A DNA stretch of 64,000 bases from a virus, in the IMG/VR virus record IMGVR_UViG_3300025168_000036; one strand, given 5' to 3'. Positions 1 to 64,000 of this stretch are shown here, in pieces (positions within the stretch are counted from its first letter, which is position 1; each line of letters opens with the position of its first letter). The notes beneath the pieces were generated by a model. It saw only the letters and a program-made list of their open reading frames with translations. It did not search any database and had not been told where the DNA came from. The translations under genes were made by a program, and so were the position numbers.

Positions 1-578
1 ACTGAAAACATATAGTCATTTAGTGTTGATGATTTTAATTTAACTTCACCTGCAGGTCCTCCAAAAAGATCTATTTTATCAGAAAACATATCAGCAACAT
101 TATGCCTCATAGGCCTATCTATCCCTCCCTTGTTAGAGTACAACATTGATACAAGCTTTGTCTTGCCATTTACATTTAATCCATGAGATTTTTGCTCTAT
201 ACAGACCCAATCTGCTGGAATAAATTTATATTTATTTGGATCCTTATCTATTAATTGCTTATTAAATGTAAATATAAAGTCTAGTAGATCTTCAACTTCC
301 TGAATGTCATTATATGGTTTGTATTTGTGTGCAATTGGCTCCATTACTAGGCCTACCTTGACTGTTGAGTTTACAGATGAAATTAATTCTCTATCTAGAT
401 AGCTATCTGTAAATACTGTTATGCCTTCAAATGACTTTAGTCCTCTAACCCATTCAACATTTTCTGGTCCAGTAATAAGTGGTGAGCTATCTATTCTTAT
501 ACCACACTCAAGGCCAGCTTCTTTCCAGCTATTTGAGTGAGCATTATTTGTATCCCATATGTTTACTTTTACAGCCAT
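1..578 (-). CDS. GT10-like (alpha-1,3-fucosyltransferase-like) glycosyltransferase, runs off the window edge
   Basis: Not in the ORF track. Hand translation from ATG at 578 gives MAVKVNIWDT...KTKLVSMLYSNK...RH...IDLFG...LNDYMFS, open to position 1, matching the GT10 C-terminal pattern. Confidence 0.6.
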   Translation of the reverse strand, partial: MAVKVNIWDTNNAHSNSWKEAGLECGIRIDSSPLITGPENVEWVRGLKSFEGITVFTDSYLDRELISSVNSTVKVGLVMEPIAHKYKPYNDIQEVEDLLDFIFTFNKQLIDKDPNKYKFIPADWVCIEQKSHGLNVNGKTKLVSMLYSNKGGIDRPMRHNVADMFSDKIDLFGGPAGEVKLKSSTLNDYMFS

Positions 579-1189
579 AACCCCTCAAACTCCTTTAATA
601 TAGTACTACCATAATTATCTCTAAATCTCTCTCTCTCAGTCTTATAATCTCCACCAAAGTGGTTTTCATTTATCACACTATCATCACCTATAGACTGCTT
701 TAGGTTCTTTAAAGTTGACTCATTACATATTTTTGCAAGAGTGTCCTCTCTAACATCTTGGAATCCTATAAACTCAAGAATCTTTGTAAATGAAGAGACT
801 GGGTCGGCTTTTATATCTTCGTACTTTATAAACATGATGTGTTTAATATCACTATTGTTATTTAGCCATCTATTAAGATGGATTTTATACTCTTCTATTA
901 TCTCACCTCTTCTATCATCTCCCCAGCTTTCATACTTTAGCAGAGAATATACAACATCAACTGGATTTCTATATAAATAGATTACTCTGTCAAATCCCTC
1001 AGTGATGCCTTCATCTCCATTTCCTACTTCTCTATCGTGTAAGTGAAAGCCCCAATGAAGTTTAGAGTTGTAAAATGATGTTGGTAAGCAATATTCTCCA
1101 AGATATTTTTCCATTACCATTCTTACCCAGTGACTTCCTGTTCTTGGGTAAGAAACTAATTGTGTTATGTTTTTGTCAAAGTTTTTCAT
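569..1189 (-). CDS. PAPS-dependent sulfotransferase
   Basis: 5'-PSB loop SYPRTGSHW, 3'-PB motif YLYRNPVDVVYS, later KYEDI. Confidence 0.85.
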   Translation of the reverse strand: MKNFDKNITQLVSYPRTGSHWVRMVMEKYLGEYCLPTSFYNSKLHWGFHLHDREVGNGDEGITEGFDRVIYLYRNPVDVVYSLLKYESWGDDRRGEIIEEYKIHLNRWLNNNSDIKHIMFIKYEDIKADPVSSFTKILEFIGFQDVREDTLAKICNESTLKNLKQSIGDDSVINENHFGGDYKTERERFRDNYGSTILKEFEGLWL

Positions 1190-1235
1190 ATGTATAATAT
1201 AACAATTTTTTGTGAATTACTTAACTTTTTTAATT

Positions 1236-1994
1236 TCATATTTTTATCCATTCTTTTGGTATTAAGTCATTTGTATTTAGTTTCTTATCTGTTCCAAACC
1301 AAGTCATAGGTGCAACAACTCTTTTGTCACTATTTCTATTTAGCCAAGCAGCCCACCAACTAAATGTACTATTTGCTATAACGTTGTCGCTACACATAGA
1401 CATTGTATACATATCAATATAGTCCTTCTCGCCTTCAATAAAGTTAAATTCACTACTAAAGTTATCCTTACACCAGTTGATATCATCACTAAAGATTATG
1501 TAATTACTGTATAACTTCTTATCTGCTAGTAAGCCTATAGCCTTTGAGTAGTATTCCATATTACATACTGGATGCATTGTTGGGTATTTTATATAATCAC
1601 CCCTTCTTATATGTATCCCAAGACTATTGAATAATATGTTTCCGTATTTATTATCTATATAATCTTCTATCTCTTTTGTTGGTGAGAGCATATCATATAT
1701 AAAGCCACCATAGTCATAAAAGTATTGCTCTGACTGAAAGTATCCATCTAGTGAGACGTTTGGCGGTATTTCATTATATTCAAATGACTGCTCTTTGTAG
1801 ATATTGTTTTGTATACTTTCTGATATCTTTATATTTCTAAGTATATTATCTTTATACTCATTATATCCTGGAGGTATTGTGCTTGTCATTTCTACACCAT
1901 CCCTTAAAGATGCTGCCTTTGCAGCTGCTAACTGAAATAGTGTATTTCCGAGGCCATTATTATTGATACTATCTTTTATAATTACACTTGCCAT
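1236..1994 (-). CDS. GT11 alpha-1,2-fucosyltransferase-like
   Basis: GLGNTLFQ, GYFQSE, HIRRGDY, FSDD, NSTFSWWAAWL. Confidence 0.9.
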   Translation of the reverse strand: MASVIIKDSINNNGLGNTLFQLAAAKAASLRDGVEMTSTIPPGYNEYKDNILRNIKISESIQNNIYKEQSFEYNEIPPNVSLDGYFQSEQYFYDYGGFIYDMLSPTKEIEDYIDNKYGNILFNSLGIHIRRGDYIKYPTMHPVCNMEYYSKAIGLLADKKLYSNYIIFSDDINWCKDNFSSEFNFIEGEKDYIDMYTMSMCSDNVIANSTFSWWAAWLNRNSDKRVVAPMTWFGTDKKLNTNDLIPKEWIKI

Positions 1995-3304
1995 TATAAC
2001 CTCATCATTCCGTAGTCTACATTTCTTTGTTGTATATCACTCCATCCATCCTCTTGATACATTAGCCAAGGGTGGAAAGCATATGCATTTAGCTGGCCAG
2101 CAGCTTGCATCTCTGCATATTGTACATCAATTTGTCTGTTAATGAATCTTGTTGCTTCAAGTAGCTTGTCGTAGGCGGTATCTTTTATAATATAAGCTGA
2201 TGTTGTATATGCAAAATTACATTTTACTATTTTGTCATTTACTCTTGTATATGGCTTTTTGTGATTGCAACCTAAATAGATCATCTCCCAATCTTCTGGT
2301 ATATTACTATAGCCTTCAAAAAACTTTTCAAGCATATTGTCAATAAATACTACATCATCTTCCAATATAAGAATTGACTTTAGGCCCCTTGCCTTTGCCT
2401 CTGATATTATATTAAAATGTGATAGATAGCATCCTACCTCTCCTGAGTTTAAGTTTTGGTGTCTAGCTTGTGTATTGCCATCTACTGCCTCAAACCTTCT
2501 AAAGTTTATAGAAAGATCTTTTAACCTAGACTTTGACCTTATCATTCTATCTGGTCTTGACTTCATATTTACAACATAGGTCTCTTCAAACATGTTATTA
2601 AACTTTTTTGAAAGTTTTGTCTCATTTCTTATGAATGTATCTTTACAAAAGTCAAGCAGCTCATCCTTCTTGGATCTTAACTCAGTCTGTCTACCTTGAT
2701 CATGCTGATCAGACTCAAGAATGAAATTATTATTTGATCTCTTAAGGTTGCCTTTATATTTGTGCTTAAAGTAATAGCTTAACCATAAATCTTCAATAAA
2801 TTTGTACTTATCTGGCAAATTATCAAAAAGTTCGTTTTCGGTAAACACACGAATTGGTAATATCATACCACCAGTACCACAGTAATCGACATCCTCTCCA
2901 GGAGTATCAACTCCTTCCTTATCCCAGTAGGACTCTTTTATTCTATGTGCATAAAATGAAAATATTGTATCTGGTCTATATTCTGATAAGAATGTCTCTA
3001 CCATATCTTCACCAAATTGTACATCATCATCTATAAAAATACATGGGCCTTCGTATTGATCTGTTAGATTCTTTGCAAAATAGAATCTTCCTATTCCTCC
3101 TACATTATCTTTGCTATGGTGAACTTCAATATTATATGATAGCTTATACATTGACACTATTTCATCTAGTTTTTTACTATCATCAGCATTATTATTCCAA
3201 ATATACAAATCGAATTCATGAGTTGTTTGGCCTTCAAGCATTGCAAGAGTTCTAGGTATATTATCTGTCCTCTTCCAATTACACATTATAATTGGTGTCT
3301 TCAT
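1994..3304 (-). CDS. Bifunctional glycosyltransferase (GT2-like N-domain plus GT25 C-domain)
   Basis: N-domain FIDDD and EDLWLS; C-domain VVNMKSRPDR, RFEAVDG, GCYLSH, ILEDD. Confidence 0.8.
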   Translation of the reverse strand: MKTPIIMCNWKRTDNIPRTLAMLEGQTTHEFDLYIWNNNADDSKKLDEIVSMYKLSYNIEVHHSKDNVGGIGRFYFAKNLTDQYEGPCIFIDDDVQFGEDMVETFLSEYRPDTIFSFYAHRIKESYWDKEGVDTPGEDVDYCGTGGMILPIRVFTENELFDNLPDKYKFIEDLWLSYYFKHKYKGNLKRSNNNFILESDQHDQGRQTELRSKKDELLDFCKDTFIRNETKLSKKFNNMFEETYVVNMKSRPDRMIRSKSRLKDLSINFRRFEAVDGNTQARHQNLNSGEVGCYLSHFNIISEAKARGLKSILILEDDVVFIDNMLEKFFEGYSNIPEDWEMIYLGCNHKKPYTRVNDKIVKCNFAYTTSAYIIKDTAYDKLLEATRFINRQIDVQYAEMQAAGQLNAYAFHPWLMYQEDGWSDIQQRNVDYGMMRL

Positions 3305-3951
3305 TTCCTTAATCCCATTTCTCTTTCTTTATTATCATGCCAGTCATTATCACTAACTTGTTTTTCCAGTGTTTTTCTATGATATATTGCATAAAGCTCT
3401 TCCTCTGGTAGTGCTGCGAATGTGTCTTGCCCTATTAGTCTTCCGTGAGGTATTGGATTAAAATGAATACCTTTATTATTTCTGAATAGCCTGTCCTGAA
3501 CATCTGGCCAGTTAACTCTACCTTTTTCATCTAAGACCCAACCTCTTGAAGCTCTATATTCCTCTGTAAGCCCTTCTACAATATTAGTTCTTGGTAGAAA
3601 GAATACATCAACATCATTTGTACTTATTAGATTATGAACTATCATATAGAATCTTTCATCAAGCAATTCATCTGCATCTAAATAGAATAAATAGTCTGTA
3701 TCTGCTTGTGTTGCCAGCCAATTTTTTTGGTCATGAATTGCCTTATCTACAGGCTTTTCAAATGATATAATATCATCCTTATAGCTTTCAATTATATATT
3801 TTGTCTTATTATTTGATCCGTTTGAGTCTCGAACAATATAAACTTTGTCACTAGTGCCTTTTAATTCAGTAATTTGTTTTAATAATTGATTAAGTGATTC
3901 ATCTTCATTCTTACAGAGAATCATGTATCCTATAGTGAGTTCTTTCGCCAT
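3301..3951 (-). CDS. GT2-family glycosyltransferase
   Basis: ILCKNE, LFYLDADE (DxD), WPDVQDRLFRN. Confidence 0.8.
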   Translation of the reverse strand: MAKELTIGYMILCKNEDESLNQLLKQITELKGTSDKVYIVRDSNGSNNKTKYIIESYKDDIISFEKPVDKAIHDQKNWLATQADTDYLFYLDADELLDERFYMIVHNLISTNDVDVFFLPRTNIVEGLTEEYRASRGWVLDEKGRVNWPDVQDRLFRNNKGIHFNPIPHGRLIGQDTFAALPEEELYAIYHRKTLEKQVSDNDWHDNKEREMGLRK

Positions 3952-4412
3952 AATTTTTCTACCTTACTGTTAAATTTATAATCTAATAATTGTATTCCTC
4001 TTAGCTTAGCAGTGAAAAAAGTTCTATAGCTATCACCTAAACCAAAAGTATCTGTCTTATATGTTGCCTTTAATACTGTTTTATAGAAGTTTCTTGGGTC
4101 TGCCTGCATTTGAAGAACTGGTATATCTAATGCCAATATTTCAGGTGTTGTATCTAGTGTTCTTAAACCTACAGATTCAACCCATCTATTAAATGCACTA
4201 TATGATACTTTATCCAATGACATACAATGAGTCTTCTTTAGGTGTTCTGCATTTAGTACAACTAATACTTGCCTCTTACTTGCACCTTCTAGCCCTTTGT
4301 ATCTACACTCAATTAACATACCTCTTTCTAGTTTAGCTATATTTGTTGGGTACTTACCTTGCACTCTAATCAAGTGCTCATTTAATCTACCTTCTACCTT
4401 TTGCTTAGCCAT
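3930..4412 (-). CDS. Hypothetical protein
   Basis: 160-aa ORF overlapping both neighbours in the operon. Confidence 0.6.
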   Translation of the reverse strand: MAKQKVEGRLNEHLIRVQGKYPTNIAKLERGMLIECRYKGLEGASKRQVLVVLNAEHLKKTHCMSLDKVSYSAFNRWVESVGLRTLDTTPEILALDIPVLQMQADPRNFYKTVLKATYKTDTFGLGDSYRTFFTAKLRGIQLLDYKFNSKVEKLWRKNSL

Positions 4413-4866
4413 CGAATTTTATCTCGCCCATTTCATTACATGCCTCTAAGAATCTCTTAAAGTGCTTAGTGTCTTTTGTTTCTAATTTAGACTCATACTT
4501 TAGTGTGCCCTGCGAAGCACTAGAAGCCTCATCTTCTGTTAGCTGAACAATTGGTGTGTATGACCAGCCCCATTTATCCTTGCGCCCCTCAGGATATATC
4601 ATTCCTCTCTCAGTCTGTATAGTTGTTGGGTACCAATATGATTCTCCATCATCAAATCTTAGGTCTTTCATTAATTTTGGCATATTCGATTCATACTTTT
4701 CTATATCAAAGTCTGGGTTCTTTTTATAATTTAACGGATTTTCATTAGTATAGAATCCACTTCCAACACACATCTTTGACACTCCATGTCTATCATCAAG
4801 CTCTTGTATTACATGCTTTTCATTTGTTATTGGGCTTACTACCCATTCAGCTTTGCTATTATCCAT
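4405..4866 (-). CDS. Hypothetical protein
   Basis: 153-aa ORF, translationally coupled to neighbours. Confidence 0.6.
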   Translation of the reverse strand: MDNSKAEWVVSPITNEKHVIQELDDRHGVSKMCVGSGFYTNENPLNYKKNPDFDIEKYESNMPKLMKDLRFDDGESYWYPTTIQTERGMIYPEGRKDKWGWSYTPIVQLTEDEASSASQGTLKYESKLETKDTKHFKRFLEACNEMGEIKFDG

Positions 4867-6119
4867 TATACTTTCTCCAGTTTTGGTATGTTTAACTTAA
4901 TCTTTTTTGCAAACTTTGGAAGATTTGATTCAAGTATTTTATCAAAACTTTTTGTCATTTCATCCAAATTAAAGTCTTCTCTTATTAATCTTGCCTGCTT
5001 TCTTGCATCTGGTATATATGTCTTATAATTCTTAAATACATCTTTTAATATACTTGATGCATAGCCATAATCAACATAAAACCATTTCGAGCCTTTTAAT
5101 ATCATATTATTTGCTGCAGATTTGTCCACTTCCATTAGCTTACCTGGTAGCTTAATTGCATGTGTAGTGAAGTCTACTTGTCCTGACCAATTTGATACAA
5201 TTAGTGGCTTTTGTGTTATACAGAATTCTGCTAGTGGCCTTCCATATCCTTCACCATGAGAAAATGACACCATAGCCTTAATCTTTGGATGATTATATAA
5301 ACCATTCATCTCGTCTTCAGTTAATTTACCTTCAAGAACATATATGTTTGGAGGATTATCATATCCTTCAGTAATTTGTTGTATCTTTTTATCTATTTCG
5401 TTATATTCAAGTATGCTAAATGTTGCACCAGATGTCTTTATTACTAGTGCTGGCCTCTTTGATTTGCCTGTATTCTTAAATGTTTCTAAGAATGTCTTTA
5501 TTGTTCCACCAATATCTTTTCTGTCATGGCCAAACCCTCCTGCAATCCAATGTCCTGTAAATAAGAAGCAAAAGTCTTCATCTATATTGTCTAGGCTATC
5601 TACTATTGTAGCTGGTATCTCAGCCTTGTCAACCTTTCTAAATACATCTGTATCTATTCCTTCAAATAGTACGTCTATTGGAACTTCACACTTAAGCGAG
5701 CCTATAATTTCACCTGTTTGGTCATTTTTTTTATCATATACTGTATCCACAAGAATTTGCCTTGCGTGGTGTGATGGTACGATTACTCTGTCCATTCTAT
5801 TACAGCCATCTATCCACTCGTGAGGTGCCTGTGTTGTTTCTATTCCAGCAGTAATTCCTATATTATATTTTGCAACTTTCTTGAATTCATTAGGTACTGA
5901 TAGCTGCATGAATACATCAATTTGTTGCTTTTGATCTTTAAGTACATACTTTTCAAATTCTGGAAACTTATCATTTGGGCAGTCTCCCCAGTTTGTTGGA
6001 ACACATTTAATATCAAACCTATCCATAGCTATTAAGCTTTTTAATAGATCTCTTGCATGATCTCCATATCCAGATCTTGAAAATATTGGGGCCTGAAAGC
6101 CTATTGTTGTTTTACTCAT
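4866..6119 (-). CDS. GT4 (GT-B) glycosyltransferase
   Basis: SRSGYG, DRKDIG, and E-x7-E motif in GEGYGRPLAE. Confidence 0.85.
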   Translation of the reverse strand: MSKTTIGFQAPIFSRSGYGDHARDLLKSLIAMDRFDIKCVPTNWGDCPNDKFPEFEKYVLKDQKQQIDVFMQLSVPNEFKKVAKYNIGITAGIETTQAPHEWIDGCNRMDRVIVPSHHARQILVDTVYDKKNDQTGEIIGSLKCEVPIDVLFEGIDTDVFRKVDKAEIPATIVDSLDNIDEDFCFLFTGHWIAGGFGHDRKDIGGTIKTFLETFKNTGKSKRPALVIKTSGATFSILEYNEIDKKIQQITEGYDNPPNIYVLEGKLTEDEMNGLYNHPKIKAMVSFSHGEGYGRPLAEFCITQKPLIVSNWSGQVDFTTHAIKLPGKLMEVDKSAANNMILKGSKWFYVDYGYASSILKDVFKNYKTYIPDARKQARLIREDFNLDEMTKSFDKILESNLPKFAKKIKLNIPKLEKV

Positions 6120-7537
6120 CTTATAACTCCCGTAGGGTATTTTATTAATTTATTATTTGTTTTTCTTTTTAGTGTAAATATTTTTCTAGGCTTAAATGAA
6201 TTAAGACAAATATCAATAGAGTTAGATACGCCATCTGCCATTGCTTGCGCAGTAAAATTATTTGCTAAGGCCCATTCTCTACCTTTTGTTCCAGCTGAAG
6301 ATCTTTCATCTTTGCTTAATGAATATACACTATTTATTGCATTTGTTATATCACTTACACTAACTCTACTATCATAAATATAAGGTGTTACTGGTGAACC
6401 TACCAAGTTTATTTGTGGCCACATTGGAAATGCCCATTCACCATGTTCTTTATATCTACCATTACTATTACTTGGCCAAGATTCTGTATAGTCATTTACT
6501 GTTAGGTCATTACCTTTTTCATTCTTAAAGCCCATCTGGTCCTGCAGGCCACCTATACAGCTTGCAATAATTGGTGTTCCTGACATTATTGATTCCATTA
6601 CACTAAGACCAAATCCTTCAGCTGAGCTTGGTTGACAGGTTACATCTGAAAGATTGTATAGATAATTTAGCTGATTTGATGGTATCTTTCCACTTGAGAA
6701 TATAACATTTGCTTTAGGAGCTAATGCTTTAACTACTGCAGGGAGATCTGTTCCATTTTGATCTATTGGATCTGTATGTAGTATTAGAAATGCATTTTGC
6801 CTTTCAGCCTCAGTCTCTAGTGAATCAACAAATGTTTTATATGCTAGTATTAAATCTTGTGGTCTCTTTCTTTGTATATTTCTGCTATTAAATAGTAAAA
6901 CAAAAGAATCATCACTTAGTTGTGGGAAATATTTATCCTTAAATTCAATTAAGCCCTTATCAGATTTGTCAAGTGGCTTAAATACCTTTTCATCAACTCC
7001 ATGTGGTACATATGTTAAATCTACACCTTCTTTTCTCGGATTCTTTTGGCATACATGCTTATTTATATTATATGTTTGTTTTGATATTGCAATTAGTGAA
7101 TCACAACAGTCATAGAATGGCTCATTCCAATGAGGAAAAGGAAGGTCATCCCATATATTATAGTACATAATAGGAGTAGTTTGTCTTAATTCATGCTCCA
7201 TTTGATATAGCCAACCCCAAAACCTTGGGTCTGTAAAGTGTATTATTGCATCAGGCTTCTCGATTGATAATATCTGCTGTAATATTTGCTTGTTTCCATA
7301 ACCATCTACTGGATATAACTTAAGATAGAAGTTATCAACACCGCTATCCCTTTTTACATCCTCATTTTTACTTAAGTCAACTACATTACCTTTATCTGGT
7401 GATTGTAGTGCACCTGCTATCTGTACCCAGTCATATTTATCTAAAGACTTTAGTACTATTTCTTTACTCATTGTGCCAACACCAGACGGTAGCCTAATAT
7501 CATCACCTAATAAGAGTATCTTCTTCTTTTTTGTCAT
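6116..7537 (-). CDS. GT4 (GT-B) glycosyltransferase
   Basis: PSGVG, VPHGVD, RNIQRKR, AEGFGLSVME, GGLQD. Confidence 0.85.
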   Translation of the reverse strand: MTKKKKILLLGDDIRLPSGVGTMSKEIVLKSLDKYDWVQIAGALQSPDKGNVVDLSKNEDVKRDSGVDNFYLKLYPVDGYGNKQILQQILSIEKPDAIIHFTDPRFWGWLYQMEHELRQTTPIMYYNIWDDLPFPHWNEPFYDCCDSLIAISKQTYNINKHVCQKNPRKEGVDLTYVPHGVDEKVFKPLDKSDKGLIEFKDKYFPQLSDDSFVLLFNSRNIQRKRPQDLILAYKTFVDSLETEAERQNAFLILHTDPIDQNGTDLPAVVKALAPKANVIFSSGKIPSNQLNYLYNLSDVTCQPSSAEGFGLSVMESIMSGTPIIASCIGGLQDQMGFKNEKGNDLTVNDYTESWPSNSNGRYKEHGEWAFPMWPQINLVGSPVTPYIYDSRVSVSDITNAINSVYSLSKDERSSAGTKGREWALANNFTAQAMADGVSNSIDICLNSFKPRKIFTLKRKTNNKLIKYPTGVIR

Positions 7538-7551
7538 AACCTTTTCCCTAA

Positions 7552-7722
7552 TTATTTATTAAATTTGCTTCTAAACTCTTTGTCTTTAATATACATTTCC
7601 AAAGTTAAATTAACTAACTTTTGAAAAGTAATACCTTCCTTAATACTAAGAATTTTGAACTCCTTGTGAATGTTTTTATCTACGTTCACAGATGTTAACC
7701 TTTTTTTGTGTCTATCCATCAT
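7552..7722 (-). CDS. Small ribbon-helix-helix-like DNA-binding protein (56 aa, below ORF-track cutoff)
   Basis: Hand translation MMDRHKKRLTSVNVDKNIHKEFKILSIKEGITFQKLVNLTLEMYIKDKEFRSKFNK; beta strand, helix, G-x-T turn, helix; GGAGG upstream. Confidence 0.65.
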   Translation of the reverse strand: MMDRHKKRLTSVNVDKNIHKEFKILSIKEGITFQKLVNLTLEMYIKDKEFRSKFNK

Positions 7723-7758
7723 AACCTCCAATTATATTTGTATATAAATATATATTCA

Positions 7759-8160
7759 TTATGAAATAATTACGACTTTCTTATTATTTTTTTTAGCTTC
7801 TGTGAGTGCATGGTTAGTTCCTCTTGCCTCGTTTCCAGTTGCTACAAATCCTATAACTACATCACAATACTTTGCTAACATAACATTTCTTATAAAGAAG
7901 TGCTTTGTATTATATTGCTTTCCGTAATATTTCTCGTTAAGTGCTGAATAAAAATTGTAGACAGTATGTGCCGGATTAAATTCAACATATTTACAGTTAA
8001 ATTCTAGTGCAAACTTCTTTGCATACCTGTCTGCACCATCTTTGCATCCGCCACTAACAATTGTTAACTTTGACCCGAACTTTTTCTGTAAGTTAAAAAT
8101 TGTGTCCTTAACCTTCTTTCTATTTTCGTATTGCCTACTTCCTATTATTCCTACTTTCAT
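7759..8160 (-). CDS. SLOG-superfamily (YspA/DUF2493-like) protein
   Basis: VGIIGSR, IVSGGCKDGAD, IRN, RGT. Confidence 0.75.
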   Translation of the reverse strand: MKVGIIGSRQYENRKKVKDTIFNLQKKFGSKLTIVSGGCKDGADRYAKKFALEFNCKYVEFNPAHTVYNFYSALNEKYYGKQYNTKHFFIRNVMLAKYCDVVIGFVATGNEARGTNHALTEAKKNNKKVVIIS

Positions 8161-8387
8161 TTTCTATTCTTATTTCTATTTGGTCTATATATATACCATG
8201 CCCTTTCGTGAAAATAGTATAATATCATTTTTGTAAAGAGCTCAAGTCCTCCCACCTTTAGCCCAACAATTGGGTCTCCTGTAATTAGCCAACCTAATGC
8301 CATTGTGTCCAATGTTCCTATAGCTCTCCACGTAATAGTTTTAACTATGTGCCTTTTTCTTGCTGGCCAACTATTTCTTACAATCAC
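8157..8387 (-). CDS. DUF2061-like small membrane protein
   Basis: RHIVKTITWR...TKMILYYFHERAW. Confidence 0.8.
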   Translation of the reverse strand: MIVRNSWPARKRHIVKTITWRAIGTLDTMALGWLITGDPIVGLKVGGLELFTKMILYYFHERAWYIYRPNRNKNRK

Positions 8388-8737
8388 AAGGAACCCTCCT
8401 TTCTCATTTGAGCTCTAATCTTTGTTGCTGAAATTTGTTCAACTTGATTAGGTGGTACGTGTTCTATAACTTCATATCCTACACCTCTACCATAATTTAC
8501 TGATTCTATGTCTGGAACTATTGTTATTTTTATTCTACCTTCATCTATTAAGCCTTTTAGCTCACTACTTAGATTTGTTAGAACCTCATGTGGTGTCCAA
8601 GGTTGATTTTCATTTGGTTTAACATCTCTTATTGCTATCCATACATTCTTACCTTCATTAAGCCTTTGATCTATTAACCATCGGTGTCCTTTGTGCCAAG
8701 GCTGCCACCTTCCTATAAACATTGAGTACTTTTTCAT
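8384..8737 (-). CDS. Small HIGH-motif nucleotidyltransferase (cytidylyltransferase-like)
   Basis: FIGRWQPWHKGH (HxGH) and C-terminal ISATKIR. Confidence 0.8.
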   Translation of the reverse strand: MKKYSMFIGRWQPWHKGHRWLIDQRLNEGKNVWIAIRDVKPNENQPWTPHEVLTNLSSELKGLIDEGRIKITIVPDIESVNYGRGVGYEVIEHVPPNQVEQISATKIRAQMRKEGSL

Positions 8738-9495
8738 ATCCCTTTATCCCTTTTTACATTTATTGCTATTGCTCTTTTGCCAGACTTATTTGGGTCCATA
8801 TCATTTATAATATATCTAGGGCCTCTTTCAATACCCATAATTAATTTATCATATGGGATTCCACTTTTTGTTAGCTCACCTATCGTAAGCCCCTTTAATG
8901 TCTCTGGTCTAGCAGTTGTTAATATTATCATATGGCCATCATCATACCATTCATTTAACTTATCCACTGTTGCCTTTATTGGTTCTGCATCTGTAGATTC
9001 ATATGTTTCAAATTTTCTGTACTTAAATATTGTTCCATCAATGTCGCAGAAGTATGTATTTTTCTTCTTTCTATTAAATTCAATACCTTCAAGGCACTCA
9101 TCAAGTGTCGGAGAGCCTGTTGTATCAATATCTATAAAGTGCTCTATTGGCTTTTCATAATCTTGTGCAAAATATTTCTCTCTTCCCCTTATATCAGTTG
9201 TGTGTACATATATCTCAGTGACATCATTTGTCTCTTTTAATTCATCTCTCATATCTCTATAAGGTGCAACTACTGACACTACTGGTGTAAACCCTTTATT
9301 GTCTAGGAATCTACAAAGGTCTAGTACTGACCTTATATTCTTTCTCCTACCTTCTGGACTATAATTAAAATTTTGAAATAGATCCCTTAATCCATCTCCA
9401 TCTATGTGAATACAATTATCACTACATCTATCTATAAGTGCTTTTGCTAATGTTGTCTTTCCAGCTCCTGGCTGGCCTGTAAACCAATATATCAT
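8734..9495 (-). CDS. cysC: Adenylylsulfate (APS) kinase fused to a HAD phosphatase
   Basis: WFTGQPGAGKTT, IDGDGLR, VAPY, YEKP (APS kinase); DIDGT and TTARP (HAD). Confidence 0.8.
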   Translation of the reverse strand: MIYWFTGQPGAGKTTLAKALIDRCSDNCIHIDGDGLRDLFQNFNYSPEGRRKNIRSVLDLCRFLDNKGFTPVVSVVAPYRDMRDELKETNDVTEIYVHTTDIRGREKYFAQDYEKPIEHFIDIDTTGSPTLDECLEGIEFNRKKKNTYFCDIDGTIFKYRKFETYESTDAEPIKATVDKLNEWYDDGHMIILTTARPETLKGLTIGELTKSGIPYDKLIMGIERGPRYIINDMDPNKSGKRAIAINVKRDKGI

Positions 9496-10409
9496 TTTAC
9501 TAACTTTCTATTTTGTTTTGGGCACAATTCATAATTTTTCTTGAATGAACAGTATGTGCAACCTGTTCTTAGTGCTGGATAGTTTGCATCTTTATTGTGC
9601 TTTCCATCATCTGTAAATGCGTGGGCTATAAATTCAGTTAATAGCTTTTTTGTTTTATTCATAGAGACCTTACCATGTGGAGGTCTATATTGTTGTATCC
9701 TTTTTTGGGGGAAGTCAAAGTTTTCATATAGCTTTCTTTTGACTATAAAGTATTCTATGTTTATATTTTCCTCTGGTACATCATATTGCTTTGAGAAATA
9801 CCTTTTGTATATTCTAAGCTGATCACCTTCTGCCTTTTTCTTTTTTGCCTTCCAACCAAACATTGAAGTTTTAATGTCATATATTGTAATTGTGTCACCT
9901 TGCTTCATTACAATATCTGCAAAACCCATTAACATTATATTTGAGTTGTCATCACTTTCGCATAAAATTGGTATTTCAACACCAAGTAGTTCTGTATTCT
10001 TTTTTGAAAAATATGCACCTCGCCTTTTCTTAAAGTAGTCTATAATTAATACACCTTCATCATAGAATTCTTGCATTTCTGCAGGATCAGAAAAATGGCC
10101 ACCAGTGTCTTTTACTGCTTTTTTATATTCTGTTGCCATACATTCTTTTAACATCTTTTCAGAGTCGAATGCATTTGCTGCGACAGCAGTTTTTTCATAC
10201 ATTGTTGTTAAGTATTGTTGTAATACCTCATGCATTGCCGTACCAAATACTAGAAACATAGAAGGTATAAATTCTCTGTGTTTGTCAATATATGTAAGCT
10301 TCCATTGTAGTGGGCAACCTTTATACATATTTAACTGGCTGTATGAGATGGTCTTTTTCCCCATCATTCTGGCCTTTATAGCTAAGTCTTTTGGTGTTTT
10401 TATTTGCAT
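9492..10409 (-). CDS. Cas4/AddB-like PD-(D/E)XK exonuclease
   Basis: ISYSQL..CP, GTAMH, GFAD, DIKT, QLRIY, C-terminal CTYC..C. Confidence 0.8.
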   Translation of the reverse strand: MQIKTPKDLAIKARMMGKKTISYSQLNMYKGCPLQWKLTYIDKHREFIPSMFLVFGTAMHEVLQQYLTTMYEKTAVAANAFDSEKMLKECMATEYKKAVKDTGGHFSDPAEMQEFYDEGVLIIDYFKKRRGAYFSKKNTELLGVEIPILCESDDNSNIMLMGFADIVMKQGDTITIYDIKTSMFGWKAKKKKAEGDQLRIYKRYFSKQYDVPEENINIEYFIVKRKLYENFDFPQKRIQQYRPPHGKVSMNKTKKLLTEFIAHAFTDDGKHNKDANYPALRTGCTYCSFKKNYELCPKQNRKLVK

Positions 10410-10410
10410 A

Positions 10411-10480
10411 TATAAATATAATAAAAATAACGCAAGAAAAAAAATTTCTAACGTAAAATGCTAAAAAGTTATTAACAATT
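10411..10480 (-). repeat. Dispersed ~65-70 bp promoter-associated repeat, copy A
   Basis: Shares ACGCAAGAAAAAAAATTTCT, ACGTA and AAAGTTATTAACAAT (+ strand) with copies C and D. Confidence 0.8.
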
Positions 10481-11139
10481 TATTTTAATTTTGACCAGTT
10501 AACTGGTGCTACATAAGGTGGAGATCCTGGATGTGGTCCTGTCCATATTCCTTTTATTTGATCAAGATGTTTAACTACAGAGTCTGTATATTTTTGAGCT
10601 ACAGTCTTATATCGCTTTGATGTAAATGCATCATATATCTCAGATGCCATCTTAATTGGTGTACCTGGGAATACAATCATATTAGATATTCCAGGAAGGA
10701 AGCCAGGACTGTGTGGTATTACAGGCAAGAATGACTGGCCAGTCCAGTATGTAATAATTGCAGTTGCAGGTAATAAATACGGTGGCTTACCTAGATTAGC
10801 TGGGACCTTAGCCTGCATTTCAAAGCACTTCTTCCATGCGCTAAATAAGACCTTTACCTTACCTCCAGTAAATTGATACTTACCAGTTACTGCATCCCAT
10901 TTCCAATCATTAGGTGGCTTTGCCTCATCTTCTCCTCTAGCTTGCTTATCTTGGTCTCCCCACCCATTATCCCAACTTGTTGTTCTTATTGCAATATTTC
11001 CAACTGGGTCCATAGCTGGTATTCCTATATTTCTATGATAACTTGTAGCTAAAAATGTTGCACACTGGTCAATGCCTTCTGACTTACCTTCACTTAGATA
11101 AGTTTCTACCTCACTTCTTAGCTGTCTATCTTTAATCAT
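10480..11139 (-). CDS. Hypothetical Pro/Gly/Trp-rich protein
   Basis: 219-aa ORF within the operon. Confidence 0.6.
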   Translation of the reverse strand: MIKDRQLRSEVETYLSEGKSEGIDQCATFLATSYHRNIGIPAMDPVGNIAIRTTSWDNGWGDQDKQARGEDEAKPPNDWKWDAVTGKYQFTGGKVKVLFSAWKKCFEMQAKVPANLGKPPYLLPATAIITYWTGQSFLPVIPHSPGFLPGISNMIVFPGTPIKMASEIYDAFTSKRYKTVAQKYTDSVVKHLDQIKGIWTGPHPGSPPYVAPVNWSKLK

Positions 11140-11140
11140 T

Positions 11141-11347
11141 TTATTTCTGCCTGGTCTTTTCTATAAGTTTATCAAGGTATTGCTTTGCCTTAAGAAGGTC
11201 TTCAATACCATTCTTATGCTTCCATCTTGTAACATACTTTATTATATTACCTTCAAAGAAGTCAAGGTTATGAGAGTGGGCATATTCCCACATCTCTATT
11301 CCCCTTGTATAATGAAGAGGGTGTTTTACGTTATCATTTTTAGACAA
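11141..11347 (-). CDS. DUF3310 (T7 gp1.7-like) protein
   Basis: VKHPLHY...GNIIKYVTRWKHKNGIEDLLKAKQYL. Confidence 0.85.
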   Translation of the reverse strand: MSKNDNVKHPLHYTRGIEMWEYAHSHNLDFFEGNIIKYVTRWKHKNGIEDLLKAKQYLDKLIEKTRQK

Positions 11348-11588
11348 GCTTTAACCCTTTATCATCCTTTTTCTTCTTAGGTAGAAATGCATCATTTATG
11401 TGGCCACATTCATCACACTTAAATATTTGCATAGGTACTAAGCTTTTCTTTCCATTTGGTGATACTACTGCAGACACTTCCTTAAATAAAAATACTGGCA
11501 CAAATGTTTGGTTTTGACACTTATCACAGCAAACGTCTTTCATGTCTTCTGGTTTTATATTTAATTTCATATTGCCTGTATTATCCAT
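11340..11588 (-). CDS. Zinc-ribbon protein
   Basis: CDKC...CDECGH. Confidence 0.6.
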   Translation of the reverse strand: MDNTGNMKLNIKPEDMKDVCCDKCQNQTFVPVFLFKEVSAVVSPNGKKSLVPMQIFKCDECGHINDAFLPKKKKDDKGLKLV

Positions 11589-11817
11589 CAGTTTTCTCGC
11601 CTTCTTCTTGCTTTGGTATCATAGAGATAATTAAGCTAATCTTTTCTTCTGCTTCTGCAATTTTTGATATTGCCTTATCCATTTCATCTAATATCTGTGG
11701 GTGTTCTCCTACTCCTACAGATTGATTAGTATAAAGATTTAATATTGCTATTCCTTCTGCTTTTTGTGCCTGATATCTTTTAACCAATGCATCTAAAAGT
11801 TGTTGTGCTTGAGTCAT
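11581..11817 (-). CDS. Hypothetical helical protein
   Basis: 78-aa ORF with AGGAGAG SD; VGVGEHP motif. Confidence 0.6.
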   Translation of the reverse strand: MTQAQQLLDALVKRYQAQKAEGIAILNLYTNQSVGVGEHPQILDEMDKAISKIAEAEEKISLIISMIPKQEEGEKTDG

Positions 11818-11828
11818 ATTTTCTCTCC

Positions 11829-13487
11829 TTACATCATTCCAAATCCACCACCCATTGGTTGGGCAGCTTCTTCTTCATTGTTATTTTCATTAATAATTAT
11901 ACACTCAGTTGTTAAAATTGTACCTGCAACTGAAACAGCTTTTTCTAATGCAACTCTTGTTACTTTTGCTGGATCAATAATACCAGATTTCATCATATCA
12001 ACAACTTGTTCTGTTCTTGCATCAAAGCCCATAGTAAAAGGTACAGAGTCTTCATCTGACATTCCATCAAATGCATGAATCTCATTCCAGATATTTGCTG
12101 CATCAAGGCCTGCATTTTTCATAATGATTTCAAATGGCTCTTGTACTGCTTCCATCACAATTCTATAGCCTGTAATTTGGTCCTCATTTTCAAATACATC
12201 ATCAACAACATCATCATCAAAGCAACTTCTTAGTGCAATTCCTCCACCAGGTACTATACCTTCATCAAGTGCAGCCCTAGTAGCATGTAATGCATCCTCA
12301 ACTCTGTCCTTCTTTTCCTTCATTTCAATTTCTGATTCAGCACCTATTTTAAGAATTGCTACACCTCCAGCCATCTTTCCAACTCTTTGCTGATATACTT
12401 CTTTTTCATAGTCTGAGTCTGATGTTTCAAGTAGTACCTTAATCTCGTTTACTCTATTTGCTATTGATTCTGGGTCACCTGCACCATCAACTATTGTTGT
12501 TGACTTTCCACTAACAGTTACTGTTTTTGCACTACCTGCAAAGTCTGATACATTAATAGTATCTAGTTTATGACCTTTATTCTTACTTATTACTGTTCCT
12601 CCAGTAATTGTTGCAATATCCTCAAGCAATTGAGTTCTCTTTTCACCAAATTCAGGTGCCTTTACTGCAGCAACCTTAAGTGTTCCCCTTGCCTTATTTA
12701 CAATAAGTCCAGCTAGTGCCTCGCCTTCAACATCATGAGCAACTATTAATAGTGGCTTGTCTTGTGCGATTGCAGCTTCTAATGGTTTTACTAACTCTTT
12801 AAGTGTTTGAATCTTTTTGTCAACCAATAATATCCATGGGTCTTCAAATTGTGCATGCATGTGATTATTATCTGTAACAAAGTATGGTGATATATAACCT
12901 CTATCAAATTGAACACCTTCTACTGTTTCAAGGTATGTATCATTTGTTCTAGACTCCTCTACTGTAATTACACCTTCTCTTCCTACTTTATCCATTGCAG
13001 TTGCAATTAACTTACCAACCTCAGCATCATTGTTTGCTGAAATTGTAGCCACCTGTTCTATTTCTTCTTGAGAAGAGATATCTGTTGCTATATCATCAAG
13101 CTTTTCTACTACTGAAGTTACCCCAATATCCATTCCCCTTTTTATATCAACTGGATTAGCCTTTAGTTCTGTGATACAATTAAAACCTCTTCTTAGTATT
13201 GAATTTGCTAATACAGTGGCTGTAGTTGTTCCATCACCTGCCTCATCGTTAACTTGATTTGCAACCTCTTTTACCATTTGTGCACCTGCATTTTCAACTT
13301 CATCTTCCAAAAATACTTCCTTTGCAACAGAAACACCATCTTTTGTTGATACAAACTCACCATTTTTTTCAAGAATTACATTTCTACCTTTAGGTCCTAA
13401 AGTTGCACTAACTGCTGTTGAAAGTTTTTGAACACCTTTTCCAATTAGGCTTCTTGCATCTTCGTTAAATTCAATTCTTTTCTTCAT
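11829..13487 (-). CDS. groEL: Chaperonin GroEL
   Basis: [50 protein letters not shown] tail. Confidence 0.97.
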
Positions 13488-13780
13488 TATTTTGTCTCCT
13501 TATAAATTGTTAAAATTTCATCTTCTCTACATACGATGAACTCTTCTCTATTAACTTCAAGTCTTTTAGCTGAAAATTTTGGATAGTATACTACATCGCC
13601 TACCTTACATTGCATATGACCTCTTTTTCCAGTATTTAGTAGTGGGCCGGGACCTACTGCTAATACTTCGCCTTTAAGTGATACTTCTGCATCAACTTCT
13701 GGCATAATTACTCCACCTGATGTCATTTCATCTGGTTCTAATCCTTTTAATACTACATTTCCTCCTGTTGGTGTAAACAT
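13487..13780 (-). CDS. groES: Co-chaperonin GroES
   Basis: TSGGVIMP mobile loop, GEVLAVGPG, KVGDVV, REDEIL. Confidence 0.92.
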   Translation of the reverse strand: MFTPTGGNVVLKGLEPDEMTSGGVIMPEVDAEVSLKGEVLAVGPGPLLNTGKRGHMQCKVGDVVYYPKFSAKRLEVNREEFIVCREDEILTIYKETK

Positions 13781-14499
13781 TATATTGCCTCCTTATCTTT
13801 AATTCTTAATTTATTTTCTATTTCATGTGAGCTTCTTACACATGATATTCCTAATTGGTCTTTCATTACTTCTGGTGTTGTGCAAGACTGGTTAAAGCTT
13901 GCAAAATCTGTTTTACTTGGGAACCTTCCACAACCTGCAAATAGACACCCAAATGCATTTGATAAATAATCTGCAGCTGCGTAGTCACACTTTCCTATTA
14001 AGTCACATCCTGGCTTGAAGCTTTTTGCAGCTTCAATTCCCATATCGATCATCTTCTCTCTTAATAGCCAATGTAAACCTACAATAAACTCTTCCTCGCA
14101 AAACTTAAGCCTTCTCATCATCTGTCCTCTAAGAGAATTAATATTTTGCTCAACTACGTATGTACATTCTCTTGACATTAAATTAAACAATTCAGGATTT
14201 TCGCTTTCAGATACTCTGTGCTTTTCCAGTTCAGATAGCGTTTTTATGGTTTTGTCGCGAAAGTCTGAGTTCTTCTCCATTAACTCATATACCTGAGTAT
14301 AAACCACATATGTTGGGTTTGGATTAACCTCATATTGCTTAAATTTAATTCCTACTCTAGCCCTTGAATGTTGATCATATTGGCAAATTGGTGTCCCTTT
14401 TACTCTATATGTTATCATACCAGAAGCCTGATGCCAATTCAAAATGTCTACTTCTAGACCTTTCACTCCACACTTTATTTCAATGTTATTAACTTTCAT
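13780..14499 (-). CDS. Divergent ThyX-fold protein B
   Basis: ITYRVKG..DQHSRARVG (RHR-like), NINSLRGQMMRRL, C-terminal PGC...GKC. Confidence 0.55.
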   Translation of the reverse strand: MKVNNIEIKCGVKGLEVDILNWHQASGMITYRVKGTPICQYDQHSRARVGIKFKQYEVNPNPTYVVYTQVYELMEKNSDFRDKTIKTLSELEKHRVSESENPELFNLMSRECTYVVEQNINSLRGQMMRRLKFCEEEFIVGLHWLLREKMIDMGIEAAKSFKPGCDLIGKCDYAAADYLSNAFGCLFAGCGRFPSKTDFASFNQSCTTPEVMKDQLGISCVRSSHEIENKLRIKDKEAI

Positions 14500-15307
14500 A
14501 AAATAATTCTTTATCCTTTTTGCTTAAATCTTCAAATTTATATTCTCTTATCTTATGTAATACAACATCTGTATTTTCAAATATTACACTCAGATATAAA
14601 CCTATAAATGGGAATTGTTTTTCAACAACACTTACAAGTTCTTTATAGAGTATTGCCAATGACTGCTCTTTTACATTATCACCAAACTTTCCTGATGCAT
14701 TGAATCCTCTCATTGATACTAATGAAAGTAAATTTTGGCCAAAATGATATGAGTGTTGATAGCTTTGTGGTAAGAATGTTCTACCAGACTGCCAACTTGA
14801 TTGATCTTCATTTAATACATCTGCATATATTTGCTTTAAGTCATTAAATGTTTTCTTTTCTTCTGATGATAGTTTTCTTTTGCCTACAGTAATAATGTCT
14901 ACATCAGACTTATTATTGTCTCTGCATCCTATACTCATAAAACTTGTGAATGGGGTCTGAGTGTGGTAGTCAAATAGCCATCTTGGTACACCTCTTACTC
15001 TGAATATAAATTGTACCATTTCTCTTGCTTGTGGTAGTGTATTGTGAGTCAATACAGCTTTTACAACCTCAAACTTACCTTCAGGAGTTGTTTCTGGCCA
15101 TTTTTGCTTAAACTTATTGTCACCCCAAGTAGAAGTACTTGTCACAAACATTGACTTATAAGGATTTGTCATGTGGTCTTCTAATGTGACCTCAACCTCA
15201 TCAATCATATCGTGAAATTCAGTAACAACTGGTGGCCTCTCTTCTGGGAGAGTTCCCATAACTTTTCTTAGGTTTTCTACAACCTCGTAACTTAATTTAT
15301 CTTCCAT
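14489..15307 (-). CDS. Divergent ThyX-fold protein A
   Basis: AREMVQFIFRVRGVPR, SFMSIGCRD, GRTFLPQ, NLLSL, KQFP; the RHR motif is lost. Confidence 0.65.
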   Translation of the reverse strand: MEDKLSYEVVENLRKVMGTLPEERPPVVTEFHDMIDEVEVTLEDHMTNPYKSMFVTSTSTWGDNKFKQKWPETTPEGKFEVVKAVLTHNTLPQAREMVQFIFRVRGVPRWLFDYHTQTPFTSFMSIGCRDNNKSDVDIITVGKRKLSSEEKKTFNDLKQIYADVLNEDQSSWQSGRTFLPQSYQHSYHFGQNLLSLVSMRGFNASGKFGDNVKEQSLAILYKELVSVVEKQFPFIGLYLSVIFENTDVVLHKIREYKFEDLSKKDKELFYES

Positions 15308-15343
15308 AATTTTATATAACCTTTATAATATAATAAATATCTC

Positions 15344-16300
15344 TTAAATATAAAAATGTAACGAATCAAATTTTATATTTATTTTAATATTTTCTACTTT
15401 AGTATTTTTATCAAACCAGATTTTTATCATTTTGCATATAGATATAAAGTCATGGTTAAATAGCCCTACGTTTGAGGACCTAAAGTTTACACTTACATTT
15501 AATGTATTATTTCTAAGTAGAATATGAACATATGACAGGCACTCATCATCTGTAAATACAAATCTTCTACTATGTGAGTCTTCCTTCTTTCCATAGTATC
15601 CTGATAGCTCTGATTCTATCTTTTTTGTGAATTTAGCTAATTGGAATTTATAACTGTCAACTTCAAGCTGCATATAGTCATTTATATTCTCCAACCCTGT
15701 ATATAGATCTTTTGATGCCCAACTTTCCACATCGTCATAAGACATATCTAAATCCATCTTATAATTTATAAGCTCCTTAGTACCACCAACACTAGCTCCG
15801 TATTCCTGTAATGCAGTCATTGCTGTTCCTATTTGGTGCTCTGGGCTTAATAAAAATTCATTATACATTTCTATAATGCCATTAATTCTTTTTGCAATAG
15901 ATCCTGGATCATCCTCTCCATCTATTACCCAAAAGTTTCTATGCTTTTCAAATCTAATGCATAGATCTTTATATATTCTTGCCACATGCTTTATTGACGA
16001 CCAAGACTGGAATTCATCTCCCCTATTACAATATCTCCTATGCAACTCTGCCTCACTAATGTCAAAATAGAAAACTATATTGTCATTAAGATAAGATATA
16101 AACTCATGTTCTCTTTCTTCATTATTGTCGAATCTGTTATGTAGCATGCCGTAAGCCATTATTGACATCAAGCCTCTATCGTTTAAGAGGACGTCATAGT
16201 CGTTGCCAGATTGTATAATTTCCCAAACCTTTTGGTATTGAGTTGTCTTACCTGAACAGTCAGGTCCTTCAAATATCAATTGTAGTCTTTTATTCATCAT
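15344..16300 (-). CDS. dNMP (thymidylate-kinase-like) kinase fused to a minimal ThyA/dCMP-hydroxymethylase-like domain
   Basis: EGPDCSGKTT and NDR (kinase); SRR, ECLSY, FRSSN, HDF, SLHFY (TS fold). Start is 16300 or 16297. Confidence 0.7.
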   Translation of the reverse strand: MMNKRLQLIFEGPDCSGKTTQYQKVWEIIQSGNDYDVLLNDRGLMSIMAYGMLHNRFDNNEEREHEFISYLNDNIVFYFDISEAELHRRYCNRGDEFQSWSSIKHVARIYKDLCIRFEKHRNFWVIDGEDDPGSIAKRINGIIEMYNEFLLSPEHQIGTAMTALQEYGASVGGTKELINYKMDLDMSYDDVESWASKDLYTGLENINDYMQLEVDSYKFQLAKFTKKIESELSGYYGKKEDSHSRRFVFTDDECLSYVHILLRNNTLNVSVNFRSSNVGLFNHDFISICKMIKIWFDKNTKVENIKINIKFDSLHFYI

Positions 16301-18536
16301 TAAACCTTTCATAAATTTTATTTAAGAACATTGTCTCACTATCTTTAAATCTACCAAGAGATATTAGCACCAATTCACCAGGTTCTATTTCCTCAAAACC
16401 TTTCATCTTATTCTGCCATATAAAGAAGTCTATTGAGCCATTGTCATCTTTTAGTGTTGCAATACCCATAGGCTTACCAGAAGACTTACTTCTTTTTGCA
16501 ATATATTTATCTACTATACCTATAATATAACAACCCATCTTGTCACCAAGTTTCATCCTTACTTCACTTGGTAGCATTGTATTTTGAAACTTAAAGTCTC
16601 TTTCTGTAAGTATTTGTACCATCTCTTTAATAGTGTCATTTATAAGATACTTTACATTAGTAGACATTGCACCATATTCAAGTTCTTTTAACTCTGTAAA
16701 GTTAAACTTTTTATCTTCATAGTCAGGTTGCTTTTTCTTTGGTAGCCTACCTTTATGAAATTGATTATAAGTATCCACCTCCTCATCCCATGAATCAAAT
16801 GCACCTGCAAATATTAAGTTTTCAACCTTTGACTTATTTTTAATTTCAGATCTGTCCAAGAAGTCCTGGAAGCTATTATATGGTGCGTGATTTAGTATTA
16901 GCTCCACATCACTAGGTGAAACAGTCTTAATTGCATCAAAGCCAAATAGTATACTTTTATCAACTATTGTAAATCCTTTTTGAGATGCATTTATATTTGC
17001 ACGTTCAACTTTAAAGCCTAGTTTCTTTGCAACATTAATGTGCTTCATCATATCAGTTCCTGGTTCAGAGTTGTCAAGCATAACCTTCATATATTCAATT
17101 GGGTAATTTGCCTTAAAGTATCCACCCCAATAAGATATTAATGAATAAGATACAGAATGGGCTTGATTAAAGCCATAGGCTGCAAATGCAGCACACTTTT
17201 CAAATAGATCCATTGCATCTGATTCCTTGATATGAACTGATAAGCCTTTGATAAACTTTTCCTTGTATAGACCAATATTCTTTTGCCTTTGCTCCATTGA
17301 TTCCCAGTCACGGTACTTAACTAATACCTTTCTAAACTTATTTGATTCTGAATCTGTAAACCCTGCAATAAGTGCCAGTTTCATAATTTGTTCTTGATAG
17401 GTAATAATTCCATATGTTTCTTCTAGGACTGTGTTAAGTGGTTCTGGCCACCTTTCGTACTCACCTGAATGTTTACGTTTGGCATACTCAGTTGGCATAC
17501 CTTCCATAAGTGGGCCAGGTCTTAATAGTGCAGAAACTGCTGATAGTTCAGCAACTGAGTCTGCCTTAACATCTTTTAAGATACCTTTTGCTGTGCCTGA
17601 TTCAAATTGAAATATTGTATCAGTATCTGATGTGTGGAATATTTTCTTAAATGTATATTCATCATCTAGTGGAATGTCACCTAGTTTTAGATTAAGTCCA
17701 TGCCTTTTATTAACAAGGTCCATAGTTGCACCTACTATTGATACATTTTTAAGGCCAAGTATATCAAACTTTACATATCCCATATGCTTAAGGCCGTAAG
17801 TTCCAGTACCTTCCTCCCATGCTGATGATATACCATCACCAATTTTATTTAGTGCAATATTTTCATCTAAGTTTTCAGATGATATAATAACACCAGCTGG
17901 ATGTGTTCCGTAATTCCTAAGCATACCTCTAATCTTTTCTGCATAGAATTTAACCTTGGGGTATTTTGTAAAGTATTGTTTTAGTTTGTCAAAGTCATTA
18001 GCAAGTTCATCAAATGTTTTCTTTTCAGTTGACTCACCAGCCATGATAGTCTTTGTCATACCGAATGTATCCTTTGCAGGGACACCTAATGCACCAGCAA
18101 CATCTTGTATAATTGCCCTTGTTTTTGCAAGCTGATATACACCAATTTGTTTTACCTTTTCTCTACCAAACCTTTCATAGATGTAATTAATGACCTTTTG
18201 CCTTCCATGCCTACATACATCTTGATCAATATCAACAAGATCGACATCACCATCAGTTATAATCTCTGGCTTTTTATTTGTTTCAATGGGGTTTTCCTCA
18301 TAAATATCCAACAGCCAGTACAACAGACTATTTTGTTTATTACCTGGCAATTTCTTGCCTTTATTTTCGGTTATAAACGCCTGAATCTGCTTGTACTGGT
18401 CTGGATATCGTGCCTGGTAAAAATCGATTGCATCACACTCTTGTTGTAGCCAAGCAATATGCTCATCAAGACCTCTTTCCCTAAGGACCTTTGATGCATT
18501 CGTAAATATTTTATCTCCAATTAGTATCTTACTCAT
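16290..18536 (-). CDS. dnaE: DNA polymerase III alpha (family C), catalytic/C-terminal subunit
   Basis: DIDQD, HPAGVIIS, KFDILGL, FQFES, LRPGP, YQEQIM, YGFNQAHS, C-terminal OB fold. Confidence 0.92.
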   Translation of the reverse strand: MSKILIGDKIFTNASKVLRERGLDEHIAWLQQECDAIDFYQARYPDQYKQIQAFITENKGKKLPGNKQNSLLYWLLDIYEENPIETNKKPEIITDGDVDLVDIDQDVCRHGRQKVINYIYERFGREKVKQIGVYQLAKTRAIIQDVAGALGVPAKDTFGMTKTIMAGESTEKKTFDELANDFDKLKQYFTKYPKVKFYAEKIRGMLRNYGTHPAGVIISSENLDENIALNKIGDGISSAWEEGTGTYGLKHMGYVKFDILGLKNVSIVGATMDLVNKRHGLNLKLGDIPLDDEYTFKKIFHTSDTDTIFQFESGTAKGILKDVKADSVAELSAVSALLRPGPLMEGMPTEYAKRKHSGEYERWPEPLNTVLEETYGIITYQEQIMKLALIAGFTDSESNKFRKVLVKYRDWESMEQRQKNIGLYKEKFIKGLSVHIKESDAMDLFEKCAAFAAYGFNQAHSVSYSLISYWGGYFKANYPIEYMKVMLDNSEPGTDMMKHINVAKKLGFKVERANINASQKGFTIVDKSILFGFDAIKTVSPSDVELILNHAPYNSFQDFLDRSEIKNKSKVENLIFAGAFDSWDEEVDTYNQFHKGRLPKKKQPDYEDKKFNFTELKELEYGAMSTNVKYLINDTIKEMVQILTERDFKFQNTMLPSEVRMKLGDKMGCYIIGIVDKYIAKRSKSSGKPMGIATLKDDNGSIDFFIWQNKMKGFEEIEPGELVLISLGRFKDSETMFLNKIYERFNDE

Positions 18537-18537
18537 A

Positions 18538-19821
18538 TTATATCATTTTTGGGAATGAAGCTTTATCTCTACCTAGGTCTAAGAACCTCTCAAAGATTAA
18601 ACCCCAATCTAGTGGATTGACTTCTGTTAAGCCTAGCACAAATGCAATTAGGCTTCCTGCAACTGAACCTCTACCAGGTCCAATATATATCTTTTCTTTA
18701 TTACAATATTGTATTATGTCCTCAAGTATAAGAAAGTATCCAATGTAATTCATTTTACGTAATACTGAATATTCATATCTTATCCTATCTTTTACCTCAT
18801 CTGATATATCATTGCCAAATCTGTACTTAAGTCCATGTTTTATCTTTTCTTGAAATATGACTTGTTCATCATCATATAATTTTGGAAGCTTTACATCGGC
18901 ATCAAAGTTTGTGTCTTGAACAAGGTCAAGTATTTTGTGACAGTTATTTGCCGATTCAATAAATACATCTTCAGTAAACCACTCATTGCAGTGGTGCTTT
19001 TTCCAAGATGCATGCATTTCGTCATAGTTTTTATAATAAAGTTCTCTGGCATGATAACCTTTTAAGTTTTCACAATCAGTAATACCATCCTTATTAGATC
19101 TATCTCTAATTGTTATTAGCATGTCATGAACTTCCTGATCATCATAGCGAATATAGTGAGCGTCATTGGTCACAACTGTTTCTATATCAAGTTCTTTTGC
19201 AATCTGAACAAGTTGTTTATTACAATCAATTTGTTCTTGCATCTGATGTACTTGTAGTTCTATAAAGTATTTGTCGCCAAATCTGTCCTTATATCTTTTG
19301 GCCACACTTTTGGCCTGTTCGTAGTCACCATTCATTAAATGAAACGGTATTTCACCACCTAGACATGCAGAAGTGATTACAAGACCCTCACCATATTTAC
19401 TAAGCATTTCAAAATCTGTTCTTGGTTTAGAATAGAAGCCATTCATGTGGGCATCATTATTAATTCTAATTAGATTTTTTATTCCTTTATTATTATATGC
19501 TAAGACAAGAAGGTGAAAATACTTTCTGTATTTTTGTTTGTTTTCATCTATCTGCCTATCACCCTCAGACATAAATCTGTGATTGTTAACATATAGTTCA
19601 CAACCAAACACAGGAGTAATACCCTCTTGTCTAGCATACTTCCATAACCTGGCCCAGGATGAGATCACACCGTGATCAGTAATTGCTAAGTGACTTAAAT
19701 TGTTCTCCTTGCCGAAGTCAATAAGTTCCTGCAACTTTGAAAGTGCATCTCTGGTTGAAAATTCACTATGGCAATGTATTTGTACGAAGCCATTCTTAAC
19801 ATCTTTCCTGGGTTTTATCAT
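18538..19821 (-). CDS. dnaE: DNA polymerase III alpha, N-terminal PHP subunit
   Basis: HCHSEFS..D, AITDHG, GCE, HLLVLA, TNDAHY, GPGRGSVAGSL, FERFL. Confidence 0.92.
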   Translation of the reverse strand: MIKPRKDVKNGFVQIHCHSEFSTRDALSKLQELIDFGKENNLSHLAITDHGVISSWARLWKYARQEGITPVFGCELYVNNHRFMSEGDRQIDENKQKYRKYFHLLVLAYNNKGIKNLIRINNDAHMNGFYSKPRTDFEMLSKYGEGLVITSACLGGEIPFHLMNGDYEQAKSVAKRYKDRFGDKYFIELQVHQMQEQIDCNKQLVQIAKELDIETVVTNDAHYIRYDDQEVHDMLITIRDRSNKDGITDCENLKGYHARELYYKNYDEMHASWKKHHCNEWFTEDVFIESANNCHKILDLVQDTNFDADVKLPKLYDDEQVIFQEKIKHGLKYRFGNDISDEVKDRIRYEYSVLRKMNYIGYFLILEDIIQYCNKEKIYIGPGRGSVAGSLIAFVLGLTEVNPLDWGLIFERFLDLGRDKASFPKMI

Positions 19822-19825
19822 AGTA

Positions 19826-19893
19826 CTAATATAACAATTTTTATTGAAGTAAAAAAACTTTTTACGTATTATTTTTGAAAGTTATTAACAATT
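19826..19893 (-). repeat. Dispersed promoter-associated repeat, copy B (more diverged), directly upstream of dnaE-N
   Basis: TAATATAACAA...AAAAAAA...TACGTATTATTTTTGAAAGTTATTAACAATT on + strand. Confidence 0.7.
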
Positions 19894-20242
19894 ACATGCA
19901 ATGGTTCATCCACTTTCCGTAAAACTTAAGGTATTCTTTTTCCAGTCTGCCAAACGTTAGTGTCTTATAGTGCACACTTTCTAGCTTATCATTTGGGAGG
20001 TGTGTTGAAAGATAGTTATCTATTAAATTTTGCAAACCTTTTATATCATGATACTGTATGAGATTAGTGGGAAAGCAAAACATGAACTCTTTTGTGCCGT
20101 CTTCTCTATTTAGTATATAGCTCCAAAAGTCATCTATATATAATCTTGAATCTATATTACTCTCTACTTGTGATTCCCAAAATTTAATCTCAGCCTTTGC
20201 AGCTGGATTTTCATAGAAGCAGGTTGTTAATTTTACTTTCAT
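19892..20242 (-). CDS. Hypothetical protein within the nucleotide cassette
   Basis: 116-aa ORF overlapping the dNTPase-HAD gene. Confidence 0.55.
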   Translation of the reverse strand: MKVKLTTCFYENPAAKAEIKFWESQVESNIDSRLYIDDFWSYILNREDGTKEFMFCFPTNLIQYHDIKGLQNLIDNYLSTHLPNDKLESVHYKTLTFGRLEKEYLKFYGKWMNHCM

Positions 20243-21143
20243 GTTTTATACCTTTATTTAGTTTTCTATCTAGTGTCTCTTCTGTATATAAGCCAAAGTT
20301 TGGCTTTAAGTATACTTCAAATCCACTATCATTTAATTTATTTGCATTATTTATATCATCATCTATACAAAATGCAACCTGTTCGGGGTCAAAGTTATTT
20401 ATAATATACTTTTCCTTCTCTTCATCAAACACAATTGCATCATAGCATATACCATTGTCCTTAAGCCACTTAATTGTGTCTGAATATATTCTAAAATACT
20501 TTTTATATGGCCTTGCGGTAAGAAGTACAACACTATATTTCTTGCATGCGTCTTTCATAAACTGCTTTGCACCATCTAGCACATCTAATGTTGCTTTTAC
20601 ACCACATGTTCTATATTCAGATTTTATTCTATATTGTTCTTTTTTATCAACTTCTGATTTGAATTGACTTAGACTTTCATAGCCAGACCACTTTAAGAAT
20701 CCACCTGGCCAATCTGCAAGTACACCATCTATATCTATAAAAGCAATCTTTTTATCAGATGCCTTAATCTTTTTCATTACCTTTTCTTGGTTAAATTTAG
20801 CCTCTACAACTCTTGATTTGTCCATAAACTTTTCATATAAGTCATCTACACTAAAGCCATTAAGTTGAATTATTCCAAATAGATATTTTAATACATCAAC
20901 ACATTCCTCTAATACATTATCATTTACATCTTCAGTCTTTTTTGATGTGTGCATCTTCCAATCTATTTCATCTAGTACTTCATATACTTCCTTAGATAAT
21001 GCTAGAACATATTCTTTATTCCATTTTATCTTTAATTCCTTATCATTAACGACATCATCTATTGTAAGATTGTGTTTATCTTTAAAGAACTTCTCTGTAA
21101 AGCTCTTTTGTAATTCGAAAATTTCTTTTAATTTATCTTTCAT
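20211..21143 (-). CDS. All-alpha dNTP pyrophosphatase (dimeric dUTPase/T4 gp56-like) fused to HAD 5'(3')-deoxyribonucleotidase
   Basis: EVYEVLDEIDWKMH...EECVD; then DIDGVLAD, LTARP, IDDD. Start 21143 gives an ATGA overlap with the upstream stop. Confidence 0.8.
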   Translation of the reverse strand: MKDKLKEIFELQKSFTEKFFKDKHNLTIDDVVNDKELKIKWNKEYVLALSKEVYEVLDEIDWKMHTSKKTEDVNDNVLEECVDVLKYLFGIIQLNGFSVDDLYEKFMDKSRVVEAKFNQEKVMKKIKASDKKIAFIDIDGVLADWPGGFLKWSGYESLSQFKSEVDKKEQYRIKSEYRTCGVKATLDVLDGAKQFMKDACKKYSVVLLTARPYKKYFRIYSDTIKWLKDNGICYDAIVFDEEKEKYIINNFDPEQVAFCIDDDINNANKLNDSGFEVYLKPNFGLYTEETLDRKLNKGIKHESKINNLLL

Positions 21144-22099
21144 CTTAATTCCTTTGTCCATCCTAGAACTCTATCTAGTACCTCATTTGCCTTTACCTTA
21201 TGATTCCATTGTGCGAATCTACCTAACATATATATTTTGTCTATCTTATCTAGATTAATACTATTTTGAATTTGGAATGGCAAGCCTTCAAATTTATGTA
21301 TTATAGGATAAGGTGGAGTTATTGGCTCCACAGACTCATATACCATATAATTATTAAAGTATGTCTTTCTTGACCAGCCTTCTGTGTGACCATAAATATA
21401 GTCAAACTTGGATAGCTCACCTTTATTTGTCTGGTAGAAACATTTTGGTAGTGTTGTAAGATCATATTTATCTAGCTCATCTCCATCCCATATTGAACCA
21501 AGTGGAGATTCCTTAGTAAGAAGCTTTAGATTAAGTGTGTTTATAACAACATTATAGCTTCTACACATTGAAGGTCCTGCACCATCCTTTGCATATATGT
21601 ATCCGTGTGAGTCTACCTTTGTAATTCTTTCTCTTTTAAGCTGACCTCTATCAATATCAATTATTTTTAATAGTGTTTCAAATAAGAATTTATAGCTATC
21701 CTCACCCATGTCTTCTATTTCTAGGTGCTGTATTTCATTCTTGCCTTCAGATAGGTAGCTTGACTCAGACTTACTTTTTCCTCTAGTAAGTTTTGTATAC
21801 TTATTCTTAAAACCTGGAGGTAGGACTACGTCTCTTTTTCCATCTTCCTCATACCCAACAATTGCTACAACTGTTTTTATTCTATATGAATGCAAACCTG
21901 CATCATTTAATACACTTCTAACGAATTTTTCTGAATTTTCTGTTTTTTGGATTAATCTAGGTCCTGGAATAAACGGTAAATTTAACTGGCCTAGTGGATT
22001 TTCATCATAAACAGCATATTCTGGAAAGTAGTATCCAGCTATTAAACCTGCCGGACCTCCACCTAATATACAACCTTGTTTCATTTTATTTTCTTTCAT
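21140..22099 (-). CDS. FAD-dependent Rossmann enzyme (UDP-galactopyranose mutase/HemY-like fold)
   Basis: ILGGGPAGL at the N-terminus; LGRFAQWNH near the C-terminus. Confidence 0.7.
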   Translation of the reverse strand: MKENKMKQGCILGGGPAGLIAGYYFPEYAVYDENPLGQLNLPFIPGPRLIQKTENSEKFVRSVLNDAGLHSYRIKTVVAIVGYEEDGKRDVVLPPGFKNKYTKLTRGKSKSESSYLSEGKNEIQHLEIEDMGEDSYKFLFETLLKIIDIDRGQLKRERITKVDSHGYIYAKDGAGPSMCRSYNVVINTLNLKLLTKESPLGSIWDGDELDKYDLTTLPKCFYQTNKGELSKFDYIYGHTEGWSRKTYFNNYMVYESVEPITPPYPIIHKFEGLPFQIQNSINLDKIDKIYMLGRFAQWNHKVKANEVLDRVLGWTKELR

Positions 22100-22102
22100 A
22101 CT

Positions 22103-22114
22103 TTAATATAACAA
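22103..22114 (-). promoter_or_regulatory. Putative early/middle promoter element TT(G/A)TTATATT(A/T), representative copy heading the nucleotide cassette
   Basis: Same element, always just upstream of a gene, at 1194, 10413, 15325, 19826, 22103, 30612, 31658, 32057, 35807, 55476, 55925 and 63326. Confidence 0.7.
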
Positions 22115-22134
22115 ATTTTTGTGAATAAAAAAAA

Positions 22135-23019
22135 TTATAAGCAACTTAAATATCTTTCACCTCTGTCACATAGTATTGTAATTGCGTTTGTTTTATCATT
22201 ATCTCTTAACCATTGAAATGCAGCTTTAACATTAGCACCTGCACTTATTCCTACAAATAGTCCATATCTTAGAGCTAAGTGTCTTGCAGCTGCCTTAGCA
22301 CATTCAGTTTTAACTGGTACAATATCAGAAACAAAGTTTAGATCTACTAAAAATTTGCTTCCATCACCAATTCCTTGTATGCCATGAAGTCCTGGTTCTC
22401 CTCCGCTCATTACTGCACTTTCCTCTGGCTCAACTGCTACTATATTTATTCCTGGAACTTGCTCCTTTAGATATCCTCCTGCACCCATTATAGTTCCTCC
22501 AGTTCCTGTGCCTACTACAAATGCCTCTGGCCAGTGATCTGTTAGTTCATAGTATTCATCATGTATTTCTGGTCCTGTTGTTTTGTAGTGTGCCTCTATA
22601 TTAAGTGGGTTATGAAATTGATTGCAATTAAAGTATCCAAATGTTTCTGCTAAAGTATCTCTAGTTTCTATTGCTCCATCAAAATCTCCGGCATCAACTT
22701 GTATTAAGTCTGCTCCGTAAAACTTTAGCATTTGTTTTCGCTCTTCAGACATATTAGATGGCATAACAATTTTCATCTTATAGCCCCTTTCTGCTGCTAA
22801 CATTGCAAAAGCTATTCCTGTATTGCCCGAAGTTGCCTCTATTAGTGTGCCTCCTTTTTTAATTAGCTTTCTATTTTCGGCATCATTTAATATGTATGTT
22901 GCCATTCTGTCTTTAACACTACCTCCTGGGTTCATAAACTCACATTTGCCCCATACTGTATACTTTCCAAATCTAATTGGTATAAGCGGTGTATTACCTA
23001 CATTTTTGCTTAATCTCAT
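22135..23019 (-). CDS. cysK: Cysteine synthase (PLP-dependent, CysK/CysM family)
   Basis: GNTPL, NPGGSVKDR, ATSGNTG, GTGTGGT, HGIQGIG, DRGERYLS. Start 23019 overlaps the upstream TGA. Confidence 0.9.
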   Translation of the reverse strand: MRLSKNVGNTPLIPIRFGKYTVWGKCEFMNPGGSVKDRMATYILNDAENRKLIKKGGTLIEATSGNTGIAFAMLAAERGYKMKIVMPSNMSEERKQMLKFYGADLIQVDAGDFDGAIETRDTLAETFGYFNCNQFHNPLNIEAHYKTTGPEIHDEYYELTDHWPEAFVVGTGTGGTIMGAGGYLKEQVPGINIVAVEPEESAVMSGGEPGLHGIQGIGDGSKFLVDLNFVSDIVPVKTECAKAAARHLALRYGLFVGISAGANVKAAFQWLRDNDKTNAITILCDRGERYLSCL

Positions 23020-23222
23020 TTCTTTTTCGAAACAAAATCTATTGTATCCTCTTGTGATGGCCACCTTATCTCCTTTTTGCAATCTTTACATACCCACATT
23101 ATGTTACTGCTACCTTCCAAAAATGATAGCTCTTGCATTTTATGTGTACACTCTTTTTGTATTTTATTTATTTCTTTTTGTAAACCTTTAATCTTATCAT
23201 TAAGATTTTCTACTGGTTTCAT
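23016..23222 (-). CDS. Small coiled-coil plus zinc-finger protein
   Basis: CTH...CKDC. Confidence 0.55.
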   Translation of the reverse strand: MKPVENLNDKIKGLQKEINKIQKECTHKMQELSFLEGSSNIMWVCKDCKKEIRWPSQEDTIDFVSKKK

Positions 23223-23227
23223 AGTGT

Positions 23228-24997
23228 TTATCCCTCACAGACAGCACACTCCTTCATGGCATTAGCAGCAATATCTCCTCTAAGAACACTTTCTGTTCTA
23301 AAATAATATAGAGTTTTTATACCTTGCTTCCAGGCTTCCAAGTGAACTTGATTAATCCACTTTGGTGTAGCCTCTTTTGGGAAAGCTAGATTAAGAGAGA
23401 CTGCTTGGTCAATATATTGTTGTCTAATACCACCCTGTCTTACTAGTTCTAATTGGTTAATTTCCTTAAAAGTTTTATAAACCTCTTTAACCGAAACTGG
23501 ATCATCTAACTCCGTTGAGTCACTACATAAAATTAACTTTCCATTTAAGTAGCACCACTTATCCAATTCTTTAATATCTTGCACACTTCCTCCATCTGCA
23601 AGTATTTTATCCCAAGTCTCTTTATTATTTATTCCTGCTTTTCTTAATACTTTTTCTAATTCTTTATTCTTTCTAATAAATGTACCTTTTGCACTTTGTT
23701 CTGTATATACATTTGCCGGTATTGGTTCAATTCCAGAACTAACACCACCAGCCAACTTTGAATTTGATACAGTTGGTGCAACTGCTCTTAGGTGTGTATT
23801 TCTCATTCCTGTTCCAACACACCATAGTGGTTCACCAAACTTTGTTGCAAGATCTCTTGATGCATGATCAGATTCAGTCTTTATTTGTCCAAATATTCTT
23901 CTTGTTTCAAATTGTGCAGGCAAACCTTCAAAAGGGATACCTTTTTGCTGTAGATATGTATGCCATCCTAACACACCTAGCCCTAATGCCCTACCTTTCT
24001 CTGCACTCCTCACTGAGTTTTCAAATCCTTGTCTATGCTTAGCCTTTTCAATAAACTCTTGCAAGACACCATCTAAGAACCAAGTTGCTGTATAGATTAG
24101 ATCTGTATCTTTCCATTCCTCATATTTTGATAGATTCAGTGAGCTTAGACAGCAAACAAAAGAGTGACTTTCATCTGTATGTAATACTATTTCACTACAT
24201 ATATTTGTCATATACACCTTTAGTGCATTCTTTTTATATGCCTCTGGGTTTTGTTTATTAACATTTCCTCTATACATTACATAAGGCTCACCAGTTTGTC
24301 TTCTCTTCTTAAGTAGGTTCATCCACTTTCTTCTAGATTCTGGATCTCCTGCCTCAAGGTTTCTCATAAACTTGTCACCAACAACTGCACACTGGTGCAT
24401 ATTAAGAGACTGTCTATTTACATCACCTTTTGGTTCTCTTATTTCTAGCCAATCATCAAAATCTGGATGTTCGATATTTAGATTAACACTAGCTGCACCT
24501 CTTCTTACTGCACCTTGATTTGTTGCAAGTATTGTAGAGTCATATATCTTACAAAACGGAACAACTCCATCACTGGTTCCATTACCTGATATTTTTGCTC
24601 CAGCTGGTCTTATTTGGTTTATTCCTATACCTACACCTCCACCATGTTTTGCTAGCAACATCATTTCCAGATTCTTTCTACCAATATCAACAATACTATC
24701 TGCTACATCTATTCCAAAGCAGCTAATTGGCAGTCCTCTTTCTAGGCCTGTGTTACTTAGTACTGGACTAGCTAAACATAGCCAACCTTTCCATATATAG
24801 TCAAAGAATTTTGTTGCCAACTCAGGTCTATCTAACCTTTTTGCTACCGTTGTACATACTCTCCAGTATGCATCTTTAGGCTTCTCTCCATTATACAGAT
24901 ATCCATTGGATATTGTTTGTACATATACTTGATTATTTGCCCAACTTGGGAAGTCTACATCTATTTCCCAACCTAAGTGTTCTGCGTGATTTTTCAT
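23228..24997 (-). CDS. nrdA: Ribonucleotide reductase class I alpha subunit (no N-terminal ATP cone)
   Basis: PISCF, GGGVG, TNICSEI, VCCLSS, APTVSNS, KTLYY, C-terminal CAVCEG. Confidence 0.95.
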   Translation of the reverse strand: MKNHAEHLGWEIDVDFPSWANNQVYVQTISNGYLYNGEKPKDAYWRVCTTVAKRLDRPELATKFFDYIWKGWLCLASPVLSNTGLERGLPISCFGIDVADSIVDIGRKNLEMMLLAKHGGGVGIGINQIRPAGAKISGNGTSDGVVPFCKIYDSTILATNQGAVRRGAASVNLNIEHPDFDDWLEIREPKGDVNRQSLNMHQCAVVGDKFMRNLEAGDPESRRKWMNLLKKRRQTGEPYVMYRGNVNKQNPEAYKKNALKVYMTNICSEIVLHTDESHSFVCCLSSLNLSKYEEWKDTDLIYTATWFLDGVLQEFIEKAKHRQGFENSVRSAEKGRALGLGVLGWHTYLQQKGIPFEGLPAQFETRRIFGQIKTESDHASRDLATKFGEPLWCVGTGMRNTHLRAVAPTVSNSKLAGGVSSGIEPIPANVYTEQSAKGTFIRKNKELEKVLRKAGINNKETWDKILADGGSVQDIKELDKWCYLNGKLILCSDSTELDDPVSVKEVYKTFKEINQLELVRQGGIRQQYIDQAVSLNLAFPKEATPKWINQVHLEAWKQGIKTLYYFRTESVLRGDIAANAMKECAVCEG

Positions 24998-25011
24998 TTA
25001 TAACTCTCCTC

Positions 25012-26004
25012 TTAAAATATTTCATCCCAATTATCATCTTCACCGGCTTTGCTATAATCAGTAGGCCTAATACTAAAAAAGTCAGTATGAGTATGGCCAC
25101 CAGTAAGATGATAGAACCAATCCAGATTGCTGGCTTGCTTTTCATTAACTGTGAAAATTTGTTCATATCCTAGCTCCTTTAATTTATCATTTGTTCTTTG
25201 TTTAATAAACTCCTTTAAGTCTGATGCTGATAAATTCTCCAAGTCACCCATTTCAAACATTTTATCTATAAACTTTTCTTCCAAATCAACAATAAGCCTT
25301 GCAGCTTCTAGTATTGACTCCTTAGATTGCTCTCTTAATTCTGGAAATTCATCACACGTATGATTAAATAGTTGGCAACCCATTCTACTATGTAGAGATT
25401 CATCTCTTACACTCCATTTCATTTGTTGACCTACACCTTTTAGCATGTTTCTCATCTGAAAGCTATATAGTACTGCAAATGAACTATATAAGCTTACACC
25501 TTCTGCAAATGCGGAGAAGATTGCCAAACTTTTTGCAACTTCCTTTCTAGCATCTGGTGAAGTTGCTAAGTCTTCGTGAGTATAATCACCACCAGTATTC
25601 ATTAGTAGATCAAACTTATCTGCAGTTGCAGGTTCATGTAAAAATGCCTCAAAATCTTCTAAGCCTAGTGTTTCGTTTAAGTAGCTATATGCAACTGCAT
25701 GTATTGTCTCTTGTGAACCAAACATCATTGCCATTTGCCTTATCTCATGCTTTGGATACCATTTAGTAACCATATTTGTCCAATAGTCAGAAACTGCACA
25801 CTCAGTTTGTGCAAACCCTAAAAGTATATTTCCAACTAAATTTTTTTCTGCTGGTGAAAGATTTTCTTTCCAGTCTTTTACATCACCTTGCATTGCTATT
25901 TCTGTATGCAACCAAAATGCTTGTGCCTGTTTAAGCCAACCCTCTGTATAATATATAGGGTATTCAAAAGGCTTAAAAGGCACTCTTTCCTCAAAAAGCG
26001 CCAT
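25012..26004 (-). CDS. nrdB: Ribonucleotide reductase class I beta subunit
   Basis: FWLHTE, ETIHAVAY, EGVSLYSSF, RDESLH, DFF..RPTDY. Confidence 0.95.
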   Translation of the reverse strand: MALFEERVPFKPFEYPIYYTEGWLKQAQAFWLHTEIAMQGDVKDWKENLSPAEKNLVGNILLGFAQTECAVSDYWTNMVTKWYPKHEIRQMAMMFGSQETIHAVAYSYLNETLGLEDFEAFLHEPATADKFDLLMNTGGDYTHEDLATSPDARKEVAKSLAIFSAFAEGVSLYSSFAVLYSFQMRNMLKGVGQQMKWSVRDESLHSRMGCQLFNHTCDEFPELREQSKESILEAARLIVDLEEKFIDKMFEMGDLENLSASDLKEFIKQRTNDKLKELGYEQIFTVNEKQASNLDWFYHLTGGHTHTDFFSIRPTDYSKAGEDDNWDEIF

Positions 26005-26059
26005 ATTATTCTCCGTTTATTTTTATTTTTGTATCTATAAATATCATTATATATGTATA

Positions 26060-27418
26060 TTAAGATGGTTCCTCATTAAGCTCCTGAAATTTATTTTTAA
26101 GTAATTTTCTGGTTGTCTCCTCATGATTATCCATTTTATGCTGAACCTCCTTACCTTGTACTGATGATTGTGCAAATATCTCTATGTGTCCGTTACTTGC
26201 ATTCATCTTACTTGGTAGTGTAATTCCATCTGGTCCAAATCTATTCTTAATTACATGCCATCTTCCTGTTCCATCGACCTTGTCTTCTATCTTTCTACTT
26301 AAAGAAACTACAAAGTCTGCTGTCATAATTTTACTATATGATTCAGCAATTTTATCTGCCTGTATTATGTCTTCTTGCAATGCAGACCTATTTGCTTGAG
26401 ATGCAGTCCATACTGGTATCTCTTGTTCTCCTGCTAGGCCTCTTAAGTCTTCATAGATATTACCTAGCTGTATTCTTAGCTCAGTTGTTTTGCCTTGACC
26501 TCTTAATAGATCTGCGTAGTCAACTATAACAAGGTCTGGGTTTATTCCTTGCATCCTACATCTTTCAATATGACCTGCAATTGTACTTACAGATGCACCT
26601 TTTGTAGGATAGTATTTTACTATAAGATTTCCTGTTAGTTTTTCAACAGTCTCTTTTACCTCATCTATATTATACTTTAAGTTTTGTGCTGCAATGCCTG
26701 TAAATACACTATCATATCTTAATCCTACATATGCCTCATTTAGCTCAAGTGTATAGTGTAATACTGTCTTTCCTGCCTTAACTGCATTTGCAGCAACATT
26801 AACCAATGCCCAAGACTTACCAATACCTGCAGGGGCAACCATAACTCCTAGTTCGCCTTTACCTAAGCCTCCATCTGCCAATTCATCTATTACATCCCAA
26901 CCAGTAGTACAAGTATTTCTTACTGACTCAGAGTATCTGTCATCAATATTTTCCATATACTCATGCCCCAGGTTTCTTTCTGCACCAGCCTTCATTGCAT
27001 CATCAATTAGCTGCTTTATTGAGTCATATTCACCACCTTTTAGTAGATCAACAGACTTAACAATTGCATTCTTTAGATTCTGATTTTTACAGAAGTCTAG
27101 TGTTTGCTCCTTAACAAAGTCAAGATCCTCTGCACCAATATATCTATAAACATCTTTTAGATGAGATATCACAGTCTCCTTTAGGACATCATTATCTATC
27201 TCTGTCACCTTTACCTTAAGTACCTCTTTTGTTGGTACTCCTTTATACTCAGCAAAATAATCTCTTATAACATCTACCAAAAACTTATTTGCATCATTCT
27301 CAAAGAATTCAGAACTTAATATGTCTATGATCTGCTGAGTAAATGCTTTGTCAGTAAATAGGCAAGTCAATACCTTTATCTGAAACGCATATCCGTATTC
27401 TGATAGTTTATTGCTCAT
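26060..27418 (-). CDS. DnaB/gp41-like replicative helicase
   Basis: APAGIGKS, YTLEL, IVDYADL, TASQANR, KNRFGPDG. Confidence 0.92.
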   Translation of the reverse strand: MSNKLSEYGYAFQIKVLTCLFTDKAFTQQIIDILSSEFFENDANKFLVDVIRDYFAEYKGVPTKEVLKVKVTEIDNDVLKETVISHLKDVYRYIGAEDLDFVKEQTLDFCKNQNLKNAIVKSVDLLKGGEYDSIKQLIDDAMKAGAERNLGHEYMENIDDRYSESVRNTCTTGWDVIDELADGGLGKGELGVMVAPAGIGKSWALVNVAANAVKAGKTVLHYTLELNEAYVGLRYDSVFTGIAAQNLKYNIDEVKETVEKLTGNLIVKYYPTKGASVSTIAGHIERCRMQGINPDLVIVDYADLLRGQGKTTELRIQLGNIYEDLRGLAGEQEIPVWTASQANRSALQEDIIQADKIAESYSKIMTADFVVSLSRKIEDKVDGTGRWHVIKNRFGPDGITLPSKMNASNGHIEIFAQSSVQGKEVQHKMDNHEETTRKLLKNKFQELNEEPS

Positions 27419-28469
27419 TTTTGTCCTCTACTATTGAATATGAATCTAAGCCTTTCCATGTATCTTGAAGCCAAAACTCTGGGTTCTTCATTGTACTATT
27501 TATTCTGTCCTCTAAGAACATTTTTAGGAATTCAAACTTTATAAGCCTTTGTATTGGCCTTTTTACTATATCCATAATAGAAGTTTTAGCATATCCAGAT
27601 ATATCAACCTCTCTTAGTTGCATTAGATCAAAATTAAGCTCTATCTTCTTTGATTGTTCTGATATATCTTTTAAGACTTTTGCCTCATCTTTGTGGTCTT
27701 CTGCATAGCTAATAATATCTTGAACGCTAATTTTCTTGTCCTCAAATATTATTGGTAATCTTTTCTGTAGAGTTTTAAGGCCACAACCTTTAATACCTGG
27801 AATATTATCTGAGCTGTCACCTAGTAGTGTTCTATATTCCAAAAAGTTCTTTGCCGGTACCTTAAATTCCTCAAGTATTGTTTCCTCAAAGTAAAACTTT
27901 TTCTTTGTAGGGGACCAAACCTGAACCTTATCATTTACAAGCTGCAAATAATCTTTATCTGTAGACATTATAAATTTCTGAGAATTAGGGTATATTTGTT
28001 CACATATATAAGCTATTGCATCATCTGCTTCTATGTTCTCTGTTGCTAATACAGTAACTGGTAGTGTTTCTAAGTATTGTGTGAGCCTTTTTATTTGTTG
28101 GCCCATTGCAATTGACTCATCGCTAACATTTCCATAATTAGACATCCTAGTTAGTCTTGTCCTAACTTTTCTATTTGCTTTATAGTCTGGAAATATCTTC
28201 CTACGTTTTGCAGATCCTCCTTTTCCATCCCAGCATATAATAACTCTAGTAGGCTTAATATTCCTTACAGCATAACCTACGGATTGAAGGAAGCCAGTCA
28301 TACCACCTACATGTACACCATCATCATTTGAGCTGGGGTTAACAGCAAAGCTTCTGATAAATGTATTTAGTCCATCAATTAGTAGAATCCTACTATTTTT
28401 GTGAGTCTCCTCAGTGGCCTTTTTTAGACCGTCAAGTATCCTAAAATACCTTTCTCTTCTTTCATCCAT
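27408..28469 (-). CDS. 5'-3' exonuclease/flap endonuclease (T4 RNase H-like)
   Basis: LIDGLN, YKANR, EADD, STDKDYLQL, GDSSDNIPGI. Confidence 0.92.
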   Translation of the reverse strand: MDERRERYFRILDGLKKATEETHKNSRILLIDGLNTFIRSFAVNPSSNDDGVHVGGMTGFLQSVGYAVRNIKPTRVIICWDGKGGSAKRRKIFPDYKANRKVRTRLTRMSNYGNVSDESIAMGQQIKRLTQYLETLPVTVLATENIEADDAIAYICEQIYPNSQKFIMSTDKDYLQLVNDKVQVWSPTKKKFYFEETILEEFKVPAKNFLEYRTLLGDSSDNIPGIKGCGLKTLQKRLPIIFEDKKISVQDIISYAEDHKDEAKVLKDISEQSKKIELNFDLMQLREVDISGYAKTSIMDIVKRPIQRLIKFEFLKMFLEDRINSTMKNPEFWLQDTWKGLDSYSIVEDKNEQ

Positions 28470-28488
28470 AAATTATAACCTTTTTATT

Positions 28489-29613
28489 TTATCCCGTAGG
28501 GACATCATCATTACCAATTACGATATCATCAATACCAAATTCATCTGCCTTATAGTTCATAACAAGAGCATCACAAATCATCTTATAGATTCTCTTTTTA
28601 TTAACATCATCCTTTAGTACTCTTGATTCGAAGTCCTTAGACTGGAACTTAATTTCTTCATTTGTTTCTGGGTCTGTATAAGTGTACCATGCACCAGATA
28701 CTGTGACTAGTTTATAGTCTTTTAGTACCTGTAGCCATCCACCTATGTCATCTACACCAGATTCAAAGAATATGTTAAACTCAGCAGTCCTTAATGGTGG
28801 TCCCATTCTGTTTTTTACAACAACACACTTAGTCTTAATTCCAATAACCTGTTCTTTGCCATTAACCTTAGCCTTAATTTGGCCTGCAGCCTTTAACCTC
28901 AACCTACAACTTGCATGGAATTGTAGTGCCTTTCCACCACTTGTTGTCCAAGGGTCTCCAAACATTACTCCAAGCTTTTGCCTAAGCTGATTAGTAAATA
29001 CACATGCAACTCTTTGTCTACCAATAAGGTTTGTAATTTTCCTCATTGCCTTAGACATTACAATTGCCTTTCCAGTAGACCAACCGTCCTTATCATAGTC
29101 TGCTGACTGTTCAACTCTTGTGGTTGCAGCTGCAATTGAATCTACAACTATAGTTACTAGCTTATCCTTATTAGATTCCCTAGCTTTTATAATAATAGTT
29201 TCCATTACCTCAAATATATCCTCAACTGTTTCCAGCTGAACATATAACATTTTTGATACATCTATTCCAATTGCTCTTAAGAACTCTTCATTCATAGCAT
29301 TTTCAGTATCAATATAGACTGCAGTACCACCTTGCTTTTGTGTATTAGCCAAGAGATGGGCAGAAAGCAGTGACTTACCACTTGCTTCCATACCCGTTAT
29401 CTCAGTTATTCTACCTACTGGTATTCCACCATGAGGTCTATTGGCAATAGCTAGGTCAAGAACAGAAGAGCCTGTACTTATCCATTCAGTTAGATCTGTA
29501 GGTGTATCCTCAGATCCATCCAAGAAATAAGCAACCTTAAAGTCCTTAAACTTTTTATTTAGTGAGTCAGCAAGCACAGTTGCCAAATCATCTCTTTTGT
29601 TTTTCTTAGCCAT
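28489..29613 (-). CDS. recA: RecA/UvsX recombinase
   Basis: GGIPVGRITE, GMEASGKS, YIDTE, VVDS, FTNQLR, GGKALQFHAS, KNR. Confidence 0.93.
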   Translation of the reverse strand: MAKKNKRDDLATVLADSLNKKFKDFKVAYFLDGSEDTPTDLTEWISTGSSVLDLAIANRPHGGIPVGRITEITGMEASGKSLLSAHLLANTQKQGGTAVYIDTENAMNEEFLRAIGIDVSKMLYVQLETVEDIFEVMETIIIKARESNKDKLVTIVVDSIAAATTRVEQSADYDKDGWSTGKAIVMSKAMRKITNLIGRQRVACVFTNQLRQKLGVMFGDPWTTSGGKALQFHASCRLRLKAAGQIKAKVNGKEQVIGIKTKCVVVKNRMGPPLRTAEFNIFFESGVDDIGGWLQVLKDYKLVTVSGAWYTYTDPETNEEIKFQSKDFESRVLKDDVNKKRIYKMICDALVMNYKADEFGIDDIVIGNDDVPTG

Positions 29614-29623
29614 GTATTACCTC

Positions 29624-30382
29624 TTAGTTTTTGTCATTAAATAAGTCATCAAATGCATCACCAATATCATCTTTCTTTTCAACACCTGCAGGTGCAGCAG
29701 CTACTTGTGCTGGTTGAGAAGATTCCTCTTCGCCTCCATCAAGCCAAGTTTGTAGTGCAGCCTTCATTGTATCATAGTCTACTTTTTTATAGATATCAAA
29801 GATGTCTTGTTGACCATTCATGATCTTATCAGCAATGTTTTTATCTTCAGTTGCTGGTGTCTGATTTGGTTTTACCATGATAGTAGTCTTAGGGAACCTT
29901 TCAGCTCCTTCAGCTGGATGAAAAGTCACCACTACATCTCTACCACTATTAACATCTGTGATGTCACCATAGTCAGGATCAGCTATAAATTGTAATAACT
30001 CTTGGTAAACAGTTTTACCAAATCCCCATAGCTTTACACCTTCTGATTCTGCACCTCTTACCAATACTGGTAGATAACATCTCATTTTAGGTTCCATTTT
30101 CTTTCCTAATTTCCAATCATCTCTATTACCCGATGATTTTAGTTTCTCAGAAAATTCTACTACTGGGTCAGTTTCACCAAATGTTACTGGTGATAAATAG
30201 TTTTTCTTTCCTAAGTCATAATGAAAATACATTTCTATGAATGGATTATCTTTATTAAATTGGTAAGGTACTATTCTTACTTGGTTTTTGCCTGGATCAG
30301 GCTTCCAAAGATTATTTGTTCTAGTCGTTTGACTTTGTAAATTGTTGAGCTTAGCTCGGATTGCATTTAGATCAATTGCCAT
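29624..30382 (-). CDS. gp32-like single-stranded DNA-binding protein
   Basis: WKP...VRIVP, LWGFGK, DYGDITD..GRD, acidic tail DDIGDAFDDLF. Confidence 0.85.
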   Translation of the reverse strand: MAIDLNAIRAKLNNLQSQTTRTNNLWKPDPGKNQVRIVPYQFNKDNPFIEMYFHYDLGKKNYLSPVTFGETDPVVEFSEKLKSSGNRDDWKLGKKMEPKMRCYLPVLVRGAESEGVKLWGFGKTVYQELLQFIADPDYGDITDVNSGRDVVVTFHPAEGAERFPKTTIMVKPNQTPATEDKNIADKIMNGQQDIFDIYKKVDYDTMKAALQTWLDGGEEESSQPAQVAAAPAGVEKKDDIGDAFDDLFNDKN

Positions 30383-30398
30383 TTTCTTCTCCTTTTAA

Positions 30399-30572
30399 TT
30401 ATTTATTATTTTTAATTTCTTGCACATTTAATCTTAACTCTTGTGCTTGAGCCTTTAGTTCTTGCATTGCCTTTCTAATTCTTGTTCCTGCTGACATATT
30501 TCCATTATTGAATTTGTCAACATCTGTTAGAATGTTAGTTAGGGTCGCTTGGATGTTTTCTGTTGAAACCAT
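30399..30572 (-). CDS. Histone H1-like Hc1-family protein (57 aa, below ORF-track cutoff)
   Basis: Hand translation MVSTENIQATLTNILTDVDKFNNGNMSAGTRIRKAMQELKAQAQELRLNVQEIKNNK with the GN.SAGTR.RK signature; AGGAGA SD. Confidence 0.8.
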   Translation of the reverse strand: MVSTENIQATLTNILTDVDKFNNGNMSAGTRIRKAMQELKAQAQELRLNVQEIKNNK

Positions 30573-30631
30573 GTTTTTCTCCTGTTTTTGTTATTAATTA
30601 TTGATTATTGTTTAATATAATAAAAATTTCC

Positions 30632-31654
30632 TTAACTTGAAACTTTTACTAAGCTTTTTTCGTATTTATTTAAGTATCCTAATACTGCAACCTCTTTATG
30701 TTTTGCCTCGACAACAACATCTATATCAAGACCATAGTCATATATTTCATCTACGATAAGATCTGAATGAGCTTGTACTTTTATTTTATTTGCTTCCTTA
30801 TACAGCTTTTCCATTGTTGGAAATTCACCAATATTATTTAGTGTTATATTACTTTTATTTAAGAACTCTTCTACGATGAGTGTTTGTTCTTTTCTGCGTG
30901 ATTCTGAGTAGTGAGTGCATTGCTTTACTCCAGGTGGCCAAGTAGATGCAGCCAATTTTAGAGCCTCCTCTTCTGATAATTCACCTGGACAGAATTTATG
31001 GTGGTGATAGTCGAATACAATTGGGATACCAACACGTTCATATACACTGTAATATAGATCATGGACTGAATACATAGATGCTTTGTCATCATTTTCCACA
31101 GTGAGCCTTGCTTGAACAGATGGTGACGTCCTTAGGTAATTTTTACAGAATCTGTCTAGTGCAGACTTTTTATCACCGTATGCACCACCAATATGTATAT
31201 TTATCTTTGACATGCGAGATTTAGGTAGCCCCATAAGATCCATAATTTCTGCATTTTTATCCAATTCTCCAATAGCAGCATCTACAACATCTGGATTAGG
31301 TGATGCCAATACACAAAACTGGCCTGGGTGGAATGATAGTCTTTGACCATATTTTTTAGCCAATGAGCCTGCACCGCTGAGTAATGTACATATTTTTTTG
31401 TAGTCTGGTAGGTCTGAAAAATTATAGTGTGACATCCAAGGGAATATATCTGATGGCATTCTGTATACCTTGATTCCGTTGTTATGATTCCACTTAATAA
31501 TTTCAATTAGTCCTTTTACATTTTCGACACATAGCTCTGATACATATGGGAGTCCTTTTGTGTCAAATGTTCTTTTTATAAGGCCACGTTTTGCGTGAAT
31601 GCCTTCCTTACGTAGTTGCATATTTATACATGCGTATCCTAGTTGTTTTGCCAT
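30632..31654 (-). CDS. uvsE: UV damage endonuclease UvsE/UVDE
   Basis: LGYACIN, SFHPGQF, NIHIGG, LTVENDD, FDYHHH, HYSE, AHSD, EAKHKE. Confidence 0.93.
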   Translation of the reverse strand: MAKQLGYACINMQLRKEGIHAKRGLIKRTFDTKGLPYVSELCVENVKGLIEIIKWNHNNGIKVYRMPSDIFPWMSHYNFSDLPDYKKICTLLSGAGSLAKKYGQRLSFHPGQFCVLASPNPDVVDAAIGELDKNAEIMDLMGLPKSRMSKINIHIGGAYGDKKSALDRFCKNYLRTSPSVQARLTVENDDKASMYSVHDLYYSVYERVGIPIVFDYHHHKFCPGELSEEEALKLAASTWPPGVKQCTHYSESRRKEQTLIVEEFLNKSNITLNNIGEFPTMEKLYKEANKIKVQAHSDLIVDEIYDYGLDIDVVVEAKHKEVAVLGYLNKYEKSLVKVSS

Positions 31655-31677
31655 AGTTTAATATAATAAATTTTTAT

Positions 31678-32022
31678 TTATTTCCAAAACAATTGTACAC
31701 AAATTATACCAGCAGATAAAATTAGTGAAGTTATTGTTTTTAATGAAAGTCCTTCTCCCATAAATGCCCAAGTTAAAATTGCGTATGATGATATACCTAA
31801 AGCAAAGCCTAAGAATCTACCTGGCCATAATAAGCCGTCAAAGGATTCATATGCAAACTTTGTACCCATTATAAAACAGTATGAAATTGTTGTGCCACCT
31901 ACTAAAGATAGAATTAGTGGATTTTTCTGGAACCATGTCCAAAGGAATTGGCCATTTGTTTGGAACCAAATTAAGATTTGACCTGTTAGGAAGAACAGAA
32001 TCGTCAGTGTGAGTTTACTCAT
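31678..32022 (-). CDS. Four-helix small membrane protein (SMR/DMT-like size and topology)
   Basis: Four hydrophobic segments in 114 aa. Confidence 0.6.
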   Translation of the reverse strand: MSKLTLTILFFLTGQILIWFQTNGQFLWTWFQKNPLILSLVGGTTISYCFIMGTKFAYESFDGLLWPGRFLGFALGISSYAILTWAFMGEGLSLKTITSLILSAGIICVQLFWK

Positions 32023-32056
32023 AATACAGTTTTTATTTGTTATTTTTTAATTATTA

Positions 32057-32123
32057 TTAATATAATAAATTTTACGCAAGAAAAAAAATTTCTAACGTAT
32101 TATTTTAGAAAGTTATTAACAAT
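32057..32123 (-). repeat. Dispersed promoter-associated repeat, copy C
   Basis: TTAATATAATAAATTTTACGCAAGAAAAAAAATTTCTAACGTATTATTTTAGAAAGTTATTAACAAT on + strand. Confidence 0.85.
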
Positions 32124-32525
32124 CTATTTTTTTACCTTAATGTAGATAATTTCGTGTACCTCTGTATCTACCCTTTTTAATCCCTCATCATTTGTTAGTA
32201 GCATACAATTTCTGTAATTTTCCCAATCTACTTGGTATGTTGTATCTAATACTCCATTATTTACAGATTCAATTAATCTATTTAGTGCATTAATTGTATA
32301 TAGTGTGTTTGTATTCTTCTTTCTATGTAGTGATATAGTATTTTCTAATATTGTAATATCGGTACTTGCCTCAACATTATACGTACACATTAATTCTCTT
32401 GCATCATTAATATTTTTTAACACAAATACTTTATTATATAAGACATCATATGTTTTAACAACTACGTCAACAGTCTTTGTTAAAGCCTTGCTATTTGAAA
32501 ATGTACATAGTAGCTGAGTTCTCAT
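32124..32525 (-). CDS. Hypothetical phage protein
   Basis: 133-aa ORF; QLLCTF...LHRKKNTNTLYTINALN. Confidence 0.65.
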   Translation of the reverse strand: MRTQLLCTFSNSKALTKTVDVVVKTYDVLYNKVFVLKNINDARELMCTYNVEASTDITILENTISLHRKKNTNTLYTINALNRLIESVNNGVLDTTYQVDWENYRNCMLLTNDEGLKRVDTEVHEIIYIKVKK

Positions 32526-34576
32526 TACATTATTACCTTTTTATTTTTTAGCATCCAGGCCCAACTTCTAGTTGTTGTACCTTGAACACTGAATGTAAGC
32601 TTATTGTCTCCACTTGATCTGTATGCAACCTGTGTATATGTAGGGCCATCTTGTAAAAAGTCATTTAGTACATAAATACCATTATTTGTATATCCAGCTG
32701 ATTGTACGTTTGATTCTATTACTAGTCCGGGCACATTCTTTGTCTTAAATTCATCTAGTATACTTGACTTTTTCTCTCTAAATTCTGCTCCAGAAAATAG
32801 ATAGCTATATGCACCACTACCATCATTGCTCATATATACCTTATATATAGGAAGGTTTGTTGAGCCAAAATGCATTTCCTTTTCTAGTTCTACAAAGTCT
32901 TCTAAGATTTTTGATGCAGTTTTTATATTTCCAGACTGGTTAGACATCATTGTCTTCATAGTATCATAGGCTAAAAAGTTTACCATAAATTTTATTACAG
33001 TATTTGCACCTGGATTACCTTTTGGTAGTGAAGCTGGTGTAGGTGGGTTTGAGCCAGGTGTTTTTGTTATACCATTACTAGGATTAACCTTTCCAGTTAC
33101 ATCTTTATAGGCTTTTACAGCATGATTAACAACACCTTTATATCTTTTTGTATTTCCTTGATGGTACTCATTTGTGACAGCTTGAGAGAATGACCAAGGG
33201 TTTAGCGAAGGAGCTTTTGCTTCCATTAATGTTTTCTCAAACCCCTTGCCTAACTTTTTTATTAAACTGTCAATAGGTTTAGTATTTGTCTTTTTTAGTG
33301 CAGACAATATTGATGAACTAAACCCTTTTAGTCTACCTCTAACTGCTGATATTGCTGATTGGTATTTATCTTTTAGGTATTCAAGACCTTTTTTGAAATA
33401 ATCTTTTAATCCTTCATTTAATAAAAATTCACTATTTTCATATCTGCCAATATCCTCAAACATAAATTTAACAGCGTCACTCCACTTTGGAAGTCCGTAT
33501 CTTGCTTTAACTAAGCCAGTAACTCTACCTAATTGTGCACCTGATGCTGATTTTTTATTACTTATCTGCCAGAATACGTCTCCAGAAGATGTTGTACATT
33601 TTCCATCACTTGTATATGTTACTTCGTCTTTTGCTATATTTTTTATTAATGAATCTGGACTACCTTTAACTATAATGCAGTCTGGTGTTGGTACCTTTCC
33701 TCCAGCTTTTGAATCAGCTAATTTTGGATTTGAATTATGAGCTGTATAGTATGTGTCAATCTTTTTATGAATAAAGTTCCAGCCTATACAACCTTTGTCA
33801 CTAGCAAACTTATGAGTTCCGTTAGCTAATTCAAGTGCCATAATTAGATCTGGGATACTACCTTCTATTCCAGAAGCTACTAAGCTTCCTGCTCTCATCT
33901 CACTACTTCCTAGTGCAGACTTCATATCCTTTATTGCATCCTTTTGAGCCTTAGCAGCTACCTTTTCGTTACCACTTAGCATTGCATTAATATATGGTTG
34001 AGGATTAAAACTAAGGCCTGCCAATGCTGCAGATTCAAGTGTTGTATCTTTCCACTTTACACCTGCTTTATCATCACCATAGTGGCTAAACTTATTACCT
34101 ATTGTATCAGCTTTTCCTACTATCTTCCAAACATTTGTGCCATCAGTTAAATATACCTCCGTAGTTCCTGAGCCAGCAGTTCCTATGTTTTCTTCTGGTA
34201 CATCTTGTGGTTTTGCTTTTTTTATTATTTTAGGTATTTTTCCAAATCTTTTTGTCCACCATCCAATGTCCTTATCCTTAAGAATCACTTGGTGGCCTAC
34301 TGGATATTCACTTTTGAAAATTGAAGCTTCAGTTATTAACTCATCTTTGCTTAGTGATCTTCCAATCTCTACACAAAACCTTTGAAAGTCTTCTACGCCG
34401 TTATTGGGGTTCTGTAGATTGGCTATTATATTGTCGACGTCACTATTTGAGCAATTAAAACCACTCAAGACTTCAGAGAGTATTCTTATATGCTCTTTAT
34501 TGCTAGGGTCTGGGCATCCGTTCTTAACTCTATAAGCCCATTCACTTACTATTTTATTAATACTAATCTTTGTCAT
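32525..34576 (-). CDS. Large hypothetical protein, possibly virion-internal, with a PD-(D/E)xK-like segment
   Basis: Likely start MTKISINKIVSEWAYR; TPDCII...WQISNKK segment. Confidence 0.55.
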   Translation of the reverse strand: MTKISINKIVSEWAYRVKNGCPDPSNKEHIRILSEVLSGFNCSNSDVDNIIANLQNPNNGVEDFQRFCVEIGRSLSKDELITEASIFKSEYPVGHQVILKDKDIGWWTKRFGKIPKIIKKAKPQDVPEENIGTAGSGTTEVYLTDGTNVWKIVGKADTIGNKFSHYGDDKAGVKWKDTTLESAALAGLSFNPQPYINAMLSGNEKVAAKAQKDAIKDMKSALGSSEMRAGSLVASGIEGSIPDLIMALELANGTHKFASDKGCIGWNFIHKKIDTYYTAHNSNPKLADSKAGGKVPTPDCIIVKGSPDSLIKNIAKDEVTYTSDGKCTTSSGDVFWQISNKKSASGAQLGRVTGLVKARYGLPKWSDAVKFMFEDIGRYENSEFLLNEGLKDYFKKGLEYLKDKYQSAISAVRGRLKGFSSSILSALKKTNTKPIDSLIKKLGKGFEKTLMEAKAPSLNPWSFSQAVTNEYHQGNTKRYKGVVNHAVKAYKDVTGKVNPSNGITKTPGSNPPTPASLPKGNPGANTVIKFMVNFLAYDTMKTMMSNQSGNIKTASKILEDFVELEKEMHFGSTNLPIYKVYMSNDGSGAYSYLFSGAEFREKKSSILDEFKTKNVPGLVIESNVQSAGYTNNGIYVLNDFLQDGPTYTQVAYRSSGDNKLTFSVQGTTTRSWAWMLKNKKVIM

Positions 34577-34766
34577 AATCAACTTGGCCAAAAGCCCATA
34601 TATATGCATCCTGAGCAGTTCTAAAGCCACCTTCAGTCAGTTCAGGCATCCATTCACTATTCTTTCTCTTATATATTGCAACTACCCACTCATCATTTTT
34701 TGTGTCAATTGAAGGTGTTACTTCTATCCAAAGGTTCTTGTTTAATATGTTAAATAACTTTTCCAT
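34563..34766 (-). CDS. Hypothetical protein
   Basis: 67-aa ORF immediately downstream of a GATATTTATA motif. Confidence 0.5.
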   Translation of the reverse strand: MEKLFNILNKNLWIEVTPSIDTKNDEWVVAIYKRKNSEWMPELTEGGFRTAQDAYIWAFGQVDYDKD

Positions 34767-35800
34767 TAAATATAAATATCAGTTAAGCTTCCGTAATTAC
34801 TACCTACTAGTGTTTTTACTGGTAACTCCATTGCCTTTTCTATTTCTTTTAGTTTACAAATCTCATCTGGATGCATATCAAATACTAATGCATCATAGAT
34901 ATAAAGAATTATTTTAGACTTATTAATAATCTTAGAAACATTACTAATTATTTCTGTATTAAATTCAGTCTCATATGCCTGAATTACATAGTTAAAAAGT
35001 TTTTGTGGAGTTGTTTTTCCTAGATTTGCCCTATAAAACCTTTTACCTTTTGGTGTCTTAATATAACCTTTGTTAATATAAATATCCCATAGCTTAGAAA
35101 TATATTCGTCTGTCTTAGAAAAGAATTTTATGTGTCTGTATTCATCTGGTAGTCCACCATATAGAATTCTAAATGTTATCTTTTTAGATTCAGAGTATTG
35201 ATCATCAGTTAAATTGTCAGAACTAAAGTATTGTTTTCCTAGATATTTATGAAAACTTTCATCTGGTGTCTTATAATCTATTATTTTTGCAATTAACCTT
35301 AGATGGAATGCATCGTAGTCCATTTCAACTATCTTTCCATTATCAAATCTAGAGATGTATTTGTCTCTTGACCCATCTTCCTTATTTAATGCTGCATAGT
35401 TAATTCCGTTATTACTGTTTGAAGGCCTTCCTGTTGTTGTGAATAAATTAAATCTTGACTTTTCATATTCACCTGCAACAGTATATAATTTATTTGTCTC
35501 TATACCTCTAAACGTTGGTATTATTTTATTCTTGTAAAAATTAAAGATATCGGTAGCTGCTCCATCAATATTATATAACTCGTTATACTTTTCATTCAAC
35601 AGTGACAATCTCTCCATGTGTTTTCCACGTGGAATTATACTGTCTATGTCATTTCTATTTGGATACAGTCTTTCATAGAATCTGTGAGCTGATGTTGTTA
35701 TCTTGTCTACATCTATGCTGCTATTATTTTTAAGGTAGTATAATAGTGAAATTTCATCTTTCAGTCTATTACACTCTTCTATTACATCTTTTACTTTCAT
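34766..35800 (-). CDS. Minimal family A DNA polymerase-like protein
   Basis: TTTGRPS, motif A MDYDAFHLR, motif B KKITFRILYG, NYVIQ, motif C YIYDALVFD. Confidence 0.8.
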   Translation of the reverse strand: MKVKDVIEECNRLKDEISLLYYLKNNSSIDVDKITTSAHRFYERLYPNRNDIDSIIPRGKHMERLSLLNEKYNELYNIDGAATDIFNFYKNKIIPTFRGIETNKLYTVAGEYEKSRFNLFTTTGRPSNSNNGINYAALNKEDGSRDKYISRFDNGKIVEMDYDAFHLRLIAKIIDYKTPDESFHKYLGKQYFSSDNLTDDQYSESKKITFRILYGGLPDEYRHIKFFSKTDEYISKLWDIYINKGYIKTPKGKRFYRANLGKTTPQKLFNYVIQAYETEFNTEIISNVSKIINKSKIILYIYDALVFDMHPDEICKLKEIEKAMELPVKTLVGSNYGSLTDIYI

Positions 35801-35838
35801 ACAGTCTTAATATAATAAAAAAAGCTTAAATAAAAAAA

Positions 35839-36729
35839 TTAATATGACGAAGTGTTTCCTCCACCGCCAGTTGATGCATCTGGACTAGTTGCTGGAGATT
35901 CCTGAACCATACTGTTATAATTATTAGTGTCATTCTGAGTGCTTGGAGTATAAGATACACTTTTTACCTTAATATCAAGGTCTTTAACTGATATTAGCTT
36001 GTCATGAGCTTTATCTGAGTGCTTTGCACCAACCATTGCGCCTTTTGAGCTGTGTATGTGATAATATCCTACATAGTCTTGCCCATTTGGCCTCTTAAAT
36101 TCAGACCCATTTGTATATAAGTAGCTTTTTACACTATCTGTGCTTTTTTCAACTGTATACTCTGTATAGTTTTCATCTATTACATCCATTATACCTGGGC
36201 ACCTATTATTCGCTATCATTGTATATCTTTCGTTTACCTTAGATACATCCCTCTTCATTTGCCCTAGCTCCATAGACTTTACTTTCATAAGTACGCTATC
36301 ATTTGTTAAGTCTAATAGCAGATCTAACCTTTCAACAGATAGATGCCACTTTATTGCTGCAGTACTATATAGGCCTGGAGAGTCTGCTGACTTTTCCTTG
36401 ACTGTTGCTAAGGTATCTTTATCTACTTCAGTTGGTAAGCTATCATATCTTTTTACAAAATATCTCATAAAAAAGCCTTTTTTATAATCATCTTCAGAAG
36501 GTGGATTTTGTTTACTTTCAATTCTAGTATTTGCAATTAATTTAATTTGATTTGCCATTAGCTCATTATATGTAAATGTCTCAGATGTTGTTGCATATCC
36601 TGGAGAGCCATCTTGCTTTTCAGATTCTTGTTCTTGTACTGCTCCAGACTCAACATCTTGTTCATCTTCTACTTGTGCTCTTCCACCTAAGCTAGGTAAG
36701 GGCTTAATAAGTCTGTTAATAAATGCCAT
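35839..36729 (-). CDS. Hypothetical protein at the end of the baseplate operon
   Basis: 296-aa ORF; GFFMRYFVK and YVGYYHIH motifs. Confidence 0.55.
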   Translation of the reverse strand: MAFINRLIKPLPSLGGRAQVEDEQDVESGAVQEQESEKQDGSPGYATTSETFTYNELMANQIKLIANTRIESKQNPPSEDDYKKGFFMRYFVKRYDSLPTEVDKDTLATVKEKSADSPGLYSTAAIKWHLSVERLDLLLDLTNDSVLMKVKSMELGQMKRDVSKVNERYTMIANNRCPGIMDVIDENYTEYTVEKSTDSVKSYLYTNGSEFKRPNGQDYVGYYHIHSSKGAMVGAKHSDKAHDKLISVKDLDIKVKSVSYTPSTQNDTNNYNSMVQESPATSPDASTGGGGNTSSY

Positions 36730-36738
36730 AATCTTCTC

Positions 36739-39700
36739 CTAGGTTTTAAGTACCATATCACCTTCATCAAATAGTGCAAATGGAATTCCAATCTTTTTTG
36801 GTTTTGTTTTACTTTTTGAGTTTTTACTAGACACAGCTGCTGTCCATCTTAAAAAGTCTGAGTTATTTAGAAATACCTGGCAACCCCAAGAATAGTTTCC
36901 TACCCTAGATGCCTGACCTGTTGGGTGTGATCTGTGCAAGTTTATTCCAAAATAACCTGTTGTTAGTGTAGTTGAGTTAAGATCATGTTTGTTATCTAGT
37001 GTTGCATCTCTATATACTGTTACACTACCTGCCCTTTGCGACCCAGCTAAGTGGCCAGACTTTTTAGATCTATTATGCCAATCATAAGTGTGAGAGTAAT
37101 ACATTCCCGGCTTTAATATTGCCCAACCTCCTGATTTATGTAGGGAATTTGGCTTTGTCAATACACTTGATCCAGGAAGGGTTGTGCATGCATGAGCTTC
37201 GAATACTTTCTTTCCGTCCTCAATATATGCATGACAGAACCAATCAATGAAGCCCATCCCATCTTTCCTTTTACCAGTTGTACCATGCCTTTCAAAGTTA
37301 TTAACTCTAATAGCACCAGAGTTTACTTCGCCATTTGTCATCCATGTATAGCCTTTCTTTTTCCATGTTTTTTCAAATGAATCATAATTAAGATAGTCTT
37401 CAGCTTTACCTTTTGCTACTGGTGGATTATAATCACCTGGAGGACTAGTTGCTGTCCTTTTGTGCGTTACTGGAGTAGTTGTCTTAATGACATTTGCAGA
37501 TCTTTTTGGAACTTGTGCATTTGTCATCCTCATAAGTGTAGTTACTGATGTCTTCCAAGATTCTCTTCCTATTGAATGGTCGACCTTTGCAACTTGAAAA
37601 AGTGCTGAGTTATGATATCTATCTGGTAGTATTCCCCCTTTTGATACCGGTGCACAACTAATTGCATTACCCATTAAAAACCCAGAGATTCCTTCAATAT
37701 CAAATGACAACTCTATTGGCATTAGTGTTGATGTAGATTCTTGCCCCTCACCAAAATTCATTTCCTGAGAGATATACTCCTTTAGATTTGTAGCTGCAGT
37801 TCTTTGATCAGTTTGATTTCCTGTTATTACTGAGTACCAGTATGAATAGCACCACTGTTTATATTTTAGATCTGCCGGTATTGTTCCTGCACCACCTGTT
37901 ATTGCTAGTGCAGCTTTATAGTCTTCTAAATCACCAGCAGACCACTTTAAGAATCCTTTCTCTTCTAGCTCATCTACCTTCTTAGCTGCTTTATCATACT
38001 TTTCTTTCTCCTCTTTCTCAGTAAGACCAGGGCCTTCTTTCCACTCCTTCCTTGCCTTTCTTGTAAACCTGTCTTCTACTCCAATACCATACATCTTAAA
38101 TAGTACACTATCTTCATTTGTAGTATTATCTGGTTCAGTTGCTGTCATAGCACACATTGCTGCATTCTTAACTGCATCTGGAAGCTTAGATGTCATCTGT
38201 ACATTTGTAAGTATTGTTTGTGCACTATTCGCTTTTAATTGATATACCTTTAGCTTTTTCTTTACTATCTCTTTTAATCCTGGGGCCAAGTTATTATCAG
38301 TAACTTGTATTAATCCATTGTCATTTGGATTTGCCTTTATAGTAAAGTCCCACACATTACCACATGCATTATTAGCACCTTCTAGTAGTGCTTTAAGAAA
38401 GTTATCCATAGAGGGATTATTTCTATATGTCTCTGCAACAAATTGTGTATTGAACATTATGTTCCTAATATATCCTTCATTACATTTACTATTAGCAGAA
38501 AAAGTATCAAATTCATCTCTGTCATATCTATTTCTTGACCATGACAAAGCACCTGTTGTGCCCGATTGATAAAAGCCTGAAGTCCCTTTAGTTAAGCCGT
38601 TCCCGACACTTGTTGCCCAAAAGCCAAATGCAGCTGCATTACTCCAGTCATCTTCTCTTCCACTACAAGCTTCCATTACTAATTTTTCCATCTCATCTGT
38701 TGTACATGGAAAACCTTGCTGGCCTGGAAGCATACACACATCTGGATTTGTTGATCTTAGGTGTGGGTGGTTAACACATTTATTGCTTAAGTATCTTTTA
38801 TTTGCATACCCAGAAGTTAATGGCTTATGAGCACTAGTATATTTAGTCCAATCACCAAATACTTCGTGTGTACTACTTAGACCTACAACGGGTAGCCCTT
38901 CGCCATTCTTTGGTATACCTATAAAGTTTATTAATATATCTTCAATAAATCTATAACTTATCCATGTTCCTATTTTATTACAACTTATTATTTTCTGTAT
39001 GTTTCCTGCATCAGTGTTTGATAATGCACCTTGATATCCGTAAGTTTGGCCATGCCAAGAATCAGTGTGTTCTACTGCTCTTATCGGACCTCTAATAATT
39101 GATCTGTCTTTGCCGGTTATTTGAGACCAATCTAAAGGCTTAGTTGTTCCAGCAATCTTTTTTGTAATAATAGGCCTGAATGTAGCAGTAGCAACCTTAT
39201 TACCTAAGTCGCCATCATTACTTTCATCTTTAACAAGAACTGGAATCTCCTTCTTCATCCCAAAAGAATATGGTGCTTGCTTTTGTATATATTTATTTCC
39301 TATATATAATTTTGTGTTTCTTTGAACTGAGCTACCATCAAAGTCCATCATTCCGTCATCACCACCTTCACCAGTCCATACACCTTTGCCACTAGAATCT
39401 TCTAGGCCAAATAAGATTGCTTCTATATCACCAATTGGCCTGTTTGATTCTGTTTCGCTGTAATTTTGATCACCTTCTCCAAATGGCCACCCGTAATTGT
39501 CCTCATATGTATCTTTTGTAGTTATTAAAGCTGCAGCCAGTTGAGCAGAGTCCATTGGAGTCGTTAACATAAGACCATTTGTACTAGTCAACTCTATAGT
39601 TATGTTATAAGCACCACCTTCATCTAGTGACCAGTCAAACTTAGTTACTAGACCTATCATTGCATCATATCTTCCAGGAGTATTATCATCACTACCTTCT

Positions 39701-40308
39701 GCTGGTACAGATTCATATAAAGAAGATACACCTAACACTTTTTTTACTATGTCTTGTTGTACATCTATCTCACCATTTCCATGATTATACTTTTTGTCAT
39801 AAAGATCTATTAGCTCACCACTAAATGTACTCCATCCCCACTGAACTAAGATTCTCATGCCTGGAACCATATAGTATTTTTCTATTATTTCCAGATCATC
39901 TTTTCTAAAAGCTTTTAGCTTTAGCGATCCATATCTTATAGAACCTAAGCCACCTTTTGAATCAACACTTAGCTCAGACACACCTGCTTTTGGTAGATAT
40001 CTAGCCTTGCCTCCATAATACATAAACTTTGATTCTCGTGTATTTGCAAATCCAGTACGCTTGTTTGCTAATTTCTCAAAGCTTGAATGAGCTTGCCAAT
40101 CACCTTGCAACTGGTATTGAGACCCATTTATTCCCCCTACTAATGCATTTGATGATACTGTAATAAAAGGCGTTCTTGAGTGTATCTCTTTTAGTGTTTC
40201 AGTAGACCTTCCATCTCCCCATACACTTTCATATTTTGAAACTAATTGTGAAACATTTGGGTGTAAAGGATCTAGTGTTATTCCTCTATGGCTAGCTTTT
40301 ACAGACAT
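36739..40308 (-). CDS. Baseplate hub-like protein with C-terminal YkuD/L,D-transpeptidase-like domain
   Basis: Position after the LysM/gp53-like gene; VQWGWS, IEGISG..MGN, VDHSI..WKT; C-terminal GINLH...SWGCQV. Confidence 0.6.
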   Translation of the reverse strand: MSVKASHRGITLDPLHPNVSQLVSKYESVWGDGRSTETLKEIHSRTPFITVSSNALVGGINGSQYQLQGDWQAHSSFEKLANKRTGFANTRESKFMYYGGKARYLPKAGVSELSVDSKGGLGSIRYGSLKLKAFRKDDLEIIEKYYMVPGMRILVQWGWSTFSGELIDLYDKKYNHGNGEIDVQQDIVKKVLGVSSLYESVPAEGSDDNTPGRYDAMIGLVTKFDWSLDEGGAYNITIELTSTNGLMLTTPMDSAQLAAALITTKDTYEDNYGWPFGEGDQNYSETESNRPIGDIEAILFGLEDSSGKGVWTGEGGDDGMMDFDGSSVQRNTKLYIGNKYIQKQAPYSFGMKKEIPVLVKDESNDGDLGNKVATATFRPIITKKIAGTTKPLDWSQITGKDRSIIRGPIRAVEHTDSWHGQTYGYQGALSNTDAGNIQKIISCNKIGTWISYRFIEDILINFIGIPKNGEGLPVVGLSSTHEVFGDWTKYTSAHKPLTSGYANKRYLSNKCVNHPHLRSTNPDVCMLPGQQGFPCTTDEMEKLVMEACSGREDDWSNAAAFGFWATSVGNGLTKGTSGFYQSGTTGALSWSRNRYDRDEFDTFSANSKCNEGYIRNIMFNTQFVAETYRNNPSMDNFLKALLEGANNACGNVWDFTIKANPNDNGLIQVTDNNLAPGLKEIVKKKLKVYQLKANSAQTILTNVQMTSKLPDAVKNAAMCAMTATEPDNTTNEDSVLFKMYGIGVEDRFTRKARKEWKEGPGLTEKEEKEKYDKAAKKVDELEEKGFLKWSAGDLEDYKAALAITGGAGTIPADLKYKQWCYSYWYSVITGNQTDQRTAATNLKEYISQEMNFGEGQESTSTLMPIELSFDIEGISGFLMGNAISCAPVSKGGILPDRYHNSALFQVAKVDHSIGRESWKTSVTTLMRMTNAQVPKRSANVIKTTTPVTHKRTATSPPGDYNPPVAKGKAEDYLNYDSFEKTWKKKGYTWMTNGEVNSGAIRVNNFERHGTTGKRKDGMGFIDWFCHAYIEDGKKVFEAHACTTLPGSSVLTKPNSLHKSGGWAILKPGMYYSHTYDWHNRSKKSGHLAGSQRAGSVTVYRDATLDNKHDLNSTTLTTGYFGINLHRSHPTGQASRVGNYSWGCQVFLNNSDFLRWTAAVSSKNSKSKTKPKKIGIPFALFDEGDMVLKT

Positions 40309-40658
40309 TAATAAGCTCCTCCTCCAAGTCCATCAGGCAAACCGCCTCCACTCTCAGACTTTATGTCAAATGTAGACTTATCTATAGAATCCATAAATCC
40401 TATACCTGATGCTGGAATTCTTATTCTTTTACCAGTAGGTACTACTACTGAGCCATTAACCATCTCATTTGATACTGCAATTATCCACCAAAGATTTCTA
40501 TCACCATAATACTTATGTGCTAATAGATCTAATCTATCATACTTTTTTGCTATTATATATAGATCATTACTACCAGGTGGTATAGACTGAAAGTGTGTTG
40601 TTTCAAATTTGCTTTTGCCTGAAACTTGACTTGTATTTTTATATCTTTTATTTGCCAT
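40308..40658 (-). CDS. Baseplate wedge LysM/gp53/tail-X-like protein
   Basis: DRLDLLAHKYYGD..LWWIIA..N...G.RIRIP. Confidence 0.8.
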   Translation of the reverse strand: MANKRYKNTSQVSGKSKFETTHFQSIPPGSNDLYIIAKKYDRLDLLAHKYYGDRNLWWIIAVSNEMVNGSVVVPTGKRIRIPASGIGFMDSIDKSTFDIKSESGGGLPDGLGGGAY

Positions 40659-40660
40659 AA

Positions 40661-42508
40661 TTAAACCCTATCTAACCAGTCCTTAGTTCCAAAACTTGGT
40701 TTGTATCTTTGAACTAGATTCTCTTCTATTATTGTATATTCAAAATCTACTTTTATTGTTCTTGGCACTCTATATGTTGTTATATCACCTTTTGCATTCT
40801 CAGACTTAGTGACCTCCCATGGAACATCATTTTCTATGTTGAATGTCAAAGAAGATAAAAACCCAGGCTGATTTCTAAGATAATCACCTATAGTAAGTCT
40901 AAGTAAGGGCGCAGACATTTGATTAAAATTTCCACCAACATATTCTGGCATAGTATAGCCTGCTAGTCTATTTAGCTTTTGATACATTGCCTTAAGGCTC
41001 CTTCTATTTGTAGCGTATGCAGTAAAACCTGTACTTACTTTTCTAGAATCTGCACCTTTGTAGTGCCATACTGGTTCTGCCCTACCCATATAATTTTCAG
41101 AAGTCCATTCTGGTGAGAATGTATCAGTTATTGATTCAAGTGTTGCTCTAAACTGCATTACATTCTTTCCTGCTTCTATATCTTGAAATACAAAAGGTAT
41201 TAAGTCATATGTTGCATTATACTTTGCAGTTGTCCAGCTATCAACACCTCCAGCTCCACTATTAACAACACCCATCTCATCTATTGAGTCTGGATATCCC
41301 GATTCATCTAATACTGTTTTTCCATCATCGTTGGGGTTAGGCTTTTGATCTACTTGAGCCCTACTATATCCCATCCTTCCATCTAGCGTAATGTCTTTGT
41401 CATTGATGCCCTCTCTGTATGTGTCACCTTTAGAATATCCAGGTAATAATACTCCTTCTTGCTTATATACTCTAAAGTCTATTAGCTTTGAGCCATCTCT
41501 GTCTGCAATTGCCTGATCTCTCTTGATTGTGTTCATGGCTATGTATGAATTTGGAGAATTTGGAATAAGCCCAGCCTCAGTATTCTCAACTCTTTTAGGC
41601 TTTCCGCCACCTAGTCCATAGGTTGAGTTAGGACCTCCAGGGCCATCAAGATATGTCCATACCCCAGCCAAATTTGCAGCTAAGTGATGTACTCCTCTTG
41701 AGTGAAATGCATCATTAGTTAAGTTAATTAATCTGTTATATCCATTTTCATATGATTGGCCTCCCATAGTTGGCATTCTTGTTATATCAATTAACTTCCA
41801 ATCATTACCAAGAAAAGCAGTGTTTCTAGGTTTTGCAACATTTTCGTATCTTTGTAAAGTAACACTTAAGTTAGAAAGTATTCCATGTCTGGTTAAGTGT
41901 AAACCAGACCCCATTCCTGCTATCTGTAATAGTGTTGATGCAGGGTTATATACTCTTGTTGCTCTAGAAACTATATTTGGGATTGGAGTTATTAGTCCAG
42001 CGTTCTTTTCTAGTTTTGGTGCAGTTAGTTGTAAGCCTATTTGTTGTGCTACGAATAGCAATCCATGTGCACCACCTGTCATAAACTTTAATATTCTTAA
42101 TCCGTCTACCAGAGGCCTTTCGATTGATGCAATACCTCCTCTAGTTACATTTGAAGGCATAGAAAATATCTCACCTCCTCTTTTTGCATAAGGAGATACT
42201 CCAAAGCTGCCCCAAAATTGTGGCTTTTTATTCTTTCTTCTCTGTATTCCTCTCATAATAAAAGGCTGCTTAAACCAACCCATATTTGGAGTTGCATCAT
42301 CTCTTAGGCTAAACTTTTCATATTGCTTTAAAATGTTAGAGTCTTCTCTGTCCTTAATCTTATCTAGATTAATCTGTGTACCTGATAATTTTTTATTCTT
42401 GAACTCATTTGTTGCAGGAGCCGCTGTATCTTTTGGTACCTTCTGATGCTTTGAGGTATTATCTTCCCAAAACTTTAATAAATCTACTGATGTTTTAATA
42501 AATGCCAT
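40661..42508 (-). CDS. Baseplate/tail-tube initiator-like protein
   Basis: C-terminal FRATL..ITD.FSPEW...YMGRAE, RLTIGD, PWE; lies between tape measure and LysM genes. Confidence 0.6.
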   Translation of the reverse strand: MAFIKTSVDLLKFWEDNTSKHQKVPKDTAAPATNEFKNKKLSGTQINLDKIKDREDSNILKQYEKFSLRDDATPNMGWFKQPFIMRGIQRRKNKKPQFWGSFGVSPYAKRGGEIFSMPSNVTRGGIASIERPLVDGLRILKFMTGGAHGLLFVAQQIGLQLTAPKLEKNAGLITPIPNIVSRATRVYNPASTLLQIAGMGSGLHLTRHGILSNLSVTLQRYENVAKPRNTAFLGNDWKLIDITRMPTMGGQSYENGYNRLINLTNDAFHSRGVHHLAANLAGVWTYLDGPGGPNSTYGLGGGKPKRVENTEAGLIPNSPNSYIAMNTIKRDQAIADRDGSKLIDFRVYKQEGVLLPGYSKGDTYREGINDKDITLDGRMGYSRAQVDQKPNPNDDGKTVLDESGYPDSIDEMGVVNSGAGGVDSWTTAKYNATYDLIPFVFQDIEAGKNVMQFRATLESITDTFSPEWTSENYMGRAEPVWHYKGADSRKVSTGFTAYATNRRSLKAMYQKLNRLAGYTMPEYVGGNFNQMSAPLLRLTIGDYLRNQPGFLSSLTFNIENDVPWEVTKSENAKGDITTYRVPRTIKVDFEYTIIEENLVQRYKPSFGTKDWLDRV

Positions 42509-45000
42509 TAGAATACTCCTTTTGCTCCGCCAGATAATGAGATTATCTCTCCTACTTTCTGGCCATCCATTTTAACTTCCATACCTAGTATTGCCTTTTC
42601 TAATTTATCTAACCTATCTACAATTGCAGAGTCTTTACCTCCTCCGCCTTCGCCTCCACCACCAGTCAAGACTTCACCTAAGGTACCTCCTAAGACTGAG
42701 CCTAATAGTAGTAGTGTTGGTAGCATTGGAGTAAGTAATAATAGTGATGCAGCTAAGCCTACTATTGATAATGCAATTGACCCAATACCTAGTGCAACTG
42801 TAAATAATGCTCCACCTAAGCCTGCTAAGTTTGTCAATTCTGTTGATAATATTGGCATTGCTATACCTAGTGCTAAAAGTGCACCTACAGATGGTCCTAG
42901 TACAGCTAGTCCCATCCCAAGGAATACAAGTCCTAGACCTAAAGATAAGAATGCCCAACCTAATGCTCCTAGTGTTGCTGGATTTGCCTGTGATAACAGT
43001 GGTAAGCCCATTCCTAGTGCCATAATTCCTTCAATTCCACCAGCAGCAGTAAATGCTAATATCCCCAATGATGCAAATAATAATCCTACACCTAATGGTA
43101 TTAGAGCATATCCCATTAACATCATAGCAGGGATTGCAGGATACATCATCATCATTCCTATTGCTAATTGTGGTAGTACATCTATTAATAGTAAAAAGTT
43201 AGGTATTGCCATTGACATTACATATAAAGCAGCTGCTAATACTAATACTGCAGCAGCTACTATTAACATTGCAGCAGCACCAGCAATAATTGCAAGTGCA
43301 CCTACACCAGACATCATTATTGCTCCAATAAGTGCAACTGCACCTACTAATGCTAACATTGATACAACTGCCATTGCTATTGCACCCCAACTAACCTTCA
43401 TAAATTCTTGAACTGCTTTTGCAAATACAAATACTGCAGCAGCTATAAGTATCATTGCAGCGGCACCAGCAACAATATTTTTCATATTCTTACCAACTTT
43501 TGATACACCCATATCACTTACACCACCTTTTGGTGTTGCAGGAGCTTTTGGTGCGGAGACTACATCAGACATCCCTCCAGTCTTATTACCTCCAAACATT
43601 GCCTGCATACCTTTCATTAAACCAAATTGTATTACAGCTTGTGCAGCAGCTAGCCCTAATTGTGTCATGGCCTGAACTGCACCTTCACTTAAAGAGTTAT
43701 TTTCTGAAAGTATTTCACCTGTAGCTTCGTAATGTTCTTTTGCTTCTAGAGATAAACCAGCAACCTTTTCTTGATTTGCTGCCATGTTAATTATATCTGG
43801 TACTGACATACCTAATGCATCTGCAAATGCCTGTTGCTCTATAACATTCATAGACTGGAATTCTGCTATACTTCCTACATTTTTAAGTATCTCTTCCATT
43901 ACAGTAGCTTGATCACCTACTAATGCTGCCTGTCTTGCCCTATCTAAGTTTAATTGTCTACCAAGAAGTACCTCAGCTTCCATTTGCTTTTCAATACTAG
44001 ATTCAACATCTAGTAAGCTTCTTCCTGCATCAACTACAGACTTAACTTCTATACCTAATTGCTTTGCACCTACAGATGCCTCAACAAAACTGGCAGCTCC
44101 GTCCTTACCAAACCTTGCAATTTCTTCTGTGCTAGTTGCCATATCTGCTAATATAGCTCCTGGTGCTACACCCCTAGCTCTTGCAAGGCTAATTGCCATA
44201 TCATCAGCATTAAGTCCTGCATTTGCACTCATCTCAACCATCTCTGCAGCTTGATCAGCTGACATTCCAAATCCTTCTGTAAGTACTGCAACCTTATCAA
44301 TTGCTGCATCCATCTCTTCACCAGTTAATGCAGTATTCATATAAATTGCACCAACTGCAGCTGCAGCCTCTTCAGCATCTACACCCATCATCCTAAACTT
44401 AGCAGTAGTTTCAGTAACCTGAGCACCTATTTCAAATGCCTGACCTCCTACTGCACCTAAATCTTTTACAAGATCTCTAGTTGCTTTACCAACAGCACCT
44501 ACCTCTTTCATTAGCAAGCCTATTGCCAAAACGCCCATCATCTTTGGGTCTTTTACAAGATCAGAGAATTGTTTTGCCTTATTGCCTAATGTGTCATACT
44601 CATCTGCTAGCTCCTCTATCTTTTCTTTCCTCTCTTCCTCTAGGCTTTTAATAGTCTCTTGTGTTTTTTCGAACTCCTCTGCAGCCTTTTGTATATCTAT
44701 TTGAGTCTGTAGTATTGCCATGAATGCGCCATTGACCTTATAACCAGCCTTAGCTGCATCCTGCATCATTTGATCTTGTGCAGTCAATAGTGAATTTAAC
44801 TTCTCACTAGCTGTAAGATTGTCGGCCATTGCATCTTGCATGCTTTGAGTTGCAGAAGCCATTACGTCTGCAGCTGCACCACCTTCTTTGAGGTGACTTA
44901 CTGTGCCTTGTAGCATCGATGCAAAAGACTTAGCCTCTTTATTGGCATCAATATAGGCATCTCTTAACTCTTTGGCACTCCTTGCTGCGTCATCTGACAT
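42508..45000 (-). CDS. Tape measure protein
   Basis: Ala-rich helical N-half, long hydrophobic C-half, VKMDGQKVG end; position after tube and chaperones. Confidence 0.85.
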   Translation of the reverse strand: MSDDAARSAKELRDAYIDANKEAKSFASMLQGTVSHLKEGGAAADVMASATQSMQDAMADNLTASEKLNSLLTAQDQMMQDAAKAGYKVNGAFMAILQTQIDIQKAAEEFEKTQETIKSLEEERKEKIEELADEYDTLGNKAKQFSDLVKDPKMMGVLAIGLLMKEVGAVGKATRDLVKDLGAVGGQAFEIGAQVTETTAKFRMMGVDAEEAAAAVGAIYMNTALTGEEMDAAIDKVAVLTEGFGMSADQAAEMVEMSANAGLNADDMAISLARARGVAPGAILADMATSTEEIARFGKDGAASFVEASVGAKQLGIEVKSVVDAGRSLLDVESSIEKQMEAEVLLGRQLNLDRARQAALVGDQATVMEEILKNVGSIAEFQSMNVIEQQAFADALGMSVPDIINMAANQEKVAGLSLEAKEHYEATGEILSENNSLSEGAVQAMTQLGLAAAQAVIQFGLMKGMQAMFGGNKTGGMSDVVSAPKAPATPKGGVSDMGVSKVGKNMKNIVAGAAAMILIAAAVFVFAKAVQEFMKVSWGAIAMAVVSMLALVGAVALIGAIMMSGVGALAIIAGAAAMLIVAAAVLVLAAALYVMSMAIPNFLLLIDVLPQLAIGMMMMYPAIPAMMLMGYALIPLGVGLLFASLGILAFTAAGGIEGIMALGMGLPLLSQANPATLGALGWAFLSLGLGLVFLGMGLAVLGPSVGALLALGIAMPILSTELTNLAGLGGALFTVALGIGSIALSIVGLAASLLLLTPMLPTLLLLGSVLGGTLGEVLTGGGGEGGGGKDSAIVDRLDKLEKAILGMEVKMDGQKVGEIISLSGGAKGVF

Positions 45001-45009
45001 GGTTTATCC

Positions 45010-45342
45010 CTATGCGAAGTTTTTTAACTTATTCTTAATATTTGGAATTTTTTTATCTATTGTCATCTTAAAGCCATCTGGAACTTTATCCCAAGATCCG
45101 TATCTCTTTTCTAAAGTTTTGGCTAATTTAAGTACTGAATCAGTAGCTTTTGCATGTTCACCTTTTGCAGCTGCAATTTTCTTATCATAAGACATGTTGA
45201 CAGCATTTTTATGCTTTGTTGCTATTTTATCTAAAATACCACTGGCTATTCCTTGCAGTGTGGATAGTGGTCCAAATTCTGAGATATTCTTTTTTATCTC
45301 TAATTTTATTAAGTTTTTTAGCTCTTCATTTGTTTTCGACAT
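45010..45342 (-). CDS. Hypothetical basic protein
   Basis: 110-aa ORF with AGGAG SD and upstream GATATTTATA. Confidence 0.55.
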   Translation of the reverse strand: MSKTNEELKNLIKLEIKKNISEFGPLSTLQGIASGILDKIATKHKNAVNMSYDKKIAAAKGEHAKATDSVLKLAKTLEKRYGSWDKVPDGFKMTIDKKIPNIKNKLKNFA

Positions 45343-45388
45343 AGATAATTCTCCTAATTAGTTTATTATAAATATCAATTAGTTCAAA

Positions 45389-45655
45389 TTATCTACGTCT
45401 AGACGGTGTGGATGGTTTTGAAAAACTTGGAGGTTTTGAGTTAGACCCTCTACCTTTAGATGCTCGTTTTTGTGCATCATTTTCCTTTTTCATTTGTTCT
45501 TCAAGCTCTTTCATGTAGAATCTTCGCATCCATATAGGGAGGTTGTAAACGTCGCTAAACGAGAAGCCTCCACCAGAGTGATACACAATTTGAAAGATTG
45601 TTTTATGAAGGGCAGGTCTATACGCCGGCCCCAGGCCAAAAAAAGTTGACACCAA
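45389..45655 (-). CDS. Downstream frame of tail assembly chaperone (gp51/GT-like), probably made by frameshift
   Basis: FSFSDVYNLPIWMRRFY; only a TTG start without SD; overlaps the upstream gene across a T7 run. Confidence 0.6.
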   Translation of the reverse strand: MVSTFFGLGPAYRPALHKTIFQIVYHSGGGFSFSDVYNLPIWMRRFYMKELEEQMKKENDAQKRASKGRGSNSKPPSFSKPSTPSRRR

Positions 45656-46493
45656 GTGGCAGCTTCATTTGCTGCTCATTACCTGTTGATTCACTAAAGT
45701 ACCAAAATGTCATATCAACATCTGGTGATATCTCTTGAATATGGTCCCTAAATGCTTTTGAGTCTTGTGCTAAGAATTGATTTTTTACAAACTTATTAAC
45801 AGTAATTTCAGAATCATCACCATCAACTGCAACAATCATATATCTTAGTCTTGTTGTAAACTCTTGTCTTGGATCATCCTTTCTTTTACCTCTATTAGAC
45901 TTTTTAAGATCAAGTCCAATTTTAACCTCATCACCATGATTAAGTATTTTCCAAGTAATTTTCTTTTTAGATACTGGTAGTTCAAAATTAAACTTATTTA
46001 CACCTTGTTCATAATTTGCTTTATCTAAGCCATTCTTATGCTTTAGGTCTTGTAAGTCAACTTTTACCTTCTCCTTATCACCTGTCCATGGGTCTGCAAT
46101 TTCTACTTCATAGTCTGCACCATAACCTAATATCCTTGCAGCTACCATAATTGCGTTTTTATCACCTAAAAGTAGCTTATGATAAGGAATACTTCCAACT
46201 ACCAGTGATTTTAATAGTTTATCAATAACAACACCTTGTTGTATAAGGTTCTGAGAAGTTAAGATATCTTCTTCTTTTGCTGTCATATATTTAATTTCAA
46301 CCTTACCTGACTTTAATGGATTGTCATCTTCGTATAATACTCCACCAGATGGTAAATCAATCATCTCAGTTGGAAAGTCATGCTTTAGCACACCTCCATC
46401 ATTTTCAAAATCTTGTACAAGTTGTTTTTTTAAGTCTTCGTTTCCAGAACCTTTTTTCGAGTTTGGATAGTCGGTATCTAATTTATCTACCAT
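45618..46493 (-). CDS. Baseplate hub/tail assembly chaperone (T4 gp26-like)
   Basis: LPSGG..Y, KYMTAKEEDIL, GDKNAIMVAARILGYG, terminal NFFWP. Confidence 0.75.
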   Translation of the reverse strand: MVDKLDTDYPNSKKGSGNEDLKKQLVQDFENDGGVLKHDFPTEMIDLPSGGVLYEDDNPLKSGKVEIKYMTAKEEDILTSQNLIQQGVVIDKLLKSLVVGSIPYHKLLLGDKNAIMVAARILGYGADYEVEIADPWTGDKEKVKVDLQDLKHKNGLDKANYEQGVNKFNFELPVSKKKITWKILNHGDEVKIGLDLKKSNRGKRKDDPRQEFTTRLRYMIVAVDGDDSEITVNKFVKNQFLAQDSKAFRDHIQEISPDVDMTFWYFSESTGNEQQMKLPLGVNFFWPGAGV

Positions 46494-46549
46494 TATTGTT
46501 CTCCTTTATTGTTGTTTTATAATAACCTTATATATAAATATAACTATAG

Positions 46550-46576
46550 AAAAAAAATGCCCCGATTGGGGGCATC
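46550..46576 (-). terminator. Rho-independent terminator after the tube operon
   Basis: ATGCCCC/GGGGCAT stem, 5-nt loop, then a T-run on the minus strand. Confidence 0.85.
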
Positions 46577-46607
46577 TTTCTCTAATTATTTTTGTTTTTG
46601 TTAATCA

Positions 46608-46817
46608 CTAAACTTTAGTAATTACTACTACTGCTAATTTGTACTCACCGTTAGTTCTAGTTGGTTGAAAAGCTGTAGTGATTGATAGTAACTTTGCATC
46701 ATCTATTGTTTCTAGATATGTGTTAACTTCTTCTGCAAAGCTGCCTGCAGTAGTAGAAATTTCTCCATCTGCTGCATCACCTACTAAAATTTTAGTTATT
46801 GTATCAAAATTTGCCAT
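46608..46817 (-). CDS. Small hypothetical protein (possibly virion)
   Basis: 69-aa ORF with AAGGAG SD, co-transcribed with the tube gene. Confidence 0.55.
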   Translation of the reverse strand: MANFDTITKILVGDAADGEISTTAGSFAEEVNTYLETIDDAKLLSITTAFQPTRTNGEYKLAVVVITKV

Positions 46818-46828
46818 TCAAATTCTCC

Positions 46829-47317
46829 TTAGTATTGTAAGATTGCGTAGTCGTAAGCTAGTTCCAATGATATATTGATTGGGTCATCTGTTGCCCATTC
46901 CAAGTCACCGAATGTTGCGTTAACTGGAAAAGCACCTTTCAATGTCCATTCCTCAACCTTATCACCTACAGGTCCAAGTACATTAATAGTTACATCTTTC
47001 TTATAAAAGTCTGCATATCCTGCTCTACCTGTTACTGATTCATATCCTAGTCTAACCCATTCCATCACTGCCTGAGCACCTGAAGGTACTACTGGATCAT
47101 ACATTTCTATTGTTACGTTTTCCCATGTAGCCTTACCTTGAATCTTTCTTTTTGTATTAATGTGATCTAGTTCCTTTGCTTCAATTGCAATTGTTGGTCT
47201 GTTAACCTTCTTGCAAATAAAACTTGGGACACCATCAACATATAGTACAAACCTATTTGATGTTTTAGGTTGGAATGCTGTGAACATTAGTTCATTAGGG
47301 TCTATTACTTGAGCCAT
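46829..47317 (-). CDS. Tail tube protein (gp19-like)
   Basis: PKTSNRF, GKATW, YKKD, EEWTLKGAFP, LAYDYA. Confidence 0.9.
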   Translation of the reverse strand: MAQVIDPNELMFTAFQPKTSNRFVLYVDGVPSFICKKVNRPTIAIEAKELDHINTKRKIQGKATWENVTIEMYDPVVPSGAQAVMEWVRLGYESVTGRAGYADFYKKDVTINVLGPVGDKVEEWTLKGAFPVNATFGDLEWATDDPINISLELAYDYAILQY

Positions 47318-47335
47318 ATTTTATCTCCTCTTTAA

Positions 47336-47345
47336 TATAAATATC
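47336..47345 (-). promoter_or_regulatory. Putative late promoter (G)ATATTTATA, representative copy before the tail tube gene
   Basis: Sense-strand TATTTATA at 7743, 26036, 34771, 45367, 46533, 47336, 49223, 52128, 54980 and 59850, mostly before virion genes. Confidence 0.7.
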
Positions 47346-47347
47346 TG

Positions 47348-49159
47348 TTATTCACCAAAAGTTGCACCAGTTGGTAATACGTTAAAGTCAATTACTATAA
47401 ATTCTGCAGCCTTAGCCGGTTGTAAGAATATTTCACCTTTTAAGATGTTTCTGTCAATTACATCAGGTGTGTTATTTGATTCATCCATTACAACTCTAAA
47501 GGCAAACAAACCTTGTTTCGTTTGTACATCTGCCATATAAGGATTAACAGCTGATAAGAACCTATTTCTAGTTGCAGCAGTATTATTTTCAAATACTAAG
47601 AATCTAGATGTAGATGCAATAAACTTCTTAAGTCTAATTAATAGTCTTCTAACATTTACACGATCAAGTGCAGATGCTTTTCTTTGTAGTGTCTTTTGTC
47701 CCCAAGCACATACACCTTGTCCAGGGAATGTTGCAATAGGATTAATACCTTTTTCGTATAATGTATCTCTGTCTGAATGTGGTAGCTTTCTTTCAGCTTG
47801 TATAGCAGAATCAAGTCCACCTCTATTCAAACCTGCAGGAGCAAACCATTCGTGAGCAACTTGGTCATTGAATGCAAATACACCTGCCATTAAAGTAGAT
47901 GCCGGCACCCATACTAATTGATTAGTTGAACTATCATTTGTTAAACACCATGGGTAGTACATTGCACCATAAGATGAATCAAAATTATCACCTTGAGTTG
48001 CAGCAGTAGCTACATTTTGATCCCATTTTACAGGATCAAGAATTGCCATACAATCACCTCTTTCCTCACATGAGTTAAGAATTTGAGTTGCTAATGCACT
48101 ATGTTCACCTGCAAGAACACCTGGTACTAATAACATATTAATATCATAATCATCTGCATTACCCATTAAAAGTATTGCTGAATATAATTCATCGCATGAT
48201 GTTAATGTAGAATAGTCATATCCTTGAACGTTTGTTGAATCAATAGTTTCATGCCAATTTGCTACTACATTGTTTGGCCCAGCACTTCCATCACTTCCTC
48301 CAGTAAATGAACCTGACCAAACTCCTCCAGTAACAACCCTTGTAGGTAGTGAACCAGTAGCTGAGTTTAATCTTATGCTTCCATCTTCTAATAAATAGTT
48401 TGGTGTTGCAAAATCTACAGACTTTATTCTAATATATTTAGATTTGTTTGGATACTTACCTGTTGTCTTAACATATCTTGTATTGCCTGATCCAGCAATA
48501 GTGTGGGTTTGATTTCCAATAACTCTTTCAATGTAGTTGGTAGAATTAGGATCTAGATTAACTCCATTCCATGATTCTAAAGCAACCTTTCTCTTTTTAG
48601 AGTCATCACCTCGCCTAATAGTTAGTGTAAATGTACCTTTTGTGTCATTAACAGAACTAACTTCTAGTCTTAAATTATCTTTATCACCTGCTCCAGTTAA
48701 TACATGGTTTGAAATAGACCCTGAACTGGTTTGTAATACACCGTGTGATAGTGTTTCTGTAGTAAATGATGCAGTTATTAATGCTTGGACTGCATAGTTG
48801 TTTAGGGCAGTACCTGCATTTATTGATGCAGAAACTGGTACCTTACATGTTGCAGCAGTATAACTACCTGATAACATTCTAACTACAGTTAGTGCACTTC
48901 CATTCTTTAAATATTCTTTTGCAGCAGTATTTGTTAAATATGAATAATTTTTTGTGTCTGCATCGGAACTACCTGATGATACCACGTCTCCAAAAATTTG
49001 AACATATTCACTATAATTTGACACCATTGTAGGTGCCATCGCAGGCCCCTTAGCTGTTGGCCCAATAACAGCAGCACCAATCTCACCTACAGCTTGTGGT
49101 AAGAATGATAAATCTTTTTCCGAGGTAAATACACCTGGTGATACAATTTTCTCAGCCAT
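47348..49159 (-). CDS. Tail sheath protein (gp18-like)
   Basis: SPGVFTSEKD, WFAPAGLNRG, INPI, WGQKTL, RVNVRRL, FENN, AEFI. Confidence 0.95.
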   Translation of the reverse strand: MAEKIVSPGVFTSEKDLSFLPQAVGEIGAAVIGPTAKGPAMAPTMVSNYSEYVQIFGDVVSSGSSDADTKNYSYLTNTAAKEYLKNGSALTVVRMLSGSYTAATCKVPVSASINAGTALNNYAVQALITASFTTETLSHGVLQTSSGSISNHVLTGAGDKDNLRLEVSSVNDTKGTFTLTIRRGDDSKKRKVALESWNGVNLDPNSTNYIERVIGNQTHTIAGSGNTRYVKTTGKYPNKSKYIRIKSVDFATPNYLLEDGSIRLNSATGSLPTRVVTGGVWSGSFTGGSDGSAGPNNVVANWHETIDSTNVQGYDYSTLTSCDELYSAILLMGNADDYDINMLLVPGVLAGEHSALATQILNSCEERGDCMAILDPVKWDQNVATAATQGDNFDSSYGAMYYPWCLTNDSSTNQLVWVPASTLMAGVFAFNDQVAHEWFAPAGLNRGGLDSAIQAERKLPHSDRDTLYEKGINPIATFPGQGVCAWGQKTLQRKASALDRVNVRRLLIRLKKFIASTSRFLVFENNTAATRNRFLSAVNPYMADVQTKQGLFAFRVVMDESNNTPDVIDRNILKGEIFLQPAKAAEFIVIDFNVLPTGATFGE

Positions 49160-49249
49160 TTATTTCTCTCCTATCTCTTGTTTTGATATAATATCCAATA
49201 CGTTTATGTATTCTATTCGTTATATAAATATCAGATTAAAACTGTAAAA

Positions 49250-49498
49250 TTACGATTTTGGTATAAACTCTCCTTTGTCCATATCAATTGTACCTTCACC
49301 ATACTTTAATCTTAATGTTTCCCCTAAGTCACTTTCATCTTTCTGTAAGATTTGTAGATCCTTGAGTATAGATGTCTTTGATTCTTGTAGCATTGCACTT
49401 TGAATTTCAATTCCACCTAATTTATCTTGTATTATTAGATATCTTTCTCTTGTTTCTTTTATTTTTGTTAATTCGTCTGTTGTAAACTTCTTGTTCAT
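49250..49498 (-). CDS. Small coiled-coil protein
   Basis: 82-aa ORF ending KYGEGTID..KGEF. Confidence 0.6.
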   Translation of the reverse strand: MNKKFTTDELTKIKETRERYLIIQDKLGGIEIQSAMLQESKTSILKDLQILQKDESDLGETLRLKYGEGTIDMDKGEFIPKS

Positions 49499-49526
49499 GT
49501 TTTTCCCTTTATTATTTTTATAAAAC

Positions 49527-50432
49527 TTAACTATTTGTATTTGATCCTAATGGGTGATAACCACCGTTTGAGTTTCCAGACTCAACTTCTGTTTGATTCG
49601 TAGACACTTCCGGACTAATTGTTTCAACACCTTGATGCCCTACGATGCTTTCACCTATCTGAACTGCCATATGAGATATTACATCTTCAGACTCAGCTGC
49701 TATTTTCTTCTGTAATATATCAGGTATTAAAAACCCAGACAATGTTAAAGAAAAGTTTGATGTTATAACTCTATCAGCTCCAGACTCAACTTCAGTTACA
49801 TTATCAAATGAGTCAATCTTACTTTTAAAGTTATATCTTTCTTTTTGACCCCAGTATGCACCTTCTGCGTAGTTAACAGCTTCTATTATTGAATTCATTT
49901 GTTCTATAAACTCAGTGGTCACAATAAAGTCATAGCTTAAATCTACATAATCAGGCACAACAACTCTTTTATATGTCTTCTTTTTTGTAAACCCATTTAG
50001 CTTATGAAAGTTGTCATATTTATTTGCCATATTAAAGTTATTTTCAAAACCTTGATATAGCTTAGGTGAGTTTGCATCTATTTTATTCGCAAGGCCTCTT
50101 TGCTTTTCTATGCCTGTTCTTTTAAACATAATTAAAGGTAATTGTAATTTACCCTTATTATCTCTATATACCCTACTTTTTTGTATACTAGACCATCTCT
50201 CTGGATTCCCATACATTATAGGTACTTGCACCCTTTGGCCCGTACTGTCTGTAATTTCTGGCATTATTGCGTTCTCAAAATAGTCAACAATAACACTATC
50301 TATGTCAATTAAGCCTAGCTTAATATCTAGCTTTCTAGCTACCTTTCCAGCTCTTACCTCTCCACCTCTGTGGCTTAATTCTGGTGCAGACTTTTTGTCT
50401 CTTTGATTTTTATTTAATTCAGATATTGCCAT
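49527..50432 (-). CDS. Tail terminator/sheath stabiliser (gp15-like)
   Basis: VPIMYGNPERW, LPLIMF, PDYV; position after neck genes. Confidence 0.7.
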   Translation of the reverse strand: MAISELNKNQRDKKSAPELSHRGGEVRAGKVARKLDIKLGLIDIDSVIVDYFENAIMPEITDSTGQRVQVPIMYGNPERWSSIQKSRVYRDNKGKLQLPLIMFKRTGIEKQRGLANKIDANSPKLYQGFENNFNMANKYDNFHKLNGFTKKKTYKRVVVPDYVDLSYDFIVTTEFIEQMNSIIEAVNYAEGAYWGQKERYNFKSKIDSFDNVTEVESGADRVITSNFSLTLSGFLIPDILQKKIAAESEDVISHMAVQIGESIVGHQGVETISPEVSTNQTEVESGNSNGGYHPLGSNTNS

Positions 50433-50433
50433 A

Positions 50434-50949
50434 TTATATATTGTCAGGTATTATTCCTGCATTTCCTATACTAGTGTTTTCTATAGATAAACTACTTCTT
50501 CTTGCCATGTGTGTTTTACACAATATTGATATACTTGCACCAAATTCATCACCTAATGTTGTTGTGTCAGGATTGTGTGCCATGTGATATTGCTCATCAT
50601 TAACTGAATCTACCTCCCAATAAGATGCATCCCACTTAAATATATCTCCAACCTGTATTACCAAGTTTGTATCTTTTATTGTTTCTCTTACAAATGAAAA
50701 ATTACATATTTGGCTTACATCTTCACCCATTCCGTTATCTGCCCACTCCTTGCCTTCAGGTGAAATTATACAACCTACCCTCACAGCAGTTTTATAGATC
50801 TTTCTAACAGCCTCACCATATACATTCTCTTTTGTAAGTGTGTTTGATATCTTATAAATATCAATTTCTGTTCCTAAAATTCTATCTACTAATTCGTCAC
50901 TTAGCTTTCTAAATAACTGTGTATCTCTATTACCTGAAAATAATGCCAT
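50434..50949 (-). CDS. Neck/head closure protein (gp14-like)
   Basis: NVYGEA, VGDIF, YWEVD; synteny. Confidence 0.7.
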   Translation of the reverse strand: MALFSGNRDTQLFRKLSDELVDRILGTEIDIYKISNTLTKENVYGEAVRKIYKTAVRVGCIISPEGKEWADNGMGEDVSQICNFSFVRETIKDTNLVIQVGDIFKWDASYWEVDSVNDEQYHMAHNPDTTTLGDEFGASISILCKTHMARRSSLSIENTSIGNAGIIPDNI

Positions 50950-50951
50950 AA

Positions 50952-52112
50952 TTATCCTATATAGATTGTTAGTGGTACTTTATTAATTGTTTCTTGATGA
51001 AAGTTTGCCTCATCATTTTGTCTTTCCATAGCATTCCTTCTAGAAGAAGCCTCTAAGTCTTCTCTTAGTTCTGATACTAGTGTCTCTTTCTCTGCCAAAC
51101 CTTCACTTCTTAAAGTGTCTCCATCCAAGCTTAGTGCCTCTCCTGGTGAAGGTATACTTCCATACTTACTTCTTACTATACCTAATAGCTCTTTTGCAAG
51201 TGCCAGTGTGTATTTTCTTATCCATTGCTTTCCTGGATTATTTATGTATTCATATTCTATATGATTATATGTTATGTTTGAAAAGTCTGATATTTTATCA
51301 GTTGCTCCTGAAGTATTATTTCTATCTCCTGTTAAGATATACTGGAAGTGTATTTTAAAGCTTCCAGAAGGAATTGGAAATATACGCATTCTATTATTTT
51401 GTATCTCAAATCCATAAGCAGACTTTCTAACATGGTCATTAAATTCAATTGCCTGAACTCTCATTAGATCATCATACATTGGCATCATCATATGATTAAT
51501 TGCAGGGCTAAATCCACTCCACCCAAATTCATTCATTTGTTGAGATGTTGCAGTAGCGGTTCCTACATAAGGGTCAAAGAATCTTGTCATTGCAGGTGAA
51601 GCTTGGTGAAATACTTTCTTTATTTCAATTTCATCTGTTCCTGGTGTCCCCGATTCAAATGTTGTTGAGCCAGTACTTGTTAAATCATATGTTTGTATTT
51701 GATTCTGTGTTGTTATAGAACCTGAATACCATGTTACGTTTCCACCTACACCAGCCTCAGAGCCATATTCATTACTTAGCGTAATTAGTCTGTTTAATCC
51801 TGTGCCATCAATTGTTTTACCTGATAGATTTGAGGATGTTGGTTGACCTTGTGCTCCAAGTAGATTTTCTCTTATATTAAACCTGTTAACTTGTGCATTG
51901 TATTCTGTTACTGCCTCCTCAAAACATGCAAAAAATGAGCCTGATTGCAATTCAATATTAACTATAGGATATCCCATTCTTTTAGCACACCACTTAGCTG
52001 TACTAATTGCAGACTGTGTGTATGTGTCATCATGATCATAAAGACCAAATGGTGTATCATCTGTTCCCGACCAAGTAGCTGTTCCGTCCCATATTTTTAC
52101 TTCTGTTGCCAT
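50952..52112 (-). CDS. Neck/adaptor protein (gp13-like)
   Basis: GYPIVNIEL, WIRKYTLALAKE.LG..RSKY, LDG; follows the major capsid gene. Confidence 0.8.
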   Translation of the reverse strand: MATEVKIWDGTATWSGTDDTPFGLYDHDDTYTQSAISTAKWCAKRMGYPIVNIELQSGSFFACFEEAVTEYNAQVNRFNIRENLLGAQGQPTSSNLSGKTIDGTGLNRLITLSNEYGSEAGVGGNVTWYSGSITTQNQIQTYDLTSTGSTTFESGTPGTDEIEIKKVFHQASPAMTRFFDPYVGTATATSQQMNEFGWSGFSPAINHMMMPMYDDLMRVQAIEFNDHVRKSAYGFEIQNNRMRIFPIPSGSFKIHFQYILTGDRNNTSGATDKISDFSNITYNHIEYEYINNPGKQWIRKYTLALAKELLGIVRSKYGSIPSPGEALSLDGDTLRSEGLAEKETLVSELREDLEASSRRNAMERQNDEANFHQETINKVPLTIYIG

Positions 52113-52181
52113 AGATTTCCCCTTTTATATAAATATAAACTCAATATTGTACAATAATAAATATCAGCTAAAAGTTAAAAC

Positions 52182-52214
52182 AAAAAAAAAGAGCCCCAAA
52201 TTAATGGGGCCCTT
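52182..52214 (-). terminator. Rho-independent terminator after the major capsid gene
   Basis: Minus strand GGGCCCCA-TTAATT-TGGGGCTC followed by T9. Confidence 0.88.
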
Positions 52215-52239
52215 CTTAAGAATAATTAAAAACTATTTA

Positions 52240-53877
52240 TTAAATAGTGTTTAATCCAGATACATTAATCTTACCGTAGAATTCTGGTCTTACAACTTTC
52301 TTAGCATACCTAGTCATTACACCTTTTCTTGGAGTAAAGTTAGTTGGATCGTATACTAGTGGAGTCATAATTAATGGAATATAAGGAGCATAAACTGCAC
52401 CAGTTTCCAAGAATTGAGTACCACGGAATCCCATAATAATCTCATTTGATTGCATGTAAGGGTTTTTGTAAACTGTAAATCTGTTAGCTAAGCTACCGAT
52501 TTTAGTTACGCCCATTGCAAATGATTGTTGAGCACCATCTGTATCAACACCGAATCCAGAAATAGATTCTAACACAGTAGAAACCTCAGGTCCACATACT
52601 AAGAAGTTAGCACCACCACGCATTGTTTTTGCATGAATTTTGTTACTTACTTTTTGTACTTTTGTACCTAATGTTGCAAACCATGAAGTTTGTTGATAAG
52701 CATATTGTGAACCAACAGCAGAAAATGCAGTTCCAGCAGCATTTAATGCCTGTCCGTCTGCATGCCATGAATCAGTTGTGTTTGCATTTGCAGATAACAT
52801 ACCTAAGATTTCTAAATCTATTTCCATAGAAATATATTCAGATAACATAGATGTTAATTCAGCCTCAGCATCAATTGAGTGATAAGCATTTAAGTCTTGA
52901 GCAAATTCTGGAGTCCAGATTACTTTTAACTTTCTTGTCTTAGCTACAATTGCCTCAGATCTTAATTCAACATTTACTTCAGGAATATTCAAGTCTGTTG
53001 CAGTTCCAGCAGCATAAGATGTAGGATCTTTATCCTCAAAATCACCTCTTGACTGGTCATTAGCATTCTTGATTACAAATGAAGTCTTGATTTGACCTAA
53101 TCCAAAAGTATCAGCCCATGTTGGTAGTTCAGCAGCAGTTTCACCGATGAAAGTTACAACACCTGCAGCAGTAGCAGTAGTAAACTGTGGATATACTTTA
53201 AAGTCAGATGCAGAAACTTGGAAAGCTTGTGCAGCCTGTTCATCAAGATTAGTGTTTTCAGTTGTAATTACAACCTTCTTTAATCTCTTAGCAGTAACTA
53301 AAGTTTCTAAACTAGAATCAAAGTTAACATCAGCTAAAGAAGCAGTAGATGCTGCAGTTAAAGCGTCAGCTACACCTGTAGATGCAGATCTGTTAGTTGA
53401 ATATCCGAACTTTCCAGAACCATAAAGGCCTCCAGAAGGATCAACATTTTTGGTATCTGTAGTACCCATTATTTTATCACCAGTAGCTACTGTGTGAGTG
53501 TTAGCGGCAGTTCCGCCTACGCCTGAATCAGACCCATATTTGAAGTCTAGGAAAAATACTAGACCTGATGGTAGATTCATTGGTTGTACGCTTACAAAAT
53601 CTTTTGCAGCAATTTCACCGAAAATTCTTCTTACTAGTGGAAGTGCAACTCCTGACCATTCTTCTTTACTACCACCTGTACCGGTAGCATTAGCTTCTTG
53701 GATCAATTGTCTTGCTTGATTTTCTAAAAGAATAGCAGTATTATGTTTTTCATACTCTGCATCGATTCCTTCTAAAAGACCAGTTTTTTCCCACTTATTT
53801 ACATAAGCTTTAGTTTCAGCAATTTGTTGCCTATAAGTATTTTGAGCGTCGTTAAGTAAATTACTTACGTTTGACAT
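52240..53877 (-). CDS. Major capsid protein (T4 gp23-like)
   Basis: KWEKTGLL, LLENQ, VQPMNLPSGL, AKTRKLK, AQDL.AYH..DAEAEL, YAPYIPL, GVMTRY. Confidence 0.96.
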   Translation of the reverse strand: MSNVSNLLNDAQNTYRQQIAETKAYVNKWEKTGLLEGIDAEYEKHNTAILLENQARQLIQEANATGTGGSKEEWSGVALPLVRRIFGEIAAKDFVSVQPMNLPSGLVFFLDFKYGSDSGVGGTAANTHTVATGDKIMGTTDTKNVDPSGGLYGSGKFGYSTNRSASTGVADALTAASTASLADVNFDSSLETLVTAKRLKKVVITTENTNLDEQAAQAFQVSASDFKVYPQFTTATAAGVVTFIGETAAELPTWADTFGLGQIKTSFVIKNANDQSRGDFEDKDPTSYAAGTATDLNIPEVNVELRSEAIVAKTRKLKVIWTPEFAQDLNAYHSIDAEAELTSMLSEYISMEIDLEILGMLSANANTTDSWHADGQALNAAGTAFSAVGSQYAYQQTSWFATLGTKVQKVSNKIHAKTMRGGANFLVCGPEVSTVLESISGFGVDTDGAQQSFAMGVTKIGSLANRFTVYKNPYMQSNEIIMGFRGTQFLETGAVYAPYIPLIMTPLVYDPTNFTPRKGVMTRYAKKVVRPEFYGKINVSGLNTI

Positions 53878-53894
53878 TTTTGTCTCCTAATTTT

Positions 53895-54854
53895 TTATAG
53901 TAAACCTGCCAACTTCTTCATTCTAGATGAAAAGTTGTTAGATTCAACAATTACGTTTTTATTTGGTTTAGTCGAATTAACGGCTTTTGAAGCAAAACCT
54001 TCAGTTACTGATCTCTTCTTAGTTGGTTTGTATCCAGTTAAAGATTCTGCTAAAGTAGTGTATACTAATTTAACTTCTCTTACTGAACCTGCCCTATCGA
54101 AAGTTTCAATAATTTTCATTTTTTGTGATTCATTTAGACCGTTACTTCTAAATAGTTTGTTTGAGAATAAAAGTTTTGCATTCAACAAATTAACTTCATT
54201 GATCTTATCTTTTAGGAACTTAATAGTTTTGTAAGCTTCTTTAAGATCTTCATCTTTTTCAGTTTCATTTGTAGGCTCATCTTCGTCCTCATCTTCTTCT
54301 TGAAGTGCTTTAATTACCTCGTCTAAATCTATCTCTGTATCATCAGATGGTTCATCATCTTCAGTTTCGTCCATTGGTTTTTCATCAGAATCTTCAGTTT
54401 CAGTCACAGGTTCTTCATCATCACTGTGGTCTTCATCTTCAGTTTCCATTTCTTCACCATCGTCTTCTAATTCTTTAATGATTGATTCAAGTTCTAAGTC
54501 GTCTTCATCTTCAGTTTCATACATGTCATCATCTTCAGTTTCATGTATTTCTTCATCAGTGTCTTCACCACCTTCTGATTCATCTTCACCTACTTCGTTG
54601 TATGCTTCTTCAGTTTCATCAGCCTGACCTAAGTCGGTTGAGTCATCTGCGTCCATTTCAACAGTAGCTTCTGGAGTATCAGCTAGTTCTTCTTCATCAT
54701 CAAAATCTTCAGATTCTTCAGCGATCTTTTGAGATAACATAGATTGTAGTCTAGGGGTAAAAGCCTCTTCTAAAGCTAGTTTAGCATTCGCAATTGCAGT
54801 TTCTCTAACTGCTTTCGCATCAGCTATAGCTTCTTTTAACAAGTTTTTTGACAT
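53895..54854 (-). CDS. Prohead core/scaffold protein (gp22-like), highly acidic
   Basis: Directly upstream of MCP; repeated ETED units; ends RMKKLAGLL. Confidence 0.8.
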   Translation of the reverse strand: MSKNLLKEAIADAKAVRETAIANAKLALEEAFTPRLQSMLSQKIAEESEDFDDEEELADTPEATVEMDADDSTDLGQADETEEAYNEVGEDESEGGEDTDEEIHETEDDDMYETEDEDDLELESIIKELEDDGEEMETEDEDHSDDEEPVTETEDSDEKPMDETEDDEPSDDTEIDLDEVIKALQEEDEDEDEPTNETEKDEDLKEAYKTIKFLKDKINEVNLLNAKLLFSNKLFRSNGLNESQKMKIIETFDRAGSVREVKLVYTTLAESLTGYKPTKKRSVTEGFASKAVNSTKPNKNVIVESNNFSSRMKKLAGLL

Positions 54855-55026
54855 TTTGTGTCTCCTCTTAATTTATGTTTAGGAAGTATAGCTATTAGGA
54901 GCTATAATAGAATTTATTTTAATACGTTTGCAATGTATCTAGTTATCACATGCGTTTTTACGTATAATTGTTAATCGAATATAAATATATATAGATATAT
55001 AAAAAGTATCGTTTTTCTAAAACTTT

Positions 55027-55245
55027 TTAACTAAATGGGTTTAATTTATTCCAGTGACGCTGTGGGATTCCACAATATATACACATTAAACCTAAGCTAA
55101 AAGATACAAAACAGAAGCCCATTTCGTTAAGTGGGTCTGCAAACGATATATAGTTTAGTATTGTACCAGTAGCTGTAATATATGCTACGTATAATGAGAT
55201 TAAACCTCCCATAAGGGTTAGTAAATTTTGAGTAGAACTTTTCAT
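55027..55245 (-). CDS. Small two-helix membrane protein
   Basis: Two hydrophobic stretches in 72 aa. Confidence 0.5.
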   Translation of the reverse strand: MKSSTQNLLTLMGGLISLYVAYITATGTILNYISFADPLNEMGFCFVSFSLGLMCIYCGIPQRHWNKLNPFS

Positions 55246-55248
55246 ATT

Positions 55249-55434
55249 TTATTTATTATTTATTAGTTTTGATTCTTGTTTTTCAACCACCTTACATGCG
55301 TAGTCAAATTCTTCTGGTGCAGTATGAATGTTTTCAGCATCATAAGCTTTGATTACAAATGTTGTTTTATTTTCAACAATTGATATTAGTGTTCCTGATA
55401 GTTTGACGGTGTAATTTGGAAAGGTCTTTTTCAT
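55249..55434 (-). CDS. Small hypothetical protein
   Basis: 61-aa ORF downstream of repeat copy D. Confidence 0.5.
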   Translation of the reverse strand: MKKTFPNYTVKLSGTLISIVENKTTFVIKAYDAENIHTAPEEFDYACKVVEKQESKLINNK

Positions 55435-55475
55435 AAGTCTGTTTTTCGTTAGTATGTTAATTAGTTATTTATATA

Positions 55476-55544
55476 TAAATATAAACAAAAATACGCAAGA
55501 AAAAAAATTTCTCACGTATTATTTTTAGAAAGTTATTAACAATT
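55476..55544 (-). repeat. Dispersed promoter-associated repeat, copy D
   Basis: ACGCAAGAAAAAAAATTTCTCACGTATTATTTTTAGAAAGTTATTAACAATT on + strand. Confidence 0.85.
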
Positions 55545-55549
55545 AGTTG

Positions 55550-55894
55550 TTAAACAGCCTTACCATCTCTAATTACAGTCCATATATGGTTCTTATCATG
55601 CCTCTTTTGTCTTGCAGTCTCTCTCTTTTGCATGGCTTTGGCATAGTCCATCTTTTTAACTCTTTTTGCAGAATTACCTTCAAAGTATCTCCTTTCCTTA
55701 TACTCATCTAGCTTCCCTGAGTCCTTTATTTGTCTCTTAAATATTTTAAGGGCCTTTTCTAGGTCTCCTGGTGTTGAACCTGGAACCTTAACTCCTCCTG
55801 GTACTCCTGGTATAATAAAGTCTGAACGCTTCCTATAATTTTTAATTGGCCTTCCAGACCTATCTCTTGGTGTATGCTTTCTTTTATCTGACAT
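55550..55894 (-). CDS. rpsU: Ribosomal protein bS21 homolog with N- and C-terminal extensions
   Basis: VKV...DLEKALKIFKRQIKDSGKLDEYKERRYFEGNSAKR matches the bS21 core pattern (AL..FKR...G...E...R.FYEKPS). Confidence 0.8.
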   Translation of the reverse strand: MSDKRKHTPRDRSGRPIKNYRKRSDFIIPGVPGGVKVPGSTPGDLEKALKIFKRQIKDSGKLDEYKERRYFEGNSAKRVKKMDYAKAMQKRETARQKRHDKNHIWTVIRDGKAV

Positions 55895-55957
55895 AAATGT
55901 TTTTTTTGTATTAATTAATTGTATATAATATAAACAATTTCTGCTTAATAAAAAAAT

Positions 55958-56560
55958 TTATTTAATATTTTTTTTCATCCAAGAGTTTACGTATTGCATT
56001 AGCTCTTTCTGGGCAGGTTTAATGTCACCTTTCTCTGTCATAGGACCATTTTTCCAGTCTAACCAACCATCTTTAATTAACATTAAGCCTTCATCAAGAT
56101 CTCTCATGATTTCAATGTATTCTTCTGTAATTGTAGTCTTCTGTGTGTTCCATTCAAGAATTTTATTTTCCTGCATTTGCTTTAATAAGTTAGCCTCATC
56201 ACCTTTACGCCATGTGTTTCCTAACTTACCACCACCACCAATTCTTAATTGGCCATACTTAGCATAAATAGTATATTTTCTTCCATCAACATTAATAATT
56301 GCAGAATCAGAATACTTTTCTTTCATTGAACCTAATACATCTCTAACCTTATTCTTTTTAAGCCACTTCATAGCTATGTCATGGCCTTTTTTATCAAAGG
56401 TATAATTTAATGATGTTCCAACCTGGTCGCCTTTATCAAGCTTAACAGCTTCATCCTTTCTTTTAGGATTCAATACTGGATTCCATCTCATCTTTTTTAA
56501 TTTTGAAGAAGGTAGCTCACCTAAGTATGCATGTTCTTTTAATATATCTTTAAGTTTCAT
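55958..56560 (-). CDS. Putative internal head protein
   Basis: N-terminal MKLKDILKE; located in the head cluster. Confidence 0.55.
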   Translation of the reverse strand: MKLKDILKEHAYLGELPSSKLKKMRWNPVLNPKRKDEAVKLDKGDQVGTSLNYTFDKKGHDIAMKWLKKNKVRDVLGSMKEKYSDSAIINVDGRKYTIYAKYGQLRIGGGGKLGNTWRKGDEANLLKQMQENKILEWNTQKTTITEEYIEIMRDLDEGLMLIKDGWLDWKNGPMTEKGDIKPAQKELMQYVNSWMKKNIK

Positions 56561-56562
56561 TA

Positions 56563-57729
56563 TTAAGCTCCTATTCTTGAGTATGTTAGCATATCATTAA
56601 TTGCTTTAAGTGCTTTCTTTTTTGCTGAATCAAATTCTTTTCCATATCTTCCTGATCCACCAGCCTTTTTAGCATTGGATACCATTTTCATTATATTGTT
56701 AATTTCCTTTGTCTCCTTTGAAGTTTTCATCTTAGGAGCAGCTTCTTTGATATGCTTCTTAGCTACAGCTTGGAAGTTTCTAAGGTTTGCTCCATTAAGT
56801 CTATCTGCAAAGCCTCTAGAATGTAGTGCTTTTACTAGATCTGTAAAACTGCCCTTGGTTAGTTTTTTAGCATCTTTTTGTTTTTTCAGAAATTGTTCTA
56901 TGTCCCAAGATAATACTGCAGGAATTGTTTTAAGACCTTTTTCTGCTGATGGAGCAGCTTCCTTAATGTGAGTTCTTTTCCAACCATCATATCTTACTTT
57001 TCCAAAGTTGTTTCTTCCAGTTGCAATACCTCTAAACCCTCCAACAGATTCATTAACAGACCCATCTTCCTCATCATCAATAGCATTTGCAATTGCAGCT
57101 CTTTTCTTAGCTAAATACTTATCTGATTCATCTTCATCACCATCATTATCTATATCTCCGTCTTCTTTTCCGACTGAGTCTAAAGCCTCTGATATTTCGT
57201 AGTATTTACCAAGCTTGTGGCCAATGTCTTCAAACACAGATTCCAATCTTTGCTGTAATGTATTCATTTCATTTGCAGTTTTTGTTAGCTGATCAACTGA
57301 ACCACCAATCCCTTTTACATCATTCTTTACAGTAACTGAATCAAACCAACCATCTGTCTCTTGTAATGCTAATTGGCCAGCACTTGAAGCCATAAGTTTT
57401 ATTGACTCAACCATCTCTTTTATCTCGTCTGTTCTGTATATCTTTGATGCAAACTCATTAAAGTTTTTTACTGCCTCAAGAACTTCTCTTTTTTGCCTTG
57501 GAGTAAGCTTTTGCTGTTCACTTTCCATAAGCGTTGAAAGTTTTATTCCCATTGTATTTTCTCCTATTTCAGTTTCTATTGTTTTTAGGTCTATATTTGG
57601 CTCTTCCTCATCTTTTACTGAGGGTTTAGCCTTCTTATTATAATTATCAAGCTCATCATCAAGAGTTTTAATCTGCTCAGGTGGCTTAGGTATCATATCG
57701 TTATCTATAAGTTCTGATAGTCTAATCAT
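56563..57729 (-). CDS. Putative internal head/core protein
   Basis: Start 57729 overlaps the protease stop (ATGA); DGDIDNDGD loop; two HIKEAAP repeats. Confidence 0.6.
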   Translation of the reverse strand: MIRLSELIDNDMIPKPPEQIKTLDDELDNYNKKAKPSVKDEEEPNIDLKTIETEIGENTMGIKLSTLMESEQQKLTPRQKREVLEAVKNFNEFASKIYRTDEIKEMVESIKLMASSAGQLALQETDGWFDSVTVKNDVKGIGGSVDQLTKTANEMNTLQQRLESVFEDIGHKLGKYYEISEALDSVGKEDGDIDNDGDEDESDKYLAKKRAAIANAIDDEEDGSVNESVGGFRGIATGRNNFGKVRYDGWKRTHIKEAAPSAEKGLKTIPAVLSWDIEQFLKKQKDAKKLTKGSFTDLVKALHSRGFADRLNGANLRNFQAVAKKHIKEAAPKMKTSKETKEINNIMKMVSNAKKAGGSGRYGKEFDSAKKKALKAINDMLTYSRIGA

Positions 57730-58391
57730 TTTCTTTTTCTCGGCAATGAACACTTACAAGTTAGTTCGCATAACATTTCTGATATTATGTTTTCTACTTT
57801 CTCATATTTGTTTGCTTTTTTAGCTACTGGAGAATATGACTCATTTACACCTGGTATTTTACTTGTTGGGTGCATAAATGCTCCGTGAGTTGATGGATTA
57901 GAAACAAAGTCCCAACATACCAATTCAAAGTCATCTTGTACAATTAAAGTTTCCTCTCCTGTATCTTCACTTATTTCATTATTTACAGAACCTAAGCCTC
58001 TAGATGATATACCTAATTTAATATCGCACTTAAGTAGCTCTTTTAATATATTTCCAGATGGTGTACTTAGCACCTCAACCTTACCCATTAAATCATCACC
58101 TTCCCACCATATCTTACTAATATTATGTGACACATTTTGAAGGTTTACTACTGAAGATTCTGGGTGATCTAATTCACCTAGAGCTCTTCTCTCTTTAATT
58201 TGAGAAGCATTATATTTATTTGCCTCCCTCATTAGTACCTCCTTAGGGTAAATTCTTCCATTTTGATTTTTTGCTCCAGATCTTTGTAGCACACCTTGTA
58301 CTATAATCTTTCCATTATTCTTTTGTTCAGACTCAGCTATTTGCTGTCTTGATATCTGGAATGGTATTGTGTCTATTAATATTTGTTTCAT
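57726..58391 (-). CDS. Prohead protease (T4 gp21-like)
   Basis: NQNGRIYP, ALGELDHP, VSH, TPSG, GISSRGLGS, WDFVSNPST. Confidence 0.93.
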   Translation of the reverse strand: MKQILIDTIPFQISRQQIAESEQKNNGKIIVQGVLQRSGAKNQNGRIYPKEVLMREANKYNASQIKERRALGELDHPESSVVNLQNVSHNISKIWWEGDDLMGKVEVLSTPSGNILKELLKCDIKLGISSRGLGSVNNEISEDTGEETLIVQDDFELVCWDFVSNPSTHGAFMHPTSKIPGVNESYSPVAKKANKYEKVENIISEMLCELTCKCSLPRKRK

Positions 58392-58516
58392 GCTTTTGTC
58401 CACGATTGTCTTTTTCTGTATAAGTCAAAAAATACTTTAGCAATCTCTTGCCTAATTATATCTCTTACTTGTTGTTCAGTAAGCTCTTCTTTAATTATTT
58501 TTTTTGACCTTTTCAT
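58388..58516 (-). CDS. Small hypothetical protein (42 aa, below ORF-track cutoff)
   Basis: MKRSKKIIKEELTEQQVRDIIRQEIAKVFFDLYRKRQSWTKA fills the gap; its TGA overlaps the protease ATG. Confidence 0.6.
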   Translation of the reverse strand: MKRSKKIIKEELTEQQVRDIIRQEIAKVFFDLYRKRQSWTKA

Positions 58517-58517
58517 A

Positions 58518-58976
58518 TTAAAATTTTCTTAGCTTTTCACCTATTCTCATCATTCTTTCAGATATCTTATAAAGACCTTTTCTTGTTGACTTCCAATACT
58601 GCCTATTATCAATACCTTCCTCTGTTTTAAGCTTAATATTTTGATTAATAATTCTTTCAATTTTAATAAGCTTACTGTGCACCTCTTTTATTGCACTATT
58701 AACTTTATTCTTAGATGTTCTAGACTCATCCTTTTTATAAGCGCTGTATGAAATTTCGTTCATTGCCTTTTGCATCTTCATAAATGTCGATTCCTTAACT
58801 TTCTTGTAACCTAATACCTCAGCGTTTTTATTCTCATCTTCCTTCTTTTTCTTACTAAATGCATTTGGAGTCTTATATGGGCCCGCTGCAGAAGAAGTGT
58901 TGTGCTCATCCACATCTTCCTTCTTATAGCTTTCCCAGCTTTCTAGAAGCTCATCTAACTTTTTATTTAGTGACAT
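58518..58976 (-). CDS. Hypothetical head-cluster protein
   Basis: 152-aa ORF; YKTPNAF motif. Confidence 0.6.
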   Translation of the reverse strand: MSLNKKLDELLESWESYKKEDVDEHNTSSAAGPYKTPNAFSKKKKEDENKNAEVLGYKKVKESTFMKMQKAMNEISYSAYKKDESRTSKNKVNSAIKEVHSKLIKIERIINQNIKLKTEEGIDNRQYWKSTRKGLYKISERMMRIGEKLRKF

Positions 58977-59817
58977 TTTTTAGCTCCTTAATAAGTGAAT
59001 GTGATCTCATACATGAAAGTATATGTGTTTCATTAATAGACTTTAAGTCTTTTAGCTTAATTAGTTGACTTTTTACTTCATTAAGCTTTATCTTTACAAT
59101 TTTATCATTAACCTTATTACTTAGTAGTGATATTGCCTTAGATATACTTTGTATTTCATCACTTACAACTTCTTTAAGTGAATTTGTATTTGATATATTT
59201 TCTATATATGCCCTAAGAAGTCTTTTCTGGCTTATACCTAGCTTTGCACCATACTTATCATTAAACTTTTCTAATAATATTTTATATGATAATATTCTTA
59301 GGTCTTTATCGTGCTTGGTAAGCTCATTTTGAACCTCATCAACCCTCTTCTTGTTTGGCTTTGATTCTGTAATGTTTTCTATAATAAAGTATCTAGAAGA
59401 CACTGTTTTTGCAGGATTTAGCCCATTTCCTTCAAGCATTCTCCATATCGATGCATTCATCTTATAAGTTGGCACCTTCGTTCTAAAAAAGTCTTCTATT
59501 ATATAACACCTTTTAATCTCCTTAATAAGATTGTATTTTTGCTTATTTAGTAAAGACTTATTTATCTTTTTATACTCAGAGATAACAGTATCAATAAGCC
59601 TTCCAGCCTTTTCACTGTTTGAAAACTTTGTCTTTTGTAGAGTTTGATATAATTCAAGCTCCCTGTTTAGTGATGTTCCTCTTCTAAAGAACTCTTTTAC
59701 TAGTGATACTGCTGGTGAATTCTCATTACCTAGCATCATATCATTAGTTATTTGTCTCACCAATAACTCAAACAGTATGCCTGTATTTTTGTATTTTGAA
59801 TGTCTGTCTCTGGCCAT
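58963..59817 (-). CDS. Hypothetical head-cluster protein
   Basis: 284-aa ORF; HSKYKNTGILFELLVRQIT; own promoter-like motif and SD. Confidence 0.65.
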   Translation of the reverse strand: MARDRHSKYKNTGILFELLVRQITNDMMLGNENSPAVSLVKEFFRRGTSLNRELELYQTLQKTKFSNSEKAGRLIDTVISEYKKINKSLLNKQKYNLIKEIKRCYIIEDFFRTKVPTYKMNASIWRMLEGNGLNPAKTVSSRYFIIENITESKPNKKRVDEVQNELTKHDKDLRILSYKILLEKFNDKYGAKLGISQKRLLRAYIENISNTNSLKEVVSDEIQSISKAISLLSNKVNDKIVKIKLNEVKSQLIKLKDLKSINETHILSCMRSHSLIKELKNVTK

Positions 59818-59867
59818 TAATCTCTCCTAAGTTATATATACTTATATGTTATAAATATCATCTTATT

Positions 59868-61718
59868 TTATAAATTATCATCTATAAGGTTATTTTCGTT
59901 TAATAGGCCACTTTCGCCTTCTTGCTTATCATTAAATAGTGATCTTACTATTTTTTGATTATTTTCTCTAAAGTTATGTCTAATAGATCTATCTCTATTT
60001 TTATGATCTGATTTTCTCTTCTTTTTGCCTAATGGGTCTCTACCTCTTGCAGACTTATCTGTTCCTGGTTTTGCCCCATCCTTTGGCCTACCTTGACCTG
60101 GCTTATTCTCTGTCATTTCATCATCTGAAAAGAAATTAGTTACATCTGGTGCATCTGGTTCAAAACCACCGTCTTCTCCTTCGGGAGGCGTACCACCTTG
60201 CTGTAGTGCCCAATCAGTTGAAACAGATATCTTAGATACTTTAGGGTTATTTCCATCTTCAAGCTCATTGTGTAAAAATACCCTTTTTCTATCATCTTCA
60301 ACTTCCTTTCTGTTTCTATTCATCTCCTCTTCACTCATATTAAATATATTTTCATATATCCATTTCTCGCCTAACAGCTTTCCAGTTTGTATATCTGATG
60401 CTAATGTCACTTTACTAGACCATAGCTCTACTTGTTCTTGTTCATATATCTTAGAAGGATTAGTTAAGTTTAGTGAAAAGTTAACTAAGTCTTCTCCATC
60501 CATACCTTGTGAATGCAAATGCACTATTGCTATCTTAGTTAGCTCAGATGTTACTATCTTCTGTATTCTTTCTATTGTTCTTGCAAACCTTACATCCTCT
60601 GCAGCTAATGTTGCTTTCCCAGATGTTGACTCATCATACCCTAAAAATGCTTTTGGTATCTTTAGTGCAGCAAACATTCTGTTTCTTAGGTACTCAATAT
60701 CTTCAATGCCTCCAAACTCCATACCGGAAAGAGAGTCTATTTCTGTCCCACTTTGACCTCCTCTAACAGGTAAATAAAAGTCTTCCATCATATTTTGTAA
60801 ATTAAACTTAAGGTTATAATTACCAGTATCTTGGTCTATGAATGGAGTCTTTTTCATTGATGTCATAACTCTTTGCATGTATTGGTCTACCTCATTCGGT
60901 GGAATATTTCCAATATCAACCTTAAAAACTCTTTTCTCTGGAGCCCTCATAATTCTATGAATCATCATTGCATCTTCCATAAGAGTTAATTGCTTCCAGT
61001 TTTTTCTAGCACCTTCAAGCATAGACTTACCATAAGGTAAAAAGTTTGCATCACTTAGCATTCTAAGGTGAGCTATTTCATAATTTTCATATTTTACTGT
61101 ATTTGAATTTGATGCGCCGTAATTACCTGCACCTCCTAGTGATGGGTCGTGATGGAATAATACAGATTCAGGCTTAGAAGGGTCGAATCCTTCTTCTCTT
61201 AGCATCTCATAAGGTGTAATTGGAATTACATTAGTAACTCCATATTTTTCTGTTATATCTAGTTTAAGATAGAAGTCTCCATATTTAACTAAGTTTCTTA
61301 CCCATGGCCATAAATTAAATTCTATATTTAATATGTCATAGAATAAGTTATGTAATATCTTCTGAGTATCATCATTGGAACTCTTTATATTTAGTATATC
61401 ACCATACTCATTCTTCATTGTTGACTCATCAGCATAAATATCTAATGCAGAGGCAATAATAGAATCTTCATCCATCATTTCGTAGTCCGTAAATAGCTGT
61501 AACCTGTGTGTATGATAGTTTTGCTGAAAGTTATATCCTGTATTTCTAGATGAGGTATATAATCTATTAAATCTATCAACCAGCCTATTAGTTTCAAGGT
61601 TTGATGATTGAACTCTGTTTATATCTACTACTTTTAGCTTCTTTTCACCTGTTCTTCTGATTATACTACCAGTAGAAAATAGTGTTTGTAGCCTTCCAAA
61701 TAATGTTTTATCTGCCAT
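59868..61718 (-). CDS. Portal protein (T4 gp20-like)
   Basis: ALDIYADE, YGKSMLE, EDAMMIHRIMRAPEKRVF..D.GN, EDFYLP, ALKIP. Confidence 0.95.
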   Translation of the reverse strand: MADKTLFGRLQTLFSTGSIIRRTGEKKLKVVDINRVQSSNLETNRLVDRFNRLYTSSRNTGYNFQQNYHTHRLQLFTDYEMMDEDSIIASALDIYADESTMKNEYGDILNIKSSNDDTQKILHNLFYDILNIEFNLWPWVRNLVKYGDFYLKLDITEKYGVTNVIPITPYEMLREEGFDPSKPESVLFHHDPSLGGAGNYGASNSNTVKYENYEIAHLRMLSDANFLPYGKSMLEGARKNWKQLTLMEDAMMIHRIMRAPEKRVFKVDIGNIPPNEVDQYMQRVMTSMKKTPFIDQDTGNYNLKFNLQNMMEDFYLPVRGGQSGTEIDSLSGMEFGGIEDIEYLRNRMFAALKIPKAFLGYDESTSGKATLAAEDVRFARTIERIQKIVTSELTKIAIVHLHSQGMDGEDLVNFSLNLTNPSKIYEQEQVELWSSKVTLASDIQTGKLLGEKWIYENIFNMSEEEMNRNRKEVEDDRKRVFLHNELEDGNNPKVSKISVSTDWALQQGGTPPEGEDGGFEPDAPDVTNFFSDDEMTENKPGQGRPKDGAKPGTDKSARGRDPLGKKKRKSDHKNRDRSIRHNFRENNQKIVRSLFNDKQEGESGLLNENNLIDDNL

Positions 61719-61727
61719 AATTTATTC

Positions 61728-63311
61728 CTATTTTATTAACCAAGTTAAGTCTTCGTCTGGGCCTTTATTTCCCATCTTCATCTTCCATGGGTCACTTGTT
61801 AAGTGGCTTGAGTTACTAAATCCTCCTGCACCAGTCTTGCCCATTAATCTTAGCGCATTCTTATTCATTGCCAATCCTTCGTTTCTCAGTTTTAGAGCTG
61901 AGTCTCTTACAAACAGTCCAATTGCGAAGGCCATTACCAAGTCATCATTATATCCACTTTGAGCTTCTGGCCTATTATTTTTCCAAATAAATACAGATAG
62001 CTCATCTAAGAGTCTTCTTGATCTTACTATAATGTCCTTTTCTCTAAAATAAATATCAAGCTTAGACACTAAAAGTGGTCTAGTCCTCGAAGAAGTTGTA
62101 AATCCTGGAACCATCTGAGACTTATCTTTTAAGTCGTATCCTTTTGTTAAATGTGTTGCAGAGTCAGTAACTCCTTCATGTTTATATGTATAATATAAAT
62201 TTTGGTAGTCTCTATCTATTGCCTGCTGTATTGCTGCCCACCCAACATTTGCGTTTTCTATAACTAGCAATGCATTATTCCATTCGGTAGCTACTGTAAC
62301 TAACATATTCCCAAAATCTTTTGTGCTTGGCTGACCTTTATATTCTGCAACTTGCTTTAAGCCTTGTATGTCTAATACATGAAATGTTGAATAGTCACTT
62401 CCATCTCCTCTAGATACATCAGCAACTACTACATAATCTTTTGAAAAGTCTGGGTATTCCCATATCCAATAATTGCCATCAACCCCTCTTCTTTCAGTAG
62501 GCTCTTCTGCATAGTTTTCTTTATACCATTCTAGTATTTTAGGTTCGACTACAGATGCACCAGAGCTAATAAAGTCACAGTCACATTCTTGCGCTGCCAT
62601 CTTAGGTCCTAGCAATCCGTCTTGTTTATCTCTCCAATCTTGTTCTCTCTCTGGGTGCAATGACCAGTGGAGCCTAATTGTATTAAAGTCGTTTTCGCCG
62701 TCTTCTGCCTTTACCCATGTTTTATGAAAGAAATTACCAACACCATTTGGTGTAGAAAGTATTATTGCCTTACCACCAGTTGCAAGTGTCTGTTGAGATG
62801 AAGCCCATATATCATCTATCCTATCAACAAATGCAGCCTCATCAATAATTAATAGCGAAAGTGCCTCTGATCTACCAGCATCTCCGCCAGATGATATTGC
62901 CTTAATTTGTGAGCCATTTGCAAACCTTAAACTTAGCTTATTATCTTCTATTGACTTATTCTTTAACCATGATGGTAAATACTGATGCATTGTTCTTACC
63001 TTCGTTACAAGGTTTTTTGCTACATCTTGCTTAGTTGCAATTACCAGACAGTTAAAGTCATCTTGAAAGATCATATGCCATAATGATATACCAGCTGACA
63101 GTGTTGATATTCCTAGCTGCCTAGACTTTAATATAATATTATAGTCATTTGTTGCAAACTCATCTATACACTTCTCTTGGAATGGGAAAAGATTAAATAG
63201 TATCTTTCCTTTTGTTGGGTGCTGTATATAACAATACTTGCGCATAAAGTGCACCGGATCAGTAGCACACTTTTGATATTCTTTAGCTATTAATTGTTTG
63301 ATATTCGACAT
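61728..63311 (-). CDS. Terminase large subunit (T4 gp17-like)
   Basis: KSRQLGIST, IIDEAAF, STPNG, QECDC.F, ADVSRG..DYS, DDLVMA. Confidence 0.96.
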   Translation of the reverse strand: MSNIKQLIAKEYQKCATDPVHFMRKYCYIQHPTKGKILFNLFPFQEKCIDEFATNDYNIILKSRQLGISTLSAGISLWHMIFQDDFNCLVIATKQDVAKNLVTKVRTMHQYLPSWLKNKSIEDNKLSLRFANGSQIKAISSGGDAGRSEALSLLIIDEAAFVDRIDDIWASSQQTLATGGKAIILSTPNGVGNFFHKTWVKAEDGENDFNTIRLHWSLHPEREQDWRDKQDGLLGPKMAAQECDCDFISSGASVVEPKILEWYKENYAEEPTERRGVDGNYWIWEYPDFSKDYVVVADVSRGDGSDYSTFHVLDIQGLKQVAEYKGQPSTKDFGNMLVTVATEWNNALLVIENANVGWAAIQQAIDRDYQNLYYTYKHEGVTDSATHLTKGYDLKDKSQMVPGFTTSSRTRPLLVSKLDIYFREKDIIVRSRRLLDELSVFIWKNNRPEAQSGYNDDLVMAFAIGLFVRDSALKLRNEGLAMNKNALRLMGKTGAGGFSNSSHLTSDPWKMKMGNKGPDEDLTWLIK

Positions 63312-63365
63312 AAAATTACCTTAAGTTAATATAATAAAATTTATTGAAAAATAAAAATTATAGTA

Positions 63366-63764
63366 TTACTTTTTAGCTCTTTTTTCAAGTGATCTACCAC
63401 CAAAATAAGCACCAATAACTGTTATAAGTACCAATTGTAATAAGTCTGTCCACTTTTCTTCTACTACGAACTTAATAGAACCTGCATCAATAAATATCAT
63501 TAATACAGTACATACAACTAAAAATATTAACACTAATGGTCTTACATTTTTTGATAACCATGAATCAGAATTCATATCTGCAGACCAACGATCTGTAATG
63601 TTTTGCTCCATCTTTGCTTCATGGTTGGCAATTAATTCTTTCATCTTTCTTTTTGCTTCTAGCTTCTCTTCCTTAGATGTTGTTAGGTTATCTAGCACTC
63701 CACCTACACCTTTAACTAACTCATTAGCTCCTGAGCTAAATATTTTGCCTAAAATTCCTGACAT
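63366..63764 (-). CDS. Holin (GTA 3TM-holin-like)
   Basis: DSWLSKNVRP, hydrophobic helices, YFGGRSLEK. Confidence 0.75.
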   Translation of the reverse strand: MSGILGKIFSSGANELVKGVGGVLDNLTTSKEEKLEAKRKMKELIANHEAKMEQNITDRWSADMNSDSWLSKNVRPLVLIFLVVCTVLMIFIDAGSIKFVVEEKWTDLLQLVLITVIGAYFGGRSLEKRAKK

Positions 63765-63776
63765 AACTTCTCCTTT

Positions 63777-63983
63777 TTAGTATTCAAATGGTGGTGTGCC
63801 ATAGTCTTTTTGTTGAATACCATACCATGTGCTACCATTTAGGTAGTACCACCATCCATGCTTATTGTCTTCTATAATCTTAAACTTACCTTTTGGCAGA
63901 GGTGAATCTTTTTTAGAAGCTCTTGCAATGTATTTTAACACAGGGACTCCATCATCCCATGTCTTATCTGTTTTTCTAGCCAT
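63777..63983 (-). CDS. Hypothetical protein
   Basis: 68-aa ORF. Confidence 0.45.
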   Translation of the reverse strand: MARKTDKTWDDGVPVLKYIARASKKDSPLPKGKFKIIEDNKHGWWYYLNGSTWYGIQQKDYGTPPFEY

Positions 63984-64000
63984 TACAGATTTTCTTTTAT

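What the first reader, a model, noticed from the sequence alone, without database searches (positions are those of the whole stretch)
18180..18900. DnaE split without an intein, with an apparent degenerate duplicate of the pre-catalytic segment
DnaE-N ends just after GRGSVAGSLIAFVLGLTEVNPLD..FERFL..R, exactly before the catalytic DxD. The junction reads TAA T ATG and neither end shows intein motifs. DnaE-C does not begin at DIDxD: about 95 extra residues come first, including NSLLYWLLDIYEENPIE, which parallels GSLIAFVLGLTEVNPLD, and WLQQECDAI, which parallels RIRYEYSVL. Each subunit thus seems to carry a copy of the same sub-domain, and only one copy has the GRGS nucleotide-binding loop. Inference: a domain-swapped heterodimer or a remodelled dNTP pocket, relevant if the enzyme selects a modified dNTP.
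Basis: partly seen in the sequence, partly recalled or inferred. Interest (0 to 1): 0.7.

Follow-up and report, generated by a model that had tools for sequence, protein, structure and literature searches.

The report
Two-gene phage DnaE with duplicated palm piece
This 145-kb marine phage makes its bacterial-type replicative DNA polymerase from two separate genes cut through the catalytic centre, and the second protein starts with a conserved, disabled copy of the piece that ends the first; it is a real natural split enzyme, but the scan has met it before and it is a variant of the known "genes in pieces" theme.

Summary
On the minus strand, dnaE-N (18538-19821, 427 aa) ends about 10 residues after FERFL..R. 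dnaE-C (16290-18536, 748 aa) starts one base after the stop and carries DIDQD only at residues 102-106.

- **The split is real.** Three 91-96% identical contigs and independent contigs from three studies show it. The spacer is 1 or 2 nt, so the relative frame varies.
- **No splicing element.** There is no intein or group I intron signal.
- **The extension is a duplicate.** The first ~100 residues of DnaE-C are under purifying selection (dN/dS 0.06-0.08). As a family they are homologous to the canonical pre-catalytic palm segment (hhalign E 8e-12; shuffled and reversed controls at least 0.05). They lack GRGS.
- **Likely mechanism.** A non-covalent two-chain polymerase: N supplies the GS loop and C the three aspartates. 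A complex model supports this (ipSAE 0.76, best control 0.00). It puts N's true copy in the active site and the degenerate copy outside, against N's tail.
- **Distribution.** Relatives with the same cut include 477-548-kb phage contigs. Two carry endonuclease genes at the junction. Cultured Cellulophaga phage phiST has the cut without the duplicate.

A link to modified dNTPs is not supported. This scan found the same arrangement earlier on other DNA. Verdict: new variant of a known kind.

The parts
18538..19821 (-). dnaE-N, 427 aa: PHP domain plus the first part of the palm (Pfam PF07733 positions 3-100), stop TAA at 18538-18540
18562..18855 (-). Authentic pre-catalytic palm segment of DnaE-N (aa 323-420: RIRYEYSVL helix, YFLILEDII helix, GPGRGS strand and loop, AGSLIAFVLGLT helix, FERFL)
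   Evidence: Pfam E 3.5e-32; Taq Pol III alignment 382-458
18664..18681 (-). GS (nucleotide-binding) loop G381-S386. G381, R384, G385 and S386 are invariant in 35 aligned sequences
18541..18582 (-). C-terminal tail of DnaE-N (aa 414-427, LDLGRDKASFPKMI). By eye ASFPKMI lines up with the canonical VSMPDID lead-in to the DxD strand without the aspartates. In the complex model it touches the DnaE-C extension
   Evidence: the lead-in parallel is my inference
18537..18537 (-). One-base spacer between stop and start (TAA-T-ATG). It is 2 nt in L001, L003 and one independent contig, and 14 nt in L030
16290..18536 (-). dnaE-C, 748 aa: extension, rest of palm, thumb, fingers, HhH, OB fold
18243..18536 (-). 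N-terminal extension of DnaE-C (aa 1-98): degenerate paralogue of the pre-catalytic segment, without GRGS and FERFL. dN/dS 0.06-0.08
18219..18233 (-). Catalytic DIDQD strand (D102, D104, D106 invariant)
17763..17765 (-). Third catalytic aspartate candidate D258 (KFDILGL; K256 and D258 invariant)
   Evidence: equivalence to E. coli D555 is from my knowledge of the family

Best explanation
The phage's DnaE (C-family) replicase is made as two polypeptides that assemble without covalent joining. DnaE-N brings the PHP domain and the first half of the Pol-beta-like palm, including the GS nucleotide-binding loop. DnaE-C brings the DxD strand, the third aspartate, the thumb, the fingers, HhH and OB. 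The active site is therefore composite.

The stop and start are one base apart. This fits translational coupling and roughly equal amounts of the two chains (inferred).

The ~100-residue extension at the start of DnaE-C is a relic of a partial duplication of the segment next to the cut. It has lost its catalytic motifs but is kept under purifying selection. Its most likely role is as a docking element that, together with N's short tail, clasps the two chains (inferred from a model).

The fission most likely arose, and is kept in circulation, at a hot spot for homing-type selfish elements in the dnaE active-site coding region. The window carries an endonuclease-free allele.
For: Shown:
- Two intact ORFs with a variable spacer in independent assemblies.
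- No second DnaE in the complete 145,441-bp genome.
- Both halves are under strong purifying selection: N 0.05-0.08, extension 0.06-0.08, rest of C 0.02-0.06.
- The motifs are complementary and each is invariant.
- The extension is homologous to the canonical segment.
- No Hint or intein family in Pfam at E up to 0.1. No intron family in Rfam at E up to 10.

Complex model:
- ipSAE 0.76 against a best control of 0.00. That mark was reached by 58 of 80 solved complexes and 2 of 110 mismatched pairs.
- The runs share at least 90% of contacts, and partner pLDDT is at least 84.
- N 365-387 contacts C 103-123, 218-221 and 251-259.
- C extension residues 32-54 and 89-101 contact N 356 and N 413-427.

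Distribution:
- The same cut point, with a duplicate, occurs in L030, L004 and the 477- and 548-kb contigs.
- A LAGLIDADG gene lies between the halves in L004 (Pfam E 9e-8; phrog_4645 E 4e-49).
- An HNH-like endonuclease gene lies directly after N in L031 (phrog_681 E 7.5e-25).
- Split-intein alleles at the neighbouring GRG|S site occur among close relatives.
- The catalytic-core tree scatters extension-type alleles among unsplit and split-intein alleles. An AU test of one clade gives p 2.8e-8.
Against: - No biochemical evidence exists for assembly or activity.
- The complex model may pass from memory of intact DnaE structures, because most N-C contacts are intramolecular contacts of the solved enzymes. 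Only the extension-tail contacts have no solved precedent, and they are the least tested.
- When DnaE-C 1-330 is folded alone, the extension forms a helical bundle. It superposes on solved DnaE only in sequence order (rmsd 15-16 A), so its three-dimensional role is open.
- The window itself has no endonuclease gene, so the homing link is by relatives only.
- A single origin of the extension is not shown once the defining columns are removed.
Confidence: 0.78

Rival explanations
1. One polypeptide is still made, by programmed frameshifting, stop read-through, ribosome hopping, protein trans-splicing or RNA splicing across the junction.
For: The halves abut (TAA-T-ATG). Relatives do use split inteins 40 residues upstream, at GRG|S. 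Phage dnaE genes with tiny recoding gaps were noted elsewhere in this scan (I did not check this).
Against: - The spacer is 1 nt in the window and L002, 2 nt in L001, L003 and an independent contig, and 14 nt in L030. The relative frame is therefore not conserved.
- The halves lie 3-4.4 kb apart in the large phage contigs, and an endonuclease gene separates them in L004.
- N's tail is 10-15 residues with no Cys or Ser nucleophile block, and the extension does not end in HN. Pfam finds no Hint family.
- Rfam finds no intron.
- A fused product would hold two copies of the same palm segment.
Confidence: 0.04
2. DnaE-C is a self-sufficient polymerase whose own extension fills the palm. DnaE-N is a separate PHP exonuclease or pyrophosphatase carrying a vestigial palm stub.
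For: The extension keeps the order of secondary-structure elements of the canonical segment and is conserved. Structural alignments of the DnaE-C model to E. coli Pol III run collinearly from model residue 2 to chain residue 284.
Against: - The extension has lost the GS loop in all 14 family members seen. From my knowledge of the Pol-beta-like nucleotidyltransferase fold, that loop binds the incoming nucleotide's phosphates.
- N's copy keeps G381, R384, G385 and S386 invariant, which is not how a vestige behaves.
- The complex model puts N's copy at the DxD strand.
Confidence: 0.1
3. The extension is not a duplicate but an unrelated helical docking domain that only looks similar.
For: Pairwise BLASTP E 1.3. 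No Pfam hit for residues 1-100 alone. The fold of the extension alone has no convincing structural match beyond collinearity.
Against: - Profile-profile E 7.7e-12 over 80 collinear columns, with clean reversed and shuffled controls. The window sequence alone gives E 6.9e-5.
- More than 100 independent phmmer alignments to unsplit DnaE start inside the extension.
- Less diverged family members read like the canonical helix, for example TNKSGSIILYLLGISAVDPV.
Confidence: 0.05
4. It is an assembly artefact or a decaying pseudogene.
For: RefSeq leaves the equivalent region of Cellulophaga phage phiST without a CDS, as if it had been judged broken.
Against: Independent contigs from several studies agree. 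dN/dS is 0.02-0.08 along both ORFs. It is the only DnaE in a complete genome.
Confidence: 0.01

Closest known systems
Split 'minimal' DNA polymerase III alpha of group 2.2 jumbo phages (Iyer, Anantharaman, Krishnan, Burroughs, Aravind 2021, PMC7824862)
   Same: A C-family polymerase catalytic module encoded as two proteins: an N-terminal NTP-binding unit and a C-terminal Mg2+- and template-binding unit. The authors predicted that the two reconstitute one enzyme.
   Different: That version is reduced to the bare catalytic module. It lacks PHP and the other DnaE domains, accompanies a family B polymerase, and has its halves at distant loci. No duplicated segment is described in the passages I read. 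The window has a full-length DnaE architecture, no PolB, adjacent genes and a conserved degenerate duplicate.
'Fractured genes': split inteins with a free-standing homing endonuclease gene between the halves, including three dnaE loci (Dassa et al. 2009, PMC2677866)
   Same: Phage-like dnaE is broken at conserved active-site positions with an endonuclease gene in the gap. Relatives of the window show exactly such split-intein halves at GRG|S and endonuclease genes at the junction.
   Different: Those halves are rejoined by protein trans-splicing. Here there is no intein, so the chains must stay separate, and an overlap (duplicate) replaces the intein as the apparent association aid.
Aeromonas phage Aeh1 nrdA split by the free-standing endonuclease gene mobE (cited in the introduction of PMC2677866; details from my own knowledge)
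   Same: An essential nucleotide-metabolism or replication gene is cut into two translated pieces by endonuclease invasion and works as a non-covalent complex.
   Different: It is a different enzyme. As far as I recall no duplicated segment is involved. The window allele has no endonuclease gene left.
Two-ORF DnaE of cultured Cellulophaga phage phiST (NC_020842, region 41.5-45.3 kb, no CDS annotated)
   Same: The cut is at the same point after FERFLNSGR, with a 1-nt spacer and no intein family hit. The halves are 470 and 673 aa.
   Different: The C half starts only about 20 residues before DIDTDF and has no duplicate. Instead the N half carries a tail of about 55 residues.
Single-chain DnaE (E. 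coli 2HNH/5FKU, Taq 2HPI/4IQJ)
   Same: All domains and catalytic residues are the same. Best PDB matches are E 1e-70 for C and 3e-64 for N.
   Different: It is one chain, with one copy of the pre-catalytic segment.

Membership tests
DnaE / DNA polymerase III alpha (C-family polymerase) | PHP domain at the N-terminus | tested here: met
   PF02811 E 5.5e-40 on DnaE-N residues 15-192
DnaE / DNA polymerase III alpha (C-family polymerase) | Pol-beta-like palm with a GS loop, a DxD strand and a third aspartate | tested here: met
   The features are divided between the chains. GPGRGS is in N. D102, D104 and D258 are in C. All are invariant in alignments A3 and A4. PF07733 covers positions 3-100 on N and 10-260 on C.
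DnaE / DNA polymerase III alpha (C-family polymerase) | Fingers, HhH and OB domains | tested here: met
   PF17657 E 3.5e-38 and PF14579 E 1.3e-16. PF01336 is weak (E 7e-4, below its cut-off).
DnaE / DNA polymerase III alpha (C-family polymerase) | Single polypeptide | tested here: not met
   Two ORFs in all close relatives and in independent contigs
Split-intein (trans-splicing) gene | An N-intein of about 90-105 aa with a Cys/Ser1 block after the N-extein, and a C-intein ending in HN followed by Cys, Ser or Thr | tested here: not met
   N has only about 10-15 residues after FERFL..R. The extension ends ...DGDVDLV before DIDQD. No Hint family appears in Pfam at E up to 0.1. Intein lengths are from PMC2677866.
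Group I intron (with or without an endonuclease ORF) | Conserved ribozyme core; intervening sequence not under protein-level selection | tested here: not met
   No intron family in Rfam at E up to 10 in the window or L004. The extension has dN/dS 0.06-0.08. A very divergent ribozyme cannot be strictly excluded.
Endonuclease-split 'genes in pieces' (Aeh1 nrdA-mobE type) | A free-standing homing endonuclease gene between the two halves | tested here: not met
   The window has a 1-nt spacer. The feature is met in relatives: L004 (LAGLIDADG) and L031 (HNH-like ORF next to N).
Endonuclease-split 'genes in pieces' (Aeh1 nrdA-mobE type) | The halves work as a non-covalent complex | not testable with these tools
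   Only a model is available: ipSAE 0.76 against a best control of 0.00.
Minimal split Pol III alpha of group 2.2 jumbo phages (Iyer et al. 2021) | Reduced to the catalytic module, no PHP, co-occurs with a family B polymerase, halves at distant loci | tested here: not met
   PHP, fingers and HhH are present. There is no PolB in the genome. The genes are adjacent.
Minimal split Pol III alpha of group 2.2 jumbo phages (Iyer et al. 2021) | Cut between the NTP-binding and Mg2+-binding subdomains | tested here: inconclusive
   The boundary is the same by the paper's description. I did not align their sequences with the window.

The most novel reading that the evidence does not exclude
The cut is not a one-off accident. 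It is the footprint of a mobile junction cassette made of N's 3' end, stop, an optional endonuclease gene, start and the degenerate duplicate. Homing endonucleases would spread this cassette among phage dnaE genes. On this reading a partial duplication of the flanking active-site segment, rather than an intron or intein, is what lets a selfish endonuclease live inside an essential gene. This would explain three observations:
- Extension-type, unsplit and split-intein alleles alternate among closely related catalytic cores.
- Two unrelated endonuclease families sit at the same junction.
- The duplicate is retained under selection as the association module.
Probability: 0.3. Interest if true: 0.75.

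Novelty: new variant of a known kind. Interest (0 to 1): 0.5.

Why it matters
- **Enzymology.** A replicative C-family polymerase that works as two chains cut between the nucleotide-binding loop and the metal-binding strand would be a natural fragment-complementation experiment on an enzyme long studied as a single chain.
- **Tools.** The conserved overlap suggests how nature stabilises such a split without an intein. That could inform engineered split polymerases.
- **Evolution.** The allele pattern offers a tractable system for asking how homing endonucleases break essential genes, and how the breaks persist after the endonuclease is lost.
- **Annotation.** Such genes are easily missed or flagged as broken. 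The phiST region has no CDS in RefSeq.

Tried and rejected
- **Direct similarity.** BLASTP of the two window segments (E 1.3), and Pfam and PDB sequence searches with DnaE-C 1-100 alone, found no DnaE similarity. Only profile methods do.
- **tblastn.** DnaE-C 1-130 against 50,697 phage records gave no match at E up to 0.01.
- **Fold search.** The DnaE-C 1-330 model (mean pLDDT 71) gave good superpositions only for residues 97-263. Alignments that include the extension have rmsd 15-16 A, so they show collinearity only.
- **Single origin of the extension.** The tree of the ~100-residue segments puts all 14 extensions on one branch (99/100). After I dropped the GS-loop and post-DP columns that define the trait, only 17% of bootstrap trees kept one change. 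One origin is neither shown nor excluded.
- **Large AU test.** The AU test on the 85-row set did not finish in two attempts. It was rerun on 42 rows.
- **Recombination at the junction.** Sliding-window divergence between the window and L001 shows a mosaic break inside dnaE-N (about nt 450-750), not at the junction. It does not bear on homing.
- **RNA evidence.** One metatranscriptome contig covers only 18100-18191. This says nothing about transcription of the junction.
- **Literature.** Searches for a described full-length split DnaE with a duplicate found none. Subscription journals are not covered.
- **Modified-dNTP link.** I found no evidence for it. It was not tested directly.
Full report
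**What is there**

The two genes lie on the minus strand. dnaE-N (18538-19821, 427 aa) has a PHP domain and Pfam PF07733 positions 3-100. It ends ...GPGRGS...FERFLDLGRDKASFPKMI-stop. One base after the TAA, dnaE-C (16290-18536, 748 aa) begins (TAA-T-ATG). The catalytic DIDQD sits at residues 102-106. It is followed by the rest of the palm, the fingers, HhH and a weak OB match. The window is part of a complete 145,441-bp virus record with direct terminal repeats. It holds no second DnaE and no family B polymerase. The only other polymerase-like gene is a 344-aa PolA-like ORF.

**The split is real**

- Three IMG/VR contigs with 91-96% identical DnaE-C proteins carry the same 427 + 748 aa pair.
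- The spacer is 1 nt in the window and L002 but 2 nt in L001 and L003, so the relative frame of the ORFs is not conserved.
- Logan contigs from other studies bridge the junction. One is identical over 18437-18638, and one carries the 2-nt variant.
- dN/dS against L001 and L002 is 0.05-0.08 for N, 0.06-0.08 for the first 98 codons of C, and 0.02-0.06 for the rest of C.
- Rfam finds no intron at E up to 10, either here or in the relative L004.
- Pfam finds no Hint or intein family. N has only about 10 residues beyond FERFL..R.

Frameshifting, splicing, assembly error and pseudogene decay are therefore rejected.

**The duplicate is real, but only profiles see it**

BLASTP of the two segments and Pfam on residues 1-100 alone find nothing. 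A phmmer search of 1.84 billion representatives shows a different picture:

- Local alignments to more than 100 unsplit DnaE proteins start at DnaE-C residue 65, the copy of the GS helix. Some start as early as residues 9-30.
- The same search recovered a family of C-halves with a 73-106-residue extension before DIDxDF and no GRGS. Twelve were found at first, and two more have large inserts.
- Less diverged members read like the canonical helix, for example TNKSGSIILYLLGISAVDPV.
- hhalign of this family against 103 canonical pre-DxD segments gives probability 97.5% and E 7.7e-12 over 80 collinear columns. One reversed and eight shuffled controls give E 0.05-0.79.
- The window sequence alone gives E 6.9e-5.

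**How widespread it is**

N-halves that end about 10-15 residues after FERFL..R, paired with extension-type C-halves, occur in these places:

- L030, whose DnaE-C is 57% identical to the window's. The genes are adjacent with a 14-nt gap.
- L004, 33% identical.
- Contigs of 548 and 477 kb, where the halves lie 3-4.4 kb apart.

In L004 a LAGLIDADG endonuclease gene fills the gap (Pfam E 9e-8; phrog_4645 E 4e-49). In the 477-kb contig an HNH-like endonuclease ORF follows N directly (phrog_681 E 7.5e-25).

Among the closest catalytic cores are also split-intein C-halves that read ...VHN|SAAGSL. These are cut at the GS motif 40 residues upstream. This is the 'fractured gene' arrangement of Dassa et al. 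2009.

Its unannotated 41.5-45.3 kb region holds two ORFs (470 + 673 aa, 1-nt spacer) cut at the same point. There is no duplicate in C, and N carries a tail of about 55 residues instead.

**History**

In a tree of the 480 residues after DxD, extension-type alleles are scattered among unsplit and split-intein alleles. Some are close sisters: P0027 with the unsplit P0023, and P0022 with the split-intein P0054. Holding the 14 extension-type rows together costs 978 log-likelihood units (AU p 2.8e-8).

A tree of the ~100-residue segments puts all 14 extensions on one branch against 26 canonical copies (99/100). That support collapses to 17% of bootstraps when the GS-loop and post-DP columns are left out. 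Either one old cassette has moved between dnaE lineages, or the same fission has recurred. In both cases the junction is a recombination and homing hot spot.

**How it most likely works**

The motifs are complementary and each is invariant. G381, R384, G385 and S386 are in N. D102, D104, D106, K256 and D258 are in C. The enzyme therefore needs both chains.

A complex model of N 285-427 with C 1-330 passes its controls:

- ipSAE is 0.76 against a best control of 0.00.
- That mark was reached by 58 of 80 solved complexes and 2 of 110 mismatched pairs.
- The runs share at least 90% of contacts, and partner pLDDT is at least 84.

This pass may be from memory, because intact DnaE structures are solved. 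In the model:

- N's helix and GS strand (365-387) pack on C's DxD strand, the following helix and the third-aspartate strand. That is the canonical place.
- The extension (32-54, 89-101) lies outside and touches N 356 and N's tail (413-427).

I read the extension plus the tail as a clasp. This step is inferred, not shown. Folded alone, DnaE-C 1-330 gives a helical extension (pLDDT 75-89) that matches solved DnaE only in element order.

**Comparison with what is known, and novelty**

- **Closest described system.** This is the split 'minimal' Pol III alpha of group 2.2 jumbo phages (Iyer et al. 2021). By their description it has the same subdomain boundary. It is reduced to the catalytic module, accompanies a PolB, and has no duplicate described in the passages I read.
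- **Literature.** I found no paper on a full-length two-gene DnaE with a duplicated palm segment.
- **Earlier notes of this scan.** The scan reported the same arrangement on at least four other genomes. This is therefore a recurring natural design rather than a peculiarity of this phage.

Verdict: real, conserved and mechanistically interesting. It is a new variant of the 'genes in pieces' theme.

Noticed in passing
window 34766-35800 (-): A 344-aa ORF with a family A DNA polymerase match (PF00476, 40.5 bits in two stretches, profile positions 113-357 of 381) and no exonuclease domain. DnaE is therefore not the only polymerase-like gene of this phage.
   Followed up: partly
window 13780-24997 (-): The dnaE pair sits in a nucleotide-metabolism block: a weak ThyX-like ORF, a thymidylate-kinase-like ORF, a dUTPase_2/MazG plus NT5C fusion, a PLP-dependent (PALP) enzyme and a class I ribonucleotide reductase large subunit. 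Earlier notes of the scan read this block as a possible base-replacement cassette. I did not test that.
   Followed up: no
P0017, P0043, P0054, P0111 (hits): These DnaE C-halves begin with a C-intein of about 35 residues ending VHN, followed by SAAGSL. They are split inteins inserted at the GS motif (GRG|S), and they lie among the nearest catalytic-core relatives of the extension-type alleles.
   Followed up: partly
P0019, P0029, P0030, P0085 (hits): Another set of C-halves starts M..LYNF.F..CSHN followed by SDFEP, right at the DxD strand. The CSHN|S looks like the end of a very short C-intein. The DxD strand itself would then be on the other half.
   Followed up: no
L036 / NC_020842 41,524-45,347: RefSeq has no CDS in this 3.8-kb region of cultured Cellulophaga phage phiST, although it holds two intact DnaE ORFs (470 and 673 aa). 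The N half's 55-residue tail (KLTLEDGSIVELPEGTVV...) looks beta-rich and vaguely like the start of a Hint domain without the Cys.
   Followed up: partly
P0018 (1287 aa), P0052 (1197 aa): These extension-type C-halves are 400-500 residues longer than the others, and their match to the window protein is broken into 2-3 stretches. They probably carry inteins or other inserts further downstream.
   Followed up: no
window 19372-19821 versus L001 2715-3164: The first 450 nt of dnaE-N differ from L001 at only 2-6 sites per 150 nt, against 11-33 further on. This is a recombination mosaic inside the gene.
   Followed up: partly

Follow-up and report, generated by a model that had tools for sequence, protein, structure and literature searches.

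A complete virus record in IMG/VR (145,441 bp with terminal repeats, 34% GC) represents a marine T4-like phage that carries an apparent one-gene cassette for the ribosomal protein bS21 within its head-gene block. The bS21 gene has no Shine-Dalgarno (SD) site amid SD-led head genes, its product lacks the tyrosine found in nearly all sampled Bacteroidia bS21 sequences, two T9SS cargo genes point to a Bacteroidota host, and SD sites accompany bS21 in nearly all assessable relatives. This co-occurrence suggests that the phage protein re-tunes host ribosomes toward phage messages. As a tentative explanation, which we regard as a real possibility, we propose that the re-engineered bS21 of this clade turns SD-blind host ribosomes into SD-reading ones, which would amount to translational takeover by the unmasking of a dormant rRNA element. 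Positions below are those of the analysed stretch of 64,000 nucleotides (the window) unless a genome coordinate is given.

Phage-encoded bS21 is the commonest viral ribosomal protein, and to our knowledge nobody has demonstrated what a phage bS21 does. Bacteroidia keep a perfect anti-SD that is hidden and used for essentially one gene. Their ribosomes are reported to be SD-blind, with bS21, bS18 and bS6 holding the 16S 3' tail in a pocket (PMC7797042, PMC9976891, PMC13000457), and Cellulophaga phages have been reported to lack SD sites (preprint, bioRxiv 10.1101/2021.04.21.440840).

A bS21 gene in the head-gene block

The preliminary description had placed a bS21 gene in the head cluster, which is borne out by both profile scores and gene order.

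55550-55894, (-) strand: bS21 gene, a 114-aa open reading frame recognized by Pfam PF01165, TIGR00030, family alignments and an AF2 model

The product matches Pfam Ribosomal_S21 (PF01165) at E=6e-9 and 35.9 bits (cut-off 27) and NCBIfam TIGR00030 at 29.6 bits (cut-off 28.95), and its best PDB sequence matches are all bS21 chains. It is laid out as a basic N-terminal extension (residues 1 to ~33), the S21 core (~34-97) and a 30-aa basic tail that ends in IWTxIxDGKA, the Trp being invariant in alignments of the family. The N-terminal extension carries a family motif that approximates to PRDRSGxPIKNYRKRxDFIIPG; both extensions are phage-specific and conserved in the family, and the start codon is backed by the conserved N-termini of 28 homologues. 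An AF2 model built from the family alignment predicts helices at residues 42-67 and 74-102 (mean pLDDT 81) and thereby reproduces the expected two-helix bS21 fold. A Foldseek search of this model against the PDB returned nothing significant, an outcome that carries no information given how small and extended the protein is.

Protein searches yielded 29 relatives of 98-124 aa with 50-99% identity, all of them metagenomic and some from Tara, and an exhaustive search of 1.84 billion cluster representatives gave only 65 clusters at E<=1e-3 (44-145 aa, save three much longer proteins). Because tblastn of the phage bS21 against 50,697 phage records gave no match at E<=1e-3, annotated relatives were found through the major capsid protein (MCP). 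The phage genome encodes no detectable bS18 or bS6 homologue.

The gene lies between the prohead protease/head-cargo genes and the MCP gene, inside a TerL-portal-protease-MCP block. This location, together with the very basic character of the protein and its conserved phage-specific extensions, would be compatible with a bS21 derivative that has left the ribosome and serves as a virion or nucleic-acid-binding protein. We consider this very improbable, as the S21 core is kept and scores above curated cut-offs, the protein has no MKLxDILxE-type head-targeting tag, unlike its neighbour, and the gene has its own non-late promoter-like motif and terminator.

Leader, promoter-like element and terminator-like hairpin

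Three elements flank the bS21 reading frame.

55895-55925, (-) strand: bS21 leader, 31 nt, A/U-rich, no SD core, A run from -6 to -13
55926-55960, (-) strand: promoter-like 'class E' element from a motif census, a AAATTTTTTTATTAAGCAGAAA tract followed by TTGTTTATATTA; putative promoter
55490-55520, (-) strand: terminator-like hairpin, 13-bp stem followed by a T-rich run, 30 nt past the bS21 stop, fold z=-4.9

The leader had been described as A-rich and SD-free, and it does read ...AATACAAAAAAAACATTT-ATG, with GGAG, GAGG and AGGA all absent from -20 to -4. Folding predicts next to no structure in it (MFE -0.6 kcal/mol, no more stable than shuffled sequences), and its -3 position is T, not the favoured A. 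It is not unique in the genome, where about 100 other genes are also SD-less.

The TTGTTTATATTA motif at 55937-55926 (-) is one of 16 similar class E sites. Others precede the N-terminal part of DnaE, UvdE, a PolA-like gene, a sulfotransferase, TerL and some small genes, and a near-identical copy stands before the gene at 107544-107933, beyond the window, in an SD-poor block. The virion genes instead lie behind ATATTTATAT motifs that resemble T4 late promoters. A motif at 55925 had been labelled early-type in the preliminary description; the motif is present and is shared with replication and repair genes and TerL, but we do not endorse the word 'early'. Genes are not preferentially preceded by TAnnTTTG, the -7 box of Bacteroidota sigma-A (88 coding-strand vs 158 other-strand sites), so no promoter class of this phage can be demonstrated to be host-type, and we describe the bS21 element as non-late and shared with replication genes. 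A scan for the sigma-70 consensus around the bS21 gene stayed at shuffle level. We infer from sequence that the class E and late motifs act as promoters, and likewise when they would fire. With a promoter-like element on one side and a terminator-like hairpin on the other, bS21 appears to form a one-gene cassette within the head-gene block.

Several further features of this region were recorded. A repeated cassette, consisting of TTGTTAATAACTTT, a hairpin ACGTGAGAAA-T8-CTTGCG and then a promoter-like motif, occurs at window positions 55478-55552, ~32030-32120, ~19840-19890 and ~10410-10480 (-), and resembles the promoter-early stem-loop repeats of other T4-like phages. The neighbour upstream of bS21 (55958-56560, (-) strand) starts with MKLKDILKE, a T4-like head-targeting tag; at the corresponding position, phage immuto encodes a 75-aa homologue of the C-terminal part of this neighbour. 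A TTGTTATATTA/TTATTATATTA motif ends 4-7 nt before the ATG of six genes, at 1190-1204, 19822-19836, 22100-22113, 31655-31669 and 35801-35818 (-) in the window and at one site beyond it; the genes are the sulfotransferase, the N-terminal part of DnaE, an unknown gene, UvdE, the PolA-like gene and the one outside the window. Should TATATT function as a -10 box, these six mRNAs would be leaderless and would form a third class of SD-independent starts.

SD sites in the phage genome

The preliminary description had contrasted the bS21 leader with AGGAG-led genes for MCP, scaffold, sheath, tube, chaperone, holin, gp32, GroEL, NrdA and Hc1. Family searches and leaders agree with that list, the scaffold role being a likely one given position and composition, and the holin match falling just below its cut-off.

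52240-53888, (-) strand: MCP gene, AGGAG 6 nt before ATG, identified by tblastn to annotated capsid genes
53895-54866, (-) strand: acidic scaffold-like gene, AGGAG 7 nt before ATG, with no family match in a Pfam search
46829-49172, (-) strand: region of the tail tube (46829-47317) and tail sheath (47348-49159) genes, identified by Pfam, AGGAG-led and with late-type ATATTTATAT motifs
11829-13793, (-) strand: region of GroEL (11829-13487) and GroES (13487-13780), with AGGAG and AGGAGG leaders
23228-26018, (-) strand: NrdA (AGGAG-led) and NrdB (GGAG-led), from family searches and leaders
29624-30585, (-) strand: gp32-like ssDNA-binding protein and Hc1 histone-like protein, both AGGAG-led
63366-63776, (-) strand: holin-like gene with three TM segments, AGGAG-led, Pfam 24.3 bits (cut-off 24.8)

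Nearly all phage genes lie on one strand. With gene starts taken from a simple longest-ORF caller, an SD core precedes 75 of 178 genes (42%) vs 13.7% of random windows, and the consensus is aAGGAGa. Within the 60 nt before called starts, 38 of 50 AGGAG copies are spaced 6-8 nt from the ATG. AGGAG was also considered as a transcription signal and rejected, because its spacing from the ATG stays within 6-8 nt, whereas the promoter-like motifs lie anywhere from 14 to 124 nt away. The sites are unevenly distributed: the first 50 genes in transcription order, which we call the early block on presumed timing, are at background (10/50), and the remainder are enriched (65/128; Fisher p=1.8e-4). The bS21 gene is thus an SD-less island amid SD-led head genes.

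The host

The host, which the preliminary description had left to be identified, can be approached through gene content. The product of the gene at G000:18995-19963 (coordinates of the phage genome, G000) combines a signal peptide and D-T-I sequon-rich repeats with a T9SS tail of type B (TIGR04131, 42.3 bits vs 35; CHU_C, 60 bits vs 27). A second cargo, a 976-aa protein encoded outside the window at G000:C1:~139900-142834, has a type A tail (Por_Secre_tail, 48.7 bits), and a relative with a 60% MCP match (G001) has a 1083-aa counterpart (L212) that also bears a type A T9SS tail. The two cargo tails indicate that the host belongs to the Bacteroidota. CHU_C scores above its cut-off in 40 of 41 sampled class Bacteroidia genomes, at up to 110 bits, and reaches 39 bits at most in Rhodothermia. 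Type B matches at E<=1e-10 were found in 9 of 41 genomes of a phylum-wide sample, all nine with Bacteroidia-type bS21, and in none of ten Rhodothermia genomes and one Ignavibacteria genome. The host is therefore probably a member of the class Bacteroidia, an assignment made from gene content. A CHU_C search in four relatives and in Microcystis phage Mel-JY01 gave nothing above the cut-off, so this tail type does not mark the clade as a whole. The only tRNA of the genome, tRNA-Arg(TCT) at G000:C1:18883-18957 outside the window, lies directly upstream of the type B cargo gene.

A different reading is that the host uses SD sites normally, being either a T9SS-bearing member of a lineage outside Bacteroidia (Ignavibacteria, Kapabacteria, Marinimicrobia) or, for phages like Mel-JY01, a cyanobacterium; a switch would then be superfluous, with bS21 serving as a generic auxiliary gene. 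Ignavibacteria, with 52-55% identity, are among the best cellular matches of the phage GroEL. An SD core is present in cellular groEL leaders of 7/7 Ignavibacteria, of Kapabacteria and Marinimicrobia and of 15/17 Gammaproteobacteria, as it is in the phage groEL leader, but in 0/26 leaders from Bacteroidia, Flavobacteriia, Saprospiria and Chitinophagia; the phage groEL, led by AGGAG, is unlike these. Mel-JY01 is moreover recorded on Microcystis. The GroEL identities, however, differ by only a few percent between phyla and favour the FCB group weakly (52-55% vs 51-53% for Gammaproteobacteria). Strong type B tails were found only alongside Bacteroidia-type bS21, and the presumed early genes sit at SD background, which would be unexpected if naive ribosomes relied on SD sites. 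Sister phages encode a bS21 with the Bacteroidia signature Tyr54, and the nearest bS21-less clade contains a cultured Flavobacterium phage. On this evidence we judge an SD-reading host to be distinctly unlikely.

The C-terminus of the phage bS21

The C-terminus was aligned with the Tyr54 region of Bacteroidia bS21, as the preliminary description had proposed, using rpsU sequences fetched from 61 class Bacteroidia genomes, a single Ignavibacteria genome and a single Rhodothermales genome. Residue 54 is Tyr in 31 of 32 Bacteroidia bS21 sequences, whose tails measure 10-14 aa and carry a net charge of -2 to +3. Ala87 of the phage protein aligns with Tyr54, the aromatic residue that stacks on A1534 in anti-SD-sequestering bS21. 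Across the phage family this position is Ala or Arg in 26 of 28 members, Asp in one and unalignable in one shortened member, with no aromatic residue in any of the 28; the tails are 30 aa long with a net charge of +3 to +8 (+6 in this phage). Trp105, the sole conserved aromatic residue of the phage tail, lies 18 residues beyond position 54.

It had been proposed that this divergent C-terminus frees the anti-SD. The divergence itself is clear, but the SD-using relatives L049, L031, L086 and L071 have Tyr54 or Phe54, short tails and SD-led neighbouring genes. Loss of Tyr54 thus cannot be the general mechanism, and the notion that it alone explains SD reading was rejected. Other candidate sites for any effect of the phage bS21 are the N-terminal extension, which is shared, and the altered first helix.

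Several host rpsU genes are preceded by an extended AGGAGGT, the opposite of the SD-less phage bS21 leader. About one quarter of the sampled Bacteroidia rpsU genes have an extended AAGGAGGT leader (L179, L180, L184, L186, L189, L190, L199), which fits the published autoregulation through an extended SD on the gene's own mRNA, a feature of many Flavobacteriales. Position 54 is Arg in one class Bacteroidia genome (L197) and His in L228.

Occurrence of bS21 and SD sites among relatives

The MCP of the phage is 52-53% identical to those of Flavobacterium phage immuto and Mel-JY01. The cultured phage immuto, with a complete genome, has SD sites before 1 of 26 genes and no bS21 anywhere in its genome, and Mel-JY01 has rpsU in the same head-module position together with SD-like leaders. 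Most relatives are contig fragments; a locus was scored for bS21 only if its sequence extended at least ~3 kb upstream of the MCP gene. Among the 80 closest IMG/VR MCP loci, 67 have a detectable bS21 1.3-2.8 kb upstream of the MCP gene, and the SD fractions of these loci range from 0.29 to 1.0; the MCP leader contains an SD core in 49 of 49 distinct bS21-bearing relatives. SD fractions are 0-0.08 in the bS21-less loci L068, L079 and L087, whose records were searched throughout without finding a bS21. A second scan seeded with an immuto-like MCP gave 80 loci, none with bS21, and 41 of the 42 assessable ones are SD-poor. The remaining one, L250, was considered as an SD user without bS21 and rejected, its MCP and most of its genes being SD-less and its four matches falling in one tightly packed gene run. 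Rhodothermus phage RM378 has neither bS21 nor SD sites.

In total, among ~115 assessable T4-like relatives, 66 of the 67 with bS21 are SD-rich and one is SD-poor, vs 46 SD-poor and one borderline among the 47 without it. The exception is LR756508, a 484-kb phage with bS21 in the same place and SD sites before only 4 of 29 genes. In the MCP tree these counts yield a single independent contrast if only well-supported branches are used and three if all are, which puts significance out of reach, and the association may rest on a single gain or loss.

The genome-wide pattern recurs in G001, which has the long-form bS21, an SD-free block and SD sites elsewhere; in G003, whose bS21 is of the Tyr54 type, the signals are weak and AGGA-like. 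Among long-form and Tyr54-type relatives, ~24 of 25 have no SD site before bS21 but do have one before the adjacent MCP gene. In the Mel-JY01-like short-form subclade the bS21 leaders mostly contain AAGGA or GAGG.

Two observations concern individual relatives. Many starts in L209 (LR756508.1 159961-185517) are preceded at ~8-12 nt by a CTGAGA/TGAGA-like motif, possibly another initiation signal. Mel-JY01 (L003, PP395634.1), recorded on Microcystis, nests among phages with Bacteroidota signals; its bS21 is short and basic, and AAGGA stands in the leader of that gene. Whether the recorded host is right, or the phage truly jumped hosts, merits re-examination.

A possible switch in ribosome specificity

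In the proposed switch, phage bS21 would be expressed through a non-late promoter of its own, with a leader that is A-rich, unstructured and SD-less, and ordinary SD-ignoring host ribosomes should be able to translate its mRNA for that very reason. The protein would then take the bS21 site on the platform of host 30S subunits, next to the anti-SD, which would no longer be hidden. On such ribosomes the AGGAG-led mRNAs of the middle and late phage genes would be favoured, and SD-less mRNAs of the host would be translated less well. We infer the timing of expression, the entry into ribosomes, the release of the anti-SD and the effect on translation from the genomic pattern. In F. johnsoniae, ribosomes that lack bS21 or carry pocket mutations have a freed 3' tail, are more active on SD mRNAs and less active on SD-less ones (PMC9976891, PMC13000457), which makes the mechanism put forward in the preliminary description plausible; several of its premises also held up in analyses that could have contradicted them. 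In addition, bS21 is loosely bound and exchanges easily (PMC9578407), and a pelagiphage bS21 enters E. coli ribosomes according to a citation in PMC9723584.

The same F. johnsoniae studies allow another account, in which SD-led phage mRNAs are read by ribosomes that simply lack bS21, for example after host shut-off, bS21 being loosely bound. The phage bS21 would then do another job, either sustaining SD-less early or host-type translation or maintaining ribosomes once host rpsU is silenced. Ribosomes without bS21 form a sizeable pool in wild-type F. johnsoniae, and it is this pool that acts on SD mRNA; bS21, when bound, clashes with an extended SD helix (PMC13000457), and McNutt et al. speculated on phage factors that aid bS21 exchange (PMC9976891). 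This account explains neither why SD sites track the presence of bS21 nor the loss of Tyr54 and the acquisition of a long basic tail in the family; no protease or other bS21-removing factor was identified in the genome, nor, as noted above, a homologue of bS18 or bS6. We regard it as conceivable but unlikely.

Phage bS21 and the idea that it substitutes for the host protein are already published. Freshwater Bacteroidetes phages (Chen et al. 2022, ISME Commun, PMC9723584) and huge phages (Al-Shayeb et al. 2020, PMC7162821) likewise carry bS21 in a TerL-portal-prohead protease-MCP head module, and for the former, which share a Bacteroidota host with the phage described here (probable in our case), substitution of host bS21 was proposed to favour phage mRNAs. 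Those proteins differ from the present family, with Ala or Arg, in retaining an aromatic residue, Tyr or another, at or near position 54, and a host-like function that blocks the anti-SD was inferred for them. Their bS21 gene lies on the reverse strand, whereas ours is co-oriented with its neighbours and has its own promoter-like motif and terminator, and the ~33-aa basic N-terminal extension and 30-aa basic tail with a conserved Trp motif set the present protein apart. Chen et al. (PMC9723584) did not discuss a link to SD-led phage genes, and our literature search, which did not extend to subscription journals, found no paper that makes one.

Substitution of this ordinary kind could also apply here: phage bS21 would replace that of the host and either bias translation through features other than SD sites or behave like the host protein, with SD sites a separate trait of the lineage. 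It would agree with the host-like, anti-SD-blocking function inferred by Chen et al. (PMC9723584), with the Tyr54-type bS21 of SD-using relatives, with LR756508, which has bS21 but lacks SD sites, and with an association that is not significant once phylogeny is counted. What it does not explain is the position-locked AGGAG in phages of SD-blind hosts, its absence from every assessable bS21-less relative and the missing blocking signature in the bS21 family of this phage. We rate ordinary substitution, too, as an outside chance rather than a probable one.

Three other systems bear on the proposed change of ribosome specificity. The autoregulation of bS21/rpsU in F. johnsoniae (Jha 2021, PMC7797042; McNutt 2023, PMC9976891; Arpin 2026, PMC13000457) involves the same ribosomal site and the same logic of a hidden or free anti-SD. 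There, however, the switch is the presence or absence of one protein and rpsU is the only SD-led gene, whereas our proposal invokes a second, altered bS21 whose gene is SD-less while dozens of other phage genes are SD-led. No phage bS21 other than that of Pelagibacter phage HTVC008M (Mizuno et al. 2019, PMC6375957), also a marine T4-like phage of similar size, has been shown to enter ribosomes, in this case ribosomes of E. coli. HTVC008M infects an alphaproteobacterium, and identity between its MCP and that of our phage is only ~33% across 59% of the length; the phage collection in which our bS21 found no match at E<=1e-3 by tblastn includes HTVC008M. In Francisella tularensis, alternative bS21 paralogues give heterogeneous ribosomes with altered mRNA choice (PMC9578407); these are cellular paralogues in an SD-using gammaproteobacterium, and viral takeover is not involved.

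If the proposed switch operates, it would explain both the carriage of bS21 and the presence of textbook SD sites in phages of SD-ignoring hosts, and it would be a clean case of a virus reprogramming ribosome specificity by swapping one protein. Even without a causal link, the finding that SD sites occur only in bS21-bearing relatives, apart from the one borderline locus, is a new and easily extended genomic rule that also bears on gene calling for such phages.

A further feature of the phage SD sites concerns their length. The base after GGAG is A in 38 of 57 sites and G in only 6 of 57, so the helix with the anti-SD would be short and shifted toward the 16S 3' end. This may matter, given that long SD helices clash with bound bS21 in F. 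johnsoniae.
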